A stretch of DNA of 64,000 nucleotides from NCBI GenBank assembly GCA_001821395.1, contig MHLM01000001.1, positions 96,001 to 160,000 on the forward strand, written 5' to 3'. Positions 1 to 64,000 of this stretch are shown piece by piece. The position numbers were made by a program, and so were the translations under genes. The notes beneath the pieces were generated by a model that saw only the letters and a program-made list of their open reading frames with translations, had not been told where the DNA came from and made no database searches. Numbering within the stretch: position 1 is the first letter of the stretch; every line of letters begins with the position of its first letter. The stretch comes from Candidatus Lloydbacteria bacterium RIFCSPHIGHO2_02_FULL_50_18. Lineage in GTDB: Bacteria; Patescibacteriota; Minisyncoccia; Phycocordibacterales; UBA6899.

Positions 1-658
1 GACCCGTGATCTGCATCCAATGTTCCGTTATGACAAGCGGAACGGGAATATGTTTTGCGATTACCGCAAGCGTGTGTGGTAAACCGAATTCTCCGGACGT
101 TCCCCCGATCGGAACGGGAGGGATATCGAGTATCTCATGTCCCAACACATAGAGACCGGTATTCACTAAGCCGTCTGAGACCAAATGCTTTTCCTCTCTT
201 ATGCCGACGAAATTCCCCTTATCGTCAACAAGCATTTCGCCCCCCATTGCTTTGTTGTGAACACGAGAAACACAAACACCCCACGGAAGTGCAATAAGCC
301 TTCTAATGTCCTCTTTGGCATATAAGTCGTCACCCATCATCACCAAAAAACGTTCTCCAAGGAGCGGTTTTGCGGAAAGCAACGCGCCGGCAGTACCATT
401 CAGATCTTCCTGCACGGCGTAACGTATCGTCCTGCCGCCCCAGGAATCTCCTAAATAGTCCTTGATTTGATTCCCCTGATGCCCTATGACCAAAATGACG
501 TCCTTCACCTCACTCGGAAGTACTGCGAGCTTCCATTCAATAAGCGTTTTTCCATTCACCATCTGTAATGACTTTGGAGTGTCCTTGGTGAGCGGGTACA
601 TCCTTGTTCCCCTTCCCGCTGCAAGAATAACCGCCTGAATGTTTTTTTCGTCTCCCAT
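1..658 (-). CDS. Sugar-phosphate nucleotidyltransferase (NTP-transferase family), C-terminally truncated by window edge
   Basis: Reverse-strand translation from ATG at 656-658: MGDEKNIQAVILAAGKGTRMYPLTKDTPKSL... The G-x-G-T-R nucleotide-binding motif (LAAGKGTRM) is typical of glucose-1-P thymidylyl/uridylyl-transferases. The ORF is open to position 1. Confidence 0.7.
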   Translation of the reverse strand, partial: MGDEKNIQAVILAAGRGTRMYPLTKDTPKSLQMVNGKTLIEWKLAVLPSEVKDVILVIGHQGNQIKDYLGDSWGGRTIRYAVQEDLNGTAGALLSAKPLLGERFLVMMGDDLYAKEDIRRLIALPWGVCVSRVHNKAMGGEMLVDDKGNFVGIREEKHLVSDGLVNTGLYVLGHEILDIPPVPIGGTSGEFGLPHTLAVIAKHIPVPLVITEHWMQITG

Positions 659-838
659 ACAACACAGTATATCATTACTTGTAAATACCAGTTTTGAGGG
701 ATAAGTAGAACAATCGGTGTCGAAATCCTGATATGTTCATATACATATATTCACCGTTCGTCCAACACCATCTTCTCCACTCGATTTCCCCTGTTTGCTG
801 TTTGTGAAAATTTTCGTCTCGCATGCTAAAATGTCGAC

Positions 839-2230
839 ATGAAAAGCCCGTACATCTCAACCTCGCCCACAGGGCTTCGCCTCCCCCCTCAGCATATCGA
901 ATCTGAACAAGCACTCCTAGGTGCGATCCTCATTCGTACCGATTCGCTCTATGAGATATCTGACGCACTGCAATCGGAAATGTTCTACGCAGAAAAGCAT
1001 CGCATCATCTACGAGGCAATGCTCGATCTCCATCGAAAGCACGAGCCGATCGACCTCCTTACGCTCGCAGCAAGACTGGAAGAGCGCTCACACCTCGACC
1101 CTATCGGCGGTCGAGCATATCTCGTCGAGCTCGCCGGTATGGTTCCCTCATCAGCAAACGCAAAGTACTACGCCGAAACAGTGCACAAGAAGCATGTCTT
1201 ACGAAACTTGATCCATACGGCAGATCAAGTGTCCGAACTTGGATACAAAGAAGAACTACCACTAGAGGAAATACTCGATGAAGCAGAGAGCAAGATCTAT
1301 TCCGTCACCAACATCTCCTCAGGAAAAGGTATTCAAAACATCAAGGACGCCCTTGTGGAAGCGTGGGCACGCATCGAGAAGATTCACGAAGAAAAGGACG
1401 GGCTTCGCGGAGTACCAACGGGATTCCCAAGTCTCGACAAGATGCTCTCAGGTCTTCAGAAGTCAGACCTTATCATTCTTGCGGCGCGTCCATCAGTCGG
1501 TAAGACGACGCTCGCCCTCGACATCGCACGGCGTGCAGCCGTCGATCACAATATTCCCGTTGGCATCTTCTCTTTGGAAATGAGCTCGCAGCAGTTGATC
1601 GACCGCATGCTTGCGGCTGAAAGTTCGATCGACGCATGGAAACTTCGCACGGGAAAACTTTCGAAAGATCATGAGTTCGCATATCTGCGCGAAGGACTCG
1701 ATCGTCTTTCAAAAGCCCCGATCTTCATCAACGACCAAGCCGGTATCAACATCATGAACATGCGCTCCGCGGTTCGCCGCATGAAGAGCGAGCATAACCT
1801 CGGACTCGTCATCGTCGACTACCTTCAGCTGATGACTCCGCTCCACTCAACGGACTCGATGGTGCAGCAGGTCACGGAAATTTCTCGGTCTCTCAAGGGC
1901 CTCGCTAAAGACCTCGACGTGCCAGTACTAGCCCTCTCGCAGCTCTCACGTGCCGTTGAGGCGCGCGGAGGACGCCCAAGGCTATCCGACCTTCGCGACT
2001 CAGGTTCGATCGAGCAAGACGCCGACGTCGTCATGTTCATTCATCGTGAGGACAAGGCAAACAAAGACAAGGTGTCAGAAAAGCCGAATATCGCCGAGAT
2101 CATGATCGAAAAACATCGTAACGGACCCACGGGAATGGTCGAACTCTTCTTTGACGAGAAGCACACTACGTTCCGCGAAATAGACAAAAGCCACGGGGGT
2201 GGCGCTGAGTCTTTTGACGACGTCTTTTAG
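839..2230 (+). CDS. dnaB: Replicative DNA helicase DnaB
   Basis: 463 aa with an N-terminal DnaB domain, Walker A ARPSVGKTTLALD and RecA-like C-domain motifs (LSQLSRAVE, DADVVMFIHRED). Confidence 0.9.
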   Translation: MKSPYISTSPTGLRLPPQHIESEQALLGAILIRTDSLYEISDALQSEMFYAEKHRIIYEAMLDLHRKHEPIDLLTLAARLEERSHLDPIGGRAYLVELAGMVPSSANAKYYAETVHKKHVLRNLIHTADQVSELGYKEELPLEEILDEAESKIYSVTNISSGKGIQNIKDALVEAWARIEKIHEEKDGLRGVPTGFPSLDKMLSGLQKSDLIILAARPSVGKTTLALDIARRAAVDHNIPVGIFSLEMSSQQLIDRMLAAESSIDAWKLRTGKLSKDHEFAYLREGLDRLSKAPIFINDQAGINIMNMRSAVRRMKSEHNLGLVIVDYLQLMTPLHSTDSMVQQVTEISRSLKGLAKDLDVPVLALSQLSRAVEARGGRPRLSDLRDSGSIEQDADVVMFIHREDKANKDKVSEKPNIAEIMIEKHRNGPTGMVELFFDEKHTTFREIDKSHGGGAESFDDVF

Positions 2231-2256
2231 GGGATAAATGTGCTAATCTACAGCCT

Positions 2257-2874
2257 ATGGATCCGATCAATAGATTAGCGGCACTTTTTGCTGAATTCCC
2301 CGGAATCGGAGGAAGACAGTCTAAGCGCTTCGTTTTTCACCTCATCAAGAGGGATAAGGCCTATATCAATGAGCTAGTGAAGCTCATCCAATCGCTTCAG
2401 AGTTCGGTGTTCGAATGCACCCGCTGTCATCGCTACTTTATGAAAAAGTATCCGGATGCTCCGGAGGAATGTTTCATTTGCATCGACACGAGCCGTGATC
2501 ATCACACGCTGATGGTTGTCGAAAAAGATTCTGATCTAGAGGCAGTGGAGCGTAGCGGGACATATAAAGGTCTCTACTTCGTACTTGGCGGTACCCTCAC
2601 TATCCTTGAAAAAGACCCGAGTAGAAAGCTGCGGTTCAATGCCCTCCTTGATCTTGTGTCTCAAGAAAAAGATACGATCGAAGAAGTGATCATCGCCTGT
2701 GCGGTAACTCCGGAAAGTGAGCATACGTCCGAATACGTGGAGAGCATGCTTCTCCCCCTCATCCATGAGACCAATACCAAGATCACTCATCTTGGGCGCG
2801 GACTCTCGACCGGCACCGAGCTTGAATACTCCGATGCCGACACGCTTCGCTACGCACTGGAAGGAAGGAAATGA
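2257..2874 (+). CDS. recR: Recombination protein RecR
   Basis: 205 aa. N-terminal HhH (LIEEFPGIGGRQSKRFVFHL), a C4 zinc finger (CTRCHRY...CFIC) and a Toprim domain. Confidence 0.85.
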   Translation: MDPINRLAALFAEFPGIGGRQSKRFVFHLIKRDKAYINELVKLIQSLQSSVFECTRCHRYFMKKYPDAPEECFICIDTSRDHHTLMVVEKDSDLEAVERSGTYKGLYFVLGGTLTILEKDPSRKLRFNALLDLVSQEKDTIEEVIIACAVTPESEHTSEYVESMLLPLIHETNTKITHLGRGLSTGTELEYSDADTLRYALEGRK

Positions 2875-2917
2875 ACCTCCCCAGGGCTTATGCCGCAGAA
2901 GATTTGTGGGGGCGAAC

Positions 2918-2944
2918 AAAAAACACGCCCTTATAATGGGCGTG
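2918..2944 (-). terminator. Rho-independent terminator for the small minus-strand gene 2955-3188
   Basis: Hairpin cacgccc-ttataat-gggcgtg (2924-2944). It is preceded on + by an A-run, which is a T-run on the minus strand. Confidence 0.6.
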
Positions 2945-2954
2945 CTAACGTGAC

Positions 2955-3188
2955 TCAATGCACAAGTTTCTCGGGCGGACGAAGCGATCCATTACAGAGG
3001 ACCTTGATCGTGACGCCGGTTGTTTGCGCAACTATCTTCGTCGTTTTGTGTCCGTCGACCGCCCCGTGCGGTGCACAAAGGTAGGAGGGTTCACTCTTCG
3101 CATTCTTTTTGATCCCACTTTCCGGAGAGCAAGTGAGTTTTGCGAGCAAGGTAGGCTCTCCACATTCAGGACAAATTCCTTTTTGCAT
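2955..3188 (-). CDS. Small hypothetical zinc-ribbon-like protein (77 aa)
   Basis: MQKGICPECGEPTLLAKLTCSPESG... Strong SD AAGGAG sits 7 nt upstream of the ATG (minus strand cgttAAGGAGttagtATG). The gene has its own downstream terminator and contains a CxxC...C...C pattern. Confidence 0.55.
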   Translation of the reverse strand: MQKGICPECGEPTLLAKLTCSPESGIKKNAKSEPSYLCAPHGAVDGHKTTKIVAQTTGVTIKVLCNGSLRPPEKLVH

Positions 3189-3243
3189 ACTAACTCCTTA
3201 ACGTTGAGGATGATCATCTGTACAAAAGCTAGCACTCACAAGA

Positions 3244-3280
3244 TAAAAAACAAGTCCTCGCAAGAGGACTTTTGTTTTTT
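3244..3280. terminator. Bidirectional rho-independent terminator (serves rplU on minus strand)
   Basis: Hairpin gtcctcgcaagaggac (3254-3269) flanked by an A-run (3244-3250) and a T-run (3270-3280). It lies immediately after the rplU stop codon. Confidence 0.8.
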
Positions 3281-3623
3281 AGCCGATCGATTCGATCTTC
3301 ACCTCAGTGAAGGGCTGACGATGACCGTTCTTCTTGTAGTAACGACTCTTTGCACGATACTTAACGACCATCACCTTCTTGTGGCGTCCGTCGCCCACAA
3401 CCGATGCTGAGACCTTTGCTCCCGGGATATAAGGTGCTCCAACTGTTGTAGCCCCCTCACTGTCCATTAAAAGCACCTGATCAAAGACGATCTTGGTTCC
3501 AACCTCGTTAACCAAGGCTGGTTCGTTAGGCTTTGCCTCTTGAGATAATTTCTCAATTTTGAGGACATCGCCCACTTCAACCTTATACTGCTTTCCCCCT
3601 GTTTGTATTACTGCGAATGACAT
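3279..3623 (-). CDS. rplU: 50S ribosomal protein L21
   Basis: 114 aa: MSFAVIQTGGKQYKVEVGDVLKIEKL..., the canonical L21 N-terminus. Confidence 0.9.
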   Translation of the reverse strand: MSFAVIQTGGKQYKVEVGDVLKIEKLSQEAKPNEPALVNEVGTKIVFDQVLLMDSEGATTVGAPYIPGAKVSASVVGDGRHKKVMVVKYRAKSRYYKKNGHRQPFTEVKIESIG

Positions 3624-3632
3624 AGTGGAGCC

Positions 3633-3660
3633 ATTCTACATGCTTTTTTATATATTGCAA
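3633..3660 (-). promoter_or_regulatory. Putative sigma70 promoter for rplU
   Basis: Minus strand TTGCAA - 16 nt - TAGAAT, ending about 10 nt upstream of the rplU ATG. Confidence 0.45.
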
Positions 3661-3759
3661 ATAGCCGGTACTTGACATAATAATATAAGATGGCATTATT
3701 TGCCCGCTCGTGAGCGCACACTGCAGAAGAGCGAAAGGATGTACCCGTCAAAAATCCAT

Positions 3760-4854
3760 TTACGCATCCTCCATCCTTGGCTTCTCAAGAAGAGTGGGTT
3801 CAAGTCCCGGGGTATTCCCAGTTATACGTGTGACATCTTTGTCGAGTTTCCCCATTTCCTTATAAGCGGCGTTATAGTGGTTCACTGTCGTACTAAGCGC
3901 ATTTCCAAGCTTTCCCATATAGTCCTCATAAGCCTTAAGATGCTTTCCCAGCTCATCGACGCGCTTAATGATGTCTTTAGCAGATTCCTCGATCTTGAAG
4001 GCCTTAAAGCCGTACAAGACCGACTGGAGATAGGCCGCGAAGGTCGTCGGGGAAACAATGATGACCTTCTTTTCATTATAGGCATAGTCAATGAGATTCC
4101 TAGTATTCACCTTGATCGCCCCCACTTCATTCACCAAGAGGTCGTAATATATGCCCTCCGCGGGAATAAACATGAACGCAAACGGGAGCGTCCCCTCTTC
4201 AGGGCGAATATATTTTGAGGTTTCATCGATACGTTTCTTAAGATCGTTTTTGAATTCTTTTTCAAGCTCTTCACGCTGCTTGTCGTCGACCGCCATCGTC
4301 ACACGATTATAGTTATCAAGTGAAAACTTTGCGTCGACGGGAATGAAGCCATCTTTAGTGATGATGACCGCATCGACGGCGTCGTTGTTGAGAAAACGAT
4401 GCTGCATCTTATATGCACCGGGTGGCAGAATATTCGAGAGAATAAGCTCAAGCGATGCTTCGCCCAGGTTGCCGCGTTGTTTCTGGTGTTTGAGTACTTT
4501 TTCAAGATTCGCAAGCTGTTCTGCGATCGCCATGAATCGCGTCGTTGATTCGTTGGTCTTGGTCTGCTCGCGCGCTACTTCAACGAGACTCTTATTCATC
4601 TGCTCGTTTATCTCGCGAAGCAGTTTTTGTGATTCAGAGAATTGTGTCCGCACTGCCTCCGTCATGTCGCGGCGAGATTCCCCCATCTTTGAATCGATGG
4701 TCTTTGCGAGTTCCGCCATCTGCTGTTGAAGCATCAAAAGCGCCTGTGCATTGGCACTCTCTTTCGGAGTCACCTCAGTGCGCAACTTCAAATAGACCAG
4801 GGCGACGATTACTCCCACTAAACAACCAATGACAATGAAGATAAGGTTATCCAT
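3760..4854 (-). CDS. rmuC: DNA recombination protein RmuC
   Basis: 364 aa with an N-terminal TM helix, a long coiled coil and a C-terminal RmuC-family region (FMFIPAEGIYYDLL..., VIIVSPTTFAAYLQSV). Confidence 0.75.
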   Translation of the reverse strand: MDNLIFIVIGCLVGVIVALVYLKLRTEVTPKESANAQALLMLQQQMAELAKTIDSKMGESRRDMTEAVRTQFSESQKLLREINEQMNKSLVEVAREQTKTNESTTRFMAIAEQLANLEKVLKHQKQRGNLGEASLELILSNILPPGAYKMQHRFLNNDAVDAVIITKDGFIPVDAKFSLDNYNRVTMAVDDKQREELEKEFKNDLKKRIDETSKYIRPEEGTLPFAFMFIPAEGIYYDLLVNEVGAIKVNTRNLIDYAYNEKKVIIVSPTTFAAYLQSVLYGFKAFKIEESAKDIIKRVDELGKHLKAYEDYMGKLGNALSTTVNHYNAAYKEMGKLDKDVTRITGNTPGLEPTLLEKPRMEDA

Positions 4855-4872
4855 ATTCGATATCGTATCATG

Positions 4873-7587
4873 CTAGCGGCGACGCTCAAACAGGAAATAC
4901 TTAGCGACCTCAACGGCAAAAAGATTGGCAATGATTGCAATTAGAAGCGGGAGTAGGTGTGGGGTAATGGCCATGTCGCTCAAGCGAAGCAGGTGACGAA
5001 CTAATTCAATCTTCAGCGCAAGAACGAGGCCGAAAATTGCAAAAGCGAAGGCTCCGAGTAAATATCGATTTGTCCAAAATTTTATCCTGTGCAATGGTGC
5101 CCGCAGGTCTTTAAGAGAGAAAGCAATGAGTATCGTGCCGAGCGTCAAAAAGAGGAATGCGAGGGTGCGAGCGTCGGAAATAGGGAGCATGCGGACCTTT
5201 AAGAGATAGGCATAGAACAAAAGAATCGTTACTCCACCGGAAATTCCTACCGCAACGATGAATCTCGTTAATTGGGGGGAGAGCATATTGCGCGCGCCTG
5301 CAACCCTCGGGTCGCGGCGCATAAGATCTCCTTCCTTGGGCTCAAACGCAAACGCAAAATTCATAAATCCCTCCGTAAGCATGTTGGTCCATAGTATCTG
5401 GGCGGGCAATATGGGAATGGGGATCCCGAATGCAAGTGCACCGCCTACCGCAATGATCTCAGTAAATGATGTCGACAAAAGATATGCGACGATCTTTCGG
5501 AGATTGTCCACGATACGGCGACCCTCCTCTATCGCGGCAACGATGATCGCGAAACTGTTATTGAGCAGGACAAGATCTGATGCTTCTTTTGCCACTTCTG
5601 TTCCTGAGCCTAGTGCAACTCCGATGTTTGCAGCCCGCAATGCGGGAGCATCATTTACCCCGTCGCCGGTCATTGCAACGATCTCACCGGAAGCTGAAAG
5701 CACGCGAGTTAAACGAAGTTTATGCTCAGGTAGCATGCGCGCAAAAACAGTTGTCGTATGAAGCATCTTCACGAGATCCTCATCAGTTGCACTTTCAACG
5801 TCAGTCCCCATCGCGACATCGTCACCGTTTTTCCAAATACCGCACTCCCTTGCTATCGTCCTCGCAGTCTCAGGATTATCCCCTGTTGCCATAATAACGC
5901 GCGAGCCCGCAAGCTGTGCGATGCGGATCGCATCTTTGACATCATCACGAAGCGGATCATGCAGTACGATAAAACCGGCAAAAACAAGCCGCTCAGTGAT
6001 CTTTGCCCTTATTTGCGCAGTGTTTTCTTCAAATGACTCAACCGAGGTGTCTTGATATGCTACGCCGATCAATCGAAAGCCGTCACTGGTATATTGCTTA
6101 AGCTCTCGTTCAAGGCGTTCCTTGATCTCCTTAGCATTAATGTGCGTTTTCCCCTGCACATATACCTCGGTAGCATGCTCCAAAATATATTCCGGTGCCC
6201 CCGTAACATAAATACGATTATGCTTTAGTCCGCGCACATGATGCAGTGAAACCGCAACGCGGTATTTAGATTCGAACGGAAAAATATCGATGCGGGGATA
6301 ATTCTTCAAAAGCTCCGTTTGATTCAATCCCGATGCAAGGGCAGCAAGAACAACTGCGCGTTCGACAGGTCTCCCTCGTACGACCTGTTCAGAAAGTGAG
6401 TCCTCTGCGCCACCCTTACGCTCGATGAATGCATCCGAACACAGTGCGGCAAACTCGAGCACGTCTCGCTCGTCCCCGTGCACCTCGTGATCCTTATGCT
6501 CATCGACGCGATCGGCTACCGCAAGAATACCACCATACGTCACGACTTTCGCAACCACCATTTCTGCACGTGTCAGTGTTCCCGTTTTATCGGTGAGAAT
6601 AACCGTCGTAGATCCGAGTGTTTCTGCGGCCAAAAGATTTCGTACCAGACCACCCCGCTTCAGTATCGCCTCCATTCCCACCGCAAGCACGACCGTCACC
6701 GCCGCAGGTAGCCCCTCGGGAATAGCCGCAACGGCAATAGCGATCGAGATGAGCAATAGTTCCGTGAGTGGTTCGCCGCGCATGACTCCAAGCATAAAGA
6801 TGCCGAAAAGTGCAAAGAGTACTATATAGGACATGAGTCGGGCGACACGAGTAATATTTTCCTGGAGCGGAGTAAGCAGATCGCCACCCTCACCGAGTGA
6901 TACGGCGATTGCTCCTATGCGTGTCGCATTTCCTATGGCAACAACGACCCCCATACCTGAACCACCCGTTACGAGTGTGCCCATGAAAACCATGTTTTTC
7001 TGTTCCACAAAAGGTACGACGGTATCATACGCTTCGGTGCGCTTGTGCACATCGATCCACTCTCCGGTGAGCGGAGATTCATTCACATCAAGGTTATTCG
7101 CAGAAATAATCCGTATATCAGCCGGGACATTCACTCCGGTCTCAAGCACAACGAGATCTCCGGTGGTTAGGTCTTCAGCAGAAATGCGCTCCTTCATTCC
7201 GTTGCGCACCACTGTGGCAAATTTTTCTTGTGATTCACGCAAGCGCTCAAATGCGCTCGACGCACGACCTTCCTGATAGAGACTGATCGCAATATTGATG
7301 ATAAGGGCCAAAAAAATAACAGTAGAATCTACATACTGTCCAAGAAGCGTTGTCACGATTCCAGCACACAAGAGAATGAACGTCAGAGGATTTTTGAGCT
7401 CGCCGACAATTCGGTCGATCGGTGTTATCCTTTTTTCTTCCCTGAACGCATTTGGCCCAACCTCAGCGAGGCGCGAAAGTGCAGCCTTCGTTGTGAGTCC
7501 ATCCTTAAGGTCCGTGTGTAATATTTTTGCTACGGCTTCGCCATTCATGCGATACCATTCGTGTCCATCCGATTTTGTTTCATGCAT
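4873..7587 (-). CDS. Cation-transporting P-type ATPase (type II, Ca2+/Mg2+-like)
   Basis: Phosphorylation motif ILTDKTGTLT and hinge motif MTGDGVNDAPAL, with 8-10 TM helices and TGES-like GDLVVLETG. The start is chosen at the ATG giving MHETKSDGHEW, directly downstream of a TATAAT. The longer ORF from 7662 would overlap the upstream gene and its terminator. Confidence 0.85.
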   Translation of the reverse strand: MHETKSDGHEWYRMNGEAVAKILHTDLKDGLTTKAALSRLAEVGPNAFREEKRITPIDRIVGELKNPLTFILLCAGIVTTLLGQYVDSTVIFLALIINIAISLYQEGRASSAFERLRESQEKFATVVRNGMKERISAEDLTTGDLVVLETGVNVPADIRIISANNLDVNESPLTGEWIDVHKRTEAYDTVVPFVEQKNMVFMGTLVTGGSGMGVVVAIGNATRIGAIAVSLGEGGDLLTPLQENITRVARLMSYIVLFALFGIFMLGVMRGEPLTELLLISIAIAVAAIPEGLPAAVTVVLAVGMEAILKRGGLVRNLLAAETLGSTTVILTDKTGTLTRAEMVVAKVVTYGGILAVADRVDEHKDHEVHGDERDVLEFAALCSDAFIERKGGAEDSLSEQVVRGRPVERAVVLAALASGLNQTELLKNYPRIDIFPFESKYRVAVSLHHVRGLKHNRIYVTGAPEYILEHATEVYVQGKTHINAKEIKERLERELKQYTSDGFRLIGVAYQDTSVESFEENTAQIRAKITERLVFAGFIVLHDPLRDDVKDAIRIAQLAGSRVIMATGDNPETARTIARECGIWKNGDDVAMGTDVESATDEDLVKMLHTTTVFARMLPEHKLRLTRVLSASGEIVAMTGDGVNDAPALRAANIGVALGSGTEVAKEASDLVLLNNSFAIIVAAIEEGRRIVDNLRKIVAYLLSTSFTEIIAVGGALAFGIPIPILPAQILWTNMLTEGFMNFAFAFEPKEGDLMRRDPRVAGARNMLSPQLTRFIVAVGISGGVTILLFYAYLLKVRMLPISDARTLAFLFLTLGTILIAFSLKDLRAPLHRIKFWTNRYLLGAFAFAIFGLVLALKIELVRHLLRLSDMAITPHLLPLLIAIIANLFAVEVAKYFLFERRR

Positions 7588-7601
7588 CGTATTATTATAC
7601 C

Positions 7602-7627
7602 AAAAAAAAGAGGCCCGTATGGGCCTC
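7602..7627 (-). terminator. Rho-independent terminator after the GGDEF gene
   Basis: Minus strand gaggcccatacgggcctc followed by T8. Confidence 0.75.
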
Positions 7628-7642
7628 AGTGGGAGAACAAGT

Positions 7643-8320
7643 TTATGTTTTTTTTGCGTCACGCTCGCGCTTCATACGAAATACGGCACGGTCTGCGGCG
7701 AGGATCAGATCAAGGATCTTCTCGGGATCATTGATCGTGATCACCTTGAACGAAAAGGACATGAGCACTTCAGAAGTTTCATCGTTGATCCGATCAAGAC
7801 TCCACGGATACCGGCCAAACGACCGCTTGAGCTCATTCATGCGCATCTCGATGTATTCCGAAGAGATGCCCTCAGCGATGACGATAAACTCATCACCTCC
7901 GACGCGTCCCGCCATGTCATAATCGCGAAAATGATCATTGATCAAACGCCCAAAGACCCGCAGCACTTCATCACCGCCGGCATGACCAAAAGCAGTATTG
8001 ATGCTTTTGAACCGGTCGAGATCGAGCACCACAAGCGATCCGTAGGTTTCTCCATTCTTCAGCGTGCGCCTACGCATGCGCGGAAGTATGATCTTCTCAA
8101 TAAGCATAAAGAATGCATCCCGAGTGAACAGACCCGTTAGCTTATCCGTAATGAGTTGCTTGTGAGTACGCGCCAGGAAAATCGTAAGCGCATCCCACCC
8201 ACCGCGTTCAAACGACGACCTTGCCTCGACAAGAAAGCGCTGAAAAAGACTTATGGACGGCGTACGTTGCTTTTCGAAAACCTGAACTTCAGGCGGGACG
8301 ACCGATTTTAAAGCTGACAT
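7643..8320 (-). CDS. Diguanylate cyclase (GGDEF domain)
   Basis: DKLTGLFTRDAF and RVGGDEFIVIA (the GGDEF active site) are present. An alternative start at 8371 adds 17 aa. Confidence 0.8.
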   Translation of the reverse strand: MSALKSVVPPEVQVFEKQRTPSISLFQRFLVEARSSFERGGWDALTIFLARTHKQLITDKLTGLFTRDAFFMLIEKIILPRMRRRTLKNGETYGSLVVLDLDRFKSINTAFGHAGGDEVLRVFGRLINDHFRDYDMAGRVGGDEFIVIAEGISSEYIEMRMNELKRSFGRYPWSLDRINDETSEVLMSFSFKVITINDPEKILDLILAADRAVFRMKRERDAKKT

Positions 8321-8458
8321 TTTGATTCCTTTCGGTGTTCGTAAACTATTGAAAAACAGAACTCTGCGCAAACCATAGCACTGTTATCAATATTAGTCAA
8401 ATACTCGAATGACTATTTTGACGTTATACTCCCCTATATATTTGCTAATCCAACCACC

Positions 8459-8911
8459 ATGCTCCACCAACAAATTCGCGAAGAGATAAAAAACGCCATG
8501 CGTGCAAAAGAGACACTCAGACTTGAGGTCCTTCGCTCCATCCTAACCGGATTTATCAATGAATTGGTCGCAACGCGTCGAACACCGCAAGAGATACTTG
8601 AAGACGCCGGCTGTATCACGGTGATCAAACGCCAAGTAAAACAGCGCAAAGATTCCTACGAACAATTCATGGCGGGCGGACGCCCGGAGCTTGCACAGAA
8701 AGAGAAGGACGAGCTCGTTATCCTTGAGGCGTTCCTCCCTCAAATGATGGGGCGTGAAGAGATCAAGAAGATCGCAGAAAAAACAAAGGCCGAACTCGGA
8801 GTGACCGACAAAAGTGGAATGGGTAAATTCATCGGTGCAGTCATGAAAGCATGCGGCGGAAATGCGGATGGTAACGACGTGAAGGCCGTTGTCGAAGAAC
8901 TCCTCTCCTAG
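8459..8911 (+). CDS. yqeY: GatB/YqeY domain protein
   Basis: 150 aa: MLHQQIREEIKNAMRAKETLRLEVLRSIL..., a YqeY-family signature. Confidence 0.75.
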   Translation: MLHQQIREEIKNAMRAKETLRLEVLRSILTGFINELVATRRTPQEILEDAGCITVIKRQVKQRKDSYEQFMAGGRPELAQKEKDELVILEAFLPQMMGREEIKKIAEKTKAELGVTDKSGMGKFIGAVMKACGGNADGNDVKAVVEELLS

Positions 8912-9043
8912 CAAAAACAGGGATCATGTCACTCAAGCTACATAGGGTACCCCTATGTAGCTTTGCCATTGCGTAGATGCAATATTTATGATATAATGAA
9001 CCTAGCAAATTTAAGTACTTTTCATCATTTTCAGGAGATAAAA

Positions 9044-9733
9044 ATGCTCGATAAAATCATTCTCGCGGATGAGGTATCTCACCTCATCAAGACTACCTAT
9101 CGAGATACGCCGAAGGGCATGCTTCCGTTCAACCTCGCTTTCACCGACGTGATGAATAAACACGGCGTCACCGGAAGTGCCCGCGGTGGGCTCAAGTCTG
9201 AAATTGGTCGTATTCTTGCGACTCGTCCACGTACGACAAGAACGACGGGGATCAGCAAAAAGAGACCGACGACACCTTCTGTGAAAACGCAGGAATTCTC
9301 GGTGACCGAGAAGACACATAACCGAGTCATACTGGTTCATCTTTCAACTGGGTGCGAAATCACCTATGTCCACAGCACGGAGGGGCTGGTGGTCTGTAGC
9401 TCGCATAGGGGTTATCCGACACTTCAAGTGATAAGGCAAGGAGCAATTATTGCGGCATCATATTTTGTCGGCATGGACCAAGGGGTTATCGAGCAGTCAT
9501 CAATCACACTTGGCGAGCGTTCGGATGATATAGCGACCCTCACGATCGCAGGCAAATGGAAAATGATCGCCTGTCGAGGAGCAAAAGGCTCGATTGTGGC
9601 TCAAGTGAGTGATAGCAGGTCGGGCAAACCAGTCAAACAAAAAGACTTACCGGGGATGCTTCTTCAAGAGGCACGGGCTATTGTGTCCCGATATTTCATG
9701 GACACGCGCACCGGTGACTTTTTCACAAAATGA
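9044..9733 (+). CDS. Hypothetical protein (229 aa)
   Basis: Start MLDKIILADEV with SD caGGAGataaaaATG. An upstream promoter-like TTGCGT-17-TATAAT is present, and a terminator hairpin follows at 9747-9776. No recognisable family. Confidence 0.6.
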   Translation: MLDKIILADEVSHLIKTTYRDTPKGMLPFNLAFTDVMNKHGVTGSARGGLKSEIGRILATRPRTTRTTGISKKRPTTPSVKTQEFSVTEKTHNRVILVHLSTGCEITYVHSTEGLVVCSSHRGYPTLQVIRQGAIIAASYFVGMDQGVIEQSSITLGERSDDIATLTIAGKWKMIACRGAKGSIVAQVSDSRSGKPVKQKDLPGMLLQEARAIVSRYFMDTRTGDFFTK

Positions 9734-9746
9734 GCTTTTTTCCACA

Positions 9747-9776
9747 GATGCAACCCAAAAGGTTGCATCTTTTTTA
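9747..9776 (+). terminator. Rho-independent terminator
   Basis: gatgcaacc-caaaa-ggttgcatc followed by T7. Confidence 0.75.
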
Positions 9777-9820
9777 TTACAAAATGATATACTTTCTATA
9801 TTAACAATAACGCTGACATT

Positions 9821-10015
9821 ATGCAGAGCAATCATGCATACAATCTGATGAAGCAATATGTCCAGGAGCACAAGAGCCTCTGGCGTATCAAGCGAGATTA
9901 CATCAAGGATGCAAAAGGGCATCCGGATGCGATCGCTTTCTGGAAGAAAATGCAGGTCGAGAAAGAGAAGCATTTAGCGGAGCTACAGAAACTCGTCGCG
10001 AAATACACCAAATAA
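9821..10015 (+). CDS. Small hypothetical protein (64 aa)
   Basis: Lys-rich helical ORF followed by a terminator at 10044-10075. No SD was seen, so confidence is low. Confidence 0.35.
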   Translation: MQSNHAYNLMKQYVQEHKSLWRIKRDYIKDAKGHPDAIAFWKKMQVEKEKHLAELQKLVAKYTK

Positions 10016-10043
10016 TTATTTCCTTATTTGTCTGTAAACAATC

Positions 10044-10075
10044 CCCCGTGTCCGCAAGCACGCGGGTTTTGTTTT
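10044..10075 (+). terminator. Rho-independent terminator
   Basis: GC-rich hairpin cccgtgtccgcaagcacgcggg followed by ttttgtttt. Confidence 0.65.
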
Positions 10076-10114
10076 ATATAAAGCAAAAACGAAAACTTCA
10101 ACTTGTACTCAAAT

Positions 10115-10145
10115 GAAAAAACTTGCACAAAAGTGCAAGTTTTTA
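10115..10145. terminator. Bidirectional terminator (serves the LOG gene on the minus strand)
   Basis: aacttgcacaaaagtgcaagtt flanked by A5 and T5. Confidence 0.7.
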
Positions 10146-10166
10146 TATATGCTGCATTACGCGTAA

Positions 10167-10907
10167 CTAGAAGTTCGGCTCATGAAAATACTTCTTATAG
10201 AATTTATTGATGATCGCAACCGCCTCCTCGGGCGTATCGACAACATGAAAGAGTTCGAGATCTTCCTTGCTGATATTTCTTTCATCCAACATTTCTTTCC
10301 TGAACCACTCAGCCAAACCTCCCCAATAATCAGTACCAACGAGCACAATAGGAAAACGGGCGATCTTCTCCGTCTGAATAAGCGTCAGCGCTTCCGATAG
10401 TTCGTCAATCGTGCCATACCCTCCGGGAAGCACAACAAAACCTTGCGCATAGCGCATGAACATGACCTTACGTACAAAAAAATACTTAAAATTAAAGATC
10501 TTATCAGTATCAATAAACACATTATGATGCTGCTCGAATGGGAGCTGAATATTGAGTCCAACAGACCTTCCTCCTGCGCGTTGTGCACCCTTATTCGCCG
10601 CCTCCATAATACCCCCGCCGCCGCCCGAGATGATCCCATAACCGCACGTCGTGAGCTGGAAGGCGATCTCCTCTCCAAGCTTATAATACTTATTATTCGG
10701 ATCAGTGCGGGCGGAGCCAAAAATGGATACGCATGGGCCGATCTTGTTCAGACGCTCAAAGCCATCCACGAATTCAGCCATTACTTTAAAGATGTGCCAC
10801 GAGTCATTTCCCTTTAGTCCGCCGCCTTTCCATGTACGCTCCGTAACAGCGGCAAACGCTTTCTTAATGCGAGCTTCGCCACTTTTGGTGATTTCTTTCT
10901 TAGCCAT
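10167..10907 (-). CDS. LOG family protein (cytokinin riboside 5'-monophosphate phosphoribohydrolase-like, TIGR00730)
   Basis: GGGGGIMEAANKGA and PGGYGTIDEL motifs. Confidence 0.8.
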   Translation of the reverse strand: MAKKEITKSGEARIKKAFAAVTERTWKGGGLKGNDSWHIFKVMAEFVDGFERLNKIGPCVSIFGSARTDPNNKYYKLGEEIAFQLTTCGYGIISGGGGGIMEAANKGAQRAGGRSVGLNIQLPFEQHHNVFIDTDKIFNFKYFFVRKVMFMRYAQGFVVLPGGYGTIDELSEALTLIQTEKIARFPIVLVGTDYWGGLAEWFRKEMLDERNISKEDLELFHVVDTPEEAVAIINKFYKKYFHEPNF

Positions 10908-10976
10908 ATCATCTTAGAGTAGAGGTATGCCAAAAAAATGCAAGCCAGTTGTGCATCGAAGTAAAATAAGGGGCTG

Positions 10977-11519
10977 CTAAAGAATGCTTTCCAGTTGAGC
11001 GAGATCAACCACCACCTGATCCGGCGCTAAGAGTGCATCATGGAGCATTCCCTGCGCTAAGGGAACACGGTCAATGCGAATACAACGAATATCCGGATTT
11101 TTTCGCTTCACTTCATCGATATTCTGCGGTGAATCATCGACGAATGTATGTTCCCAGCCCGGGTCTCCGACACGTGATAAATATTTACTCGCCTCTTCAC
11201 CCTTACCGGTCAAATTGTCCGTACTACCCTGCGTAATAATGACATCATCAACAAGGGGGATGATCCCCGAACCGCGAAGCTTTTTTCGCTGCAGAACGAC
11301 ATTGACCGCATACGTGAGAATAACAATGCGATGAGTTAAGCGCACTCGCTTCAAAAAATTGACGGTATCCGGATAAAGATAACTCGCAAAATCCGGCGGG
11401 GCTATCTCGCCGGACGTCAATGCGAGGATCCGTTCAAAACGATTCGGACCGATCCACGCATACAGCTGATCGGTATCAAAAATGGTTCGGTCGAAATCGA
11501 GGAATACTATGGGCTTCAT
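10977..11519 (-). CDS. HAD-family hydrolase
   Basis: Start MKPIVFLDFDRTIF carries motif I DxDxT. The longer ORF begins at 11549. Confidence 0.65.
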   Translation of the reverse strand: MKPIVFLDFDRTIFDTDQLYAWIGPNRFERILALTSGEIAPPDFASYLYPDTVNFLKRVRLTHRIVILTYAVNVVLQRKKLRGSGIIPLVDDVIITQGSTDNLTGKGEEASKYLSRVGDPGWEHTFVDDSPQNIDEVKRKNPDIRCIRIDRVPLAQGMLHDALLAPDQVVVDLAQLESIL

Positions 11520-11555
11520 GTATTCACTATACCAGAAGCAGAAAGGCAATGGTGC

Positions 11556-12029
11556 CTACTTCGGCGTATCTGTTGCTGTTCCTGTCTGAAGCGAGAGATT
11601 TGCGAGTCCGTGCTGCAAAAATTCCTTATCATACATGTCGGCCCTTTCTTCAAGCAGATTCTCATAATTCTCTTCAGACATTTTTTCCTTAACGTCTTTC
11701 CCGTGCATCGCTTCGACATCACGCTCGGCAAGTTTCTCCGACAAGAGTTCAACCATGACATGGAGATCGTATTCATCCATCAACTTGTTCACTTCGGGGT
11801 CGTTCTCAAATACGCGCGAAGGATGATGATGCTCTTCACCCGCCAGCTTGTGTCGTGAAGTAGCCGCTGGATACCCGGCATCTTTTGCACGCGAAAAGAC
11901 GTACTGCTCAAGATCATCATACGCTACCTCAAAATCAATATCGCGATGACCGTTCGCGACCGTATTCGCTATATAGACCATCCGTAAAAGGGTCTTGAAT
12001 TGTTCGGGGGTGAATGCAAGTCCTATCAT
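11556..12029 (-). CDS. Hypothetical protein (157 aa)
   Basis: Acidic, helical ORF with no recognisable motif. Confidence 0.45.
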   Translation of the reverse strand: MIGLAFTPEQFKTLLRMVYIANTVANGHRDIDFEVAYDDLEQYVFSRAKDAGYPAATSRHKLAGEEHHHPSRVFENDPEVNKLMDEYDLHVMVELLSEKLAERDVEAMHGKDVKEKMSEENYENLLEERADMYDKEFLQHGLANLSLQTGTATDTPK

Positions 12030-12063
12030 AGAAAATGACTATAACACAACACCGGATGCGACA

Positions 12064-12324
12064 CTATTCGAAGAGCGCAGCGTTCGTTTCCGCATTGCGC
12101 TCATTCAATTTCTTCTGCACAACCTTTGCGGCATCGACATCCGCATGTGCTCGCTCAAACCCAGTCCTCGCGGGCGTTCCGCTTGCAGAAAGTGGCTGAA
12201 ACGAATCGGTCGCCGGAGGCAGTTGCGGCGTGAAATATATCTTTGTATACAATAGTCCGATGATCGCGACGATGACCATAAGTGCGATGAGTGGAAGATA
12301 GCCGCCTTCGCTGTTCTTTTGCAT
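12064..12324 (-). CDS. Small membrane-anchored hypothetical protein
   Basis: Start MQKNSEGGYLPLIALMVIVAIIGLLYTKIYF, with a single N-terminal TM helix. Confidence 0.45.
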   Translation of the reverse strand: MQKNSEGGYLPLIALMVIVAIIGLLYTKIYFTPQLPPATDSFQPLSASGTPARTGFERAHADVDAAKVVQKKLNERNAETNAALFE

Positions 12325-12391
12325 AAACAAATAGTAGCGATATTTAAGCAATGAGACAATATCAGGGCGCTCCCCAAAATAATAAAAATGT

Positions 12392-12823
12392 TCAATGGCC
12401 ACCTTTTGCGAACACCGTAAGCGCACGTCTCCGCACGAGGTGATCAGGTACGGTTTGCGCAACAAGAGCCCAGAATTCTTTGGAATGATCGAACATCACG
12501 AGATGACAGAGTTCGTGCACGATAATGTAATCCTGGAGCGGTTCGGGCAGTGTCAGGATCCGATAGTTAAAATTAAGATTCCCCTTCTTTGAACAGCTCC
12601 CCCAACGTGAGCGCTGATCCCTGATCGCGACCCTGTTGTACGCCAAATTGTAATGCCGATTCCACTCTGAGAGTTTGCGATGCACCAATATACGCGCTTC
12701 TTCTTTCTGTGCCGTATACGCCCGTTTTGAGCCCGTGAGACCGCCTATCCGACGTCGTTTGGTATAAATACGGTAGCGGACCGGGAATAGACCGAAGAGC
12801 CTTTTGAGGATGATGCGTGGCAT
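12392..12823 (-). CDS. YgjP-like metal-dependent hydrolase (DUF45/M48-like, HExxH)
   Basis: IIVHELCHLVMFDHSKEFWALV matches the DUF45 signature. Confidence 0.75.
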   Translation of the reverse strand: MPRIILKRLFGLFPVRYRIYTKRRRIGGLTGSKRAYTAQKEEARILVHRKLSEWNRHYNLAYNRVAIRDQRSRWGSCSKKGNLNFNYRILTLPEPLQDYIIVHELCHLVMFDHSKEFWALVAQTVPDHLVRRRALTVFAKGGH

Positions 12824-12879
12824 ATATAGGCAGTATTATCGCATGATACCTCTACCTCGGCACGTTTGACCTGTTCCCG

Positions 12880-13060
12880 ATAATTTACATGAAATGAAAC
12901 GGACCGCCATCGCGTCATAAGCAACAGCATGAGCCGGTGAACTATTTCAGCAATTGCCTTTTCGGCAGAAAGACGACCGTCGGGTTGTTTTTCCGGAAAC
13001 AGATCCAATTTTCGCATAGATCGCATCGACATCTTTTTTATTCATTTTTATGTAGGCCTA
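12880..13060 (-). pseudogene. Remnant of a PAS-domain gene (truncated paralog of 15350-15919)
   Basis: The translated fragment DLFPEKQPDGRLSAEKAIAEI matches NLSPEKQPDGRLSHEKAKEMI of the PAS protein. The DNA segment gaaagacg(a/g)ccgtcgggttgtttttccgga is shared with 15661-15695. Confidence 0.55.
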
Positions 13061-13104
13061 TTGATTTGATGGATGATGTGACACAAGGTCAATTATCCGC
13101 ACCA

Positions 13105-14925
13105 CTAAACGACAGGCAAACAAACAGTGATGGTCGTACCCTCAATGGGCCTGGACTCAACAGAAACAATTCCTCCATTTTTTTCTATGGCATCCTTTAT
13201 GAATACTTGATTTGCCGTTGCCGCGCCCTTCTCCTTATCACTCATACGGCCTGACGTGGGTATGGAGATTTTTAATAGGTCATCCTTCGAACTATCGAAT
13301 TCGGTACTGACAATGATTGTTTTAAGATATTTTTCAGTAGTTTCGTGCGAAATATGTATTGCCCCACCCTTTTTACCATGCTTGATCACATGATCCAGTA
13401 TGCCGAATATTGCATTTTCAATGACTGTCGGATTATCAACAAGGACGTTCAGAGATTCATCGGACGAGTCGTAATGCAAGCTGACCTCTTTTCGAAAAAG
13501 CAGTGGCATAAGAGCTATGTGTAACCGGTGTATCGTGGATATCATATCAAGCCCGATTTTTGATCGAATATTCATACGCTCAACCTCCTCGAGCAAATTA
13601 TCTATAATTTGAGTTATTTTCTGCGACTCATTTGCCAAAAGACTGATTCCTATCGACATGTCTGGGATAAGTTTTGTTATGCTCTCACGAGCATCGTTGA
13701 ACTGCTTAGCTACGGAATTAATGAGAGCCATTGGCACCTTCAGTTCCTGAACTTTATGCTGCAACACGATGAACATATCACCCAAACTGACTGTCATAGA
13801 ATTCATGCTTTCAGCAAGCTCGCTAAATTCGTCTCCCGTCTCTACCTCAATACGTTGAGAGAAATCGCCTGTTTTGATCGCTTCTGAGAGCGATTGAAAT
13901 TTCGACATTGGACTAATAAAAATGATGATTGTGCGATAAGCAAAAACAGAAACCAATAAAATACCTATCAGGAAAATAATAATACTCCTTACCACGATCG
14001 AGAGGACCGTATCCTCAACGCTCTGCATTCCTGTCTCTGTTACCAAGAAAAATGGGAGGTCTTCAAATTTAATCACCGAAATATTTTCGTTTTCTTTATC
14101 TTCCGCATCATAAATTTTTATCGTTACCATCTTCGTATAGGTATCGATGATTGTTTGCACCTCATTGTATTGTAACGGTACAACCTCCTTACCAAGCAAT
14201 TTACTCGTCTGTGTGATAAGTGCGATATTTTTAGACGAAAGTGTGCCAACACTTTTCAGAAAACGTTCGGATCGATTGGAAACTAAAATGATACCGAAAC
14301 TATCGGTAAGCATAACCGTACTTGTGTTTAACAGGTGACTGCGGAGGATCGAATCATCGATCTCGGTACTGTTTGTCTTGACCACCAAAACACCAACGAC
14401 ACTGCCGTCAGCGCTCTTTACTGGGTAAGAATAATAGTAGCCAAATTGATGGCTCGTGCTACCAATTGCAACATCAATATATGCATTACCACTCAATGCT
14501 TGTTTAAAATAATCCCGAAAACTATAGTCCTCTCCGATAAAACGCGCATCTGTTGAAACAAGGCCAATACCATGAGTATCCAAAAGGTAGATGGCCAAAT
14601 ATTTGACGTTTTCCTTTGTATATTCTGAAAAAATATCCAAAAGTACTTTTTTCTTCGCTTCGTCTGGGTGAATGGAAAAATCTCGCACTAAGGAGTTAGT
14701 CCCGAGCATTTTTGCAAATAGCTGATTAGTCTTTATCACCTGAGCAGTATGATGGACCTGCTCGGTCGCTATAACATTGATGTTGTTGATATTCCCCTCG
14801 ACAAGCGCAAAATTTACATAAAACGATATGACGAACGCCGTTAAAATACATAAAACAACAGATGATAAAACAAAAAGAATCGTTATTTTCGTTCGGACTG
14901 AAAAATTTCGGATATGAGATAGCAT
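13105..14925 (-). CDS. Cache-HAMP sensor histidine kinase-like protein (probable pseudokinase)
   Basis: N-terminal TM, a dCache-like periplasmic domain (YYSYPVKSADGSVVGVLVVK), a second TM and HAMP. The H-box-like segment is VQELKVPMALINSVAKQF, with Gln at the phospho-His position. The HATPase_c region has a degenerate N-box (ILDHVIKHG) and no DxGxG. Confidence 0.7.
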   Translation of the reverse strand: MLSHIRNFSVRTKITILFVLSSVVLCILTAFVISFYVNFALVEGNINNINVIATEQVHHTAQVIKTNQLFAKMLGTNSLVRDFSIHPDEAKKKVLLDIFSEYTKENVKYLAIYLLDTHGIGLVSTDARFIGEDYSFRDYFKQALSGNAYIDVAIGSTSHQFGYYYSYPVKSADGSVVGVLVVKTNSTEIDDSILRSHLLNTSTVMLTDSFGIILVSNRSERFLKSVGTLSSKNIALITQTSKLLGKEVVPLQYNEVQTIIDTYTKMVTIKIYDAEDKENENISVIKFEDLPFFLVTETGMQSVEDTVLSIVVRSIIIFLIGILLVSVFAYRTIIIFISPMSKFQSLSEAIKTGDFSQRIEVETGDEFSELAESMNSMTVSLGDMFIVLQHKVQELKVPMALINSVAKQFNDARESITKLIPDMSIGISLLANESQKITQIIDNLLEEVERMNIRSKIGLDMISTIHRLHIALMPLLFRKEVSLHYDSSDESLNVLVDNPTVIENAIFGILDHVIKHGKKGGAIHISHETTEKYLKTIIVSTEFDSSKDDLLKISIPTSGRMSDKEKGAATANQVFIKDAIEKNGGIVSVESRPIEGTTITVCLPVV

Positions 14926-15349
14926 AGAGATTTTTCTTAACCGGTAACTCGATCATTTGCCATCACCATGACACGGTGCACTCTCGGTCAATAATTTATT
15001 CCTAAAAAGACGGGTCCATTGCAAGAACATTGTTTGATACTCGCAGCAAGCGTTCTTTGTCCATTTTTATTAACAAGAGAATGCATTTTTCATCGTCGCG
15101 GGGCAAACACTTAACTCCATCAGTATACTATGTATTACAATAGGAAACCATATAATTTCTCACTGGAACATATCTTACCCGTATTGCTTCGGCGTTATCA
15201 TTGAGATCATTCTTGCGTCCCAAGATGACGCTCTTCGACAACGGTACACATGACGAAAGATTAGTGAAGTGCCTTTGTGAACCTTGCGAAAAGCAGAAAA
15301 AACGAAAAATATTCCACGACGACTAGGGCGGCAAGGATGGGGGCTTGTG

Positions 15350-15919
15350 CTATTTCTGCAATTTTCTCCGGATCTCTTCTATTTCGCTCCGTAGTTCGTT
15401 CTTTTCTATTTCATGCTTTTTCATCAACCGATTCATCTTTTCAACTTCCTCACTTTTCTCTTTTATGAGCAAGTGGTCTGCGATCTTCTCTTTTGTAACA
15501 TCTCTTACGGTGGCCTCAATGATCGACTGATCGCAAAGATCAATACGTGCAAGCAGTACTGTTGCAGGGAACTCTTCGCCATTCAGCCTGCGGTGTGTCC
15601 ATTCGAAAAAATGTGAGCCGTCATGCATCGCCGCGTTGATCATCTCCTTGGCCTTTTCGTGCGAAAGACGGCCGTCGGGTTGTTTTTCCGGAGAGAGATT
15701 CCAAGGTCCATTCGCAGTAAATTCTGTCTTATCTTTTGCTCCAAACATTTTTAATGCGGCGGCATTTCCATCGGTGAAACTCCATGCAGGAGGTTCAAGC
15801 GTCATAAGTGCGTCCGCAGAACTTTCAAAAAGCGCGCGGTAGCGCAATTCATCACCTTTTAAGACCTCTTCTAGCGTCTCACGATAGATTGCATCGACAT
15901 TTTTTTTATTAGTGTTCAT
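15350..15919 (-). CDS. PAS domain protein with C-terminal coiled coil
   Basis: ESSADALMTLEPPAWSFTDGNAAALKMFGAKDK..., a PAS fold. The C-terminus is a charged helix. Confidence 0.65.
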   Translation of the reverse strand: MNTNKKNVDAIYRETLEEVLKGDELRYRALFESSADALMTLEPPAWSFTDGNAAALKMFGAKDKTEFTANGPWNLSPEKQPDGRLSHEKAKEMINAAMHDGSHFFEWTHRRLNGEEFPATVLLARIDLCDQSIIEATVRDVTKEKIADHLLIKEKSEEVEKMNRLMKKHEIEKNELRSEIEEIRRKLQK

Positions 15920-15974
15920 GTGGGTTTATTAATTGATGAATAATGCATTTAAAATGACTGATCATGCCTCAAAC

Positions 15975-18023
15975 TCAAACGAATGGTAAGTACACCGACA
16001 CGGTCGTCCCTGCTCCCAATTCGGATTCAATAGTGATGATTCCACTGTTTTCTTCTATGTTATTCTTGATGGTCAGCAGACCTAATTGGGGCACTTTTGC
16101 GTATTCGACACTTATTGATTTCGGGGTAGGAGCATATATTTTTAACATATCCTCCTTAGAAATTCCGAGCCCGTTATCTCTAATGATCGTTTTGAAATAT
16201 TTTCCCGCAGCATCATGTTCAATAAATATATCTCCGCCGCGCTTACTGAATTTGATTGCGTTATCCAGCAGACCTGCAAATGATCGTTCGATCAATTCCG
16301 GATCATCGACCAGAACGTGAACGAAGGTTTCGGGCGGTTCATAGTGGATAGCCACCTCCGACAGAGAAGCAGAGGGGACCAGACGGGCCTGCAGACTCTT
16401 GAGCATCGTTACGAGGTCAAATATCATTTTATGTCTAATGTTCGCACCCTCGATCTCATCAAGGAGGCCGTCTACCATTTGCGTTATTTCTTGCGAAGCA
16501 TCAACAATAAGGCTGATCCCCATCGACATGTCCGGAATGAGCGCCGTGATCTTCTGTCGCGCATCATTGAATTGCTTAGCTACGGAATTGATGATGATAA
16601 GAGGGGGCTTCAATTCCTGAATGACACTTGCAATCAAGTCTGTTTTTCTCTTTTCTAACAATAATTCTTCTGTTGTGTTTCTTAAAGTTACGATGCATCC
16701 GGTCACGACATTATTGTCATTCTTTATCGGCGCGGCGCTGCTCACGACCGATACTTCATTTCCTCCTTTGTCGACGATCACAGTATGATCTTCCGAAGAT
16801 CTTTTTTCTCCACCAAGCATCGCCTCTTCAATGAACAATATGTTCGCTTTTTTATCACCCACTCTCACCAGTTTCACAATATCCTTAAAATTCTGACCCA
16901 TCGCCTCCTCGTCCGTGATATCGGTAAAATCTTCCATTACATTATTCCAAAGCGCTATCTTCCAATTTCTATCTATTACCAACATGCCGTCACTGATACT
17001 ATTAAGATAGACCTTCTCCCTACGGCGCAATTCGCTCGAGACGGAAAATATTTTCAAGACTAGCAGCGTAAGCAACAATAGAAATAATCCGACTATAATG
17101 TCCACAAAAGCCACGTGCGTCAAACTGGAATAATAGTCCGCAAAAGCAAACTGTGTCGGACGTTGAACGACAACGCCCCATTTGTACTCGGGAATTTGCC
17201 CGTACGCAGAAAGCGCCTCCTCGCCCCCCATTTCATCATAGGTAATCTCTACGAAGCTTTTGCCACTCAATACTTCTTTTACCGCACTGACCTGCGAATA
17301 ATTAACAAACCCATTATTGAGATCAAAATACGGATGCACGAGCAGGTTGCCATTCTTATCTATAAGATAGGTAAAACCGCCGGGTCCAACATCAACATTA
17401 CGGATCCACGCGGCAATTTTATCCAGTGAAGTTTGAACAAGAAGATATCCGACAACAACGTTCTTTTCGTCACGCACCGGCGCGGCGACGACAGTAACAT
17501 ACACTTCTGGGTGGATTCCCCTTTTGAACACCCCGCTAATTTCTAGCTTTCCCGTAACCGTAATATTTTTGTACCATTCACGATCAGCACGACTTTGTCC
17601 GATGATCGACGGATCGGCAGGATACACATCAATAAGTATGCCGGCTGGATCGAGCAGTGCAACGCCAACAACATCAGAATTACCCATGGCGATATTCCCT
17701 AACAAAAGACTGTTTTTATCCCATTTTGCCTCCTTTGTGTAGTTTACGATATTTGCCTTCGACGCATGCGTAATGACAAGATCCTCAAGAAGATCCAACC
17801 TTGGGGTTACAATGCTCTTCGTATGTTCAACAAGTGCAGCACTGCGCTCATACACGTCAGTTCTCAATACATTCCGATAGGTGACAAAATCATATCCGGT
17901 TGCCAAAATATATGGAACCATTACTGCGAGAATGATCAACAGCCTACTTCTCCAGGAGGTTGGTTCTACAAAGGAAACACTATTGGACACTCGTTTCAGA
18001 ACCTCTTTGACCATATTTAGCAA
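15975..18023 (-). CDS. Cache-PAS sensor histidine kinase-like protein (H-box His replaced by Gln)
   Basis: TM, a dCache-like domain, TM, PAS, then the H-box-like ASVIQELKPPLIIINSVAKQF. HATPase_c is present with N-box LLDNAIKFS and G1 RDNGLGI. Confidence 0.75.
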   Translation of the reverse strand: MLNMVKEVLKRVSNSVSFVEPTSWRSRLLIILAVMVPYILATGYDFVTYRNVLRTDVYERSAALVEHTKSIVTPRLDLLEDLVITHASKANIVNYTKEAKWDKNSLLLGNIAMGNSDVVGVALLDPAGILIDVYPADPSIIGQSRADREWYKNITVTGKLEISGVFKRGIHPEVYVTVVAAPVRDEKNVVVGYLLVQTSLDKIAAWIRNVDVGPGGFTYLIDKNGNLLVHPYFDLNNGFVNYSQVSAVKEVLSGKSFVEITYDEMGGEEALSAYGQIPEYKWGVVVQRPTQFAFADYYSSLTHVAFVDIIVGLFLLLLTLLVLKIFSVSSELRRREKVYLNSISDGMLVIDRNWKIALWNNVMEDFTDITDEEAMGQNFKDIVKLVRVGDKKANILFIEEAMLGGEKRSSEDHTVIVDKGGNEVSVVSSAAPIKNDNNVVTGCIVTLRNTTEELLLEKRKTDLIASVIQELKPPLIIINSVAKQFNDARQKITALIPDMSMGISLIVDASQEITQMVDGLLDEIEGANIRHKMIFDLVTMLKSLQARLVPSASLSEVAIHYEPPETFVHVLVDDPELIERSFAGLLDNAIKFSKRGGDIFIEHDAAGKYFKTIIRDNGLGISKEDMLKIYAPTPKSISVEYAKVPQLGLLTIKNNIEENSGIITIESELGAGTTVSVYLPFV

Positions 18024-18182
18024 AATTTTTTTGTTGTTCGTAAAAAATTCGAACGTAAGACCACGTCAGTATACTACAAATTATAGTAAGGGACCATGAA
18101 GTTACTCAATAGTAACACGTTCTGAGTACGTCCTTCCGTATTTTTTAGAACCTGCACTTCCATATCTCATTTGCAATCGCCC

Positions 18183-21100
18183 CTAATCCAGCTTTTTAGT
18201 CCCTCGTTTTGCGATCATTCCGGAAAGCGGGAACAAACAAGCAAATACCGTGTCCTCACCGACCTTTGATGTGAACCAGATCTTCCCGCCCGCATTTTCG
18301 ACGATCTGCTTCACAACATACAGCCCGAGCCCTGTACCATCCACGTCCTGTTTTTGGGCATTACTTGCCCGAAACATCTTCTGAAATATCTGTGACTGTT
18401 CACCTTCGGGGATCGGCTCTCCGTTGTTTGACACACTAAAGATGACGTTGCCGCCGTCAGCATGAAGCACTACCGTGATTCTCCCATTATCCTGGGTGTA
18501 CTTAACCGCATTCGAAATAAAATTCTGAAACACCACACGCAGCAGCTTCGCATCGGCAGGGATGATCGGTAATTGCGCGTCGAAGTGCGTGATCATCTGA
18601 TGACCTTTTTGTGCGATACGTCCCTCCATTTCCTTGAGTACCTCATTGCACACTGCGACGAAATCAGTCGGCGTCGGCTCAACGATGAAGACGCCCATCT
18701 CAATACGAGAAACATTGAGGAGTGCGTGGATCAATTCGTTGATACGCGTATTCAGAGAGTAAGTCTCACGCAATATCTCCTTCTGATTATCGGGCATTTC
18801 ACCGTAATCACCATCCAAGAGCATCTCAAGATTCCACTGTATCGCGCCGACTGGAGTCTTTAATTGGTGCGAAGCGAGTGAGACAAATTCGGTTTTTTCC
18901 CTATCGACGATCGATTCTTTCGTGATGTCCCAATTCACACCAACCATCTTGATTGCCTTTCCGTCACCGTCACGCTCGACGAGCGCATGGTCTTGAATAT
19001 AATGCGTTTCCCCACTTGGCCATATGATACGAAATTGCATATTGAACTCCTTTTCACCTCTTAGTGCCGCCTGGATAGCATCGTCTCTCAATTTTTTGTC
19101 ATCAGGGTGCAGTCTTTTTTGCCACGCCTCGAACGTTCTCTCGGACTCTTCTTTCGACATTGCGTACAGCGCGTACATTTGATCATTCCATGAGATCTTG
19201 TCTTTTGTGATATCCCATTCCCACACACCGATCTGTGCCGACTCGGTTGCAAGAGCCAGTCTCCGCGATACTTTTGCAAGATTCTCTTTTTCGCTTTCAA
19301 CGTCATCTAAAATATTAAGCACTGCTTTTTTGGTATTTTCCAGTTCGGCAATATTTGTCACGAGGTCACTGTTCGCATTTTCCGCATACGCGATCGCCTG
19401 TTTTTTTGACCGTGCAGTCACATATATCACACCAAAAAGCGCAAAGCTCATTAACAGGCCGACCACGACAATGAGGTAGCGCAACACGGCATAGGTACGG
19501 CCATTCGGAAGTAATGGCGCATTAGTAAATTCGATCGTCCATGGGTGATCAGCCACATACATCGTTACCGTAGTTCTGAACGTAAGATCCGACGCCCACC
19601 CCTCTACGCCCTCGCTCGCATCGAACATTAATCGTTCGGGAAGCATTCGCAGTCCGTCATAGATGCGGAATGTGATGTCCGCGCTTTTGAAAGCCTGACT
19701 TCCGCGTACAAGTTCGGCGGCATCGATCACGCTGAACACATAACCGAAGACGCTTTCTGGCTGCCGGGAAACACTGCCAGACGCAACATCGCCCCAATGT
19801 ACGGGGGCGTACGCGACGAAACCCGCCTTCATGCCTGCCCCCTCCTGTTGCATCAACATCACTCGGCCGGAGATAGAGGCCTCACCAGAGGCGCTTGCCG
19901 ACGCCATCGCACTGCGCCTCGTCTTCTCCGTAGACATATCAAAACCTATGGACCGACGATCCATTTCCGTAGGGGGCTCCACATAAAGAATGGGTGTATA
20001 TGCACTTCTCTCGCCTTCGGGTGTGATAACAAAATCAGGAAGCCCCTCTTTGCGCATAGAAGCAATGAATGCATCTTTTTCATCGGATGAAACGATCTGT
20101 GCAAATCCCAAACCCTGTATGCCGGGATAATTCTTGAACACTTTGATCGCCGTAAGATATGCACGCCATTCATCTCTGCTTACGGTTTGACTCGCAGCAA
20201 AGAGGCCTCCGGTTCCTCGGAGCGTATTGACGTAGATCTCCATCTGCTTTTGAATGTTAGCGCTGATCTCAGCGACCTCAGTAGCGAAATGAGACTGCTT
20301 TTCCTTCTCAGCATTTGCTTCAAATAAATAATACACGACAAACGTGATCGCGATGCTCACAATAAATATGATCAGAGCGATCCAATTTTCCCTCCAGAAA
20401 TTTTTGACCATTGTTACTTGTCGAATGTACATTAACATGAACAAAACGAGAAGAAGGAGCAAGAATGGGACTCCGAACTGAAAGAAAATGATCTTATTTC
20501 GCTCTTGTTCCGCCATTTGTACGTGCGCCCGGACACTTTCATCTGTATATGTATTTAAAAATTGGTTATATGGCAGCGATCTTTCACCGGTCTTTATGTC
20601 AAAATAAAAATAATCTATTGAAAAATCTTCCATTTTCACGACGTGACCAGAGATCGGTTCGATCCACATAAAAAGATCGCTTGAGAGCTTTACCCCGCGG
20701 GTCTCCGGTACCCCGGGAAGGAATCCCATGAGCTCCGTTTGGTCGGTCGGCTCAATATTGCTTTTTTGGTACTTGAATACTTTTAACCCGTACAAGGTCT
20801 CCTCACCTACGTACTTCATCTGTGAAGGAGTGTTGTTGCTTGCATGCCAGTACGTGAAAGAACTACCCCCCTTGAGCCATCTGGGCGCAAAAAGATACCC
20901 GTCCCTATCTCTATCTCCGGCACCCCTTACGTGTTGCCCGTTCAGCGCATTTATCCCATAGAGTGGCTCTGCGCGAAAGATGGTCTTTCCGTCCAGTGAT
21001 GCGACGTGAAATATATTTTTTATCGTGAAGATGAATCCCGCATACGAAACGACCTCATAAGAAAAATCCGTTTTGGAGTATTGTTCAGCACCAAATTCAC

Positions 21101-21290
21101 CAATGGATGCATCATAAAAATTATCAACAGACACCATGTCCGCCTTGTACGTAAAATCGCTCGGTATCATCAATAGATACGGGGCGACAAGAAAATACCA
21201 TAACGGGACAAATAGCAAGACTGCAAAAGAAAATATGTTCCTGCGCACATATTGAATAAAGGCTGTGATCGTATGTTTTATCTTATCCAT
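18183..21290 (-). CDS. CHASE-PAS sensor histidine kinase (canonical)
   Basis: 1035 aa. It has a large extracytoplasmic N-region, a CHASE-like domain (GIQGLGFAQ..., PILYVEP), PAS, an intact H-box SLASHQLKTPVGAI, an N-box and G-boxes DGTGLGLYVV. Confidence 0.8.
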   Translation of the reverse strand: MDKIKHTITAFIQYVRRNIFSFAVLLFVPLWYFLVAPYLLMIPSDFTYKADMVSVDNFYDASIGEFGAEQYSKTDFSYEVVSYAGFIFTIKNIFHVASLDGKTIFRAEPLYGINALNGQHVRGAGDRDRDGYLFAPRWLKGGSSFTYWHASNNTPSQMKYVGEETLYGLKVFKYQKSNIEPTDQTELMGFLPGVPETRGVKLSSDLFMWIEPISGHVVKMEDFSIDYFYFDIKTGERSLPYNQFLNTYTDESVRAHVQMAEQERNKIIFFQFGVPFLLLLLVLFMLMYIRQVTMVKNFWRENWIALIIFIVSIAITFVVYYLFEANAEKEKQSHFATEVAEISANIQKQMEIYVNTLRGTGGLFAASQTVSRDEWRAYLTAIKVFKNYPGIQGLGFAQIVSSDEKDAFIASMRKEGLPDFVITPEGERSAYTPILYVEPPTEMDRRSIGFDMSTEKTRRSAMASASASGEASISGRVMLMQQEGAGMKAGFVAYAPVHWGDVASGSVSRQPESVFGYVFSVIDAAELVRGSQAFKSADITFRIYDGLRMLPERLMFDASEGVEGWASDLTFRTTVTMYVADHPWTIEFTNAPLLPNGRTYAVLRYLIVVVGLLMSFALFGVIYVTARSKKQAIAYAENANSDLVTNIAELENTKKAVLNILDDVESEKENLAKVSRRLALATESAQIGVWEWDITKDKISWNDQMYALYAMSKEESERTFEAWQKRLHPDDKKLRDDAIQAALRGEKEFNMQFRIIWPSGETHYIQDHALVERDGDGKAIKMVGVNWDITKESIVDREKTEFVSLASHQLKTPVGAIQWNLEMLLDGDYGEMPDNQKEILRETYSLNTRINELIHALLNVSRIEMGVFIVEPTPTDFVAVCNEVLKEMEGRIAQKGHQMITHFDAQLPIIPADAKLLRVVFQNFISNAVKYTQDNGRITVVLHADGGNVIFSVSNNGEPIPEGEQSQIFQKMFRASNAQKQDVDGTGLGLYVVKQIVENAGGKIWFTSKVGEDTVFACLFPLSGMIAKRGTKKLD

Positions 21291-21473
21291 ATATGATGCT
21301 CCGGTATTTATACAGAAAATTCATCATTACCCAGAATATTTTTCTATGACTCCATAAAGTATAGCAAATAAAATGTTTGAACCATATGGACGCGTTTATA
21401 CATGAGACAAAGTCCTTAGATCGGCGTTCGCGCAAAAAAACTCGGTGGAAAAAGTTTGTACCGATAATTCCCT

Positions 21474-21872
21474 CTACCGTTCTTGCCATAAAGAAACGAC
21501 AAGCGGGTTAAGGGAGCCGGTAGTAATGTGAACATTACGGACGATATCACTCACGGAACCAACAACGGCGATCGCACGTGATGTTCCACCGGTATTGCTC
21601 ACCGTATATGTACAAGTGCTCTCGTTAAGCATTACGTTCCCCGTGCCGGTGTATGAATTATTTTCACGTAGTGTTTCTAGCGCAACCTCCGCACAAGCAT
21701 TCACAAGAGCCTTGGCGTGAACTCCATTTCTTGTGTTAATACTCCCCCTGATCGACCACATACTGCTTGTTGCGAGTGCAAGAGTGAGGGAAAGCGCAGT
21801 ACCGCCGAGAACGATGACGATGAAAAGCGTCGAGAATCCTTTTTGAACTTTTTTGTGGAAAAGATATTTCAT
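21474..21872 (-). CDS. Prepilin-like (pseudopilin) protein
   Basis: N-terminus MKYLFHKKVQKG-FSTLFIVIVLGGTAL is a class III signal-like region. It lacks Glu5. Confidence 0.5.
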   Translation of the reverse strand: MKYLFHKKVQKGFSTLFIVIVLGGTALSLTLALATSSMWSIRGSINTRNGVHAKALVNACAEVALETLRENNSYTGTGNVMLNESTCTYTVSNTGGTSRAIAVVGSVSDIVRNVHITTGSLNPLVVSLWQER

Positions 21873-21873
21873 A

Positions 21874-22386
21874 TCATTTACGTAATGCTCCGCTACCGTC
21901 AAAACGCACCACGTACGGAATGCCGGCACCGGCATTTGTCGTTGCACTCGTCAGTACAAAGCTGACTTGGACGATGTTAGGCGTACCCGGTTGAGAAAAG
22001 TTCGAGAAGATAAGATCGCTTATGATAACTTTGTTATTAGTGAGCTCAATCGGAGCACCGACACCTTCAGTGACATAGAGCACCCCGCCGCTTGCAGAGA
22101 ACGTCGTAGGACTCGTAGCGGGCGTTTCAGTGATCACACTCAGAAGTCCACCGAGCGCACCGACGGCGGGACTATTGACCTGACTGGCATTACGGAGCGT
22201 TTGCGTTATTGTTTTTATTGCACGCGAGCCCTGAGCGTTCACCTCAAACACGCTTTGACTGTGCAAACGCGCGGAGATGAGGCCAGCGGAAAAACTCATC
22301 AGCCCGATCACGAACACGCCGAATATCGCCACGTAGACGATCATTTCTATAAGTGAGAAGCCTTTTTGCATATCATATATTTTCAT
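21874..22386 (-). CDS. Type IV pilin-like protein (prepilin N-terminal cleavage/methylation domain)
   Basis: MKIYDMQKG|FSLIEMIVYVAIFGV is the canonical G-F-x-x-x-E prepilin motif. Confidence 0.75.
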   Translation of the reverse strand: MKIYDMQKGFSLIEMIVYVAIFGVFVIGLMSFSAGLISARLHSQSVFEVNAQGSRAIKTITQTLRNASQVNSPAVGALGGLLSVITETPATSPTTFSASGGVLYVTEGVGAPIELTNNKVIISDLIFSNFSQPGTPNIVQVSFVLTSATTNAGAGIPYVVRFDGSGALRK

Positions 22387-22387
22387 A

Positions 22388-24091
22388 TCATAAGGGCGTC
22401 AGACCGACACTAAAGACATGTTTCACCGTGGAGCCAGACGTCCCAATGCTATCGATAACCCCCGTTACTCCCGGTGCAACAATGAACCTGCGATAACTGG
22501 CCCTCGAGAAATCTGATGTGTTTGCACCGCGATCGTAATCTTCGGTCCACCCGCCCCCCTGCGTGAGCGGATTGGCAAACGTGCGCACGGTGGTAGTGTA
22601 CATGCTTGCAAAGACGAGCACTGTTGTGTTGGCGGTTGGAATCGTCATTGATGCGGCACGATAGGTCGTATTACTGACCACGTATTTCGTATTTGAAAAT
22701 ACAGAAATGGGATTTAAGACATCAAAGCAACCACGATATGCGGATAGCGTTACTGCGATCTTTGAGGCGGCGCTAAATCCAAATGTATAATTTGCCCCCT
22801 CAGCCGCTCCTGCGATCTTGTAATAGAGTGCCTGATTGTAGTTACCATTCCTGTGACGGCCGACAAGATTCCATCCAGCGGGTATCACCGACAATCTATC
22901 GATATTTGCGGCAGGATTATGAAGGATGTGAGCAAAAAGAATATCCCCCGCGGCGACTCCGGTTGGCTTCGTTACAACCGCTGAAGCAGATGACGCAGAA
23001 TCGTACACGGTTGGAATACCGACCGGTGCTGAGGCAACAACGCAAGTAGCTGCACCCGTCGTAAATGTTCCATCAGCTGAATAGCCCGTTCCCGTGGTGT
23101 TTATCGCATAGCCACGATAGTAGTACGTCGTTGCTGCAGTGAATCCCGTACGTGCCTGGGTAAATATGCCAAGCGTCGTTCCTCCTTCCGCGACACAATT
23201 TGTCGTAGGTGCGGGTGTTGTTCCCCAACATATTCCGCGCTCTCCGATCGAGGCCGGAATACCGAGTGACGTGACGTTTGCTCCAAGTGTCGCGGTCGTC
23301 TCGGTAATAAGGGCTGCGGTTGGAGTAGTAACCGTGGGGATCACATATTCTTCATACGTAATAGTGCATAATTTTGTGTCGCCATTGGCAAGCATAATGC
23401 TATTTCCAAGGCAATCAGCAGAAAGTGTCAGAGCGTAATTGGGGTCGATCGTTGTCAAAAAAGTGTACACACCGGGACCGAGCGTCATCGTGAACGGTGA
23501 ATAAACGATCGGAATATTCACGGTATTCTGCACGGGTGGTTCTACGGAATTATCCCACGCCAACGTCTGAAGACTATTGGGAAGGAAGTCGCCGAGGACT
23601 TTTGTACCACCATGATTCACTACCGTCTTGTTCACCGTGAGCCCAATATTGAGCGGTGCACGCCAATTCGTAAGATACGTATCCATGGCAACCGTGTGAA
23701 TTCCTAGAACCTGGTCTTCCCACGAAACGACCGTATGTATCCTCTTTTGATCGCTATTGACGGTCGAGAGCGTGACCGTTCGCGAGAAAATACCCTGCAC
23801 ATCGAATGAACCGGATAGGGCCCAAACATTAGCGAGATTGGCGAGACCATAAGTGCCGTCGGGCAAATTTACGAAATCATACTGCGCATCGCGCAGATTT
23901 CTTATTATCTCAAAAGATGCTTCGGCAAGAAAAGCGGCTCTCTCACTGTTCGCGACATGTCGCGCATTACGTGCAACGGTTGTTGTGGCACCTATTGTAG
24001 CAACAACAAAAACCATAAACACTGATAATGCGATCAGTATCTCGATCAAAGAAGATCCGCGACTATTAATATGTGATGGTACCTTTTGCAT
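22388..24091 (-). CDS. Large type IV pilin-like protein (567 aa)
   Basis: N-terminus RG|SSLIEILIALSVFMVFVV is a prepilin motif with Glu5. The long Thr/Gly/Ala-rich beta-rich C-region suggests a minor or tip pilin or an adhesin. Confidence 0.7.
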   Translation of the reverse strand: MQKVPSHINSRGSSLIEILIALSVFMVFVVATIGATTTVARNARHVANSERAAFLAEASFEIIRNLRDAQYDFVNLPDGTYGLANLANVWALSGSFDVQGIFSRTVTLSTVNSDQKRIHTVVSWEDQVLGIHTVAMDTYLTNWRAPLNIGLTVNKTVVNHGGTKVLGDFLPNSLQTLAWDNSVEPPVQNTVNIPIVYSPFTMTLGPGVYTFLTTIDPNYALTLSADCLGNSIMLANGDTKLCTITYEEYVIPTVTTPTAALITETTATLGANVTSLGIPASIGERGICWGTTPAPTTNCVAEGGTTLGIFTQARTGFTAATTYYYRGYAINTTGTGYSADGTFTTGAATCVVASAPVGIPTVYDSASSASAVVTKPTGVAAGDILFAHILHNPAANIDRLSVIPAGWNLVGRHRNGNYNQALYYKIAGAAEGANYTFGFSAASKIAVTLSAYRGCFDVLNPISVFSNTKYVVSNTTYRAASMTIPTANTTVLVFASMYTTTVRTFANPLTQGGGWTEDYDRGANTSDFSRASYRRFIVAPGVTGVIDSIGTSGSTVKHVFSVGLTPL

Positions 24092-24527
24092 TGATGATAA
24101 TATTCCTTACACCAAAACTATTCGTGAGCGTTACCGAACCTGCCCCACCCGTGTTTCCCGTAACTTTCTCGAAGACGATCTCGGAAAGCCCTCCTGCGAA
24201 TACGCCACTCGGCAGGTCGAGCTTCTGGTCTGCTGAGATATCTCTTAGGGCATAGACCCCACCCTTAAAGACGACCACGGAACTCGTAAGTAATGCTACC
24301 CCCCATGGTGAGTCGGCTTTCCCCGACTCCGCATTCGCCTGTGCGTGACGGAGCGCCCCGACGACTCCCATCGTCGCGATCTCGAGATTTTCATGAGCCT
24401 TGAAACTGCCGTAGACTGTTATGGAGACCGCAGTAAGCAACATTATAATGCCAACGACCACGATCAACTCGACGAGTGTGATCCCACGGTGTGATGATCC
24501 TTTAATTGATCTGACTTGATAGTCCAT
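24066..24527 (-). CDS. Type IV pilin-like protein
   Basis: Start MDYQVRSIKGSSHRG|ITLVELIVVVGIIMLL is a prepilin motif. Confidence 0.7.
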   Translation of the reverse strand: MDYQVRSIKGSSHRGITLVELIVVVGIIMLLTAVSITVYGSFKAHENLEIATMGVVGALRHAQANAESGKADSPWGVALLTSSVVVFKGGVYALRDISADQKLDLPSGVFAGGLSEIVFEKVTGNTGGAGSVTLTNSFGVRNIIINAKGTITY

Positions 24528-25638
24528 ATAGTGGTCCCATGATAGCGAGCACAATAAAGCCGACGATCAGACCCACCACGATCAAAACGATCGGTTCTAA
24601 TATGGTGGCAAGATCACGCGACATTGCGTCTGTTTTTTCTTCAAAAATAATACCGATGCGGATGAATGTTTCCGACAACTTCCCGGACTTTTCGGCGGAG
24701 ATAATAAGCTGCTGTATCGGAATGGGAATGAATCGATCTATGTTCAGTAGACTGCCAAATGCTTCTCTGAACGATTCCCCGCGGAGCACGCTTGATTGCA
24801 GGTGCTCATAAAACCTTGCGTATGAGTCATATGATGTCCCTCTTTTGACCGAATCAAGCGCGTCAGCAACCGGGAATCCGGCTTGCAAAAGCACGCCGAA
24901 GATATACCCGAAACGCGCAACCTCGACCCCCTGCACGAGATCTTTTATCCCTGGTATGTGAAAAAGAATTACATCGCCGATGAATTTGGTTCTTTTATAA
25001 AAAAAACATGTATATACCAGAAGACCGATAGCGATGACGGATATAGGCACCGCAAAAGCACCATACTGCTCAAAGAAAGAGCCCATAGAGACCAATATTC
25101 TCGTCGCAAGAGGAAGCTCTCCCTTTGTTTCTGAAAAAATAGCGACAATCTTCGGTAGCACGAGCCACGCACTTCCCAGTGCGATGATAAGAGCGAGAAA
25201 AAAGACGATGCCCGGATACAACAATGCGGACCGGAGTCGTGAGTGGAACATCTTCTCTTTGTGCTGCTGAACGGTGACAAGATTCAAATGATCTGACAGC
25301 CTTCCCGCCTCCTCACCCGAACGAATGAGCGAGATGATGCGTTCTGAAAAAAGTTTTGTCTCCGAAAACGACCTCCAAAGCGGCATTCCCGAATTCACCA
25401 TCGACTCGATCGCAGCGGTAATCTTCTTCATCTTGCGTGTCTTGACCGAAAGACTGAGTGCTGCAAGGGCTGCGGATATCCCCATACCGGAAGAAATGAG
25501 CAGGCTCAAGTTTTCGATGAAATAGTCACGCTCATCACCGAAACCAACACTGAGGTACGGCCAGTCGGGGCGATATTCGAATGGGACTTCTTTAAAACCC
25601 TCATGTTCACGCGATTTTCGAAATTTTATTTGTTGCAT
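24502..25638 (-). CDS. pilC: Type IV pilus assembly platform protein PilC (GspF family)
   Basis: 378 aa with two GspF repeats and 3 TM helices. Confidence 0.8.
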   Translation of the reverse strand: MQQIKFRKSREHEGFKEVPFEYRPDWPYLSVGFGDERDYFIENLSLLISSGMGISAALAALSLSVKTRKMKKITAAIESMVNSGMPLWRSFSETKLFSERIISLIRSGEEAGRLSDHLNLVTVQQHKEKMFHSRLRSALLYPGIVFFLALIIALGSAWLVLPKIVAIFSETKGELPLATRILVSMGSFFEQYGAFAVPISVIAIGLLVYTCFFYKRTKFIGDVILFHIPGIKDLVQGVEVARFGYIFGVLLQAGFPVADALDSVKRGTSYDSYARFYEHLQSSVLRGESFREAFGSLLNIDRFIPIPIQQLIISAEKSGKLSETFIRIGIIFEEKTDAMSRDLATILEPIVLIVVGLIVGFIVLAIMGPLYGLSSQIN

Positions 25639-25647
25639 GGTCGTTTA

Positions 25648-27294
25648 TTAAGAACCGACAACACGAAGCACTTCTTCGATGGTTGTCATACCAGCTTTTA
25701 CTTTTTCGATGCCATCCTCAAACATGGAGACGAATCCCTGGCTCTTGATGAGCGCCATCACGTCTTTGGTCGACGGGCTCTTTGCAATAAGATTTTGTAG
25801 CTCAGGAGAGGTGCTTAAAAACTCAAATACTCCGATACGCCCCTTATACCCAGTATGCGAACAAACCTCACAGCCGTTTCCCTTATAAAGGGTCGCCCCA
25901 TCCTTAAAATGTCGGGCAACCTCCGAGCCAAACGACTCGAGCTCAGCGACCTTGTTTATGCGAAAACTTACCTTACACGAATCACAAATTTTGCGTACGA
26001 GCCTTTGACCAACGATCAACTCGAGCGTCGAGCCGACCAAAAATGGCTCAACGCCCATATCGATGAAACGTGGGATTGCTGTTGCCGCATTATTGGCGTG
26101 AAAGGTCGAAAGCATTAGATGCCCCGTCAACGCTGCGTTGACCGCGATATCAGCCGTTTCAAGATCGCGGATTTCTCCGACAAAGATGGTGTTCGGGTCT
26201 TGACGCATGATCGCGCGAAGTCCGTTTCCGAACGTCAGATTCGTCTGAGTATTGACCTGGATCTGATTTATTCCGTGGATCTTATATTCGACCGGATCTT
26301 CGATCGTCGTGATGTTCGTGCCCCTCGTATTGATGATCTTGATGATCGAGTAGAGCGTTGTTGTCTTACCGCTCCCCGTAGGACCAGTTACTAGGATCAT
26401 GCCGAACGGCTTCTTTGCGCTTTTAATGATCTGTTCCTGTAATGCGAGAGATAATCCAATGTCACTCAGACCGAGATCACGGACGGATGAAGAAAGAATG
26501 CGGATAGCGACCTTTTCCCCGTCGAGCGTAGGAACTATCGACACCCGGAGGTCGACCATCTCTGTGTGACTCGGAGATGCGTAGCGAATGACCCCGTCCT
26601 GTGCACTGAAATGCTCATCGATACGTAACTTGGACTGGACCTTCAAACGATTGACGATATTCTCATAGTATTCTTTCGGCATTTCGCCGACATCATGAAG
26701 TACGCCGTCTATCCTGAAGCGGATGACAACGCGATGCTCTTCGGGTTCACAATGAATATCGGACACCTTGAGCAGTAACGCCTCCTCAAATATCTGATTG
26801 ATGATCTCCGGAGCTGCACGCCCCTTGCTATCGATGATCTTCGCGAAGATCGCCCCTAATCCCAGATGGTAGTTCGCAAAGATAGCATCAATTTCATCAG
26901 GGATTGCGAGAGTGATCGTCAGTTTTTTATCGGGAAATAGCGGCTGCAGATTCGCCAAGAGTTCTTCCTGTGTGGGGTCATCAGTTGCGATGACTACGTC
27001 TGAACCTTTTTGTGAATAAACTACCGTACGATATTTTTTGGCAAGCTCCTCGGGAATAAGAAAAACCTGTTCTTTTCTGGGGCTGTGCGCTTCGAGATCG
27101 GAATAAGAAACCCCGAAAGACTCTGCGAATGCCTGACCGATGATTGCCCTCGAAAGCAAGCCCTGACCGAGCAAATAATCAACGAATGAACCGCGATGTT
27201 CTTTCGCGTATTCTTCCGCGATTGCAATATCTTTTTCTTCGATATAATTCCCGGCAAGAAGAACTTTTTTGATCGCTTCGTCATTAAAATTCAT
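25648..27294 (-). CDS. pilB: Type IV pilus assembly ATPase PilB (GspE family)
   Basis: Walker A GPTGSGKTTTLYS, Asp and His boxes, and a tetracysteine CDSC...CEVC. Confidence 0.85.
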   Translation of the reverse strand: MNFNDEAIKKVLLAGNYIEEKDIAIAEEYAKEHRGSFVDYLLGQGLLSRAIIGQAFAESFGVSYSDLEAHSPRKEQVFLIPEELAKKYRTVVYSQKGSDVVIATDDPTQEELLANLQPLFPDKKLTITLAIPDEIDAIFANYHLGLGAIFAKIIDSKGRAAPEIINQIFEEALLLKVSDIHCEPEEHRVVIRFRIDGVLHDVGEMPKEYYENIVNRLKVQSKLRIDEHFSAQDGVIRYASPSHTEMVDLRVSIVPTLDGEKVAIRILSSSVRDLGLSDIGLSLALQEQIIKSAKKPFGMILVTGPTGSGKTTTLYSIIKIINTRGTNITTIEDPVEYKIHGINQIQVNTQTNLTFGNGLRAIMRQDPNTIFVGEIRDLETADIAVNAALTGHLMLSTFHANNAATAIPRFIDMGVEPFLVGSTLELIVGQRLVRKICDSCKVSFRINKVAELESFGSEVARHFKDGATLYKGNGCEVCSHTGYKGRIGVFEFLSTSPELQNLIAKSPSTKDVMALIKSQGFVSMFEDGIEKVKAGMTTIEEVLRVVGS

Positions 27295-27306
27295 AAAAAT
27301 TACTCG

Positions 27307-27693
27307 TTATTTTTTTTGAAATAATTGTTCGACCCTTCTAATAACCTCGGCGATCGGCGTATCGGATTTGGAAATAAAGTCTGTAGCCCCCAGTGAGCGC
27401 GCCTTCTTCTCGTCTTCTTCCTGACTAAGATTCGACAAAACGAGAATGGGTATCTTGTTGTTTTTTTTCTGTAATCGTTCAAGGACCTCAAAGCCGTTCA
27501 CGATAGGCATGATGAGGTCGCACACGAGAAGATCAAAATGAGAGCGTTCAATCAAGGAGAGCGCCTCTTCTCCGTTCGGCACACTCTCCGCATAAAAACC
27601 CGAATTTTGGAGTTTTAAAACAAGCGCACGTGAATACGCCCTTTCATCCTCAGCAATAAGAATCCTCTTCTTACTTTTCTCACTTGGCGGCAT
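27307..27693 (-). CDS. Response regulator receiver domain protein (CheY-like, stand-alone)
   Basis: KRILIAEDERAYSRALVLKL... with a phospho-Asp in FDLLVCDLIMP and a conserved K in ILVLSNLS. Confidence 0.75.
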   Translation of the reverse strand: MPPSEKSKKRILIAEDERAYSRALVLKLQNSGFYAESVPNGEEALSLIERSHFDLLVCDLIMPIVNGFEVLERLQKKNNKIPILVLSNLSQEEDEKKARSLGATDFISKSDTPIAEVIRRVEQLFQKK

Positions 27694-27859
27694 CAATAAA
27701 GTGTAACACAATTTTTATAGAAGCTTTAATTTATTGCATACGTGAATATGCCAACAAGCGATAGTTTCCGTACGAACGATTTACCAAATTCTCATCTGGT
27801 AGACATCGCAACCATGGCAATGGGGCTTAGCGCTCAGTCAACCGCGCATGACCGATGGT

Positions 27860-29320
27860 TTATGATCCTTTATGCGATGCCTCCTCGAGCTTCTCCTTAA
27901 GATCGGCTATCTCTTTTTTTAATTCGGTCATCTTCAACTCCCGTCCGATCATGAATTTATTCATCTGCTCGGTTTCTTTCATCATTTTTTTCAGATCGTC
28001 CGTTCGCACGGCCACTTTCACTTCAAGACTCTTGTCTTTTTCCTCGAGTGATCGCTTGAATTCTTCCGTCCTGTCTAAGACTTCTTTTTCAAGATATTTA
28101 CTTTTTTCTTCCATCACTTTTTCCAATTCTTTCGTGCGTTCACGCACCTTGTTCTCAAGGGCCGTAAAGGTATCCCCCAAGCTAGTAGTCATAGCATTCA
28201 TCGTTTCAGCGAGTTCGCCGAATTCATCGTCCGTCTTGACCTCTACCCGCTGGGAAAAATCTCCCCTCTTGATCGCCTCCGACAGTGACCGTAATTTTGA
28301 AAGCGGGCTAATAAAAATGATTATTGCACGATACGTCAAAAAGGAGACGAGCAAGATACCTAACAAAAAAATCGCGATGATCTTCATGACAATCGACAGT
28401 ACGGTGTCTTCAACACCTTGCATCCCGATCTCTGAGACCAGGTAGAATGGGAGGTCGTCAAATTTGATCACTGAAATATTCTCGTTTTCGTTATCTTTCG
28501 GATCAAAATAGTTTATTGTGACACTCCCGGTGTAGGTATCTATGATCTTTTGCACCTCGTTATATTGAAGCGGTACCACCTCTTTGCCAAGCAACTTATT
28601 CGTCTCTGCGATTAATGCGGAATTCTCAGGAGAAAGAGCGCCGATGCTTTTTAAAAAACGATCCGGGCGGTTTGAGACCAAAATGATGCCAAAACCATCA
28701 GTAAGCATTACGGAACTTGTGTTTGACAGCTCACTGCGCAAGATCGAATTGTCGATCTCAGTATTACTAGCCTTGACCACCACAATTCCGATCACAGTAC
28801 CACCGTCATCTTTTACTGGATAAGAAAAATAATAACCAAATTGATTACTTACGCTGCCGATCGCGTTATCAATATACGCTTCGCCGCGCATTGCAAATTT
28901 ATAATAATCGCGAAAACTATAATTCTGACCGACGAAACGCACATCTGTTGAAACAACACCTGAGCCGTGAGTATCCAAGAGGTAAATGGCAAGATACTTG
29001 CTGTTTTCCTTTGTGTAACCTGAAAAAACATCTAAAAGTTCTTTCCCTTTCGTCTCGTTCGGATTGAGGAAATACTCTCTCACCAGGGAATTCGTCCCAA
29101 GCATTTTTGAAAAAAGCTGATCGGTCTTAATGATCTGAGCGGTATAGTGGACCTGTTCGATCGCTATCTTGTTGATGTTGCTGATGTTCCCTTCAATGAG
29201 CGCGATATTGACGTAGAAATAGGTGACGAGCGTCGTAAGCGCGCATAAAAAAATAGACAATAAAACAAATAGGATCGTGATCTTTGCTCGTACTGAAGAA
29301 ATTCGGATCTTGGGTAACAT
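27860..29320 (-). CDS. Cache-HAMP signalling protein with C-terminal coiled coil (kinase-less paralog of 13105-14925)
   Basis: The N-terminal 370 aa are about 70% identical to the 13105-14925 protein (the same FLCxLT...YVN(I/F)AL(I/V)EGNI(S/N)NIN and YFSYPVK blocks). HAMP is followed by a 110-aa heptad-rich charged coiled coil with no HATPase. Confidence 0.7.
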   Translation of the reverse strand: MLPKIRISSVRAKITILFVLLSIFLCALTTLVTYFYVNIALIEGNISNINKIAIEQVHYTAQIIKTDQLFSKMLGTNSLVREYFLNPNETKGKELLDVFSGYTKENSKYLAIYLLDTHGSGVVSTDVRFVGQNYSFRDYYKFAMRGEAYIDNAIGSVSNQFGYYFSYPVKDDGGTVIGIVVVKASNTEIDNSILRSELSNTSSVMLTDGFGIILVSNRPDRFLKSIGALSPENSALIAETNKLLGKEVVPLQYNEVQKIIDTYTGSVTINYFDPKDNENENISVIKFDDLPFYLVSEIGMQGVEDTVLSIVMKIIAIFLLGILLVSFLTYRAIIIFISPLSKLRSLSEAIKRGDFSQRVEVKTDDEFGELAETMNAMTTSLGDTFTALENKVRERTKELEKVMEEKSKYLEKEVLDRTEEFKRSLEEKDKSLEVKVAVRTDDLKKMMKETEQMNKFMIGRELKMTELKKEIADLKEKLEEASHKGS

Positions 29321-29432
29321 AGAGGTCTTTCTTATGAAAAAACGTCACACGTGTCGTTGCTATAATGATAGCACCAATGGCCATTGAACAAAAATAACTG
29401 GGGCACGAAGTTCCCCGTATATGATCAGGGCG

Positions 29433-29825
29433 CTACGCACCGTAGGGATTGCTGCCATTCGCCCAACTTGATTCGAGATAGACCGCAGGACTGTCGGGGA
29501 GGAGTTTTCCCGTTTGCATATTTTGGATATGTACAAGCGGAGTTGCTCCGCCATTGCGCGCGATGATGACCCAGCTTAGTTCCGGATGTTGCTCTGCTAC
29601 TTCGCCATACATGAATCCACGAAATGCGTCAGTTCCGGAATCAATCACCATTGCCTCGGGGAAATTGTGAGCGATGTTTCTCGCCACTGCACTTTCAGCC
29701 AAGATCGGCAGATCGCGAAATTCCAGATGGGTTCCTTTTATTTTTTTTTGCAGCCAAACTGCGCGATAAGCGGACGGACCGCCTTCATAGTGTTCATTCT
29801 GGTTGATCTGTTCAAAATTATTCAT
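29433..29825 (-). CDS. Hypothetical protein (130 aa)
   Basis: ORF with no recognisable motif. Confidence 0.4.
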   Translation of the reverse strand: MNNFEQINQNEHYEGGPSAYRAVWLQKKIKGTHLEFRDLPILAESAVARNIAHNFPEAMVIDSGTDAFRGFMYGEVAEQHPELSWVIIARNGGATPLVHIQNMQTGKLLPDSPAVYLESSWANGSNPYGA

Positions 29826-29864
29826 AGTCTCTGTAATTATACAATACGTGAGCCCTTGGATTCA

Positions 29865-29899
29865 ATTATATCTTTATTATATACGTCTCCCCCATGCAG
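29865..29899. repeat. 35-bp direct repeat, copy 1 (copy 2 at 34287-34321)
   Basis: ttatatctttattatatacgtctcc(c/g)ccatgcagc, 34/35 identical. Confidence 0.85.
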
Positions 29900-29937
29900 C
29901 ACACCTCTTAAATATTAGCGCTGAGACTGTTCAAAGT

Positions 29938-29954
29938 GCTGCGGGGCTTGGAGT
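29938..29954 (-). repeat. Partial copy of the tRNA-Gln 3' end (att-like direct repeat)
   Basis: ctgcggggcttggagtc versus ctgcgggacttggagtc at the 3' end of the intact tRNA-Gln (35899-35915): 16/17, same orientation. Confidence 0.7.
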
Positions 29955-30250
29955 CACCCACATGTCCTGACAAAAAGATATTCACTACAATCTTTTTGCT
30001 GAATGAATCGGTCTCGGAAAAATCATACCAACCACAGTGGGGATATACCACCCCTTCTACTCTCGTAACTAGGCGTCTCGGTCACTATTTCATTCATAAC
30101 GCCGGCGGCGCCACTGTCTCTCTCAAATTTTCTGGACAAAATGCTCGCACGACCAACAAGGGGTTTGTCTACTCACCAGAAAAGTACAGAATATAGGTAT
30201 CCCCCTGCCAACTTGGGAGTATGCACAGAAATAAAATCAATACCCGCTGG

Positions 30251-30913
30251 CTAATCCTCTTTTTCTATGAGACCGTCTTTCAACCAAATCACTCGGTCCA
30301 TATACTTTCTATCCTCCGGCTCGTGGGTGATCATAATGATGGTCTGATTGAGCTCCTTGTTCAGCTTCTGAAAAAGCCGATACACCACCTCCGATGAAAC
30401 CGTGTCGAGATTTGCAGTTGCTTCATCTGCAAAGAGTATTTTGGGGCTATTAATGAGGGCCCGCGCAATCGCAACGCGCTGTTGTTCACCGCCTGACATC
30501 TCTCCAGGGTAATGATGCAGTCTCTCTTCTAATCCCACAAGCTTCAAGAGTTCTGAAGCTCGTTCCTCGTTATGCGTACCACCAAGGGCCATTCCGGGAA
30601 AATAAACATTCTCAAGTGCAGTAAATTCAGCAATAAGCGCATACTCCTGAAATACATACCCCAAATGATTAAGACGAAATGAGGTGCGCTCAGCATCAGA
30701 AAGGGCAAGAATATCAACATTATCGATGAGCACTGTGCCGGATGTCGGAATATCAAGAAGTCCCAATTGATGCAAGAGTGTTGATTTACCGGATCCACTT
30801 CTCCCCATGAGCGCGACAAACTCGCCCTTCTTTATTTCAAACGAAACCCCCCTCAACGCTCGAGTTGGAACTTCTCCGGGATATGTCTTTGTAAGATTGT
30901 TTACCTTGATCAT
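30251..30913 (-). CDS. ABC transporter ATP-binding protein (MacB/LolD-like)
   Basis: Walker A GRSGSGKSTLL, signature LSGGEQQRVAIARAL and Walker B ILFADE. Confidence 0.85.
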   Translation of the reverse strand: MIKVNNLTKTYPGEVPTRALRGVSFEIKKGEFVALMGRSGSGKSTLLHQLGLLDIPTSGTVLIDNVDILALSDAERTSFRLNHLGYVFQEYALIAEFTALENVYFPGMALGGTHNEERASELLKLVGLEERLHHYPGEMSGGEQQRVAIARALINSPKILFADEATANLDTVSSEVVYRLFQKLNKELNQTIIMITHEPEDRKYMDRVIWLKDGLIEKED

Positions 30914-30924
30914 AATGAATGTGT

Positions 30925-32157
30925 TTAACCCCAGATTGATCTTAAGATATTCTGCCTCGCTACCATTTTTGCAGGAATAAATCCCGCAAAGATTCCCGAA
31001 ATAGTAAGACTGATAATGTTGATAAAAATCTCAATGGGAGTGTACACCAAACTTGCGCTCCCAAACGGCATCGGAATTGGCCGCATTTGCAACAGTGGGA
31101 CCACAAGGGAAAAAACAATCAAAAGCCCCAGCATGGTTCCAAGAGTGACATAGAAAAGGGACTGGAGAACATACGATACCTCGATGATACTTTCCTTGAT
31201 GCCGATTGCTTTTAATATGCCAATTTGTCTGCGCTTGTTCACTGCGTTCACATAAATCATCACAAAGATTGTGATTGCGGCAACAATAATACTAATGACT
31301 GTGACAATAACCGCGATAATATCGAATGCATCAACAAGAATACCGACGGTACTAAGGCGATTCGTGTATTTTTCGATCTTTAAGTTTGGCGCTATCGCTC
31401 CAATCTGCTCGGCGTACTCATCGAGTGTTCCTCGGCCAAGATCCATTCGTACCATGATCTCTGAAGCATTGTCATAAACCGACAATATGGACTCCGCCTC
31501 CTCTGCTGAAATGAATGCAGTGCCTCCAACCGACCCACCCATGCTGATCTTAAATATTCCCCTTATCGTATACGTTCGGGTGATGCCATTGGAATAGGTC
31601 ACCTGGACTTCATCTCCGACAATGGCGCCACCAAGGTCTGATGTTTGCTTTGTCCCAAATCCGCCGGAGAGATTTGCTCCGAGTACGATCTCGTCATTTT
31701 TCAGATCATCTGGGAATTCACCAGAAACGATATTTTTATAGACCGTGAGGATCTTTTTTTCCTCCGATTGAGTCACGCCAACTACTGGTGCAGAGACTCG
31801 CTTGAATTCACCCATCTTTTCCTTGTCATACGCGAACGAACCACCCAACTGATAGTGTCGAGCCGTTCCAATAACTCCAGGAATTGTTCCGATCTGCGCA
31901 CGCACCTTCTCTTGGTTCAAGATAAATTCCTTGACCGTCGGTTCCTCTTGCGGCATGACAATAATATGCGCAGTCGAATTGTCTATCATTGACCGCATGA
32001 TCCCGTCAGAAAAACCGTTCAGAAATCCGGAGACAAACATCAAATTGAAGAATGAGAGAGATAAAATAAATACAGTGAAGACTGCCGTAGACTTATTGCC
32101 CCTCGTGATAGTTTTATAAGCAACAAAAAATGCTGTTTTCAAGTCAGTTCCATTCAT
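30925..32157 (-). CDS. ABC transporter permease (FtsX/MacB-type)
   Basis: 410 aa with an N-terminal TM, a large periplasmic domain and a C-terminal 3-TM FtsX-like region. Confidence 0.75.
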   Translation of the reverse strand: MNGTDLKTAFFVAYKTITRGNKSTAVFTVFILSLSFFNLMFVSGFLNGFSDGIMRSMIDNSTAHIIVMPQEEPTVKEFILNQEKVRAQIGTIPGVIGTARHYQLGGSFAYDKEKMGEFKRVSAPVVGVTQSEEKKILTVYKNIVSGEFPDDLKNDEIVLGANLSGGFGTKQTSDLGGAIVGDEVQVTYSNGITRTYTIRGIFKISMGGSVGGTAFISAEEAESILSVYDNASEIMVRMDLGRGTLDEYAEQIGAIAPNLKIEKYTNRLSTVGILVDAFDIIAVIVTVISIIVAAITIFVMIYVNAVNKRRQIGILKAIGIKESIIEVSYVLQSLFYVTLGTMLGLLIVFSLVVPLLQMRPIPMPFGSASLVYTPIEIFINIISLTISGIFAGFIPAKMVARQNILRSIWG

Positions 32158-32160
32158 GAT

Positions 32161-33711
32161 CTATTTTTGCTTTTTCTCAGCACCAAGAATAACCTGATCT
32201 CCATCGAAAAGACCCGAAATGATCTCGATCATACCGACATCGTTCTCGATGCCCGTATGTACCTCTGTCTCTGTCACCTGACCATCCGTAAGCGTCTGCA
32301 CTATCTTTTTTCCATCCTTGCTTTGTACGGCACTCGCGGGGACAAAAAGTGCATCTTCTGAAATTGCAGTGTTGATCCACACATTAGCCGTCATCCCCGA
32401 TCGAATGCGTTCGTCCACCTTGTCGAACAATATCGTTGTCTGATAATACACGGCACCGCCAATAATTGTCTCAACGGGATCAATAGTAACGACCTTTCCG
32501 CTAAATTCCTCATCTTCAATGGCATCAAACGTGATCCTCGCCTTCTGTCCAATACGTACATTCACAATCTTGTCTTCGACGACATTTAATTGTATTTGCA
32601 ATGCACCACCTGCGGCAAGTGACACTACAATTATGTCTGCACCAACAACCTCACCAACCTCACCCCGGACGTTCGTTACCATGGAGGATACCGGTGCAGA
32701 GATCGTCAAATCCCTCCTCTGTGCTTCTGTCCTCGTAAGGGAAGCTTCTGCTTGTATGATTTGCGCCTGATACACGGCAATATCCGACGACCTTGCCGGG
32801 GCAGTCTTTAGGGTGAGCTGATTCTCTGCGATGTGGAGGGCTGATTCTTTCATTTGGAGATTTTCTTCCGCAAGAAGAAGGTTTGACAGCGCAATGTCAA
32901 CATTCGTTCGCGCTGTGGAAATATCAGTCTTCCACTTATCGATTGTCGCTTGAGTAATCTTGGAACTTGGAGTAAGCGCGTTTACCATCAAGGCCTCATT
33001 CACAAGAAATGCCTTTACCTGTGAGGTATTTTTTTTAGCAAGAGTTGTTGCCAGAACAAGATCGCTCTCCGCTGAAACCTCCGCGAGACTTCCAGCCCAC
33101 TCATTGAGTGTCACCTCGATCCCAACCCTCGCCTCTAGTACCGCGCGCTCAAGTTGCATATCGAACGGAAAACTAAAGAGTAATTGTGGATTAGATGTTT
33201 TAGGATTATCGAACAATTGGTCAGACCTTGCTCGCACTGCGTCATCGGACCGAGTATAGGCACCTTGTAATCTATCAATCATATTCTTCTTTGCATCAAG
33301 AAGTGACTGCTCGGCATTATACACTGCAGTCTCAGAGATACTCACGTCTTCGGGTGACGCTCCACTTAATAGCTGACTTAATTTTGCCTTCTGAAGGTCT
33401 ATTCCCGCTTGCATTTCTTTTACCTGTGCATCGAGCTGAGTGGTATCTTGTTTGGCGAGAAGTTTGCCTGCTGAAATCTTGTCACCAACACGCGCATTCA
33501 AAAAAACAAGCTTGCCGCTTCCCTTGAAGCGCAAGTCAATCTGTGTTGGAGATTCGACTTTTCCACTTGCAGAAACCTCCTGAACAATATCCCCTCTTTT
33601 TGCAACCGCAAGAGTGTAGGAAGGAGCATTCAAACGCTGCATCAAAAAAATGCCGCTAATAGCCAGGGCAATCAGGGTTCCCAATGCGGTAAATAAGATT
33701 TTCTTGTTCAT
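32161..33711 (-). CDS. HlyD-family periplasmic adaptor (membrane fusion protein)
   Basis: N-terminal TM, a biotinyl/lipoyl-like beta hairpin, long coiled coils and a C-terminal beta-barrel region. Confidence 0.75.
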   Translation of the reverse strand: MNKKILFTALGTLIALAISGIFLMQRLNAPSYTLAVAKRGDIVQEVSASGKVESPTQIDLRFKGSGKLVFLNARVGDKISAGKLLAKQDTTQLDAQVKEMQAGIDLQKAKLSQLLSGASPEDVSISETAVYNAEQSLLDAKKNMIDRLQGAYTRSDDAVRARSDQLFDNPKTSNPQLLFSFPFDMQLERAVLEARVGIEVTLNEWAGSLAEVSAESDLVLATTLAKKNTSQVKAFLVNEALMVNALTPSSKITQATIDKWKTDISTARTNVDIALSNLLLAEENLQMKESALHIAENQLTLKTAPARSSDIAVYQAQIIQAEASLTRTEAQRRDLTISAPVSSMVTNVRGEVGEVVGADIIVVSLAAGGALQIQLNVVEDKIVNVRIGQKARITFDAIEDEEFSGKVVTIDPVETIIGGAVYYQTTILFDKVDERIRSGMTANVWINTAISEDALFVPASAVQSKDGKKIVQTLTDGQVTETEVHTGIENDVGMIEIISGLFDGDQVILGAEKKQK

Positions 33712-33824
33712 AAAATACACAAATAATAAAGAGTAAAAAAGACGCAGTCATTTCATTCCACTGCAATTCATCATAATATAAAATATCTTTACAAGCAAGT
33801 TACTTTATGATAAAGTAAACCAAA

Positions 33825-34280
33825 ATGGAACGTAAGGAAACGATAGAAAAACTCATCGCCTCAATACACAAGGAGACTCGGGCTGCGGGGCTTTTTGTGC
33901 ACACTATATCCGAGATCACTGGGATACATTCTACCGACATACGCTGTTTAGAATTTTTAAGTGAGGCACACTCCGCGACTGCCGGAGAACTTGGGAGGGC
34001 TACGGGGCTTACGACAGGGGCAGTCACTGCGATGATCGACAGGCTTGAAAATGGGGGCTTTGTAAAGCGCGAAGCGGATAAAAAAGACCGAAGAAAGATC
34101 ATCATCAGACTCCTGGGAATTCCGAAAAAGCTCAAATTGGTACGGGAAATGTTCTCAAAGCAAATACCCGACATTCTCGCTGAGTACAATACGGCGGAAT
34201 TACTATTGATTGCGAACTGGAACATAAAAATGGCCGCCGTATTTCACGAAAAAATAAGTAAACTCAAAGCAAAAGACTAA
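33825..34280 (+). CDS. MarR-family transcriptional regulator
   Basis: Winged HTH (TAGELGRATGLTTGAVTAMIDRLENGGFV). It is divergent from the efflux operon. Confidence 0.75.
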   Translation: MERKETIEKLIASIHKETRAAGLFVHTISEITGIHSTDIRCLEFLSEAHSATAGELGRATGLTTGAVTAMIDRLENGGFVKREADKKDRRKIIIRLLGIPKKLKLVREMFSKQIPDILAEYNTAELLLIANWNIKMAAVFHEKISKLKAKD

Positions 34281-34286
34281 CATCGC

Positions 34287-34321
34287 TTATATCTTTATTA
34301 TATACGTCTCCGCCATGCAGC
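34287..34321. repeat. 35-bp direct repeat, copy 2
   Basis: See 29865-29899. Confidence 0.85.
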
Positions 34322-34585
34322 GCTTCACAACAAAAACGACATGCGACGTATCTCTTGAATTTATAGGCAACTGAGCCCATTGATCGGGTAATGCCTCGTG
34401 AGACCTCGGAAGCGTATTCTCGCATCGGTTTCCCGTCTTTTGTGCTAAGGTGTCTCGGTTGAGGCCCTCTTGGACGAAATGGGCTTCTGCACAAATGCTG
34501 AAAACCACGTGTGCTCGGTGCGACAAATTGCTATCTTGGCAAAAAAACGATAGCCTTCGAACAGAGCCTGCTGACTGGGGTCATC

Positions 34586-34822
34586 ATGTCATCAATGAAA
34601 TCGGAGTTCCTCAATCATGCAAAATCAATGCTGGAACAGAAGCATGGGAATGTGCTTACGGACGTCGAAAAGCAACTAGTGCTTCAAGCATTTACGGCAT
34701 GGGAGTCACGGTGGAACGATAAGTCGCCGTCATGCACGCTTGATTGCCAGTGGCCGACATTTTCTCAAGAGGAAAAGTGCTCTACAGTGGAACGATTTTG
34801 CAATTCGTATATAAATCCGTAA
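34586..34822 (+). CDS. Hypothetical small protein
   Basis: ORF beginning MSSMKSEFLNHAK, with no SD. Confidence 0.3.
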   Translation: MSSMKSEFLNHAKSMLEQKHGNVLTDVEKQLVLQAFTAWESRWNDKSPSCTLDCQWPTFSQEEKCSTVERFCNSYINP

Positions 34823-35146
34823 ACGAAAGCCGCCGCACAAGAGTGTGGCTTTTTATTTATTTGCTTAATTCAAAAAATAAACATCGTGTCGTGCTAATCG
34901 GTCACTTACGATTTCATGAACGGCCTCTCGGTCATACGAACCTATTCTCGCACTCTGCCTTTCGAAGTGCTGGATGACTCGGTCGCGGATAATTCCTTGT
35001 GAGACGTTGTAAGGATATTCTCACACCCCCTTCACCTCTTGTGCTGATGGGAGTCGGTCAGTAAATATCCCAGAGATTCTTGCTTGCTAAACACAGTGAG
35101 TTCGAGTAGTCTTTGACGCAGAACATTGTTGAGGTAAGGGGTAGTC

Positions 35147-35815
35147 ATGTTGATATATGCCGTAATTGGTACGCTTGTGGTCGCACTGCTCATCTTCTTG
35201 GCGTGCCGTTATTTTCGAAATCATTGCCTCGAGTGCAAAAAGAGGACTGACTGGGACAAATATGACTCCTGCAAAGCGTGCAATGCGGAGCACGAAGCAC
35301 GGGTGTCAAAGCACCGAGAAGAAATGACGGGGCGCATGATTGCGGTCACCCATGAAGTACTTGCACAATCAAGGGCAGAAACGGAAGAATTCGGTTTTAG
35401 TGATTACGATTTCCTCGATAGACCCTGCATGGTCTGTTCGCCTGGCCGGACTACTAGTCACCGAGAACTCTTTCGAGAGCGTGGTCTCGCGGGTAATCCG
35501 CAAGCATGCCAAGATTATTATTGGAACACTCACGTTCCCCTTGCAAGAAAGGCGCACAAAGATCGCGAGTCAAAGAAATTTTGGAAGCGCTGGCTGTACA
35601 TCCCACCGACAAAAGAGGAGGAGGAAGCGGTCAGTCGAGTGAGCTGGTGGCTAAAGAATGCACTCAGTGCGGGTCGTGACGATCTTGCCCAGCTACGCGA
35701 GTACCGGACGTATCACGAAAAGCCTGACCATTGGATGGACATGACTACCAAACAACTCATGGAGCGCCGACTCTCGCGCGCAAAGAAGGCACTAGATTTA
35801 AATATTGATCGGTAA
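35147..35815 (+). CDS. Hypothetical membrane-anchored zinc-ribbon protein
   Basis: N-terminal TM helix, then CLECKK...CKACN. A terminator follows at 35826-35850. Confidence 0.5.
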   Translation: MLIYAVIGTLVVALLIFLACRYFRNHCLECKKRTDWDKYDSCKACNAEHEARVSKHREEMTGRMIAVTHEVLAQSRAETEEFGFSDYDFLDRPCMVCSPGRTTSHRELFRERGLAGNPQACQDYYWNTHVPLARKAHKDRESKKFWKRWLYIPPTKEEEEAVSRVSWWLKNALSAGRDDLAQLREYRTYHEKPDHWMDMTTKQLMERRLSRAKKALDLNIDR

Positions 35816-35825
35816 TGTTTATTTC

Positions 35826-35850
35826 GGGGCCATTAGCGCCCCTTTTTGTT
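35826..35850 (+). terminator. Rho-independent terminator
   Basis: ggggc-cattagc-gcccc followed by tttttgtt. Confidence 0.7.
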
Positions 35851-35898
35851 ATACAAAATATCTTATGCCTCTCGGTCATCCGAACCGATTCTTGATAG

Positions 35899-35969
35899 CT
35901 GCGGGACTTGGAGTCGAACCAAAATTGACGGATTCAAAGTCCGCTGTCCTACCATTAGACGATCCCGCA
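35899..35969 (-). tRNA. tRNA-Gln (anticodon UUG)
   Basis: Manual fold: acceptor UGCGGGA/UCCCGCA with U1-A72 (typical of bacterial tRNA-Gln), anticodon loop CU-UUG-AA, and T-arm UUUGG-UUCGACU-CCAAG. No encoded CCA. Confidence 0.8.
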
Positions 35970-36046
35970 ATAACAGGATAATAGCATTTTATATACGAAA
36001 GACAAAAAAACCGCCGTTACTACGGCGGTGACTGCTTCAACCGATA

Positions 36047-36451
36047 TCACGAATCGCACAATGTCCATTTTGCAGGATTATTCGTATGCTTTGATTGCGT
36101 AATTACCGCCCATTGTGGATCACCATGATTGTGAACGGGGGTAATCGTCTGCAGTGTGTATTCACCCATTTTCTGACTCATGTCTGACCTAAAAACATCA
36201 TCATTGGTGATAGTGCTCGGGTCCCTCTCCGGATGAATACTCGCAAAGAATTCCCTTCGCCAGCCGCGGAGGTCCCCTGTCACAATTGTTCTCTGTACAA
36301 AGATGAATTCGGGACCTGCATTGCAAATGAAATTATAGCGGTGGCCCGTCCCGTCTTCGATCAGGGAAGCATAGGGCGGCAGATTCAGGAAGATGTCTCT
36401 ATTGATCACGGGGTACTCCCCTAGGATGGTGTTTGCATCTCCAGAAACCAT
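36047..36451 (-). CDS. Hypothetical protein (paralog of 36546-36920)
   Basis: Shares the blocks FVQRTIVTGDLRGW and AVITQSKHTNNP with the neighbouring ORF. An alternative TTG start at 36475 is possible. Confidence 0.5.
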   Translation of the reverse strand: MVSGDANTILGEYPVINRDIFLNLPPYASLIEDGTGHRYNFICNAGPEFIFVQRTIVTGDLRGWRREFFASIHPERDPSTITNDDVFRSDMSQKMGEYTLQTITPVHNHGDPQWAVITQSKHTNNPAKWTLCDS

Positions 36452-36545
36452 AATACCAAATATGTATTTTGGCAACTATATATAAAAAATTCACCGCCGA
36501 AATTCGGAGGTGAATGGAGGGTGAAAAGTAAAAAATTAAGAGTGC

Positions 36546-36920
36546 TCAACTCTTAAACCAATCGCGGGGATCGTTCACCATGAACTTCTGAGTGACGATC
36601 ACCGCTTCCGGATTTCCTTCTCGATCACGGACGATTACTTCAACATAAAAAGCACCATAATTTTCCCGCACATCCATCTTGAGCATATCCCCTTGTTTCA
36701 AAGCACGAGGATCTGCATTCACGAGACAAGCATTTTCTTGCTTCAGCCAACCGTTAAAGTGGCGGATAACAATAGTGCGCTGTACATACAGCCGCTGCTC
36801 GTCGATGAACGCCAGGACCGCAAGTTCTTCTCGAGTACCGATTTTACAAATAGTATCGAGCGCAAATACACCGCGAAATGATTCCATCTTTGCCTCTTCT
36901 TGAGGTGGAACAAACAACAC
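36546..36920 (-). CDS. Hypothetical protein (paralog of 36047-36451)
   Basis: YVQRTIVIRHFNGW and AVIVTQKFMVNDP blocks. A terminator hairpin lies at about 36489-36520. Confidence 0.5.
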   Translation of the reverse strand: MLFVPPQEEAKMESFRGVFALDTICKIGTREELAVLAFIDEQRLYVQRTIVIRHFNGWLKQENACLVNADPRALKQGDMLKMDVRENYGAFYVEVIVRDREGNPEAVIVTQKFMVNDPRDWFKS

Positions 36921-36958
36921 CTAAATACCGTTATAGAGGGTGTTGGCAAGAACGTCAA

Positions 36959-37996
36959 CTACTTCCCTTCTCCGGCAACTTTAATAAGCGCTAATTCTAT
37001 CGGGAGCGTCGGTACCGTACTAAATCCGATCTCACGGGTCGCATCGAGAAATGCATAGAGTACATGAGAGTTGATCTTCTTTTCGGGAGAATTTGCCAAT
37101 CGCAACAGAAAAACGAGATCATCAGGAGTGAACTCATCTTTGTAATGACCTTCGGCGTTTTTGTCATAACGCAGCATGAGCGTCGCACGCATCTTTTCAA
37201 GAATGAGTCTCAAGTAGACCTTCATATCAACGTGTTCATCTTTGGCACTTTGTATCGCCGACAAACCGTCGGAAATATTTCCTGACTCGATGGATCCCAG
37301 AACGCGGTTCACAAGATCATGCGTCGGTGCTCCGACGATGCGAGAAACGGTGTCGACATCAAGCCGTCGGTCCTTCGCGGCTACCAGCACTTTTTCAAGT
37401 ACCGAAAGCGTATCGCGAAACGAGCCGTCGCCAAACATCGCAATGATGTCTGCTGAAGGACTGTCGATTGTTACCTGCTCCTTTTTCGCCGTATCGAGCA
37501 CATATTTTTTTAATTCATCGAGAGTCGGATCACGAAACACAAACGACTGGCATCGTGAGATTATGGTATCGGGGAGCTTATCTCTATCGGTGGTCGCAAG
37601 AATAAATACCGCATGCGCGGGAGGTTCCTCCAGAGTCTTGAGGAGTGCATTGAATGCTTCCTTGGTGAGCATGTGTACCTCATCGATAATGTAGACCTTG
37701 TACGGGGATTCGAATGGCATCGAGCGTACCGACTCACGAAGCTCGCGAATGTCGTCAATAGAACGATTTGAGGCACCGTCCATCTCATAGAGATCCGACG
37801 GTTTACACCCAATTTCGGCGGCAAAGATACGCGCAACGCTTGTCTTGCCCGTTCCTCGGCCTCCCGAAAAAAGATAGGCATGAGAAATAGATTTATCCTC
37901 AATCTCACGCAAGAGTATAGAAACAACCTCGTGCTGTCCCTGCACGTCTTCAAACTTACTGGGTCTATATTTCCGATATAAAGCGAGCTCGCTCAT
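36959..37996 (-). CDS. dnaX: DNA polymerase III subunit gamma/tau (short form)
   Basis: YRKYRP, Walker A GGRGTGKTSVARI, and a DEVHML box. Confidence 0.85.
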   Translation of the reverse strand: MSELALYRKYRPSKFEDVQGQHEVVSILLREIEDKSISHAYLFSGGRGTGKTSVARIFAAEIGCKPSDLYEMDGASNRSIDDIRELRESVRSMPFESPYKVYIIDEVHMLTKEAFNALLKTLEEPPAHAVFILATTDRDKLPDTIISRCQSFVFRDPTLDELKKYVLDTAKKEQVTIDSPSADIIAMFGDGSFRDTLSVLEKVLVAAKDRRLDVDTVSRIVGAPTHDLVNRVLGSIESGNISDGLSAIQSAKDEHVDMKVYLRLILEKMRATLMLRYDKNAEGHYKDEFTPDDLVFLLRLANSPEKKINSHVLYAFLDATREIGFSTVPTLPIELALIKVAGEGK

Positions 37997-38104
37997 GTGA
38001 AGAGTATAGCCTGTCTGATACACCTTCTGCAAAGGGATATGCTCGGTCGCGGGGGTGCAACAAAATAGCCCCGACCGTACTGGCGGGGCTATGTTGATGA
38101 AATA

Positions 38105-38323
38105 CTAACAAACGTCAGGGCCGTGGCTTCCGCAACAAAGCTCACCGAGCGCCTCATTCGTTGACGCCTGAATAGCGTCTTTGTGACAGCATGATTCTGC
38201 AGTTTTGCCGCACGGGCATTTTCCATGCTCATCAAGCACCACTTTTTTTTCGTCAGCGGAACATGCGGCAACGCCCTTTTTATCAGACCCTGCACATGCG
38301 CAATCTCCTCCGCAGCCTCCCAT
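38105..38323 (-). CDS. Cys-rich metallothionein-like small protein (72 aa, 13 Cys)
   Basis: MGGCGGDCACAGSDKKGVAACSAD...GKCPCGKTAESCCHKD...ELCCGSHGPDVC. Its start overlaps the stop of the upstream gene (TAATG). Confidence 0.55.
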   Translation of the reverse strand: MGGCGGDCACAGSDKKGVAACSADEKKVVLDEHGKCPCGKTAESCCHKDAIQASTNEALGELCCGSHGPDVC

Positions 38324-38817
38324 TATGATTTTTTCTTCTTAGCTGGAGCCTTCTTGACCGACGCCTTTTTAACAGAGACTTTCTTGGCAACACCTTTCTT
38401 TGCGACGACCTTTCTTACCGTCTTCACTGCTTTCTTTACAGTTTTTTGAACCGCCTTCTTGGCGACTGATCCGCCCTTCTTTGCGGTGCGTGTAAGCTCG
38501 CGCTCGACGTTCTTCCAGTTCTTTTTGAGTTCCACTGCAGCACGATCGAGGTCACTCGCCTTGATCGAGGTCATATTCCCGTAAACCTCTGTCGCGTTAT
38601 CAATGATGGCTGCGTATGCCTTCTGATCAAGCTTCTTCATTTTCTTTGCCGCCTTCATGACATCAGCCTCCAGGTCTCCAACCCACTTTGCCGCCTTTTT
38701 GCGATGAGCTCCTGCATCCTTACTGCCATAAAAATAATACCCCGCTCCGGCCGCGGCCGCTGCTGCGAGCCCCAGACCGACTCCGACTGCTACTTTCTGC
38801 TTATTGACCTTTGCCAT
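38323..38817 (-). CDS. Lys/Ala-rich basic protein with histone H1-like KKAVKK repeats and an N-terminal hydrophobic segment
   Basis: The C-terminus reads AKKAVQKTVKKAVKTVRKVVAKKGVAKKVSVKKASVKKAPAKKKKS. The N-terminus is VAVGVGLGLAAAAAAGAGYYFY. Confidence 0.55.
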   Translation of the reverse strand: MAKVNKQKVAVGVGLGLAAAAAAGAGYYFYGSKDAGAHRKKAAKWVGDLEADVMKAAKKMKKLDQKAYAAIIDNATEVYGNMTSIKASDLDRAAVELKKNWKNVERELTRTAKKGGSVAKKAVQKTVKKAVKTVRKVVAKKGVAKKVSVKKASVKKAPAKKKKS

Positions 38818-38847
38818 ATATTTAAAATTAAATGAATAACACTCATG

Positions 38848-39153
38848 CTACACACCAGCGTCATGCTTATGCTTGCCGCGGGCTTTTTTATTACGTGATA
38901 CAACAGAAGCGAAAAAATCACTCACGTGCTTCACCTTCATTCCCTCTTCGCGAACCCTTGCTCGCAATATCCGGATATCATCACGAATATCGTTGCTCTC
39001 CAAAGTGACATTTTTCATCACCTCGTCAAAGCTTTTGAGAATTCGGATCACATAGAATAATGCAACGATGAGCAATACTCCGAGAGCGATGACCACTCCC
39101 GTAGTTGCAACGAAGAACACATCCATCTTGAAAAAATCATCCATATGATGCAA
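38848..39153 (-). CDS. Small membrane protein (hypothetical)
   Basis: One TM helix (VFFVATTGVVIALGVLLIVALFYVI) followed by a charged tail. Confidence 0.5.
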   Translation of the reverse strand: MHHMDDFFKMDVFFVATTGVVIALGVLLIVALFYVIRILKSFDEVMKNVTLESNDIRDDIRILRARVREEGMKVKHVSDFFASVVSRNKKARGKHKHDAGV

Positions 39154-39185
39154 CTATTATATACCACCCCGCTTTCAGTGCAAAC

Positions 39186-39208
39186 AAAAACCCCTCAACA
39201 ATGAGGGG
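39186..39208 (-). terminator. Rho-independent terminator
   Basis: cccctcaacaatgagggg with a T-run on the minus strand. Confidence 0.65.
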
Positions 39209-39454
39209 TCAGCGATGAATGATGAGGCGCAGGGCGGCTTTGATCATGACCAGCCCCATGATACATGAGAGGAGCGGAATGATGAGCATAAACGAGAATT
39301 TGATGTCGTAGATCACTACGATAGAGAAGTAGGCACACCCGGCAAGCAAGTGCAGCATGCCCCAGATCATGAGACAAAATCCCGCCTTACGCCGAGACTT
39401 TTCAAGGCGGAACGCACGCACGAAGGACTCTGCGAGGTCAACAACGAGCTTCAT
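39209..39454 (-). CDS. Small membrane protein (hypothetical)
   Basis: Two TM helices. The start was chosen at MKLVVD. Confidence 0.4.
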   Translation of the reverse strand: MKLVVDLAESFVRAFRLEKSRRKAGFCLMIWGMLHLLAGCAYFSIVVIYDIKFSFMLIIPLLSCIMGLVMIKAALRLIIHR

Positions 39455-39521
39455 TGAATGAACTCCTTCTACGAATACGGATATCTGTTCATAGCATAGT
39501 ACGAGTGGTACTAATGTCAAT

Positions 39522-40481
39522 TCAACGATCCGTATCAGACAAAAAATCAGTCACGATGGATTCTATCTCCGCCGCCCCACCGGCCTCCATAAGTCTGACG
39601 CGTAATTCCTTTGCGCCGTCGAAGCCATTCACATACGCTTTGTAATGCTTCTTCATCACGGCAAAATTCTTCACATCGCCCAATAGTTCCACGAAGAGCC
39701 TAGTGTGTTCGAGCATGATGGCAAAGCGCTCTGCTAATTTCATTTCATCCAACGATCTGCCGGCAAACAAAAATGGATTACCAAAGATCGCACGGCCGAG
39801 CATGATGCCGTCCGCGCCTGTTTCTTCTGCTTTCTTTTGTGCATCATCGAGATCTTTCACGTCACCGTTGCCGATGATGAGCGTACCCGTTCCTTTCGCC
39901 ATTCGGACCGCTTCCGCTATGTGCTCCCACCTGGCCGGAACATCGGACATTTCTTTTCTCGTTCGTGCGTGTACGGTGATTGCCGCAGGCTTCGCATCAA
40001 GGAGTGCAGAAAGCCACGTATCAAGTTCAACAGCGTTATACCCCACACGCGTCTTCACTGACACGGGGAGCTGGGGTGCACCCTCTTTTGTTGCGGCAAT
40101 GATCTCTTGCGCAAGTTTTGGATGCTTCATCAGACTTGCCCCACCGCCTTGCTTCTCGACGTTCTTATCGGGACAACCCATATTGATATCGATACCATCG
40201 AACCCGAGTTGTGCGATCAATGCTGCAACCTTAAAAAAATGATCGGGCTTTGACCCAAAGACCTGTGCAACGATAGGGCGCTCTTCCTCCGTATACAAGA
40301 GGTCCTTCAAGAGCACTGCGCTTCCCGGCGACAAAAGACCGTCCACGGCGACGAACTCAGTCCAGAGCACATCGGGCTTTCCGTACTTTGCAACAATACG
40401 TCGAAGGGCGGCATCGGTGACATCGGCCATCGGCGCAAGAGCAAAAAAAGGTTTCGGGAGTTGTGCCCAGAAGTTTGACAT
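39522..40481 (-). CDS. dus: tRNA-dihydrouridine synthase
   Basis: FALAPMADVTDAALRRI, GFDGIDINMGCP, and the TIM-barrel catalytic Cys. Confidence 0.85.
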   Translation of the reverse strand: MSNFWAQLPKPFFALAPMADVTDAALRRIVAKYGKPDVLWTEFVAVDGLLSPGSAVLLKDLLYTEEERPIVAQVFGSKPDHFFKVAALIAQLGFDGIDINMGCPDKNVEKQGGGASLMKHPKLAQEIIAATKEGAPQLPVSVKTRVGYNAVELDTWLSALLDAKPAAITVHARTRKEMSDVPARWEHIAEAVRMAKGTGTLIIGNGDVKDLDDAQKKAEETGADGIMLGRAIFGNPFLFAGRSLDEMKLAERFAIMLEHTRLFVELLGDVKNFAVMKKHYKAYVNGFDGAKELRVRLMEAGGAAEIESIVTDFLSDTDR

Positions 40482-40560
40482 TATGGAACTATAAGGTAGT
40501 TCGCAGGGTGGCGTCAACCACATTACTCCTTAATAAACAGACGTCACAAGACGATCGCAT

Positions 40561-43239
40561 TTACTGAACCGGAGGCTGATCAGGCAAACGGAGAAGCGCC
40601 TGATCGAATGCGGAGAGCGGTTCATCTTTCTTTTCCTCTGTCATCAAGCGCGGAAAATCTGCACGCGTGAAAACGAGTGTCGAACCCTGCTCGAGCTTAC
40701 CGCCGATGATCTTCTCGGCGACCTTTTGCTCTATCACCTCTTGGACAGCGCGTGTCATCGGGCGCGCACCCATGTCGGGATCGACACCATCAAGCATGAC
40801 CGCATCGATGACCGTATCATTGATGACCAAATTGATACTTTTTTCACGAAGACGCTTTTGCAGCTTTTTCAGCATGAGTTCTGCTATGCGACGATAATCG
40901 GGAACGGTCAACGGATGGAACAAAATAATGCCGTCGAAACGATTGAAGAGTTCGGGCTTCAGCTTTCCCTGACCGATGATAGTATCAATGATCTCTTTTT
41001 TAACGCTTTCGAGTTCTTTTCCCTCGTGCATTGCCTCGCGTATCTGCGGCGCACCTGCATTCGATGTCGCGATAAAGATCGTATTGCGCGCATTCACCTT
41101 CTTCCCCTGTGCATCATGAAAGACTCCTTCGTCCAAGACCTGAAGAAAGAGATCGAGCACCTTGGTATTCGTCTTTTCAAACTCGTCGAGCAGAAGGACT
41201 CCGTAGGGCTGTTCCTTGAGCAATATTGTAAGTGCTCCGGGTGTTCCATCCATTCCGCCGATCATGCGATCGAGCCCATCATCACCCTGATATTCACTCA
41301 TATCGAGACGCGCCATCGCATTCTCGTTCCCAAAGAACACCGTCGCTAGGGCTTTTGCCGTTTCCGTCTTTCCCACTCCGGTCGGTCCCAAGAAAAGGAA
41401 TGCACCGATCGGTCTGTTCATGTTACGCACACCCGCTCGGGAGCGACGCATGGCATTCGCAATAACTTGAAGCGCCTCCTCCTGACCAACAACGAGTTTT
41501 TGCATAATCGTCTCAAGATTGAGCAATCTATCCCGCTCTTCCTCGCTAATATCACCAACGGGAATACTGGTCTTTTCGTGGATGAATCGCAGCACATCCA
41601 CTTTCTTGACGATGTGCCCTCCGTGCGCAAGCATGCTTGGCGTCAGTTCAACCAAGATATCGATCGCCTTGTCCGGCATGACCCCTTCGCTGAAATAGTG
41701 CTGCGCCCCGCTGATGATCTCAGTGATCGCGGGATAGGTGAAAAAGATGGGATTTCTCCGTTCGGTCTCCTCAGCGACCTCCTCGATGATGCGAACGAGT
41801 GACGCTTCAGCCGGCTCCGTAAGCATCACCTTCTCAAAACGTTTCATGATCGCATTGTTCGGCTCAATGAATTGATGAAATCGGGAATTATCCGCAGTCG
41901 CGATGACTTGAATGAAATCCCCGGAGAGATACGGATCGAGAATGCCGACCACGTCCGCATCAATTGCGAGCGCACCCTGAATAAATCCCGGCAGGTCATC
42001 AATGACGAGAATAATATTCCCCGCCTTTACGGCGTCATTCATGATACGGATAAAAGACGTTTCAAGTTCCTGCTTTGTTTTCATCGTCGCGATGAACGCA
42101 TTCGCATCAAAAGCCATGACCCGCTTGTGCATTAACGTCGGATTGATGTATCCGTTCATGATATCCCGTGCAAAATCCAAGATCACGTCCATTTTACCTG
42201 TGCCTTCTTCACCAACAAGAATAGCATTCGCTTCCTTCGAGCGGGACAAAACGACCTCGAGCTGCTTGATCTGCTCGCTTCCGTAAATGAAGTTAAAACT
42301 CGAACCTCCTCCGATCGCTTCTTTAGTGAGGTCATGACTGAACCGACTGAGCGCATATGCGGAACCGTACGCAAAGTCTGCACCGAACGACGGCGACTGT
42401 CCGAGCGACACCTTACCCCAATAACGTTTTTTCTGTTTTCTTTTTTTGATCTGTCGCTCCACCCACTCGGTCGCTCCGACAAGTTCGCGCTTTCTCACTC
42501 CGAGTCCAAAGAGAAACTGGTAGAAATCCGGATCCAATTCGGTTATTTTGTTTGAAAGATCAAACAGCGTGAAAACTTCACGAAGCTCAGATTCCTTTTC
42601 TGCAAAATTCACGATGGTTGTTCTGTTCTTCAAATACTCTCTGACCGATTCCTCGCCGATGCCGCAACGAGTGAGAATATGCCGTCCATATCGTGAGGTG
42701 GCAAATGCAAAGAGGAGGTCTCCGTGTGCAACGACATAATATATTTCCGCTACCTCGTAATTTGGGATCGTATATGGGGTCTGCGCCCCCACAGCGCCAC
42801 GCTCGAGGAGTGCCTCGACATAATAATAGTAAGAATTGCCGTAGAAGCGAAGCATCTTCATTGTAAGCCAGACCGCAAAAGCCATGAGAAAAATGCCATT
42901 TCCGATAGGATTTTTTGTATCAAGCGGAATACGAGTTCCGCCGACAAAAGGAATGAGGTTCGGAATCGGGGCACTCGTAGGTATCGCGACCTGATCGGCA
43001 CTTGGGACGGTCACCGTATCACCGAAAAACTGCTGATATTGCGTGGGGATAGCGACACCACTCAAAAGCTTCGCCCTGATAAGGGGGGCACAGAGTATTC
43101 CGAGATAGATGATAACGATCGTTCCGCTCAAAACAGAAACCCATCCGCGGATTTTTCTTGATAATACTGCGTCAAGAACGATCGTTTTGTGATAACGCTC
43201 TGCCGGTTCTTTAAAAAAACTGTTATTGAATCCAAGCAT
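40561..43239 (-). CDS. Membrane-anchored ClpA/ClpB-like class I AAA+ ATPase
   Basis: The N-terminal ~300 aa contain 2-3 TM helices. D1 has a degenerate Walker A GEEGTGKM (Met in place of Thr/Ser). D2 is intact: GPTGVGKTETAKALA, LLLDEFEKTNTKVLDLFLQVLDEG, TIFIATSNAG. Confidence 0.75.
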   Translation of the reverse strand: MLGFNNSFFKEPAERYHKTIVLDAVLSRKIRGWVSVLSGTIVIIYLGILCAPLIRAKLLSGVAIPTQYQQFFGDTVTVPSADQVAIPTSAPIPNLIPFVGGTRIPLDTKNPIGNGIFLMAFAVWLTMKMLRFYGNSYYYYVEALLERGAVGAQTPYTIPNYEVAEIYYVVAHGDLLFAFATSRYGRHILTRCGIGEESVREYLKNRTTIVNFAEKESELREVFTLFDLSNKITELDPDFYQFLFGLGVRKRELVGATEWVERQIKKRKQKKRYWGKVSLGQSPSFGADFAYGSAYALSRFSHDLTKEAIGGGSSFNFIYGSEQIKQLEVVLSRSKEANAILVGEEGTGKMDVILDFARDIMNGYINPTLMHKRVMAFDANAFIATMKTKQELETSFIRIMNDAVKAGNIILVIDDLPGFIQGALAIDADVVGILDPYLSGDFIQVIATADNSRFHQFIEPNNAIMKRFEKVMLTEPAEASLVRIIEEVAEETERRNPIFFTYPAITEIISGAQHYFSEGVMPDKAIDILVELTPSMLAHGGHIVKKVDVLRFIHEKTSIPVGDISEEERDRLLNLETIMQKLVVGQEEALQVIANAMRRSRAGVRNMNRPIGAFLFLGPTGVGKTETAKALATVFFGNENAMARLDMSEYQGDDGLDRMIGGMDGTPGALTILLKEQPYGVLLLDEFEKTNTKVLDLFLQVLDEGVFHDAQGKKVNARNTIFIATSNAGAPQIREAMHEGKELESVKKEIIDTIIGQGKLKPELFNRFDGIILFHPLTVPDYRRIAELMLKKLQKRLREKSINLVINDTVIDAVMLDGVDPDMGARPMTRAVQEVIEQKVAEKIIGGKLEQGSTLVFTRADFPRLMTEEKKDEPLSAFDQALLRLPDQPPVQ

Positions 43240-43241
43240 GA

Positions 43242-43703
43242 TCAGAAGGTCAGTGAATGAATTCCGGTAATGAAAAAATGTCCGACAAGAATAGGGAGGA
43301 TCGTCCACAGCAAGATGATCGCCATACCAAGAAGCAGTACGATAAAAAAGCAAATAATGGCAATACCGATGAGCGCACTACGGAGCACAAAGCCGACCAT
43401 CCGCATGATAAAATTGACGACCATGTTGCCAAAAAACTCTCCTGGATCAATGATCAGACTTACTTTTTTCTCCTGAAGCCTCTTGAACGGAGCGACCCAG
43501 CTTCGCACGACGTCAGGAAAAGAAAAAAGATGATTCACATACCAAAGATAGTTCCACCAAATGTGGACAATATCCACATAGGCCAGTGAATAGTGCCAAA
43601 CAAAGTAATCTCGCATGAGCGCCAATAGGGGCATATAGTAAAAGTATATCATGGAGCGGGCAACAACGAATAGCGAGTAGCAAATATGTATAAAAAACCG
43701 CAA
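43242..43703 (-). CDS. Polytopic membrane protein (hypothetical), immediately upstream of the AAA+ gene
   Basis: Four predicted TM helices. Its stop abuts the start of the AAA+ gene. Confidence 0.55.
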   Translation of the reverse strand: MRFFIHICYSLFVVARSMIYFYYMPLLALMRDYFVWHYSLAYVDIVHIWWNYLWYVNHLFSFPDVVRSWVAPFKRLQEKKVSLIIDPGEFFGNMVVNFIMRMVGFVLRSALIGIAIICFFIVLLLGMAIILLWTILPILVGHFFITGIHSLTF

Positions 43704-43737
43704 ACCATTAATGGCGTGCGGTTGTTGTTCAACGGAT

Positions 43738-44331
43738 CTACCTGTACTTATTACACCGAATGAGCTGAGTAAAGTCGTTTTGGTCTTTTATAGCCAGGCA
43801 CATGCCACTCTCATAAAATTCAAATCCATCTCTAGTGATCGCACCGTCAGCACTGTCGGTATCGAGTCTAAAAAAATAACCAGAGACAAATCCATCATTT
43901 GCAGTCTTTAACAGAACACTGTGTCCCTCAGGTTCCACCCTTCCACGATCACGTGCGCGATACTTGATTGTCAGCAATAGTTCGCGTGCTCCTCTATATT
44001 CATGTTTCGCAATAAGTTTTGCCGCCGCAAGCATATCCGTTTCATTGCGGAGCAACGCCAGTGCATGATCCAATTGCTCATATCGTTTAGAGTTCCCCTG
44101 GCAAGAACGATATGCGAAAGTATCGGCATAGACGAGGGCGCCCACTGCCTCGCTAACATCCCCTGACTTGATGGCAAGCGCCGCGTACTTCTCGAACACA
44201 GCGATCTGCCGTTTCATTTTTTGCATTTGCGGCGCACTCATCGAATCGCAGCGCTCTGTGAGTGGCGCGGCAAAGGAAATTTCGGGTAACGCGATAGCAA
44301 GCACAGCAAAAAATATTTTGACAAAATTCAT
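43738..44331 (-). CDS. Secreted hypothetical protein
   Basis: Signal peptide MNFVKIFFAVLAIALPEISFA. Confidence 0.5.
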   Translation of the reverse strand: MNFVKIFFAVLAIALPEISFAAPLTERCDSMSAPQMQKMKRQIAVFEKYAALAIKSGDVSEAVGALVYADTFAYRSCQGNSKRYEQLDHALALLRNETDMLAAAKLIAKHEYRGARELLLTIKYRARDRGRVEPEGHSVLLKTANDGFVSGYFFRLDTDSADGAITRDGFEFYESGMCLAIKDQNDFTQLIRCNKYR

Positions 44332-44412
44332 GATTATCCTTTTCTGCGTGGTCCTAAAACATGGTACCATAAAAACGATAGAAGTCAACATAATGCTACC
44401 AATAGATGGCGG

Positions 44413-45255
44413 CTACTTATAGAATATTTTATTGCCAAAACGCAAGTCGATCGACTTCACCGTTGTTGTCCCCTTCTTTGTACGCGCGATCTCCTCTTCA
44501 GCAAGCTTCAAGTTTGCAACACTTGCGCTCGGATCCTTCGATGAGGTCCATGAAAAAATCCATGGCTTGTCACTCGTGAAGGAGTAATCATGCTCATCAA
44601 GCTGGTCGATCTCATGCACGAAAATTCCCTCCTTTTCCAGCTCAGCAATAACGGCATACACTCTTTCGAGTTCTTCTTTCGGAAGCATAAATAATCCGAT
44701 CGGAGTATCCTGTTCGCTTTCACCCGCAATATTGGTGCGATAAATATCGAACGGGTAACCGGAGTACTCCGGAGCAAGCGCAAATACATAACCCTCACTG
44801 TCGGCGAGATAACAAATACCGCGGTCAGTCGTCGAGGCCTCAGCGCCACTCATGCACCAGAGATGCTTTGGCAGATACTCTATTATATTGATCTTCAGTA
44901 TCTTTTTTGCCTCAACGTTCATGTCGACCGCTTTGATGTGCGCATCAAAAGCGAGTAACGCAAGTGAAAGTTCCGAGCTTGGGTAAAAGAGTGCATTGTT
45001 GCGGTCTATCCTCCAAAGGATCTTTTCGGAAAGTAGTTTTTGTGCGATATTCCTGATCTCATCTGCACTACTTGCTACCGCTCCGGAGACCTCGATCGTA
45101 CTGATGCGAATAGCCTCCCGCTCCGCCCCCCAACTCACCGCGAAAAAAAGAAAATACCCAATCAATAAAAACTGACAGAGCCGTTCGAACGCGAGATCAA
45201 TGCGACGCATCCGGGCTCGTCCTGATTTAAGTGTTTTACGCGAGAGAAAGGCCAT
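44413..45255 (-). CDS. FtsQ/DivIB-like cell division protein (POTRA domain)
   Basis: N-terminal TM and a POTRA-like IRISTIEVSG, with a beta-rich C-domain. Confidence 0.5.
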   Translation of the reverse strand: MAFLSRKTLKSGRARMRRIDLAFERLCQFLLIGYFLFFAVSWGAEREAIRISTIEVSGAVASSADEIRNIAQKLLSEKILWRIDRNNALFYPSSELSLALLAFDAHIKAVDMNVEAKKILKINIIEYLPKHLWCMSGAEASTTDRGICYLADSEGYVFALAPEYSGYPFDIYRTNIAGESEQDTPIGLFMLPKEELERVYAVIAELEKEGIFVHEIDQLDEHDYSFTSDKPWIFSWTSSKDPSASVANLKLAEEEIARTKKGTTTVKSIDLRFGNKIFYK

Positions 45256-45264
45256 ACGCAGAGT

Positions 45265-46530
45265 TTAACCCCCGATGACACTTTTGCCCATGAATTGCTG
45301 CAGCGCTTCCGGAACACGGATCGTACCGTCGGACTGCTGATAGTTCTCAACAATAGAAACAAGGATGCGCGGTGTCGGAATGGCGGTGCAATTAAGCGAG
45401 TGCACAAATCGTAATTTCCCCTCCTTATCGCGATAACGCATATTGAGTCGTCTCGTCTGGAAATCATGAAAATACGACGCGGAACTGATCTCGCGATACT
45501 TCCCTTCACCGGGTACCCACAATTCGATATCATACTTCTTTACCTGACCGAGACCGAGATCTCCTCCGCAATTAACGACCGTGTGATACGGGATACCCAA
45601 GAGCTCAATGAATTCTTCGGTATTGCGGTTGATCTCCTCGTGAAGACGCACCGATTCTTCATGGCTCCCCTCGCACAGTACGACCTGCTCCCATTTAAAG
45701 AATTCATGGACACGGATAAGTCCGCGCGTGTCTTTCCCGTGCGCCCCCGCTTCGCGTCGGAAACATGGAGAGAAAGCGAGGAACTTGATCGGACCGCCCG
45801 AAATATCGATCGTCTCGTCCATATAGTAACCCATCGTGGCAACCTCACCTGTTCCGGCGAGAAAATCGCCGTCTTGGGTCTTATACAGGTCATCTTCGCC
45901 CTGAGGAAGATATCCGGTGCCGAGAAATGTTTCACGCCGTACGAGTGATGGGACGAGCATCGGCATGAAGCCTTTTGCGCCCCAGTGCTTGATCGCGAGT
46001 TGCCAAACCGCATTCGCGAGCATGAAGCCGTCACCCTTGAGAAAATAGCCGCGAAAACCGGACACTTTTGTCCCTCGCTCGAAATCGACCATGTCGTGCT
46101 TTTCCATGAGGTCGATGTGGCTTTGCGCAGGGAAAGGAAATGCGGTCGGTTCACCCCAGCGTTTCACCTCCTGATTCTCTGCATCGCTCTCGCCGTCCGG
46201 AACAGAGATGTCGGGCACGTTCGGTACCTGCAGCATCTCAAACCGCCAGCCCTCCATCACTCCCTTTAATTCTTCTTCTTTTGCCATGAGCGTATCCTTC
46301 AAGAGCTTCATCTGATCGATCATTGACTGTCGTTCGGTCTGATCGCTCGCACGCGCGATCTTGTCGGTATATGAATTCTGCTCAGCGCGCATTGTCTCAA
46401 CCTCAGTGAGCAATGCGGAGCGCCGGCCTTCCAAACGCAACAGTTCATCTACATTAAAATCAATACGCTTCTTTTTGGCCGCCGCCTTGATGAGGTCGGG
46501 GTTTTCTCTTATGAATTTTATATCAAGCAT
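45265..46530 (-). CDS. serS: Seryl-tRNA synthetase
   Basis: MLDIKFIRENPDLIKAAAKKK, class II motifs. Confidence 0.9.
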   Translation of the reverse strand: MLDIKFIRENPDLIKAAAKKKRIDFNVDELLRLEGRRSALLTEVETMRAEQNSYTDKIARASDQTERQSMIDQMKLLKDTLMAKEEELKGVMEGWRFEMLQVPNVPDISVPDGESDAENQEVKRWGEPTAFPFPAQSHIDLMEKHDMVDFERGTKVSGFRGYFLKGDGFMLANAVWQLAIKHWGAKGFMPMLVPSLVRRETFLGTGYLPQGEDDLYKTQDGDFLAGTGEVATMGYYMDETIDISGGPIKFLAFSPCFRREAGAHGKDTRGLIRVHEFFKWEQVVLCEGSHEESVRLHEEINRNTEEFIELLGIPYHTVVNCGGDLGLGQVKKYDIELWVPGEGKYREISSASYFHDFQTRRLNMRYRDKEGKLRFVHSLNCTAIPTPRILVSIVENYQQSDGTIRVPEALQQFMGKSVIGG

Positions 46531-46587
46531 GGAAACATCATAGCAAAACTGCGGGAAAAAGAAAAAAGTACAAAAAAAGCCGGATGT

Positions 46588-46899
46588 TCATCCTGCTTTC
46601 TTGTCGTAACGATTTGGCTTCATATAACGTTCCGCATCCTTTTCACCGAACAAATTGCAAACATCAAGAACATCAAGCGCGTAAAGAAATTTCTTCCATG
46701 CAAATTTCACAACTGTGAATGCGCCAATCGTTGCGCAAGTATAGGCAATCAGCTGCGGGTGAAAAAAATGAGCGCTCAATGTGACCCACAATGACTGAAT
46801 GGCATTTGTACCGAAATGATATACACAGACAATACCGAGCAGTGCAGTCACGACAGAAACAACGACAACTACATATAATCTGAATCTAATGTTGCTCAA
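46588..46899 (-). CDS. Small membrane protein (hypothetical)
   Basis: Three TM helices. Confidence 0.45.
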   Translation of the reverse strand: MSNIRFRLYVVVVVSVVTALLGIVCVYHFGTNAIQSLWVTLSAHFFHPQLIAYTCATIGAFTVVKFAWKKFLYALDVLDVCNLFGEKDAERYMKPNRYDKKAG

Positions 46900-47007
46900 T
46901 TTCTATACCCCTTATACGGTGTCGCATTTCTTGCAAAAGAATATCACTGGATTATCATCTGTCAACTTTCCTGCGATTGCGTTACTTGATCTATAATAGA
47001 ATGCATC

Positions 47008-47880
47008 ATGGGATATACAATCAGACAACTTTCCGACCAGGAGTTCCCTCCCCAGCTTCTCGAAATACCCGAGCCCCCGAAAGAATTATGGCTCGCCGGT
47101 GAACTCCCATCACCCGATACAGTGCTCCTTACCGTCGTCGGTGCACGCAAGCACACCTCGTACGGAAGAGAAGCATGCGAGGAAATCATTGCGGGGCTTG
47201 CGGGATACGACATCACCATTGTCTCCGGACTCGCCATTGGCATTGATGCGATCGCGCACGAGTCGGCGATACGCGCAGGACTTATGACCATCGCTGTTCC
47301 GGGATCGGGACTTGACCCTCGTGTGCTTTATCCGCGCACCAATTACCAACTTGCCGAGCGGATTCTTGAAGCAGGCGGTGCGCTGCTTTCTGAGTTTGCA
47401 CCCGATACCCCTCCTGCTCCGTGGACGTTCCCAAAGAGGAATCGCATCATGGCGGGTCTTGCCCGCGCGACACTCCTTATCGAAGCACAAGAAAGATCCG
47501 GTACGCTCATCACCGCGCGACTTGCCACGGACTATAACCGAGAGCTTCTCGTTGTGCCTGGAAGCATCTTTTCTCCGCTTTCAAAAGGAACGAATCAATT
47601 CATCGCACTCGGGGCAACGCCGGTGACCTCCGCCGCCGACGTGCTCCGAGCGCTTGGATTTAACACTGAGGATATGGCGGAAAAAGTAGAGATCGATCTT
47701 TCACAATTCCCTTCCGATGAGCGAGCAGTGCTTGAGCTCCTCACCGAGCCACTGGAGCGTGAGCGGCTCATTACGCAAATGGGGGTAAGCGCGAGCGATG
47801 CGAATGTGCTTTTGATGAGACTCGAGATCAATGGATACATATCGGATACACCGGAGGGCATTCGCAGGAACTATATATAA
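47008..47880 (+). CDS. dprA: DNA-processing protein DprA (Smf)
   Basis: Rossmann-like VVGARKHTSYGREACEEIIAGLA...VSGLAIGIDAIAHE. Classic dprA-topA synteny. Confidence 0.85.
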   Translation: MGYTIRQLSDQEFPPQLLEIPEPPKELWLAGELPSPDTVLLTVVGARKHTSYGREACEEIIAGLAGYDITIVSGLAIGIDAIAHESAIRAGLMTIAVPGSGLDPRVLYPRTNYQLAERILEAGGALLSEFAPDTPPAPWTFPKRNRIMAGLARATLLIEAQERSGTLITARLATDYNRELLVVPGSIFSPLSKGTNQFIALGATPVTSAADVLRALGFNTEDMAEKVEIDLSQFPSDERAVLELLTEPLERERLITQMGVSASDANVLLMRLEINGYISDTPEGIRRNYI

Positions 47881-48056
47881 TAGCAATGGTAATTACTGCG
47901 TAAGGAAGTCTGCGCAACGTGTGCCAACGTTGCATTTTCACTATTCACAACGCGAAGAAACATGATGATAGCGGTGCTCTTTTTGAAATTTATTTTTTAT
48001 CCACGATTTGCAAATTATTTTTTGGCATGATACTTATTGAAAGCATGTCAGTAGCA

Positions 48057-50243
48057 ATGAAAAACAAAACGCTGGTCATTGTCGAGTCACCGACAAAGAT
48101 CAAGAAGCTTGAAGCCTACCTTGGCGATGACTACATCGTCCTCGCTTCCGTTGGACATATTCGCGACCTCCCAAAATCCAATAAGGTCGCTATCGATATC
48201 GATGGCGGTTTTGTACCGCATTATGAAATTGTTCCGGGGAAGGACAAGGTGGTTCGCGAACTCAAGGAGGCGGCGAAGGTCGTCAAAGAAGTCCTCCTCG
48301 CAACCGACCCCGACCGCGAAGGCGAGGCTATCGCCTGGCACATCGTCGAAGTCCTCGGCCTAAAAAATGCAAAACGTATCGTATTTCATGAAATCACTGA
48401 ATCTGCAATACAAGAAGCGGTGAAACACCCCCGTCCAATCGATGAAAACCTCCGCCAGGCACAGGAAGCACGACGCATCCTTGATCGTCTCGTAGGATAT
48501 GACCTTTCGGGACTTATCTGGAAAAAAGTTCGCTATGGCCTCTCTGCGGGACGCGTGCAATCCCCGGCGCTCCGTATCATCATGGAGCGGGAACGAGAGA
48601 TCCGTGCGTTCATTCCGGAAACATTCTGGAGACTGACCGCGGACGTTGCGACCGCAAAAAAAGAACCATTCACGCTCACCTGTAGCGAGGAGCCGAGAGA
48701 CAAAGAACTTGTAGACAGGATCCTCAAAGAAGGAAAGATGAATGACTGGTATGTCCTCGAAGTGAAAGAAACCCAGGTTGCGCGCACGCCGAAGACTCCT
48801 TTTACTACCTCAACACTCCAGCAGTCCGCATCAACTCGACTCGGACTGTCCCCCTCGCGCACGATGCAGATCGCACAGAAACTTTATGAGGCCGGACTCA
48901 TCAGTTATATGCGTACCGATAGCACCAATCTCGCGCAAGAGGCGCAGAAAGAAATTCTCGCTATGATCGAAAAGACCTATGGCAAGGAAAAGGCGATGGC
49001 ACGTACCTACAAAACGAAGAGCAAGAATGCACAAGAAGCACATGAAGCAATTCGTCCCACGAGCGCATCAAAGAAAAAGGCGGGACTAACTCCAGAGCAG
49101 CAAAGTCTCTATGCCCTGATATGGGAGCGCACGATCGCATCGCAGATGATCGATGCCACCACATTGCGTACAAAAATAGTGGCGAATATAGAGGGAGCAA
49201 AGCAGCCAATTCCCGATTTTCATGCGAACGGATCGCGTATCATCGCAAAAGGATGGCTCGAAGCGGATCCCGATGCCGCTGGCGAAGAAGTCACTCTTCC
49301 AAAAGTTTCATCCGGAGATAAGCTCATACTAAAACAGCTCGACGCCCTCGAGAAGCAAACCGAACCGCTTCCCCGTTACACCGAGGCGGGTCTCATTAAG
49401 GAGCTCGACAAACGCGACATCGGTCGACCGTCGACCTATGCTTCCATCCTCCGGACCATCACCACGAGAGGTTACGTGAATAAAGAAGGCAAGACGCTCA
49501 TACCGACTGATACCGGGGATGTCGTCAGTTCATTCCTCGAACAACACTTTGCCAAATACATCAGTGACACATTCACTGCAGAGATAGAGCAAAAACTCGA
49601 TGATATCGCCCTCGGGAAACGAAAATATGCAAAGACGCTGAAAGAATTTTATGATCCATTCAAAAAAGATGTGAAATCGAAAGATAAAATTGAGAAGATT
49701 ACCAACCTTGGTGAGGCACCGATGGGACTGCTTTGTCCAAAGTGCGGCGGCAATATGATCATCAAGCTCGGCAAGAACGGCAAGTTCTTATCATGCGCAA
49801 AATTTCCGGATTGTGACGGATTGCGCGGTATCGACGGACAAGAGATCGAGGGCCCCCGTCTCACCGGAGAAAAATGCCCCGACTGCGAGAAGGGTGACCT
49901 CATCGAGCGCGAGGGTAAGTTCGGACGATTCATTGCTTGTGCAAACTATCCGAAATGCAAATACATCAAAAAAGATGCCAATCTTAACCCGGTCACCTCA
50001 AGCGGAGTCAAATGTAATATCTGCAACGAGGGCGACATGATCGAGCGACGTGGCAGATTCGGGATATTTTGGTCATGTTCGAACTATCCGAAATGCAAAC
50101 ATGCGATCAAGGCGAAACCGACGGGGAAATTATGCCCAATGTGCCAAGCACTCATGATGGAAGGTACGAAAACAATTCCCGAGAGATGTTCAAAAAAGGA
50201 GTGCCCCAACCATAACCCGCACAAGCTCAATAAACCCAAATAG
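48057..50243 (+). CDS. topA: DNA topoisomerase I
   Basis: Toprim MKNKTLVIVESPTKIKKLEAYLG and the active-site region, with C-terminal C4 zinc ribbons (CPKCGG...C.C). The upstream 46 codons of the long ORF are excluded. Confidence 0.9.
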   Translation: MKNKTLVIVESPTKIKKLEAYLGDDYIVLASVGHIRDLPKSNKVAIDIDGGFVPHYEIVPGKDKVVRELKEAAKVVKEVLLATDPDREGEAIAWHIVEVLGLKNAKRIVFHEITESAIQEAVKHPRPIDENLRQAQEARRILDRLVGYDLSGLIWKKVRYGLSAGRVQSPALRIIMEREREIRAFIPETFWRLTADVATAKKEPFTLTCSEEPRDKELVDRILKEGKMNDWYVLEVKETQVARTPKTPFTTSTLQQSASTRLGLSPSRTMQIAQKLYEAGLISYMRTDSTNLAQEAQKEILAMIEKTYGKEKAMARTYKTKSKNAQEAHEAIRPTSASKKKAGLTPEQQSLYALIWERTIASQMIDATTLRTKIVANIEGAKQPIPDFHANGSRIIAKGWLEADPDAAGEEVTLPKVSSGDKLILKQLDALEKQTEPLPRYTEAGLIKELDKRDIGRPSTYASILRTITTRGYVNKEGKTLIPTDTGDVVSSFLEQHFAKYISDTFTAEIEQKLDDIALGKRKYAKTLKEFYDPFKKDVKSKDKIEKITNLGEAPMGLLCPKCGGNMIIKLGKNGKFLSCAKFPDCDGLRGIDGQEIEGPRLTGEKCPDCEKGDLIEREGKFGRFIACANYPKCKYIKKDANLNPVTSSGVKCNICNEGDMIERRGRFGIFWSCSNYPKCKHAIKAKPTGKLCPMCQALMMEGTKTIPERCSKKECPNHNPHKLNKPK

Positions 50244-50543
50244 GTAGCTTGCAATCTGCATTGCAAGCGGAAAATTGTTTTTGTGAGACGGAGCATTGTT
50301 TCGCCAGCAGGCGAAACGCGAGTCGGGGTCGCGAGCGTTTTCGTTCGACGGAACGAAAACGACTTGTGACCAAAAACTATTCCCGAACGATGCAGCAAGA
50401 AGGAGTGCCCGAATCATAACCCCCACAAACTGAACAAGCTCACATAACACAAATACCACCCGCTCCAGAGAGCGGGTGATTGATTCTTGCTCAACTACCT
50501 ACTTTTTCATCTGTACACAGTTGCACAAATCTGATTTTTCGTT

Positions 50544-52016
50544 ATGATAAAAAATATGGAACATGTCAAGACACTCACCGAAATTACTGAAGTCATGCGC
50601 AGTAAGGAAAAAGAGCACATCGATCTCGTGACAAAGGCCTATAACTTTGCTGAACAAGCGCACCACGGACAGAAACGCTACTCCGGGGATCCGTACTTTA
50701 TCCACGTTGCAGCGGTAGGATATACCCTTGCGGAGATGGGCATGGATACGACCACCATCTCAGCAGGGCTCCTGCATGACGTCGTCGAGGACGCAATGGT
50801 ATCTGAAGATGATATCGAGCGAGAATTCGGAAAAGAGATCCGTTTTCTTGTCGACGGTGTCACAAAGCTCGGTAAGCTCAAATATCATGGGGTCGAAAGA
50901 CATGTCGAAAGCTTGCGCAAACTTTTCGTTTCCACCGCAAAGGACCTGCGAGTCATCATCATCAAGCTTGCCGATCGATTGCATAATGTGAGCACACTTA
51001 AATATATACCGAAGGCCAAGCAGCATCGTATCGCCATGGAGACACTCGAGATCTATGCACCGATCGCAAATCGTCTCTCCATCGGTAAGATCAAGGGCCA
51101 GCTCGAGGATTACTCCTTCCCTTTTGCTTATCCCGAAAAATACGAAGAACTTCAAGCACTGCTCAAGGAGCGAAATAAGGACAATGAAAAGCGTTTGGAA
51201 AAAATATATCGCGGAATCCAGATAGAGCTTGTAAAGAGCGGAATCGTAAATGTGCATGGTGAGTACCGCATCAAGCGCATGTACAGTCTTTATAAGAAAC
51301 TCGCGGAACATGACATGGACATCAGCAAGATCTATGACCTGTCTGCACTGCGGATCGTTGTCCCGACCCTTGCGGACTGTTATCGTGCGCTTGGTATCGT
51401 ACACAGCGTCTGGAGACCGCTTCCCGGCCGCATCAAAGACTATATTGCCTTTCCAAAACCAAACGGCTACCAATCACTGCACACAACGATATTCACCGGC
51501 GACGGCGGCATCGTTGAGGTACAATTTCGCACCGAGGAGATGGACCGCGATGCGGCGCTCGGAATTGCAGCGCACTTTGCATACAAAGAAGGAATTCCGG
51601 GCGACGTGAGTGGCAAACTTCCCAATAAGCTCGATTGGGTGAAGCAAGTTTCGCTATTACAGAAAAATATTTCCGCGTCTGGAGAATACCTTGAAAATCT
51701 TAAGGTTGATTTTTTCGGTGATCGCATATTTCTTTTCACTCCCAAGGGTGACGTTGTCGATCTTCCTCAGGACTCCAGTCCGATCGATTTTGCCTATGCC
51801 ATCCACTCGGATATCGGAGAACATATTTCCGGCGCAAAGATCAACGGAAAATTTCTCGCACTTGATACAAAATTGCACAACGGGGATATCGTCGAAGTCA
51901 TCACCAAAAAAAATGCGAAGCCGTCGATCAAATGGGTTGATTATGCGAAAACAACTTTTGCAAAGCGCAGTATTCGTTCATATCTGCAAAAAGAAGAGGA
52001 GAAACGAAAGCGTTAA
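50544..52016 (+). CDS. rel: Bifunctional (p)ppGpp synthetase/hydrolase, short Rel/SpoT form (HD-synthetase-TGS)
   Basis: HD motif HDVVED, synthetase RIKRMYSLYKK...GYQSLHTT, and TGS. Confidence 0.85.
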   Translation: MIKNMEHVKTLTEITEVMRSKEKEHIDLVTKAYNFAEQAHHGQKRYSGDPYFIHVAAVGYTLAEMGMDTTTISAGLLHDVVEDAMVSEDDIEREFGKEIRFLVDGVTKLGKLKYHGVERHVESLRKLFVSTAKDLRVIIIKLADRLHNVSTLKYIPKAKQHRIAMETLEIYAPIANRLSIGKIKGQLEDYSFPFAYPEKYEELQALLKERNKDNEKRLEKIYRGIQIELVKSGIVNVHGEYRIKRMYSLYKKLAEHDMDISKIYDLSALRIVVPTLADCYRALGIVHSVWRPLPGRIKDYIAFPKPNGYQSLHTTIFTGDGGIVEVQFRTEEMDRDAALGIAAHFAYKEGIPGDVSGKLPNKLDWVKQVSLLQKNISASGEYLENLKVDFFGDRIFLFTPKGDVVDLPQDSSPIDFAYAIHSDIGEHISGAKINGKFLALDTKLHNGDIVEVITKKNAKPSIKWVDYAKTTFAKRSIRSYLQKEEEKRKR

Positions 52017-52114
52017 GGCCTCATCCATTAATAAGTTGCTATAAAAAATGGCTGATGCACAGAGGACCGTCAACACCAATAACGATGAGGTTATTGGTGG
52101 ACGAGTCCTAAGCC

Positions 52115-53290
52115 CTAGATCGAAAAATTGCTGACCGAGTAGAGAGCGTCGTCTTCGGACTCATCGGTCTTTTTTATCTCACCTTCTGCTTCCGGTATCG
52201 CTTCTCGGTCACCTGGAGGCTCATGATGCTCATCGTCGGAAATATCGGTACTGAATCGTTGGAACGAGTCGAGGTGGTCGGGGGCGTCATCAAGAGGTAT
52301 GAGCGGGGCTTGCGGAGCCTCAAACGGCGCAAAAGAATGTCCATCACGGGGAATGACCTCGTCGTGCGATATGCGAATCGGAGTACTCTCCTCGAGTGTT
52401 TTCATTGCCTTGCTTGTGTCCGATGCGGCGGTCGAGGCTTTACGCAGCAGTGAAAGCTGTTCGGAAAAATGCACCTTATCGAGCAATGCACGCAGGTCAT
52501 CACTGGAGAAGAAATCAATGACCAACTTTCCGCCCCCTACCTGTCGACGTTCGATGGAAACGCGCGTTCCTAGGGTTTCCGCAAGCTCCTTTTCAATGAG
52601 CTCCATCTCGGGATCGCGAGGGATCTTGCTGCGTACCCGCTCTTTTGCGATGTGCCGCGCGATCTGTTCTGCCTCCCTCACGGTGAGCTTTTTGAAAAGA
52701 ATTTCTTTATAGAGCGTATTCTGTTCTTCTTTTCGATCGGTAAGCATCATCAAAGGGCGTGCATGCCCCTCAGTGATGCGCCCCTGCGCAAGCGCATCGA
52801 GGATCTCTTTCGGAAGTACGAGCAATCGCAATGTATTCGAAACATACTCACGACTCTTCCCCACTTTCTTTGCGATCTCAGTGTGCTTCAAGCTAAATTC
52901 TTGTGCAAGCCGCGCAAATGAAATAGCGCGATCAACGGGATTGAGGTCTTCGCGCTGCAAGTTCTCGATGATGGCGAGCTCGAGCTTGAGACGCGGATCG
53001 GTCACCGCCTGAATGATAGCCGGCACACGCAAGAGTCCCGCAAGCCTGGAGGCGCGCAAACGACGCTCTCCTGCGATGAGTTCGTATTCCACGACCATTC
53101 CCCCATCAGGTAGCTCAACTTCGCTTCGCGTGACGACGAGCGGCTGAAGCACCCCATACTGGCGGATAGAGTCTGCAAGGTCACGCAAATGAGCTTCGTC
53201 AAACTCTTTTCTCGGCTGATAGGGATTCGGTTTGATCTTCTCGACTTCGATCCAAAAAATGGCGTTGTTTATAAATTCAGACATGCGCAC
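52115..53290 (-). CDS. parB: ParB/Spo0J-like partition protein with long acidic C-terminal extension
   Basis: ParB N-domain GERRLRASRLAGL and HTH. Confidence 0.75.
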   Translation of the reverse strand: MRMSEFINNAIFWIEVEKIKPNPYQPRKEFDEAHLRDLADSIRQYGVLQPLVVTRSEVELPDGGMVVEYELIAGERRLRASRLAGLLRVPAIIQAVTDPRLKLELAIIENLQREDLNPVDRAISFARLAQEFSLKHTEIAKKVGKSREYVSNTLRLLVLPKEILDALAQGRITEGHARPLMMLTDRKEEQNTLYKEILFKKLTVREAEQIARHIAKERVRSKIPRDPEMELIEKELAETLGTRVSIERRQVGGGKLVIDFFSSDDLRALLDKVHFSEQLSLLRKASTAASDTSKAMKTLEESTPIRISHDEVIPRDGHSFAPFEAPQAPLIPLDDAPDHLDSFQRFSTDISDDEHHEPPGDREAIPEAEGEIKKTDESEDDALYSVSNFSI

Positions 53291-53597
53291 ATTCTAGCAT
53301 AGAACCACCCGCCGCAATGATGTGTACAAAGTGTTGATGAGTTTGATTTTTGGATGCGAGTTCGTTACACTATCCCCACAAGCTGGAGTGGCGGAATGGT
53401 AGACGCGTGAGGTGCTGGATTAGCGAAGCAGCGCTTCGCAAGCACCGCAAGGTCGGAGCCATGTCGAGGCTTTGTGAGACAGGCGAGACGGGGTCGCAAG
53501 AACTTATGAGCGAAGCGAATTAGTTACTTGAGACCGACGTAGTCGTGCGCAGTGTGGATGTCGTGAGAATTGTTCAAAAAAATAAATAGTTCGTATT

Positions 53598-53678
53598 GCC
53601 GGAGTGGCGGAATGGTAGACGCGCACGACTCAAAATCGTGTTTCGAAAGAAGTGAGGGTTCAAGTCCCTCCTCCGGCA
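53598..53678 (+). tRNA. tRNA-Leu (anticodon CAA)
   Basis: Acceptor GCCGGAG/CUCCGGC, anticodon loop CU-CAA-AA, a 13-nt variable arm (type II), and T-arm GAGGG-UUCAAGU-CCCUC. It is followed by a hairpin plus T-run at 53694-53713. Confidence 0.8.
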
Positions 53679-53730
53679 CATTTTGAAAAATCAGCCCATG
53701 TGGGCGATTTTTCTTATGTGCCGGAGAGAA

Positions 53731-54067
53731 AGTGCTCTGCGGCACTTTCGTGAGGGACTTGAAAAGCTTTGCGATGTTTATAAAGAATTCTTATTCTGAA
53801 TAAACCGCAAGGGTGTACTGACCGAGTAGCGGTCAAGTCCCCTCTTTCTTTGACAAAAAACGTAGTAACTCGTGACCAAGTCTGATACCCTTGCGTGCTT
53901 TCGTGAGGGACTTGAAAGGGATTTCGATATTTTCAAGGAGCCATGCTCCGAGAAAATCGAAATCCACCTGGCGAAGTAATCGCCAAGTCCCTCGTTAATT
54001 GCATCAATAAGACCTAGTGATTCGTGACCAAGTCCGAGAGTACTGCTCGGCTTCCGTGAGGTGACCC
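53731..54067. repeat. Degenerate tandem repeats containing tRNA-Leu T-arm-like fragments
   Basis: Repeated ctttcgtgagggacttgaaa(ag/gg) at 53745 and 53895, with cttccgtgaggtgaccc at 54048. T-arm-like caagtccc cores occur at 53830, 53878, 53985 and 54030. Confidence 0.6.
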
Positions 54068-54162
54068 ACTAGAGACGCGCATGATTGTACCTGCGCATTG
54101 CACTCATACATATTCTCAAGTAGAGTTGACTCAGAATCTCATAGTCAATTTACGGAGGAAAA

Positions 54163-54642
54163 ATGCAACAAATATCGTCCCTCGGTGAGCTTTCGGCGAT
54201 ACAAAGTACCGCACTCGATGAAGCACTTCTAGTGCTAGAAAACTCCTACAATCCCTATTCTCACTTTTGTGTCGGGGCATGCCTCTATACACAAGACGGA
54301 AAACTGGTATCCGGAACAAATGTCGAAAACGCTGCGTATGGTTCAACCATTTGCGCCGAACGTTCCGCCATTTTGAGTGCAAATGCACTCGGAATCAGAC
54401 GATTCATTGGCATTGCGATCATCGCGCGCGGAGAAAATTTCGACACAACGGAAGTCACTGGTCCGTGCGGAAGCTGTCGGCAAATGCTTTATGAACTTTC
54501 GCAAATTTCGAACTGCGACCTAGAGATCGTTCTTTCGACGTCAAAGAAGGATAAGATCATCGTAACAACAATCAAGGAACTTCTCCCGCTCGCCTTTGGC
54601 CCAGTTGATCTCGGCATCGACATCACCAAGTATCAAAAATAA
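54163..54642 (+). CDS. cdd: Cytidine deaminase
   Basis: CAERSAI...CGSCRQ zinc-binding motifs. Confidence 0.85.
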   Translation: MQQISSLGELSAIQSTALDEALLVLENSYNPYSHFCVGACLYTQDGKLVSGTNVENAAYGSTICAERSAILSANALGIRRFIGIAIIARGENFDTTEVTGPCGSCRQMLYELSQISNCDLEIVLSTSKKDKIIVTTIKELLPLAFGPVDLGIDITKYQK

Positions 54643-54690
54643 TATGTCGGCAATAAAAAAGCGCTCTGATCGAGCGCTTTTTACTTGTAA

Positions 54691-55314
54691 CTATATCTTC
54701 CCAACCAGCTCAATCCCCGGCTTGAGTGTGACCTCTCCCGGTTCCCAGCTTGCGGGACACACATTGCCACCATGCTCAGCGACAAACTTTGCCGCACGTA
54801 ATTTGCGGAGCAACTCCTTTCCGCTTCGTCCGATCGCATTGTCGTTGATCTCCATCGTCTTCAGCACCCCCTCAGGATCAACAATGAAGCTTCCGCGCAG
54901 AGAAAGCCCCGAGTCCCCGCCATCGGCAATATACGTTCCGAAGAGCATCGAAAGACTTCCGTCGGGGTCGGCGACCATCGGATATTGGATCTTCTTGATT
55001 GCAACCGAAGAATCGTGCCATGCTTTGTGTGCGTACACCGTGTCAGTAGAAACCGAAAGCACCTCTGCACCTTCCTTTTTAAATTCTTCATACATGTCCG
55101 CCATTTCTTCAAGCTCAGTCGGGCAGACGAACGTAAAGTCTGCAGGGTAAAAGAAATAGATAACCCACTTTCCAAGGAGGTCTTTTGTCTTAATTTTCGT
55201 CAATGCATCATTTTTAGTATCGTAGACGGCAAGCTCCATCTCTGGGAGCTTATCTCCGATCGACAGTGATACGTCAACCAGATCTCCACCGCATGCACAG
55301 GTCTCTTCATTCAT
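54691..55314 (-). CDS. Peroxiredoxin (AhpC/TSA, typical 2-Cys)
   Basis: FFFYPADFTFVCPTE peroxidatic Cys motif and a resolving Cys near the C-terminus (GGNVCPAS). There is a ~20-aa N-extension. Confidence 0.85.
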   Translation of the reverse strand: MNEETCACGGDLVDVSLSIGDKLPEMELAVYDTKNDALTKIKTKDLLGKWVIYFFYPADFTFVCPTELEEMADMYEEFKKEGAEVLSVSTDTVYAHKAWHDSSVAIKKIQYPMVADPDGSLSMLFGTYIADGGDSGLSLRGSFIVDPEGVLKTMEINDNAIGRSGKELLRKLRAAKFVAEHGGNVCPASWEPGEVTLKPGIELVGKI

Positions 55315-55382
55315 AAGTGTATAATTTTATATGTAAGGCCCAAATTATAGCATTTTTCGTGAAAAGTTCTATACTCTCAAAC

Positions 55383-56285
55383 ATGAATAATGAGAAGCCA
55401 AAAATAGTCGTCGTTGTCGGTCCGACGGCATCGGGAAAGAGCGATCTCGCGGTAATTATCGCGCAAAAATTTAACGGCGAAGTAATTTCCGCGGATTCAC
55501 GTCAAGTATATACAGGGCTCGATATCGGAACAGGAAAAGTGACCGAAGAAGAGATGGGCGGAGTCACTCATCACCTGCTTTCTGTCGTATCTCCGGAGGT
55601 CATCTTTACGGTAAGTGAGTATCGCACCATGGCACAACATGCGATCGACGAGATACTTGCGCGGGGAAAACTGCCCATCATCTGCGGTGGTACAGGATTT
55701 TATATTCAAGCTCTCGTTGACGGGATACAGTTGCCCGATGCACCACCGAACCCAAGGCTGCGCGAAACACTGTCTGCGTTCACGACAACAGCGCTTTTTG
55801 AAAAACTCACAGCCCTTGATCCGGATTTCGCCGACATCGTCGACAAGCACAATCCGCACCGACTCATTCGCGCCATCGAGATCGCGTCAGCGCTCGGGCA
55901 CGTTCCCTCTCTCGAAAAACATCCGCTGTATGATCCGTGCTTTATCGGCATCTCAACAGATCTCTATACACTCCGTGAGCGCATTCACAAAAGACTCCTC
56001 GCACGCCTCAATGCCGGAATGCTTGATGAAATAAAAAGACTTCACGCGGAGGGACTGTTGTGGGAGCGAATGGAGGCGCTCGGACTGGAATATCGCTATC
56101 TTGCGCGCCACCTCACGGGGAAGCTTTCGTTCGACGAGATGACGAAAGAGTTAGAAAATGAGATCTTCCATTATGCCAAAAGACAAATGACCTGGTTCAA
56201 ACGCGATAACCGTATTCATTGGTTTGAAAAAGATGATCTCGTCGCTGTCGAAAAGGAGGTAGGGAAACATCTCCTTCGAGAATGA
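55383..56285 (+). CDS. miaA: tRNA dimethylallyltransferase
   Basis: P-loop VVVGPTASGKSDLAV, with SADSRQVY. Confidence 0.85.
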   Translation: MNNEKPKIVVVVGPTASGKSDLAVIIAQKFNGEVISADSRQVYTGLDIGTGKVTEEEMGGVTHHLLSVVSPEVIFTVSEYRTMAQHAIDEILARGKLPIICGGTGFYIQALVDGIQLPDAPPNPRLRETLSAFTTTALFEKLTALDPDFADIVDKHNPHRLIRAIEIASALGHVPSLEKHPLYDPCFIGISTDLYTLRERIHKRLLARLNAGMLDEIKRLHAEGLLWERMEALGLEYRYLARHLTGKLSFDEMTKELENEIFHYAKRQMTWFKRDNRIHWFEKDDLVAVEKEVGKHLLRE

Positions 56286-56348
56286 TCCTTAAAATATAAA
56301 TTATGTAATTCATATCGGTCGATACAAATTACATAATATATTAACATC

Positions 56349-56376
56349 AAAAACCCCACTCATGGTGGGGTTTTTT
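56349..56376. terminator. Bidirectional terminator
   Basis: aaaaa-ccccactcatggtgggg-tttttt. Confidence 0.8.
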
Positions 56377-56380
56377 ACGA

Positions 56381-57313
56381 CTATTCCTCGCCCATATATT
56401 CGGGCGGGAGAACAAAGACGTGATAATGCGAACGCTCAATGATGAACAGAATTTTATGCTTTTGTTGATCGGCGATAAGCCGGGCCTCAAGCCATGCGCG
56501 TTTCTGTTGACCAATATCCTTCAGACCGAGATCAAGCGAGGACCCACTTGTATGGGTGGAGCACAGAAATGCATAGCGACAGTCTGCGGGCGATAGCCCT
56601 CGCCTCACCTCTTTTGCCTGATCCTCAAAGGAGCGAATCATCGAAGTAACGCGAAGCGGAACGAAATGCTCACCGGCCTGCTCTTCCAGCGCAAAATGCT
56701 GATGCATATCATGAGCAAGTCCCGCGATATAATCGCGCACCCATGGACGAGTGAACCTCCTGTCGGGAGGGATCTCTTTTGACACCACTTCAACGTAAGG
56801 AGACGATATCTCCACAAGCTGACCTCCCGCTTCACGTCGGATATCCGCGAGATCGCGATATCCTCGAAGCCGAAATGTGCGCGCGAGACAAACTTCATGC
56901 CCATGATGCGCCGTGGATCCGCGCAGTGCGGACCAAAAGGCCCTGAGTCCGTTTTCCTCGCGTGCGGTCTGCTCTCGAAACACGAAATCCACTACAGCTC
57001 CAGTGCGATTCGTCTCAGTCACATGGCGGATGCATTCCGAAAATGCATCACGTATCGCCTCTTGCTTCGAGGAAAGCAATAGCTTCGCACCAAGCGGCAC
57101 TCGAGATGGATCGGCAACCGGTGGCAGCTTATTCTGTCTCACTTTGTGCTTTCCGGACCGTTGGGGCTTCTTTACCTTCTTGCACAGCTTTTGTTTATGA
57201 TTCTTCCGGCACTCCGCGCGAACGGACGTGTACTCCGTAGCCGGTGCGGCAAATGTGCTTCCAAAAAGGAGCACCATGAACAAAGCGGCTATCGCTCGTG
57301 CAATATGCTTCAT
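56381..57313 (-). CDS. Secreted LAS/M15-like peptidase (putative D-Ala-D-Ala carboxypeptidase-like)
   Basis: Signal peptide. STHTSGSSLD resembles SxHxxGxAxD and ERSHYH resembles the ExxH zinc motif. Confidence 0.4.
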   Translation of the reverse strand: MKHIARAIAALFMVLLFGSTFAAPATEYTSVRAECRKNHKQKLCKKVKKPQRSGKHKVRQNKLPPVADPSRVPLGAKLLLSSKQEAIRDAFSECIRHVTETNRTGAVVDFVFREQTAREENGLRAFWSALRGSTAHHGHEVCLARTFRLRGYRDLADIRREAGGQLVEISSPYVEVVSKEIPPDRRFTRPWVRDYIAGLAHDMHQHFALEEQAGEHFVPLRVTSMIRSFEDQAKEVRRGLSPADCRYAFLCSTHTSGSSLDLGLKDIGQQKRAWLEARLIADQQKHKILFIIERSHYHVFVLPPEYMGEE

Positions 57314-57378
57314 TGCGTTCCCCCTTCAAAGAAACCTCTACGTTCACGCTAACATGCCTTAGGGTTTGCGCAAGGAGA

Positions 57379-57398
57379 GAAATCAGCGGGCCCACGAG
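57379..57398 (-). repeat. Partial copy of the tRNA-Trp 3' end
   Basis: gcgggcccacgagga(a/g)tcga matches 57554-57573 (19/20). Confidence 0.65.
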
Positions 57399-57554
57399 GA
57401 ATCGATCGCAGTACCGTTCGTTGCGGTCACAGATAATTTCCTCGCCGTCGCACGGAAATTTCCGCGACCCCGACTCGCAACCTCGCTTGCTAGCTCGGTA
57501 TCAGCTCCGTCTCCCGCAAAGCGAAAAACTGCATTCGCAGTTATTTCGTCTTTG

Positions 57555-57625
57555 CGGGCCCACGAGGAGTCGAACCTCGGACTCTTCTTTTGGAGAGAAG
57601 AATTTTACCGCTAAACTATAGGCCC
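57555..57625 (-). tRNA. tRNA-Trp (anticodon CCA)
   Basis: Acceptor GGGCCUA/UGGGCCC, anticodon loop CU-CCA-AA, and T-arm CGAGG-UUCGACU-CCUCG. Confidence 0.8.
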
Positions 57626-57664
57626 TGTATGGGAGAATATAACACGCAACGGGTATTGCTTCAA

Positions 57665-57690
57665 CAAAAAACCACCGAGGGGTGGTTTTT
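57665..57690. terminator. Bidirectional terminator after rpmG
   Basis: aaaaaa-ccaccgaggggtgg-tttttt. Confidence 0.75.
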
Positions 57691-57693
57691 TGA

Positions 57694-57849
57694 TTACTTC
57701 TTTGCTTCTTTGAACGTGACGCGCTTGCGGAGTTTTGCGCTGTATTTCTTGAGTTCGATCTTGCGCGTGACGAGCTTCTTATTCTTGCTGGTCCAGTAGA
57801 CCTCGCCTGTTTCCTTGTGTTTAAGCTGTATGAGATTATCTTGTGACAT
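57694..57849 (-). CDS. rpmG: 50S ribosomal protein L33 (Cys-less form)
   Basis: 51 aa: [51 protein letters not shown]. It was missed by the ORF track because it is under 60 aa. rpmG-tRNA-Trp synteny is common. Confidence 0.75.
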
Positions 57850-57923
57850 ATGGGTCTTGTTAGGTGTTAGCAGGTTACCAAATACCCCTCAAAATGGCAA
57901 GTAGGGCCACCAAATAACAGACC

Positions 57924-59066
57924 CTAAATAACGTAAAATCGCTTGATGAGTGGATTCAGCCTCGTCACCACCTCATAATGCGTCGTAGCGGCAAATTGAG
58001 CCATTTCAGAGGACTCGATAAGCTCTTTGCCTTGTTTGCCGATGAGCACCACTTCATCCCCCATGCGCACGTTCGGAATGTCGGTCACGTCGACCACGAT
58101 CATGTCCATAGCGACACGCCCGACAATGCCGGCGCTTTTCCCCCCGATGAGTACCCTTCCCTTGCTCGACAACATCCTTGGTATTCCGTGCCAATACCCA
58201 ACAGGGATCACCGCAAGCCGCGAATCGCGCCGGAGCATCTCCGTAGAGTCATACCCCACGCGCTCACCTTTCTTTACCTCCTTAACCTCGCCGACAACGG
58301 CCTTCCAGGCAAGTACGGGATACAGGGCGATCGACCGCGACAGATGGTACTTCGCCTCATCAGACGGCCAGAGCCCATAGCAGCCAATACCGATGCGTAC
58401 CATATCGTAATGCGTATTCGGATAAAGCATCGCGCCGCCCGTTGCCGCAGCATGACAGATCGGGTCGTGCCCCGCTTCATAGAATAATACTTTCCACTTT
58501 TCAAATTCAGCCGCTTGCCGTTTCGTAGCATCGCTATTCCTCGGGTTTTTTGCTTCAGCGAAATGGGTGTACAGACCTTCGACACGAAAAATACGGAGTG
58601 GAGTTTGAGCAATTTCACGAAGTAGCTTTAGTGCTTCTTCCATCTGGAATCCTTGACGATGCATTCCGGTATCGACCTTGATGTGTACGAGGAGTGGTTT
58701 TTTTGACGGTGGTAATTTGCACACCTCTTTGAACTGAGCAAAAGAAGATATCGTAATACTGATGTTGTGTTTTCTCGCGTCACGGTAAAGTGAAGGCAAC
58801 GTGAAACCGAGAACGAGGATGGGTACATTGATTCCATTTTTTCGTAACGCCATCGCTTCGGTGATCGAATCAACACCAAGCCAGTCAGCGCCGAGGCGCA
58901 CCATTTCCGGCGCAAATTCATGCAGATTGTGCCCATACGCATTCGACTTCACCACCGCCATCATCATCGTCTTCTTCCCGATCAACTTCCGAAACGTACG
59001 ATAATTTTTCGCTATCGCGCGTTTGTCGACCTCGATCCATGTACGTAAATTCTCTGCATATTTCAT
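57924..59066 (-). CDS. alr: Alanine racemase
   Basis: PLP-Lys motif AVVKSNAYGHN and a C-terminal beta domain. The start is at MKYAENL. Confidence 0.85.
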   Translation of the reverse strand: MKYAENLRTWIEVDKRAIAKNYRTFRKLIGKKTMMMAVVKSNAYGHNLHEFAPEMVRLGADWLGVDSITEAMALRKNGINVPILVLGFTLPSLYRDARKHNISITISSFAQFKEVCKLPPSKKPLLVHIKVDTGMHRQGFQMEEALKLLREIAQTPLRIFRVEGLYTHFAEAKNPRNSDATKRQAAEFEKWKVLFYEAGHDPICHAAATGGAMLYPNTHYDMVRIGIGCYGLWPSDEAKYHLSRSIALYPVLAWKAVVGEVKEVKKGERVGYDSTEMLRRDSRLAVIPVGYWHGIPRMLSSKGRVLIGGKSAGIVGRVAMDMIVVDVTDIPNVRMGDEVVLIGKQGKELIESSEMAQFAATTHYEVVTRLNPLIKRFYVI

Positions 59067-59261
59067 AACAACATCATAACACTGAACAAACGATATGGAG
59101 CAGACTTTAGGCCTCAATGCGATTGAATAGCTATGCACCGATTGCAATACAGAGGGATGTCGCAACCGAAAGCACGGCGATGGCGAATCATTCTATGACA
59201 GCAATACGACGAAACGGTGTTTTACAAATAAAGACGAAGCTGTTATATTGCATTCACAAAT

Positions 59262-59348
59262 GCGTAGGTGGCGGAGCGGTCAATCGCAATAGACTGTAAA
59301 TCTATCGTCCTATGGGCTACGCAGGTTCGAATCCTGCCCTACGCACCA
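59262..59348 (+). tRNA. tRNA-Tyr (anticodon GUA), CCA encoded
   Basis: Acceptor GCGUAGG/CCUACGC, anticodon loop CU-GUA-AA, a long variable arm, and T-arm GCAGG-UUCGAAU-CCUGC, with CCA. Confidence 0.8.
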
Positions 59349-59388
59349 AATAAAATGAGCATCCCTTCCGAGGGATGCTCATTTTATT
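59349..59388 (+). terminator. Long perfect hairpin downstream of tRNA-Tyr
   Basis: aataaaatgagcatccct-tccg-agggatgctcattttatt, an 18-bp stem. Confidence 0.6.
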
Positions 59389-59390
59389 AT

Positions 59391-59560
59391 GCGTAGAGCA
59401 AGCGAAGCTTGCGGGCAGGATTCGAAGACCCTGAGTTTATCGTAGCGAGCTTGTCCTCAAGCGATGCGAGATTCGAAGGGTGTACTGTCCATGTAATGGA
59501 AGAAACTCCTGCCCTTTCAATATGGCTTCCGGCAGGATTCGAAGCCGTTCTCCCATGTTT
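59391..59560. repeat. Three degenerate ~58-nt tandem repeats with tRNA-Tyr T-arm-like cores (caggattcgaag)
   Basis: gcgggcaggattcgaag (59413), gcgagattcgaag (59466) and ccggcaggattcgaag (59530), compared with the tRNA-Tyr gcaggttcgaatcc. Confidence 0.55.
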
Positions 59561-59663
59561 TTGAGCGATGGCTTTGCATCGTGAAAAAATGGGCGACATT
59601 GTTTACTTGCGAACAAACCGACCCTATGGTCGGTTTTACGTATGGTGTCCAGATATATGCCCT

Positions 59664-61778
59664 CTAAATAGCACCACTCTTACATTGCTTACATAAGTCA
59701 CGTACATTCTCGGGAACATAATCACACGACGGTGCGAGTTTGAAATTCTCGCAGACATTTGCGGGCATTCCGCCACCCGACGCGCCAGCAGGAGGCATCA
59801 TACCGGTCGGAATTCCTGCGGGAAGCTCTCCGCTCTTTGGAACTCCCTCGGGACGATAACCTGCTTCGGGGATGCCCTCCTTAGGAATACCCGCTGGCAT
59901 TCCGGCAGGTCTAAAACTCTGCATGCACTCAGCGATAAACGGCTGTACGTCTTCCGGTCCTCGTATTGTAGAAACATCACCGATCTTCGACTTGATACAG
60001 TCACGCATTTCCGCTGGCGCCTGCTCGAGCATCTTATCCATTATTGCAGTCGCATTAGCCGCACATGATTGAAATGCATTCCCCATGTCGGGAGAAAGCT
60101 CGATGCCGTCTCCATTCATGATCTTTTCTACGACATCTTTTCCAAGTTTCTCTTCGATACATGCGCGCATTTCCGGCGGCATCTTCTCAAGACCTTCGCG
60201 CGCCTGTTGCATTCCGCTCTCACGCATGGACTCAAAACACTTTCTCACGATATCTCCGCTTTGCGCATCCATTTCCCCACCCGAAAGCATCTTATCGAGC
60301 CCGCTCGACCCAAGCCCTTTTTCGATACAGGCTTTTGCCTCGGGTGTTGCGATATCCATCGCTGCACTTATCTTTTCTTTTATCTTAGGCATCATATCTG
60401 CCATGCAACCCTTGATCAACTGACCCATATTTTGTGTGGGCATGAACGTACCTTCTGATATCTTTGCCAGCGCTTCTTCTCCTAATTTTTCCTTTAGGCA
60501 TACACGCGCTTCTTCAGGAAGCTGCGGCAAACCGGCACGCAATTGACCCATTCCATCTTTGATCTCTTTCAATTGCTCGGCTGGAATGAGGCCATACTTT
60601 TCGGCAAACTTAAAACATTCTTCCTGGTGCGACGTATCATTACAATACGCCTCACAAGTTTCACGAGAACGGCACCCACCGGGACCCTCTCCGCCGGTCT
60701 TCCTCGCCATCTCGGCATCTTCCTTTGAAATGAGCCCTGCTTTCTCGGCGAAGTTCACACATTCATCGGCATGATCACTTTCGGAACAATATGCTTCACA
60801 AAGCGCTTTTGTTGTGCACTTTCCGGGAGTTTCACCCGACTTCATAAATGGGAGTACTCTGCGCGACTCTGCGACATCTTTTGGATCAATGAACCCTGCT
60901 TTCTCGGCAAACGTGAGACATTCATCAGCATGGGTCGTATCAGCGCAATATGATTCACATGATTTTTTGTCTGTGCAGCCACCCGGAAGCGTCGCGCCTT
61001 CTGCAAGTACTCTGGATATCCGTTTCGCGTCCTGCAATACATCTTTCGGTATCAGGTTGTGTCGTTCTGCAAATAAGAGGCATTCATCCAAATGCGCGAC
61101 TCCATTGCAGTACGCCTCGCATGTTTTTTGGTCCTTACATGCACCGGGACCGTCTCCTCGGAGAACATCGGCAAACTCCCTCGCGCGAGCAGCCTCTTCC
61201 TTTGAGATCATGCCATTTTCTTCCGCATAATCCGTACACGCTACGATGTGCGCCTTGTCATCACAGTACGTCTTGCAGGACGACTGGTCCTTACAATTTC
61301 CGAGCTTAGTGATGGGAAATTTATTCTTCTCAGTTTCCGATCGCTGCAGATGCCCGACCGCACCAAACACACTATCGGTCACGACACCGTCATTGGTGAA
61401 CGTATACACGCGCCCCCACAAATTCAACCTCATATCATCGGGACGCTGCGTCTGATACGAAGTGGAATATATCCCTTTTGTACCCTCGTTGAAACCACTG
61501 ACGCTCCAGTTCATGTCGGCGGCAGTGTATCGAATCGTATATATTTTTCCTGCCATGAGCGTTCCCATGGGGTCGCTCGAACCCTTCCAGCCGGAATCAT
61601 CAAAATTGGCTGTATCAAAATTCACGTAAAATGTTTTTCCCGACTTGATGTACGACTGCCATGGCCCGAGTTCGGGTGCCGCAAACGCAACGATCACCGA
61701 GCTCATGAATATTCCCGCACAAACGATCAGCACTGCAATGTGTCCTGCGAGCACATTCTTCATGTGAAAATTTTTCAT
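59664..61778 (-). CDS. Secreted Cys/His/Met-rich tandem-repeat protein (704 aa)
   Basis: Signal peptide MKNFHMKNVLAGHIAVLIVCAGIF. It has at least six ~45-aa modules G-x-C-x6-C-x3-C-x5-H-x3-C-x2-FAEK-x-G-(L/I)-I, followed by four P-E-x3-C-I-x2-K-L-G modules and a Met/Pro/Gly-rich tail. Confidence 0.7.
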   Translation of the reverse strand: MKNFHMKNVLAGHIAVLIVCAGIFMSSVIVAFAAPELGPWQSYIKSGKTFYVNFDTANFDDSGWKGSSDPMGTLMAGKIYTIRYTAADMNWSVSGFNEGTKGIYSTSYQTQRPDDMRLNLWGRVYTFTNDGVVTDSVFGAVGHLQRSETEKNKFPITKLGNCKDQSSCKTYCDDKAHIVACTDYAEENGMISKEEAARAREFADVLRGDGPGACKDQKTCEAYCNGVAHLDECLLFAERHNLIPKDVLQDAKRISRVLAEGATLPGGCTDKKSCESYCADTTHADECLTFAEKAGFIDPKDVAESRRVLPFMKSGETPGKCTTKALCEAYCSESDHADECVNFAEKAGLISKEDAEMARKTGGEGPGGCRSRETCEAYCNDTSHQEECFKFAEKYGLIPAEQLKEIKDGMGQLRAGLPQLPEEARVCLKEKLGEEALAKISEGTFMPTQNMGQLIKGCMADMMPKIKEKISAAMDIATPEAKACIEKGLGSSGLDKMLSGGEMDAQSGDIVRKCFESMRESGMQQAREGLEKMPPEMRACIEEKLGKDVVEKIMNGDGIELSPDMGNAFQSCAANATAIMDKMLEQAPAEMRDCIKSKIGDVSTIRGPEDVQPFIAECMQSFRPAGMPAGIPKEGIPEAGYRPEGVPKSGELPAGIPTGMMPPAGASGGGMPANVCENFKLAPSCDYVPENVRDLCKQCKSGAI

Positions 61779-61782
61779 ATCG

Positions 61783-62070
61783 CTAGAAAGGATTCTGATA
61801 AGTGTCGGTATACGGATTGACCGTTTTTTCGAACGGATTCGTATCAGGCATCTTTTCGACTGGATTGGATGCACCAGTTTTTTGATAAATATCTCCACCA
61901 AAAGATTCGGCGGGTACCGCCTCTGCCGGTGTGGCATTTGTATCACTTCCTGATAATGTGTTGTCGGTCCCCTTTTGAGAAGTACCGAAATAAAACCAAA
62001 ACATAAACCCTAAAATGACGGCGAACACGAGCGCGGCAAGCGCAAGTAGTACATTTTTTTTCATGATCAA
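61783..62070 (-). CDS. Small secreted hypothetical protein (95 aa)
   Basis: Signal peptide. Its stop lies 4 nt upstream of the start of the large gene. Confidence 0.5.
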   Translation of the reverse strand: MIMKKNVLLALAALVFAVILGFMFWFYFGTSQKGTDNTLSGSDTNATPAEAVPAESFGGDIYQKTGASNPVEKMPDTNPFEKTVNPYTDTYQNPF

Positions 62071-62228
62071 ATTTTATCATATCAAAAAGTATAGTGCGAA
62101 CAGCCGGACTCCACTATGTCGTACCTGATCGACAACATATCGTTACAGAGACACATCTTTACCAGGATCTCGATCATCAATTCAAAACGATGAGCTGTGA
62201 CCATAATGACCCAGCGACTCTGCTCAAA

Positions 62229-62253
62229 GAAAAACCGGCGTTCGCCGGTTTTT
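62229..62253. terminator. Bidirectional terminator after clpB
   Basis: aaaaa-ccggcgttcgccgg-ttttt. Confidence 0.75.
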
Positions 62254-62258
62254 CTTTA

Positions 62259-64000
62259 TTACACCTTCACATTGGACTTCACTCTCACTTTTGAGCGAAT
62301 GGGTTCTCTCTTTTTGTCCACCTTGATGTCGATCTCTTCGCCTTTCATTCCGACAGTGACTAACCCCCCGGACATCATACGTTCTCTGATGATCGCTGAA
62401 GCGACCGGAGTGAGGATCTTGTCTTGGATCAGTCTGCGAAGCGGCCGCGCACCATACTGCGGATTGTATCCGGCCTTTGCAAGATAGCCGAGCGCATCAT
62501 TCGAGATGACCAGCTTGATTTCTTTCGTGAGCAATCGTTCACGAAGTTTTTCAACCTGTAGCGTGACAATATTCTTCAGCGCTTCAGGAGAAAGAATATC
62601 AAACATGATGATGTCATCGAGACGATTCAGAAACTCGGGTCTGAAGTAATCTTTCAACCGAAGCATCACCTTGTCCTTGGTCTGGGTATATTCCTCCGCA
62701 TCGTTCGCATTACCAAAGCCGATCGTCTGCATCTTGTCGATGAATTCGCTTCCGATATTGGAAGTCATCACAATGACGGTATTCTTAAAGTTGACAACGC
62801 GACCCTTGGAATCAGTGAGTCGTCCATCGTCTAAGACTTGAAGCAGGATGTTGAATACCTCAGGATGGGCTTTTTCTATTTCGTCGAAAAGAATGACGGA
62901 GTACGGGCGATGGCGCACCATTTCAGTCAAATTGCCTGACTCTTCATAGCCCACATAGCCGGGAGGAGCTCCGATCAGCTTGGAAACGGCAAATTTCTCC
63001 ATGTATTCGGACATATCAACACGGATCATCGACTTCTCATCGTCGAAGAGAAATCCCGTAAGCGCCTTGGTAAGTTCGGTCTTACCGACTCCTGTTGGAC
63101 CCAAAAAGAGGAACGATCCAATCGGTCGACCCGGGTCGGCGATGCCGACACGCGAACGCTTGATAGCATCGGCGATCTTTTGGATGGCCGCATCCTGCCC
63201 GACCACGCGCTTGCGCAGCTCGTCCTCGATGCGGTTCAGCTTGGATGCCTCTTCCTCAAGCATGCGCGACAAAGGAACTCCGGTCCATTTCGAAACAACT
63301 TTGGCGATGTCCGGCTCGGTCACCTCCTCGTGCAATATCCGCCGTGAGCTTTGCAATTTTTTTAACTTGGCGGTTTTCTCGATCAGCGATTTTTCCAGTG
63401 CGGGAATTTTCCCATAACGGATCTCTGCCGCCTTCGCAAGATCACTACGCAATTCAGCATTTTCAGCCTCGAGTCGAAATGTTTCAAGCTCTTTTTTGAT
63501 ATTGCGGAGTGCTAACACAAGCTCTTTTTCATTCTTCCATTTTAATTCAAATTCACGCGTTTCTTCTTTGAGATCAGCAATCTCCTTGCTGATGATCTTC
63601 ATGCGGTCCTTTGCCTTTTTCCCCGCAGCGCCTTCGGACTCCTGTTTCAAGGCTTCATTTTCAATTTCCAGGCGCATGATCTTGCGATGTGTCTGCTCAA
63701 GGATCGTTGGCTTGTTTTCCAATTCGATGCGCAGTGACGATGCGGCTTCGTCGATAAGATCGACCGCCTTGTCGGGAAGAAAACGATCGGAGATATAACG
63801 GCTCGACAGATTCACTGCCGCCAAGATAGAGTCATCGGTGATCTTCACGCCGTGAAATATCTCGTATTTCTCCTTGAGTCCGCGCAAAATAGCCACCGCA
63901 TCCTCGATCGAGGGTTCGTTGATATAGACCGGCTGAAAACGTCGCGTAAGCGCCGGGTCCTTTTCGATATATTTTTGATACTCCTTAAGTGTGGTCGCAC
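62259..64000 (-). CDS. clpB: Chaperone ClpB (3' portion; N-terminus beyond window end)
   Basis: Reading frame open to position 64000: ...ATTLKEYQKYIEKDPALTRRFQPVYINEPSIEDAVAILRGLKEKYE..., then the middle coiled-coil domain and NBD2 with GPTGVGKTELTKALT and ILFDEIEKAHPEVFNILLQVLDDG. Confidence 0.9.
   Translation of the reverse strand, partial: ATTLKEYQKYIEKDPALTRRFQPVYINEPSIEDAVAILRGLKEKYEIFHGVKITDDSILAAVNLSSRYISDRFLPDKAVDLIDEAASSLRIELENKPTILEQTHRKIMRLEIENEALKQESEGAAGKKAKDRMKIISKEIADLKEETREFELKWKNEKELVLALRNIKKELETFRLEAENAELRSDLAKAAEIRYGKIPALEKSLIEKTAKLKKLQSSRRILHEEVTEPDIAKVVSKWTGVPLSRMLEEEASKLNRIEDELRKRVVGQDAAIQKIADAIKRSRVGIADPGRPIGSFLFLGPTGVGKTELTKALTGFLFDDEKSMIRVDMSEYMEKFAVSKLIGAPPGYVGYEESGNLTEMVRHRPYSVILFDEIEKAHPEVFNILLQVLDDGRLTDSKGRVVNFKNTVIVMTSNIGSEFIDKMQTIGFGNANDAEEYTQTKDKVMLRLKDYFRPEFLNRLDDIIMFDILSPEALKNIVTLQVEKLRERLLTKEIKLVISNDALGYLAKAGYNPQYGARPLRRLIQDKILTPVASAIIRERMMSGGLVTVGMKGEEIDIKVDKKREPIRSKVRVKSNVKV

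Follow-up and report, generated by a model that had tools for sequence, protein, structure and literature searches.

Compact structured elements at tRNA gene ends of a patescibacterial genome: possible site-specific insertions

Introduction

What has accumulated around the tRNA-Leu(CAA) gene of this Candidatus Lloydbacteria genome? In the window (the whole stretch of 64,000 nucleotides that was analysed) the gene lies between parB (52115-53283, minus strand) and cdd (54163-54642), with a partial copy of itself upstream and repeats resembling its T-arm downstream. A previous sequence-only reading, which had placed the locus between these two genes correctly, took the pattern for scars of repeated integration and excision at a tRNA hotspot, or for an array derived from the tRNA. 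We propose, as a reading that we consider about evenly balanced, that small insertion elements, tightly folded and without genes, have piled up at the locus. With similar, moderate confidence we assign its content to one intact and several partial members of two related element families.

Results

Layout of the tRNA-Leu(CAA) locus

The features of the locus and of the other copies in the window are collected in Table 1. ARAGORN and Rfam both identify one tRNA only, and no intron-containing tRNA. The first 26 nt of tRNA-Leu (53598-53623) recur upstream with 25 identities, a match for which shuffled sequences give an expectation of 0; the recurrence had been described before, but at 53384-53409 instead of 53382-53407. 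We refer to this copy as the stump. There is a single tRNA-Leu 3' end in the locus, in line with the earlier remark that the stump has no matching 3' half. The inverted repeat around the terminator-like hairpin is also real, although it measures 11 nt and not 10 bp (CTCCGGCACAT at 53671-53681 with ATGTGCCGGAG at 53716-53726). The hairpin enclosed by it is absent from the output of a simple terminator scan.

The downstream repeat blocks and T-arm-like cores are present, with coordinates 1-2 nt off those first given. CTTTCGTGAGGGACTTGAAA occurs twice (53745-53764 and 53898-53917, spacing 153 nt), and the 16-mer CGTGAGGGACTTGAAA has exact matches solely at these two sites within the 64 kb. CAAGTCCC cores are found at 53834-53841 and 53984-53991. 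Together the repeats form two tandem units of ~152 nt, which are 71-83% identical in pieces and have central hairpins without sequence relation. Both units contain GAGGGACTTGAA, a perfect 12-nt complement of tRNA TTCAAGTCCCTC, comprising the T-loop and the T-stem 3' strand. This complement of the T-arm had been overlooked in the sequence-only reading.

Table 1. Features of the tRNA-Leu(CAA) locus and other element copies in the window
Feature	Position	Strand	Basis and remarks
Type B element just 3' of the topA stop codon	50275..50382	+	R1 67.6 bits, outside training set; fold z-score -5.2
Promoter-like TTGATT-N17-TACACT, 10 nt 5' of stump	53343..53371	+	By reading; putative promoter
Stump: tRNA-Leu(CAA) positions 1-26, GCTGGAG for GCCGGAG	53382..53407	+	25/26 identity
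Hairpin opening the upstream insert, GGTGCT...AGCACC, inner GCGAAGC-AGC-GCTTCGC	53411..53446	+	Fold
Type B core: GTC-GGAGC hairpin GCGA-GAC, then GGGGTCGCAAG hairpin CTTGAGACC	53440..53546	+	R1 74.6 bits, E 8e-19; itself among the 14 sequences used to build R1, so score not independent
AGTCGTGCGC, perfect complement of tRNA positions 24-33, across the stump breakpoint	53541..53550	+	
A/T-rich spacer, insert to intact tRNA	53551..53597	+	
Intact tRNA-Leu(CAA)	53598..53679	+	ARAGORN; Rfam tRNA model 62.2 bits
Terminator-like hairpin, A-run 5', T-run 3'	53685..53714	+	By reading; putative terminator
acc' ATGTGCCGGAG: inverted acceptor 3' strand, discriminator base, 3 trailer nt	53716..53726	+	
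hp1 hairpin GAAAGTGC-TCTGCG-GCACTTTC, between acc' and T'	53728..53749	+	
Type A element 1 (U1): T' arm GAGGGACTTGAA (53752-53763), variable hairpin, GTACTGA, mini-hairpin, direct T-arm copy CAAGTCCCCTC (53834-53844)	53752..53844	+	R2 77.9 bits (R2 training member); fold z-score -5.3
Type B 3' fragment ACGTAGTAACTCGTGACC, then short T-arm-like AAGTC	53857..53885	+	
Type A element 2 (U2): T' arm (53905-53916), hairpin, mini-hairpin, direct T-arm copy CAAGTCCCTC (53984-53993)	53905..53994	+	R2 66.4 bits (R2 training member); fold z-score -6.4; conserved in L217
Second type B 3' fragment CCTAGTGATTCGTGACC, then AAGTCC	54009..54037	+	83% identity to first; also in L217
Degenerate third arm CGTGAGGTGACCC...	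54055..54078	+	Sequence comparison
Type B element, 31 nt 3' of tRNA-Trp	57385..57523	-	R1 match 57414-57523, 55.6 bits, outside training set
Type A element 3' of tRNA-Tyr, T' GGCAGGATTCGAA (59413-59425)	59413..59543	+	R2 59415-59511, 39.2 bits, outside training set

Two families of three-way junctions

The repeats belong to two structured families, type A and type B, for which we built the covariance models R2 and R1, respectively. Both types are three-way junctions supported by covariation. The elements measure ~85-140 nt and contain no ORF. Their 5' arm, T', is an inverted copy of tRNA positions 54-64 (T-loop and T-stem 3' strand), preceded in some copies by an inverted acceptor 3' strand, acc'; elsewhere, 17 of 65 tRNA-linked elements have a segment like acc' that is 7 nt or longer. 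The 3' end of type B (...GTGAC) adjoins a direct copy of the tRNA that runs from C56 of the T-loop (standard tRNA numbering) through the acceptor end into the trailer. Direct copies in type A start a few nt earlier, at about G52.

Compensatory changes were found at 12 of the 18 predicted pairs among 14 hand-picked type B copies. In the metagenome copies, where the pairing percentages have to be read with the fitting of the family alignments to the models in mind, 96.8% of cells are paired in type B (103 copies; 75% in shuffles, 29-40% with slid partners) and 88.8% in type A (29 matches; 62% in shuffles). Double-change cells in type B number 357 against 105 in shuffles, and the closing helix P1, formed by T' and the direct copy, covaries at all eight of its pairs. 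A near-invariant G.U pair, present in 92 of 99 type B rows, fixes the strand. The support of the base pairs by compensatory changes goes beyond the controls, as is found for structured RNA or ssDNA motifs.

The locus matched the tRNA family of Rfam 15 and no other, even at relaxed thresholds (E up to 10 over 53200-54250), and strong cores of seven other loci matched no Rfam family. A full-text literature search returned no description of either element family. We rejected a known ribozyme, riboswitch or sRNA, in view of the missing Rfam match and an order of CUGA, GAAA and GUA that, by eye, is unlike the hammerhead core.

Downstream array and upstream insert

The downstream T-arm-like repeats are arms of two type A elements, copied from the target, with fragments of type B in between. 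The first of these fragments (53857..53885) corresponds to TAGTAACTCGTGACC, the conserved 3' end of type B in L055 and L070. Homologues of hp1 occupy the equivalent position in L038, L055, L024 and L217. The energy-minimum fold pairs the hp1 region differently. One relative, L217, has a single unit where the window has two, and it is U1 that is missing. The displaced piece at 53834-53856 of the window aligns with the functional tRNA 3' end and trailer of L217.

Upstream, the stump lies next to the promoter-like motif and is followed by a 190-nt insert with a type B core of ~105 nt, and then by the intact tRNA. In L001, L212, L213 and L216 the motif likewise stands 5' of the stump or the tRNA. 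The insert and an orthologous stump are common to the window and two relatives, L212 and L213, and a further relative, L216, represents the empty site, in which the promoter leads directly into an uninterrupted tRNA without a stump. At least one compensatory change separates the orthologous upstream copies, which come from three species; the inner stem of the opening hairpin differs in sequence between the window and L213 and is paired in both. AGTCGTGCGC is identical in L212 and L213. Insertion polymorphism, with filled and empty alleles, is thus observed for the upstream insert (L216) and for U1 (L217), and the presence/absence comparison that the sequence-only reading had suggested came out positive.

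Other copies in the window

An element accompanies three of the four tRNAs in the window, and another follows topA. The topA element is enclosed by a duplication of the 3'-terminal ~69 nt of the gene (copies at about 50166-50234 and 50370-50439). Within these copies, 50196-50234 and 50396-50434 both encode KECPNHNPHKLNK, with seven synonymous differences between them, and the same arrangement exists in L017, L048 and L157. The duplicated topA 3' end led us to consider a diversity-generating retroelement, which we rejected by eye because the repeats are short and the differences show no adenine specificity. Behind the tRNA-Trp element stands a direct copy of the tRNA-Trp 3' end (CGATTCCTCGTGGGCCCGC), and near tRNA-Tyr a second identical T' (59531-59543) opens a truncated element. 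Direct repeats of the tRNA 3' end are seen at tRNA-Trp and tRNA-Tyr, and in part at tRNA-Leu.

The three type B cores of the window are mutually diverged (similarity 0.23-0.39), and seven metagenome contigs found through identical cdd proteins are 100% identical over the locus. Given both observations, nothing points to recent activity in this genome.

Targets, spread and genomic surroundings

Most type B matches (87 of 121) lie at most 400 nt 3' of a tRNA or tmRNA and are co-oriented with it. In an unbiased, ParB-anchored set, 24 of 40 matches fall within the 3.4% of strand-space (our own arithmetic) located 3' of tRNAs. Across Patescibacteria metagenomes, tmRNA, topA and tRNAs with about 37 anticodons are targeted, the tRNAs representing at least 20 amino-acid specificities. 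Occupancy in the sampled relatives is 21 of 103 tRNAs; among 55 orthologous tRNA-Leu(CAA) loci, an element is present at 9. One intact tRNA is kept in every case. In 50 of 73 cases the core is followed by a directly repeated tRNA 3' part, which most commonly starts at C56; the median match score is 16, against 6 in a control region.

The same core can occur at different targets. Near-identical 85-nt cores are found at tRNA-Leu(CAA), tRNA-Arg(TCT), tRNA-Asn and another site, on separate contigs, and a topA-linked core is similar to a tRNA-linked one. Clustering of cores by target type is not significant (7 of 78 nearest neighbours share the label; shuffled mean 2.7, maximum 9). Tandem arrays occur in L117 (three copies) and L056 (two copies), a type B core is nested within a type A element in L130, and tRNA pieces of foreign type are present in L055, L134 and L054. 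The direct repeat often reaches into the genome's own trailer, so that local duplication fits as well as import. T' has kept 9/9 complementarity to the functional tRNA, and changes have gathered in the downstream copy (1 change against 11 in seven interpretable cases). T' includes the complement of U54-U55, which adjoins C56 solely in the intact tRNA and not in the proposed free unit.

Within 2.5 kb of the 121 elements, no integrase, transposase or reverse transcriptase recurs, and the ORF clusters found there are housekeeping genes. A Pfam scan of 56 window ORFs detected no recombinase, integrase, transposase or reverse transcriptase. A regular-expression scan for split or ORF-carrying "autonomous" cores was uninformative. 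A phage origin was rejected, since all four viral matches of a pattern scan are chance matches in coding DNA, and blastn searches of phage and plasmid collections found nothing. In L213, a gene for a large serine recombinase of 551 aa is convergent on tRNA-Leu and overlaps its 3' end.

Discussion

We favour, with a confidence that does not go beyond the middle of the scale, the explanation that the elements are non-autonomous, site-specific insertion elements of Patescibacteria that target tRNA, tmRNA and a small number of protein genes in their 3' parts. The mobile unit would consist of a tRNA 3' part, the terminator, hp1, T' and the core, and would recombine site-specifically with a tRNA gene in the T-loop, at 55|56. 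It would bring a new 3' end and terminator, and the old 3' end would be displaced downstream, where it decays; repeated insertions and deletions could produce the array. The upstream insert may be the mirror case, in which the gene was broken after position 26 by an insert carrying tRNA positions 1-26, so that the intact tRNA would now lie 216 nt 3' of its original promoter. We speculate that the folded core, as ssDNA or RNA, together with the T':tRNA duplex, is the recognition target of an enzyme acting in trans.

The main competitor, somewhat improbable in our judgement, is that the elements are structured RNAs of the host, acting in cis or trans and made by read-through from the tRNA or topA promoter. 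T', and acc' where it is present, would guide the RNA by antisense pairing to the T-arm and the 3' acceptor strand of the adjoining tRNA; such an RNA could control 3'-end formation, tag read-through or recruit tRNA-processing enzymes as a minihelix, and the direct copies would be by-products of the spread of the RNA gene. This would account for the strand-specific structure, the conserved junction nucleotides, the near-invariant G.U pair and the constant co-orientation with the upstream gene, and also for the presence of an element at three of the four window tRNAs. Furthermore, elements with an acc' could fold as an acceptor/T minihelix built from acc', hp1, T', the core and the direct copy. 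T' spans U54-U55, which adjoin C56 in the intact tRNA alone, it has kept perfect complementarity to the functional tRNA despite decay of the downstream copy, and orthologous copies from three species show at least one compensatory change; selection for pairing in place, that is, an RNA function, fits these observations at least as well as mobility does. However, 27 of 72 tRNA-linked cores lie 3' of a terminator-like hairpin with a T-run, presence is patchy (21/103 tRNAs, 9/55 loci), and fragments, nested copies and tandem arrays are frequent. Nor does an antisense role readily explain one core subtype at unrelated targets, including a protein gene, or target duplications such as 69-75 nt of topA coding sequence, which have no obvious RNA role.

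That the locus is an insertion hotspot with short tRNA-derived repeats, as the sequence-only reading held, is supported by our results, but its scar interpretation, in the form of passive attL/attR remnants of large integrase-bearing prophages or islands that repeatedly entered and were excised or deleted, we consider unlikely. Direct repeats of the tRNA 3' end from the T-loop are the classic signature of tRNA integration, and they bound the element in 50 of 73 cases; the L213 recombinase gene points the same way, as does a copy of the tRNA-Trp 3' end in L055 that lies ~1.9 kb from the tRNA with ORFs between. Against this, more than 70 cases have repeats ~110-200 nt apart around the same conserved covarying core, which is unlike random deletion remnants, and no integrase remnants, cargo genes or ORFs were found between the repeats. 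Serine recombinases are not known to form long direct repeats. The material between the arms consists of conserved structured elements in relatives, an outcome that the sequence-only reading itself had named as speaking against it, and neither passive scars of large elements nor a simple tRNA-derived array is therefore supported. Purely local events, in which the tRNA and its flank were duplicated in tandem, a palindrome was extended around the terminator and decay followed, would require no dedicated element. Exact tandem duplications in L117, L056 and L087 agree with such events, and the tRNA 3' end, terminator, acc' and T' combine into a long palindrome with the terminator at its centre, which fold-back copying could yield. 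Left unexplained is why a conserved core with the junction GTGAC|C56 recurs in many genomes beside tmRNA, topA and tRNAs of 20 or more amino-acid specificities, and why near-identical cores stand at different targets; local events are already disfavoured by the family-wide data, and we rate them as very improbable. The chance that the 5' half and a downstream part form an intron-containing, split or permuted tRNA appears negligible: group I introns are common in tRNA genes of Patescibacteria (PMC13011429), but even with E values up to 10 admitted, ARAGORN and Rfam revealed neither a further tRNA nor a group I or group II intron, the stump lacks a matching 3' half, and the downstream tRNA is complete by itself.

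Several known systems resemble the elements in part. The CTX phage hairpin mimics a duplex target site, and by analogy T' and the tRNA-derived arm might mimic T-arm DNA. Like CTX attP(+) and integron attC sites (PMC6393395), the elements are small (about 60-150 nt), can stand in arrays, depend on strand-specific secondary structure more than on sequence and are detectable by covariance models. They differ from both in their conserved junction nucleotides (GGAGC, GCGAG, GGGGTCG, GTGACC), in targeting tRNA, tmRNA and topA, and in arms copied from the target, and their use of ssDNA is putative. No cassette ORF or integron integrase is seen near them, and by eye their motifs differ from the R''/R' boxes of attC (RYYYAAC ... 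GTTRRRY). With tRNA-integrating genomic islands, prophages and the miniature derivatives of these (CIMEs) they share the tRNA or tmRNA site, the direct repeat from T-loop to 3' end, the supply of a replacement 3' end and the pile-up of old ends downstream. In contrast to islands and CIMEs, the unit is 110-200 nt long and lacks an integrase, it contains an inverted target copy as well as a three-way-junction core supported by covariation, and a single core family serves tRNAs of at least 20 amino-acid specificities.

MITE, REP, BOX and ERIC sequences are likewise ORF-less, multi-copy, hairpin-rich, modular and intergenic, with nested and tandem copies. The elements, however, lack terminal inverted repeats of their own and a short fixed target-site duplication, are found strictly at tRNA, tmRNA and topA 3' ends, and are diverged within a genome while their structure is kept across genera by compensatory change. 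We rejected a MITE on these lines, as the inverted arms are copied from each target and vary with it, the duplications are of variable length (20-75 nt), and the near-identical multiple copies expected within one genome were not found (type B similarity in the window as given above). An IS200/IS605 palindrome element or omega RNA was rejected as well, there being no tnpA/tnpB ORF cluster nearby and no Rfam match. In the EBS of group II introns, the IS110 bridge RNA and the omega RNA of TnpB/IscB, as in the elements, a structured scaffold lies beside matches to both target strands; in the elements, T' and acc' supply the complementary strand and the 3' direct copy the identical one. Here the elements differ in having no associated protein gene or Rfam match and in their long target duplications, and their guide role is putative. 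The tRNA genes of Patescibacteria also receive structured, RNA-like insertions in the form of group I introns; these interrupt the anticodon loop at position 35/36, are recognised by the group I model and splice themselves out (PMC13011429), whereas the elements have no group I match, occupy the T-loop or 26|27 and leave an uninterrupted tRNA copy.

More tentatively, and we think it rather doubtful, the elements could form a new class of guide-bearing mobile nucleic acids or of tRNA-antisense regulatory RNAs. In the former version, the three-way-junction core of ~100 nt would be self-contained, T' with or without acc' would locate the T-arm in gene or transcript, and insertion at 55|56 would proceed by ribozyme-like chemistry of its own or through a programmed host enzyme, with the tRNA 3' end being rebuilt. 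In the latter, a regulatory RNA would adjoin at least one fifth of the tRNA genes of Patescibacteria.

The genomes of Patescibacteria are among the smallest of bacteria, and despite this about one in five tRNA genes of the sampled relatives carries 100-400 nt of element material. If the elements are mobile, they would show how essential genes can be entered without harm by means of a replacement gene end, and, their own enzyme being absent nearby, the moving enzyme and the choice between an RNA and an ssDNA form would be directly testable. If they are T-arm antisense RNAs, they would represent an unrecognised layer of tRNA control in this phylum. Partial tRNA copies and 26-nt repeats also break assemblies and can mislead tRNA annotation, and the models R1 and R2 can be used to annotate the elements.

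Insertions at the tRNA-Leu(CAA) locus

The sole tRNA-Leu(CAA) gene of the window lies in the 879 nt that separate parB (minus strand) from cdd. As the sequence-only reading had reported, the first 26 nt of this gene recur upstream as a stump (25/26 identical; none expected in shuffles), and no second tRNA-Leu 3' half was found at the locus. The repeated blocks and T-arm-like cores that it described downstream are likewise present: CTTTCGTGAGGGACTTGAAA occurs twice at a spacing of 153 nt, together with two CAAGTCCC cores. The inverted repeat around the terminator-like hairpin is also there, but 11 nt long rather than 10. A second complete or intron-containing tRNA, the alternative considered there, does not appear: Rfam searches of the locus at E values up to 10 gave no second tRNA, intron or other family. 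GAGGGACTTGAA, present in both downstream units, is the perfect complement of the tRNA-Leu T-loop and T-stem 3' strand. Several independent metagenome assemblies of the organism break exactly at the 26-nt repeat (window 53598/53616 and 53413; L206-L211), and the elements therefore fragment assemblies.

Features of the window discussed in the text
Feature	Position	Remarks
tRNA-Leu(CAA)	53598-53679	sole copy in window
Stump	53382-53407	copy of tRNA positions 1-26
Type B copy	53440-53546	between stump and tRNA-Leu(CAA); R1 match and R1 training sequence
Type B copy	50275-50382	directly after topA; R1 match
Type B copy	57414-57523	minus strand; directly after tRNA-Trp; R1 match
Inverted repeat	53671-53681, 53716-53726	flanks terminator-like hairpin
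U1	53752-53844	type A, downstream of tRNA-Leu(CAA)
U2	53905-53994	type A, downstream of tRNA-Leu(CAA)
CAAGTCCC cores	53834, 53984	downstream of tRNA-Leu(CAA)
Duplicated topA end	50166-50439	39-nt conserved block at 50196-50234 and 50396-50434
GCGAAGC	53423-53429, 53510-53516	
Type IV pilus/type II secretion set	21874-27294	prepilin-like N_methyl protein, T2SSF, T2SSE
RmuC-family gene	3760-4854	

Two kinds of structured element

Reading of the relatives' loci and an nhmmer pass revealed a recurring element of ~85-140 nt, type B, with a closing helix P1 followed by G-N-C GGAGC [variable hairpin] GCGA G-N-C and GGGGTCG-NGAG [hairpin] C-Y-Y-GTGACC. Compensatory changes affect 12 of 18 predicted pairs (n = 14 copies). 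A pattern scan of metagenomes gave at least 120 stretches, and the type B covariance model, R1, identified three copies in the window and at least 103 among the matches listed (80 metagenome and 4 viral loci). In these 103 copies 96.8% of cells are paired; shuffles give 75% and slid partners 29-40%. Double-change cells number 357, versus 105 in shuffles. The sense strand is set by a near-invariant G.U pair and is that of the upstream gene. The motif GCGAAGC, an unusually stable DNA mini-hairpin, recurs at many loci in apical loops of element hairpins, for example GAGCGAAGCGAA. On one short contig (L095), a strong type B core is accompanied by a fragment (160-273) resembling the 5' region of bacterial 23S rRNA (a 40-bit match that falls short of the gathering score).

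The two ~152-nt units downstream of tRNA-Leu represent a second kind, type A, consisting of a T' arm complementary to the tRNA T-arm, (A)AAGG, a variable hairpin, CCTGTACTGA and a mini-hairpin whose pairing partner is a copy of tRNA positions 52-57. Of the 14 pairs predicted for type A, 12 have compensatory changes (n = 13 copies), and in the 29 copies found with its model, R2, 88.8% of cells are paired versus 62% in shuffles. U1 and U2 fold into three-way junctions (z-scores -5.3 and -6.4), and in each unit the type A element is followed by a type B 3' fragment (TAGTAACTCGTGACC). Many downstream tRNA copies in L103, L157 and L203 (similarly L116 and L141) are interrupted right after the T-loop CGA by a small module, AAGYGTACTCRCGG, which looks like a third kind of T-loop mini-insert.

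Targets and target-derived arms

Most type B copies among the matches listed (87 of 121) follow a tRNA or tmRNA gene of the same orientation at a distance of no more than 400 nt, mostly 20-90 nt, and at least 20 amino-acid specificities are represented; in nine loci topA ends ~30 nt before the core. An unbiased ParB-anchored set (613 kb, 103 tRNAs) carries a type A or B element at 21 of the 103 tRNAs (Leu-CAA 9/55, Trp 7/24, Tyr 3/9), and 24 of its 40 element matches are tRNA-linked. The carriers in the window are tRNA-Leu, tRNA-Trp, tRNA-Tyr and topA; its tRNA-Gln is without an element.

The arms are derived from the target. In 50 of 73 tRNA-linked type B copies among the matches listed, ...GTGAC is followed by a direct tRNA copy that most often begins at C56, spans the acceptor end and extends into the trailer, with lengths of up to at least 33 nt. 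T' is complementary to tRNA positions 54-64, and P1 covaries at 8/8 pairs. In 17 of 65 cases T' is preceded by acc', the acceptor 3' strand copied in inverted orientation, with a conserved small hairpin (hp1) in between. Where the real tRNA and the downstream copy differ by point changes (7 cases), T' keeps its full 9/9 complementarity to the real tRNA in 6; T' has 1 change and the downstream copy 11 (one-sided P of about 0.003 by our own arithmetic).

The segment duplicated at topA comprises the final ~69-75 nt of the coding sequence. In the window the last ~69 nt are present twice, flanking the type B element, and both conserved blocks encode KECPNHNPHKLNK with synonymous differences only. 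L017, L048 and L157 have the same layout; in L048 the consensus CPNHNP persists in the downstream copy, and the in-gene copy has CANHNP. What the data show is a family of structured insertions, each of which duplicates a portion of its target, with one intact gene always retained.

Polymorphism and spread

All ParB relatives belong to the Paceibacteria group within the Patescibacteria; among the species representatives a Ca. Lloydbacteria genome is the closest, and the window's cdd protein is 99% identical to one of Ca. Lloydbacteria RIFCSPHIGHO2_01_FULL_49_22. Most of the 60 scanned relatives have tRNA-Leu(CAA) upstream of parB, usually in divergent orientation, and partial copies adjoining the gene are common. 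The two genes share a strand in 11 of the 60 (L001-L060) and are on opposite strands in most, which suggests repeated local inversions.

The presence/absence polymorphism anticipated from the sequence is seen among relatives. The comparison covered three ParB relatives with 78-89% identity. L212, L213 and the window share the order stump, hairpin, type B core, anti-(24-33) segment, spacer and intact tRNA; the P3 pairing GGTC/GACC is GGCC/GGCC in L213, a compensatory change, and contains a G.T pair in L212. In L216 the same promoter-like motif as in the window directly joins an uninterrupted tRNA (GACGCG|CACG), and this is therefore an empty site; the contig extends only four bases beyond the junction. 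On the downstream side, L217 (cdd 88% identical) carries a terminator of its own, acc', canonical hp1 and T', followed by U2 only; thus, the window's extra ~173 nt begin at C56 of the functional tRNA. Window 53834-53856, the displaced old 3' end, aligns with the real tRNA 3' end and trailer of L217.

Near-identical 85-nt cores occur on different contigs at tRNA-Leu(CAA), tRNA-Arg(TCT), tRNA-Asn and a fourth site, and one topA-linked core is similar to a tRNA-linked core. There are tandem arrays (three copies in L117, two in L056), nested copies (L130) and tRNA pieces of foreign type (L055, L134, L054). In L212, the closest relative, the orthologous type B core contains an extra ~58-nt insert in hairpin 3 (about 95-155, minus strand), which brings its model score down to 22.6 bits and may be a nested insertion. 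In L213 (79% ParB identity) a gene for a 551-aa large serine recombinase (116-1833; Resolvase, Recombinase and Zn_ribbon_recom domains) is convergent with tRNA-Leu(CAA) and overlaps its 3' end by 20 nt; the contig stops at this gene, truncating the presumed integrated element, and no type A array is present at this tRNA.

Mobility or RNA function

We infer site-specific recombination in the T-loop or, in the case of the upstream insert, at 26|27. The inserting unit would bring a replacement gene end, and a trans-acting enzyme would recognise the folded core with the T':tRNA duplex. No candidate mobilising enzyme recurred within 2.5 kb of the 121 elements, none was found among the 56 window ORFs scanned with Pfam, and the copies in the window genome are old, which counts against mobility. 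The conserved T':tRNA complementarity, which includes U54-U55, is accounted for at least as well by an RNA acting on the neighbouring tRNA as by mobility. However, a terminator-like hairpin precedes 27 of 72 cores, and this speaks against simple co-transcription. These explanations are not mutually exclusive.

The elements match no Rfam 15 family and nothing in the phage and plasmid collections searched, the four viral pattern hits being chance matches in coding DNA. We found no description of the family in the literature searched; the nearest paper deals with group I introns in anticodon loops of Patescibacteria tRNAs (PMC13011429). The pilus/secretion gene set and the RmuC-family gene of the window may be background relevant to DNA uptake and inverted-repeat recombination.

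Follow-up and report, generated by a model that had tools for sequence, protein, structure and literature searches.

The two-gene locus

Within the 64-kb stretch of DNA analyzed here (the window), a small gene lies 4 nt upstream of a large gene on the same strand, and the two are bracketed by the terminator of the upstream clpB gene and by a downstream hairpin (Table 1). The clpB hairpin has a minimum free energy of -23.1 kcal/mol (z = -6.9 versus shuffles) and is followed by a U-run. The downstream hairpin is a weaker candidate: its centroid energy is -14 kcal/mol, the z score of the whole 62-nt stretch is an unexceptional -1.4, and no clear U-run follows it. From residue 6 on, the large protein is identical to a Candidatus Lloydbacteria hypothetical protein whose NCBI record starts at Met6 and thus has 699 aa, and for the small gene an alternative TTG start is possible at 62070. 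The genes around the pair are of the housekeeping type (clpB, alr, rpmG, miaA, parB, and topA); because of this setting, and because the best matches to PADLOC (E 0.017) and PHROGs (E 0.06) are not significant, we reject a defense or phage origin. A motif scan of the window gave no candidate gene for a thiol-disulfide oxidoreductase or VKOR.

Table 1. Features of the two-gene unit and its flanks (window coordinates)
Feature	Position	Strand	Details
Possible terminator, 9-bp hairpin	59615..59636	minus	28 nt past large-gene stop; weak
Large gene	59664..61778	minus	ATG 61778, stop 59664-59666; 704 aa plus stop
C-terminal four-Cys motif region	59667..59759	minus	residues 674-704
Pro/Gly/Met-rich low-complexity linker	59760..59894	minus	residues 629-673
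Four Cys2 helical modules	59895..60521	minus	residues 420-628; P-E-x3-C-(I/L)-x2-K-(L/I)-G ... C
Five Cys4 modules	60543..61319	minus	residues 154-412; 48-54 aa each
Variable N-terminal beta domain	61323..61679	minus	residues 34-152
Sec-type signal peptide	61680..61778	minus	residues 1-33, predicted cleavage between VAFA and AP
Small partner gene	61783..62064	minus	ATG 62064, stop 61783-61785; 93 aa
Conserved C-terminal tail	61786..61848	minus	small protein, residues 73-93
Single hydrophobic transmembrane helix	61978..62052	minus	small protein, residues about 5-29
Terminator hairpin of upstream clpB	62225..62258	minus	5' boundary of two-gene unit

Architecture of the large protein

The original prediction described the product of the large gene as a secreted 704-aa protein, and both the reading frame and the signal peptide are borne out, the hydrophobic core of the latter spanning residues 14-32 (Kyte-Doolittle maximum and direct reading). 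The N-termini of homologues are equivalent and end in VxA or AxA. By direct reading the protein has neither a lipobox nor a twin-arginine motif. A bacterial lipoprotein is ruled out since the sole Cys of the signal peptide, C20 (in LIVC), has Val at position -1, where the lipobox [LVI][ASTVI][GAS]C has Gly, Ala, or Ser; this Cys is not conserved among homologues. The C-terminus, which ends in CKQCKSGAI, likewise rules out a sortase-anchored LPXTG protein, and there is no hydrophobic segment after residue 34 (maximum Kyte-Doolittle value 0.66). The small beta domain that follows the signal peptide is variable or absent in relatives, some of which have no head while others carry a different beta domain, a ConA-like LamG lectin domain, or a Kazal domain in its place; among the 52 longest relatives, seven carry Laminin_G_3 and three carry Kazal as accessory domains. 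Such domains are typically extracellular and, together with the signal peptide, they point to an extracellular setting for the family.

The center of the protein consists of two kinds of module. The first, the Cys4 module, has the pattern C-x5-C-x3-C-x8-C within the consensus GPGGC-x5-C-x2-YC-x4-(H/N)-x2-EC-x2-FAEK-x-G(L/F)I-x2-E. At least six Cys/His repeats of about 45 aa had been expected; we find five, with a period of 48-54 aa and the first Cys (C1) at residues 162, 214, 268, 321, and 369, and the similarity of the repeats is well beyond chance (z = 14-26 in pairwise alignments versus shuffles). The tandem repetition suggested at the DNA level (60540-61300) is only weak: no repeat in the gene is reported by Tandem Repeats Finder, module-to-module identity is 45-66%, and a repeat search detects three copies, at spacings of 144 and 159 nt, whose identity over 72 nt is only 64-76%. 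The module array is conserved in number and in spacing, with exactly five Cys4 modules in 71 of 78 relatives and a first-to-last C1 span fixed at 207 residues in most of them. Alignment of 78 homologues shows Cys columns that are invariant or conserved to at least 90%, and all four Cys are kept in 1,397 of the 1,400 modules examined, among which no natural co-loss variants that could reveal pairs occur; 132 modules that seem to have three Cys are a C-x4-C spacing variant.

The second kind, the Cys2 module, was correctly anticipated as four repeats, and each holds two Cys (C427/458, C484/514, C540/572, and C594/618) in a Met-rich region (8.5% Met). A common origin of Cys4 and Cys2 modules is rejected, with an hhalign probability of 0.2. 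In the AlphaFold2 model (mean pLDDT 84) residues 160-620 are all-helical with pLDDT values of about 80-96, mostly above 90, and the Cys are placed inside or at the ends of the predicted helices, with no CxxC knuckles. The pTM of only 0.51 is as expected for a chain of modules that has no fixed global shape.

The Pro/Gly/Met-rich segment noticed earlier behind the Cys2 modules is indeed present and forms a linker that is predicted to be disordered at residues 634-670 (pLDDT < 50, AlphaFold2) and differs between homologues in length and sequence. It leads to a C-terminal motif that had been overlooked, C-x2-F-x3-PSC-x-YVP-x5-6-C-x2-CK (residues 676-699), modeled by AlphaFold2 as two short helices (pLDDT 77-90). 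By regular expression the motif occurs in 55 of 78 aligned homologues, including most of the closest ones, and its C, P, C, P, C, and C are invariant in 37 sequences. A shared sorting tag is rejected since, within about 700 kb of related loci, only family members carry the motif; a database search with a 45-aa profile of it gave one 60-aa fragment among 62 candidates.

The small partner protein

The small upstream protein that had been proposed is a real 93-aa reading frame. Its predicted secretion fits less well, as the protein has a hydrophobic helix of 21-25 residues with no obvious cleavage site, and it is better described as a single-pass, membrane-anchored protein. Its hydrophobic maximum is 2.75 on the Kyte-Doolittle scale, AlphaFold2 places a helix at residues 3-28 (pLDDT 83-93), and in 55 homologues the hydrophobic stretch has a median length of 21 residues. 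The 80 homologues found (67-139 aa) are all unnamed or "hypothetical", save for one spurious FliL label. At the very C-terminus lies the conserved tail, PDTNPFEKTVNPYTDTYQNPF, with the motif P-D-T-NPF-x4-NPY-x3-Y-x-NPF-COOH. Six residues of the tail (N83, P84, Y89, N91, P92, and F93) do not vary among the 55 homologues, a further three (P73, N76, and P77) reach at least 90% conservation, and in the AlphaFold2 model the tail has no regular secondary structure (pLDDT 66-71). The simplest reading of such an invariant C-terminal motif, set in an otherwise variable and unstructured tail and strictly associated with a secreted partner, is that of a docking peptide.

Docking to the secreted partner would place the tail outside the cell, and the N-in/C-out topology that we infer for the small protein is ambiguous. 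The N-terminal flank of the helix is the more positive one in 33 of the 55 homologues, the C-terminal flank in 13, and 9 are tied; the part behind the helix is net acidic (mean -1.8), which favors an outside location, while in many homologues a Lys/Arg cluster directly follows the helix (mean of 2.3 K/R in the first 15 residues). Given this cluster and the mixed flank charges, the tail could be cytoplasmic. With an N-out/C-in orientation there would be no binding through the tail, and the small protein would be a dedicated membrane factor that assists export or oxidative folding of the large protein or regulates it, or the two might simply be co-expressed envelope components. The numbers of NP(F/Y) motifs and of Cys4 modules are not correlated (Spearman rho 0.13-0.19, p 0.10-0.27), which leaves docking of one motif per module unsupported and would be in keeping with such a role. 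Against it stand the N-flank majority, the acidic region behind the helix, and the docking-peptide character of the tail, and we consider a pair that does not bind through the tail unlikely.

Co-inheritance and distribution

A small gene of the same type lies directly upstream of the large gene, on the same strand, at 83 of 85 usable related loci, and no other neighboring gene is conserved across them. The partner is kept by a relative that has only Cys4 modules (L004) and by one that has no C-terminal knot (L005), which by elimination leaves the Cys4 array as the candidate surface for the partner. A profile of the Cys4 module matched 1,697 protein clusters, and the carriers of the module comprise at least 311 species-level genomes. 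The pair is widespread within the Parcubacteria group, where it is strictly co-inherited, and so far the two-gene unit is apparently found almost only in the Parcubacteria/Patescibacteria.

Neither protein matches a described family, and both module types are without a relative in Pfam, NCBIfam, and the PDB. The original view that the repeat is no named domain thus withstood profile, PDB-sequence, and fold searches, none of which gave a named domain anywhere in the large protein. In the literature that we searched the family is not described, and expression, localization, or binding data for its members were not found; the family is also absent from the most pertinent expression paper.

Disulfides or metal sites

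Two roles had been suggested for the Cys/His/Met composition, extracellular binding of Cu or Zn and a redox-stable structure. The structural role fits better and ligation by His or Met is unsupported, because the Cys are near-invariant and even in number (32 in the mature protein), between 17 and 60 of the 78 homologues, depending on the module, have Asn in place of the module His, and the Met positions swap with Leu, Ile, Val, and Phe across the same homologues, like buried hydrophobic positions. Structural disulfides are also supported by Sec export and by the MdbA-like thiol-disulfide oxidoreductase and VKOR in which CPR bacteria are reported to be enriched (bioRxiv 10.1101/335083).

In an extracellular metal binder, each Cys4 module would be a Zn(Cys)4, Cu(I)-thiolate, or Fe site to which the Met-rich half adds thioethers, and the protein would serve scavenging or detoxification in anoxic groundwater, an environment in which many of the carrier organisms live and in which free thiols or thiolate-metal sites could conceivably occur. 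The Met content of the Cys2 region and the four invariant Cys of each module agree with this, as do a cupredoxin neighbor at one related locus (L001) and a ferric-reductase-like gene that abuts the stop codon at another (L006). However, these neighbors are not conserved at other loci, the His and Met positions vary as described above, and the helix-borne C-x5-C-x3-C-x8-C pattern is not one of CxxC knuckles. Moreover, Sec export without a twin-arginine motif speaks against a pre-assembled cofactor or cluster, and there is no match to a metal-binding family in Pfam or NCBIfam. We regard a metal-binding function as quite improbable, and Met/His-rich copper handlers of the CopC/PcoC/CusF type with "Mets" motifs are ruled out as the ligand positions are not conserved and no Pfam or NCBIfam family matches.

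A dense Cys pattern behind a signal peptide is also found in the AtDEF-like defensins (Pfam PF25052, gathering threshold 25 bits), to which some homologues have marginal matches (20-29 bits), three of five tested being just above the threshold. These matches, and the Kazal protease-inhibitor domains of three superfamily members, could suggest that the protein is no envelope component but a soluble effector secreted against hosts or competitors, acting either as a defensin-like antimicrobial or as a protective factor of the protease-inhibitor type. However, the match overlaps the signal peptide and the first Cys cluster in three of the five homologues, and the window protein has no match even at E values up to 1. 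The latter is ten times longer than the defensins, whose fold is small (about 50-80 aa) and of the cysteine-stabilized alpha-beta type, whereas its modules are predicted to be all-helical and some 700 aa in a fixed nine-module architecture do not resemble a small antimicrobial peptide. Membership in PF25052 is ruled out on the grounds of length, helical model, and lack of a match, and a soluble effector appears highly unlikely.

Relation to known systems

Structural disulfides in short helices have a counterpart in the CHCH or twin-Cx(n)C hairpins of NDUFB7 and the small Tim proteins, which share with the Cys4 module a CX3C pair and two probable disulfides. A PDB sequence search with the family profile gave NDUFB7 alone, at a non-significant E of 0.09. 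A CHCH domain is ruled out because there is one CX3C only rather than twin CX3C or CX9C and no match to Pfam CHCH; in contrast to those hairpins, the large protein is bacterial, exported, and tandemly repeated.

Helical-bundle stalks are known from Gram-positive bacteria, in the three-helix modules of the protein A, GA, and FIVAR type and in Ebh of Staphylococcus aureus. By analogy, the large protein may be likened to these in being exported in a monoderm envelope with tandem helical modules of about 50 residues, flanked by a variable binding domain on one side and a Pro/Gly-rich spacer on the opposite side. It differs in having four invariant Cys per module, in the lack of any sequence or fold match, and in having no LPXTG, SLH, LysM, or choline-binding anchor, the proposed anchor being a separate small protein. 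Dependence of an exported monoderm protein on post-translocational disulfides has a precedent in the MdbA/VKOR-dependent proteins of Actinobacteria such as the FimA pilin (bioRxiv 10.1101/335083), although such pilins are beta-rich and sortase-polymerized while the large protein is predicted to be all-helical, with up to 16 disulfides and no sortase signal.

For the small protein the closest analogy may be with the docking of eukaryotic NPF motifs. These motifs bind EH domains, and the tail is similar to the extent that copies of an Asn-Pro-aromatic motif are conserved in an unstructured tail amid a variable remainder. Unlike in those systems, there is no match to an EH domain or EF-hand, the protein is bacterial with a probably extracellular tail, and the binding is putative. 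The small protein might alternatively be a pro-peptide, with a released NPF peptide sensed by the helical array, as in a signal-receptor pair loosely like the RRNPP systems. In these the peptide gene adjoins that of the receptor, and the receptors are cytoplasmic and built of TPR-like repeats, usually with an HTH or phosphatase output; the pair described here holds no cytoplasmic TPR-like receptor and is not an RRNPP system, and we deem peptide signaling very unlikely.

Proposed mechanism

We tentatively put forward, as a possibility with somewhat less than an even chance of being correct, that the large protein is a disulfide-stapled stalk of the cell envelope, with variable heads on display and its small partner as the tether. 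The two genes would be co-transcribed, the large protein would be exported by Sec and would fold outside the membrane, and the small protein would reside in the membrane as a single-pass protein. Five Cys4 and four Cys2 modules would then form an all-helical array, and the 32 Cys would most likely be joined into 16 structural disulfides by machinery of the MdbA/VKOR type. Such an array may be a rigid stalk or scaffold resistant to redox changes and proteases, with a variable head on a conserved array, which in the window protein would be the small beta domain, and with a disordered Pro/Gly-rich spacer leading to a small four-Cys knot at the C-terminus. We propose that the unstructured NPF/NPY/NPF tail of the small protein docks on the Cys4 array and would thereby keep it at the cell surface.

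A bolder version of this mechanism, which we consider rather unlikely as a whole, is that the pair is a class-wide surface-anchoring system of the Parcubacteria. Here, a membrane peptide with three Asn-Pro-aromatic motifs would dock non-covalently into a new disulfide-stapled helical module, and the stalk would expose, on the surface of these episymbiotic cells, exchangeable heads (beta-barrel, LamG lectin, or Kazal) that bind hosts or ligands. If this were true, it would amount to a new peptide-recognition module and a new principle of anchoring in monoderms.

Significance

Parcubacteria and their relatives, which account for much of bacterial diversity, have tiny genomes, are presumed to be attached to other cells, and are mostly uncultured; to our knowledge, the construction of their envelope and their means of attachment are still poorly understood. 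If the large protein does serve the envelope as a scaffold or display stalk, it would count as a surface structure that defines the lineage, and it could provide a handle for antibodies, for labeling in cryo-ET, and for studies of host range. Should it prove to be a metal binder, it would be relevant to the way in which these organisms deal with groundwater that is anoxic and rich in metals. Under either reading, the Cys4 module and the NPF-tail protein merit definition as families.

Architecture of the Large Protein and Its Gene

The protein encoded by the large gene is built from two kinds of repeat, termed here Cys4 and Cys2 modules, that lie between an N-terminal beta domain and a C-terminal four-Cys motif unmentioned in the original prediction. 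Its N-terminus reads as a Sec signal peptide, with neither a lipobox nor a twin-arginine motif, and homologues have equivalent N-termini, in agreement with the secretion that had been proposed. The sequence-only description was largely right, including the four P-E-x3-C-(I/L)-x2-K-L-G repeats, and required correction in the number of Cys/His modules, which is five rather than at least six, and at the DNA level. The Pro/Gly/Met-rich tail is present but does not end the protein, as the four-Cys motif comes after it.

Features of the gene pair, its surroundings and the large protein (nucleotide positions are those of the window)
Feature	Position	Strand	Remarks
Large gene	59664-61778	minus	ATG at 61778; 704 codons; stop 59664-59666
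Small partner gene	61783-62064	minus	93-codon ORF; ends 4 nt upstream of large gene
tRNA-Trp(CCA)	57554-57625	minus	between DUF5715-like gene and alanine racemase
L33 gene	57694-57849	minus	between DUF5715-like gene and alanine racemase
tRNA-Tyr(GTA)	59262-59348	plus	between alanine racemase and large gene
Sec signal peptide	residues 1-33		hydrophobic maximum 14-32; VAFA/AP site
Beta domain	residues 34-152		
Five Cys4 modules	residues 154-412		48-54 residues each; C-x5-C-x3-C-x8-C, then FAEK-x-G-(L/F)-I
Four Cys2 modules	residues 420-628		P-E-x3-C-(I/L)-x2-K-L-G...C; two Cys each
Pro/Gly/Met-rich segment	residues 629-673		
C-terminal four-Cys motif	residues 674-704		

At the protein level the repeats are far beyond chance, with pairwise alignment z values against shuffled sequences of 14-26 for Cys4 and 6-10 for Cys2 modules, and the two types have no detectable relationship to each other (hhalign probability 0.2). 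The DNA-level tandem repeats that had been predicted proved weak: Tandem Repeats Finder reports none in the large gene, identity between repeats is 45-66%, and three copies reach only 64-76% over 72 nt. The repeats are thus old and diverged at the DNA level. The AlphaFold2 model, from an alignment of 78 homologues (mean pLDDT 84.3, pTM 0.51), predicts an eight-strand beta domain (residues ~50-145), an all-helical region (residues 160-620, pLDDT mostly >90, about three helices per module), disorder at residues 634-670, and two short helices for the C-terminal motif. The pTM fits well-defined modules lacking a fixed mutual arrangement.

From residue 6 onward the large protein is identical to P0001, annotated "hypothetical protein" in Candidatus Lloydbacteria bacterium RIFCSPHIGHO2_01_FULL, which places the window in a member of the Parcubacteria/Patescibacteria (CPR). 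A longer ORF initiated by GTG at 61946 overlaps the upstream gene and is improbable. The record of P0002, from a near-identical strain, carries an upstream start (MPHRQRR...) in the large-gene frame (59664-61946, minus strand) that overlaps the small gene, and this is probably a mis-called start. The pair is preceded by the strong clpB terminator hairpin (-23.1 kcal/mol, z = -6.9) and closed on the other side by a 9-bp hairpin 28 nt past the large-gene stop. A sigma-70-like match (TTCGCA-18 nt-TAAAAT with a TG extension, 62071-62100, minus strand) ends 7 nt 5' of the small-gene ATG; promoter-like matches around the pair are no more numerous than in shuffled sequence, and both genes lack an obvious Shine-Dalgarno sequence. 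The surrounding genes are housekeeping: clpB, alanine racemase, L33, tRNA-Trp, tRNA-Tyr, miaA, peroxiredoxin, parB, relA/spoT, topA, and dprA. Another uncharacterized exported protein, 310 aa long, is encoded ~2.4 kb downstream of these two genes (56381-57313, minus strand); it has a signal-like N-terminus and only a DUF5715 match below threshold (E 8.9e-4; 19.4 bits, cutoff 26.8).

A Family Apparently Confined to Patescibacteria

The large protein matches no known domain; its repeat had not been recognized as one in the original prediction either. It has no Pfam match at E up to 1, no meaningful NCBIfam match and no significant match in PADLOC or PHROGs; the best PDB sequence matches were at E 0.09 for the whole-family profile (NDUFB7, a CHCH protein) and 0.065 for the Cys4 profile, and Foldseek against PDB and viral structures gave nothing at E 0.001 or better. 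A few homologues bear a precomputed Pfam AtDEF-like (defensin-like) label. On rescanning, these matches reach 20-29 bits, with the cutoff at 25, and three of the five homologues tested have the match overlapping the signal peptide and the first cluster of Cys; we take the matches as Cys-pattern noise, and they are at odds with the helical model. The pair is undescribed in the literature searched, including the most relevant expression study, and its sequences are already public, annotated only as hypothetical.

Whole-protein searching returned >425 relatives, all named ones being Patescibacteria (Lloyd-, Nomura-, Azam-, Wildermuth-bacteria, Paceibacterota). When one genome was scanned for each GTDB species, 311 loci emerged, and the best 80 carry CPR labels in all but one case. 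The exception, L043 (QYPD01000037.1, ~9.5-9.6 kb), is binned as "Spirochaetia bacterium," holds the full CPR-type pair and is probably a mis-binned patescibacterial contig. The database search suggested for the module used a profile of the window's five modules; of 1.84 billion representative proteins, 1,697 matched at E ≤0.001 and 901 at ≤1e-30, the named ones again being Parcubacteria. The 150 with the best scores are 386-1,555 aa long and carry 5-13 modules each.

The subfamily to which the window protein belongs shows a fixed architecture, with exactly five Cys4 modules in 71 of its 78 members, a first-to-last C1 span that is mostly 207 residues, and the C-terminal motif C-x2-F-x3-PSC-x-YVP-x5-6-C-x2-CK in 55. 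The N-terminal domain varies: the homologues P0041 and P0056 lack it, and P0024 and P0029 have another beta domain in its place. Of the 52 longest members of the superfamily, seven bear a ConA-like Laminin_G_3 lectin domain at one end or the other, and Kazal (protease-inhibitor) domains occur in three; proteins fusing either to the Cys4 array include P0205, P0294, P0327, P0272, and P0250. The original prediction had wished repeat number to be compared among strains, and it does vary: P0002, which differs by seven substitutions, is missing exactly residues 283-335, one whole Cys4 module removed when module 3 recombined with module 4.

Probably Disulfides Rather Than Metal Sites

Two interpretations had been offered, metal binding and a redox-stable structural role, and the evidence favors the second. 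Asn takes the place of the module "His" in 17 to 60 of 78 homologues, depending on the module, and most Met of the mature protein, among them nearly all of those in the Met-rich half, sit in columns alternating with Leu/Ile/Val/Phe, an interchange typical of buried positions. All four Cys are kept in 1,397 of 1,400 modules examined, 132 apparent exceptions being a C-x4-C spacing variant, and the mature protein has an even count of 32. Together with Sec export, these features are characteristic of structural disulfides, not of His/Met metal sites, and we infer such disulfides in the large protein. CPR bacteria are reported to show an enrichment of an extracytoplasmic thiol-disulfide oxidoreductase resembling MdbA, often beside VKOR (bioRxiv 10.1101/335083); neither lies within the 64-kb window. 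Metal binding through the thiolates themselves is unlikely. In one related locus (L006:6707-8020, plus strand) the large-gene stop is abutted by a gene of ferric-reductase type (Ferric_reduct, FAD_binding_8, NAD_binding_1), and in another (L001:1063-1755, minus strand) a cupredoxin gene lies nearby; neither is conserved in other loci. On a Paceibacterota contig (L005:8306-10798, minus strand), two genes downstream of the large gene, an 830-aa product matches Pfam Vault_3 and MVP_shoulder, which suggests that this CPR bacterium has a gene resembling that of the major vault protein.

The Small Partner and a Proposed Mechanism

The small partner is the most informative result of the analysis. In six loci reached via homologues the sole conserved neighbor is an 81-92-aa gene 2-53 nt upstream on the same strand, and a partner-type gene occurs in 83 of 85 usable loci, both exceptions having masked or missing upstream sequence. 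Its product has one hydrophobic helix (median 21 residues), a variable acidic stretch, and at its very end an invariant motif, P-(D/E)-x-NP(F)-x4-6-NP(Y/F)-x3-Y-x-NPF, trailed by 0-3 residues. When it is modeled alone, the transmembrane helix is predicted with confidence (pLDDT 83-93) and the tail lacks regular structure (pLDDT 66-71), as is typical of a short linear motif. All 80 database relatives are small and unnamed, save one spurious FliL label. The partner is kept by Cys4-only relatives (P0082, locus L004) and by those without the C-terminal motif (P0106, locus L005), which makes the Cys4 array the candidate contact surface, if the proteins touch; the number of NP(F/Y) motifs does not scale with that of Cys4 modules. 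Of 55 homologues, 33 carry more positive charge on the N-flank of the helix than on the C-flank and 13 carry less, which with the net-acidic tail favors an N-in/C-out topology. Lys/Arg directly follows the helix in many homologues, and a cytoplasmic tail, with the partner acting in biogenesis, is a less probable alternative. A peptide signal paired with its receptor and a soluble effector both seem very improbable.

The pair belongs to a familiar kind, that of modular surface proteins which monoderm bacteria export and which are rich in disulfides, while no counterpart has been described for either module type, the C-terminal motif or the obligatory NPF-tail partner. Beyond the architecture, the conservation, the synteny and the absence of known relatives, which these results show, we tentatively propose that the two proteins form an envelope scaffold. 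The large protein would be exported by Sec as a disulfide-stapled helical stalk of fixed length, with a flexible Pro/Gly spacer and then a small knot of Cys behind it. It would be co-expressed with, and probably tethered by, the membrane-anchored peptide, whose NPF motifs would dock onto the Cys4 modules, and the stalk would present a variable head, which is the beta domain in the window protein and may be LamG or Kazal elsewhere.
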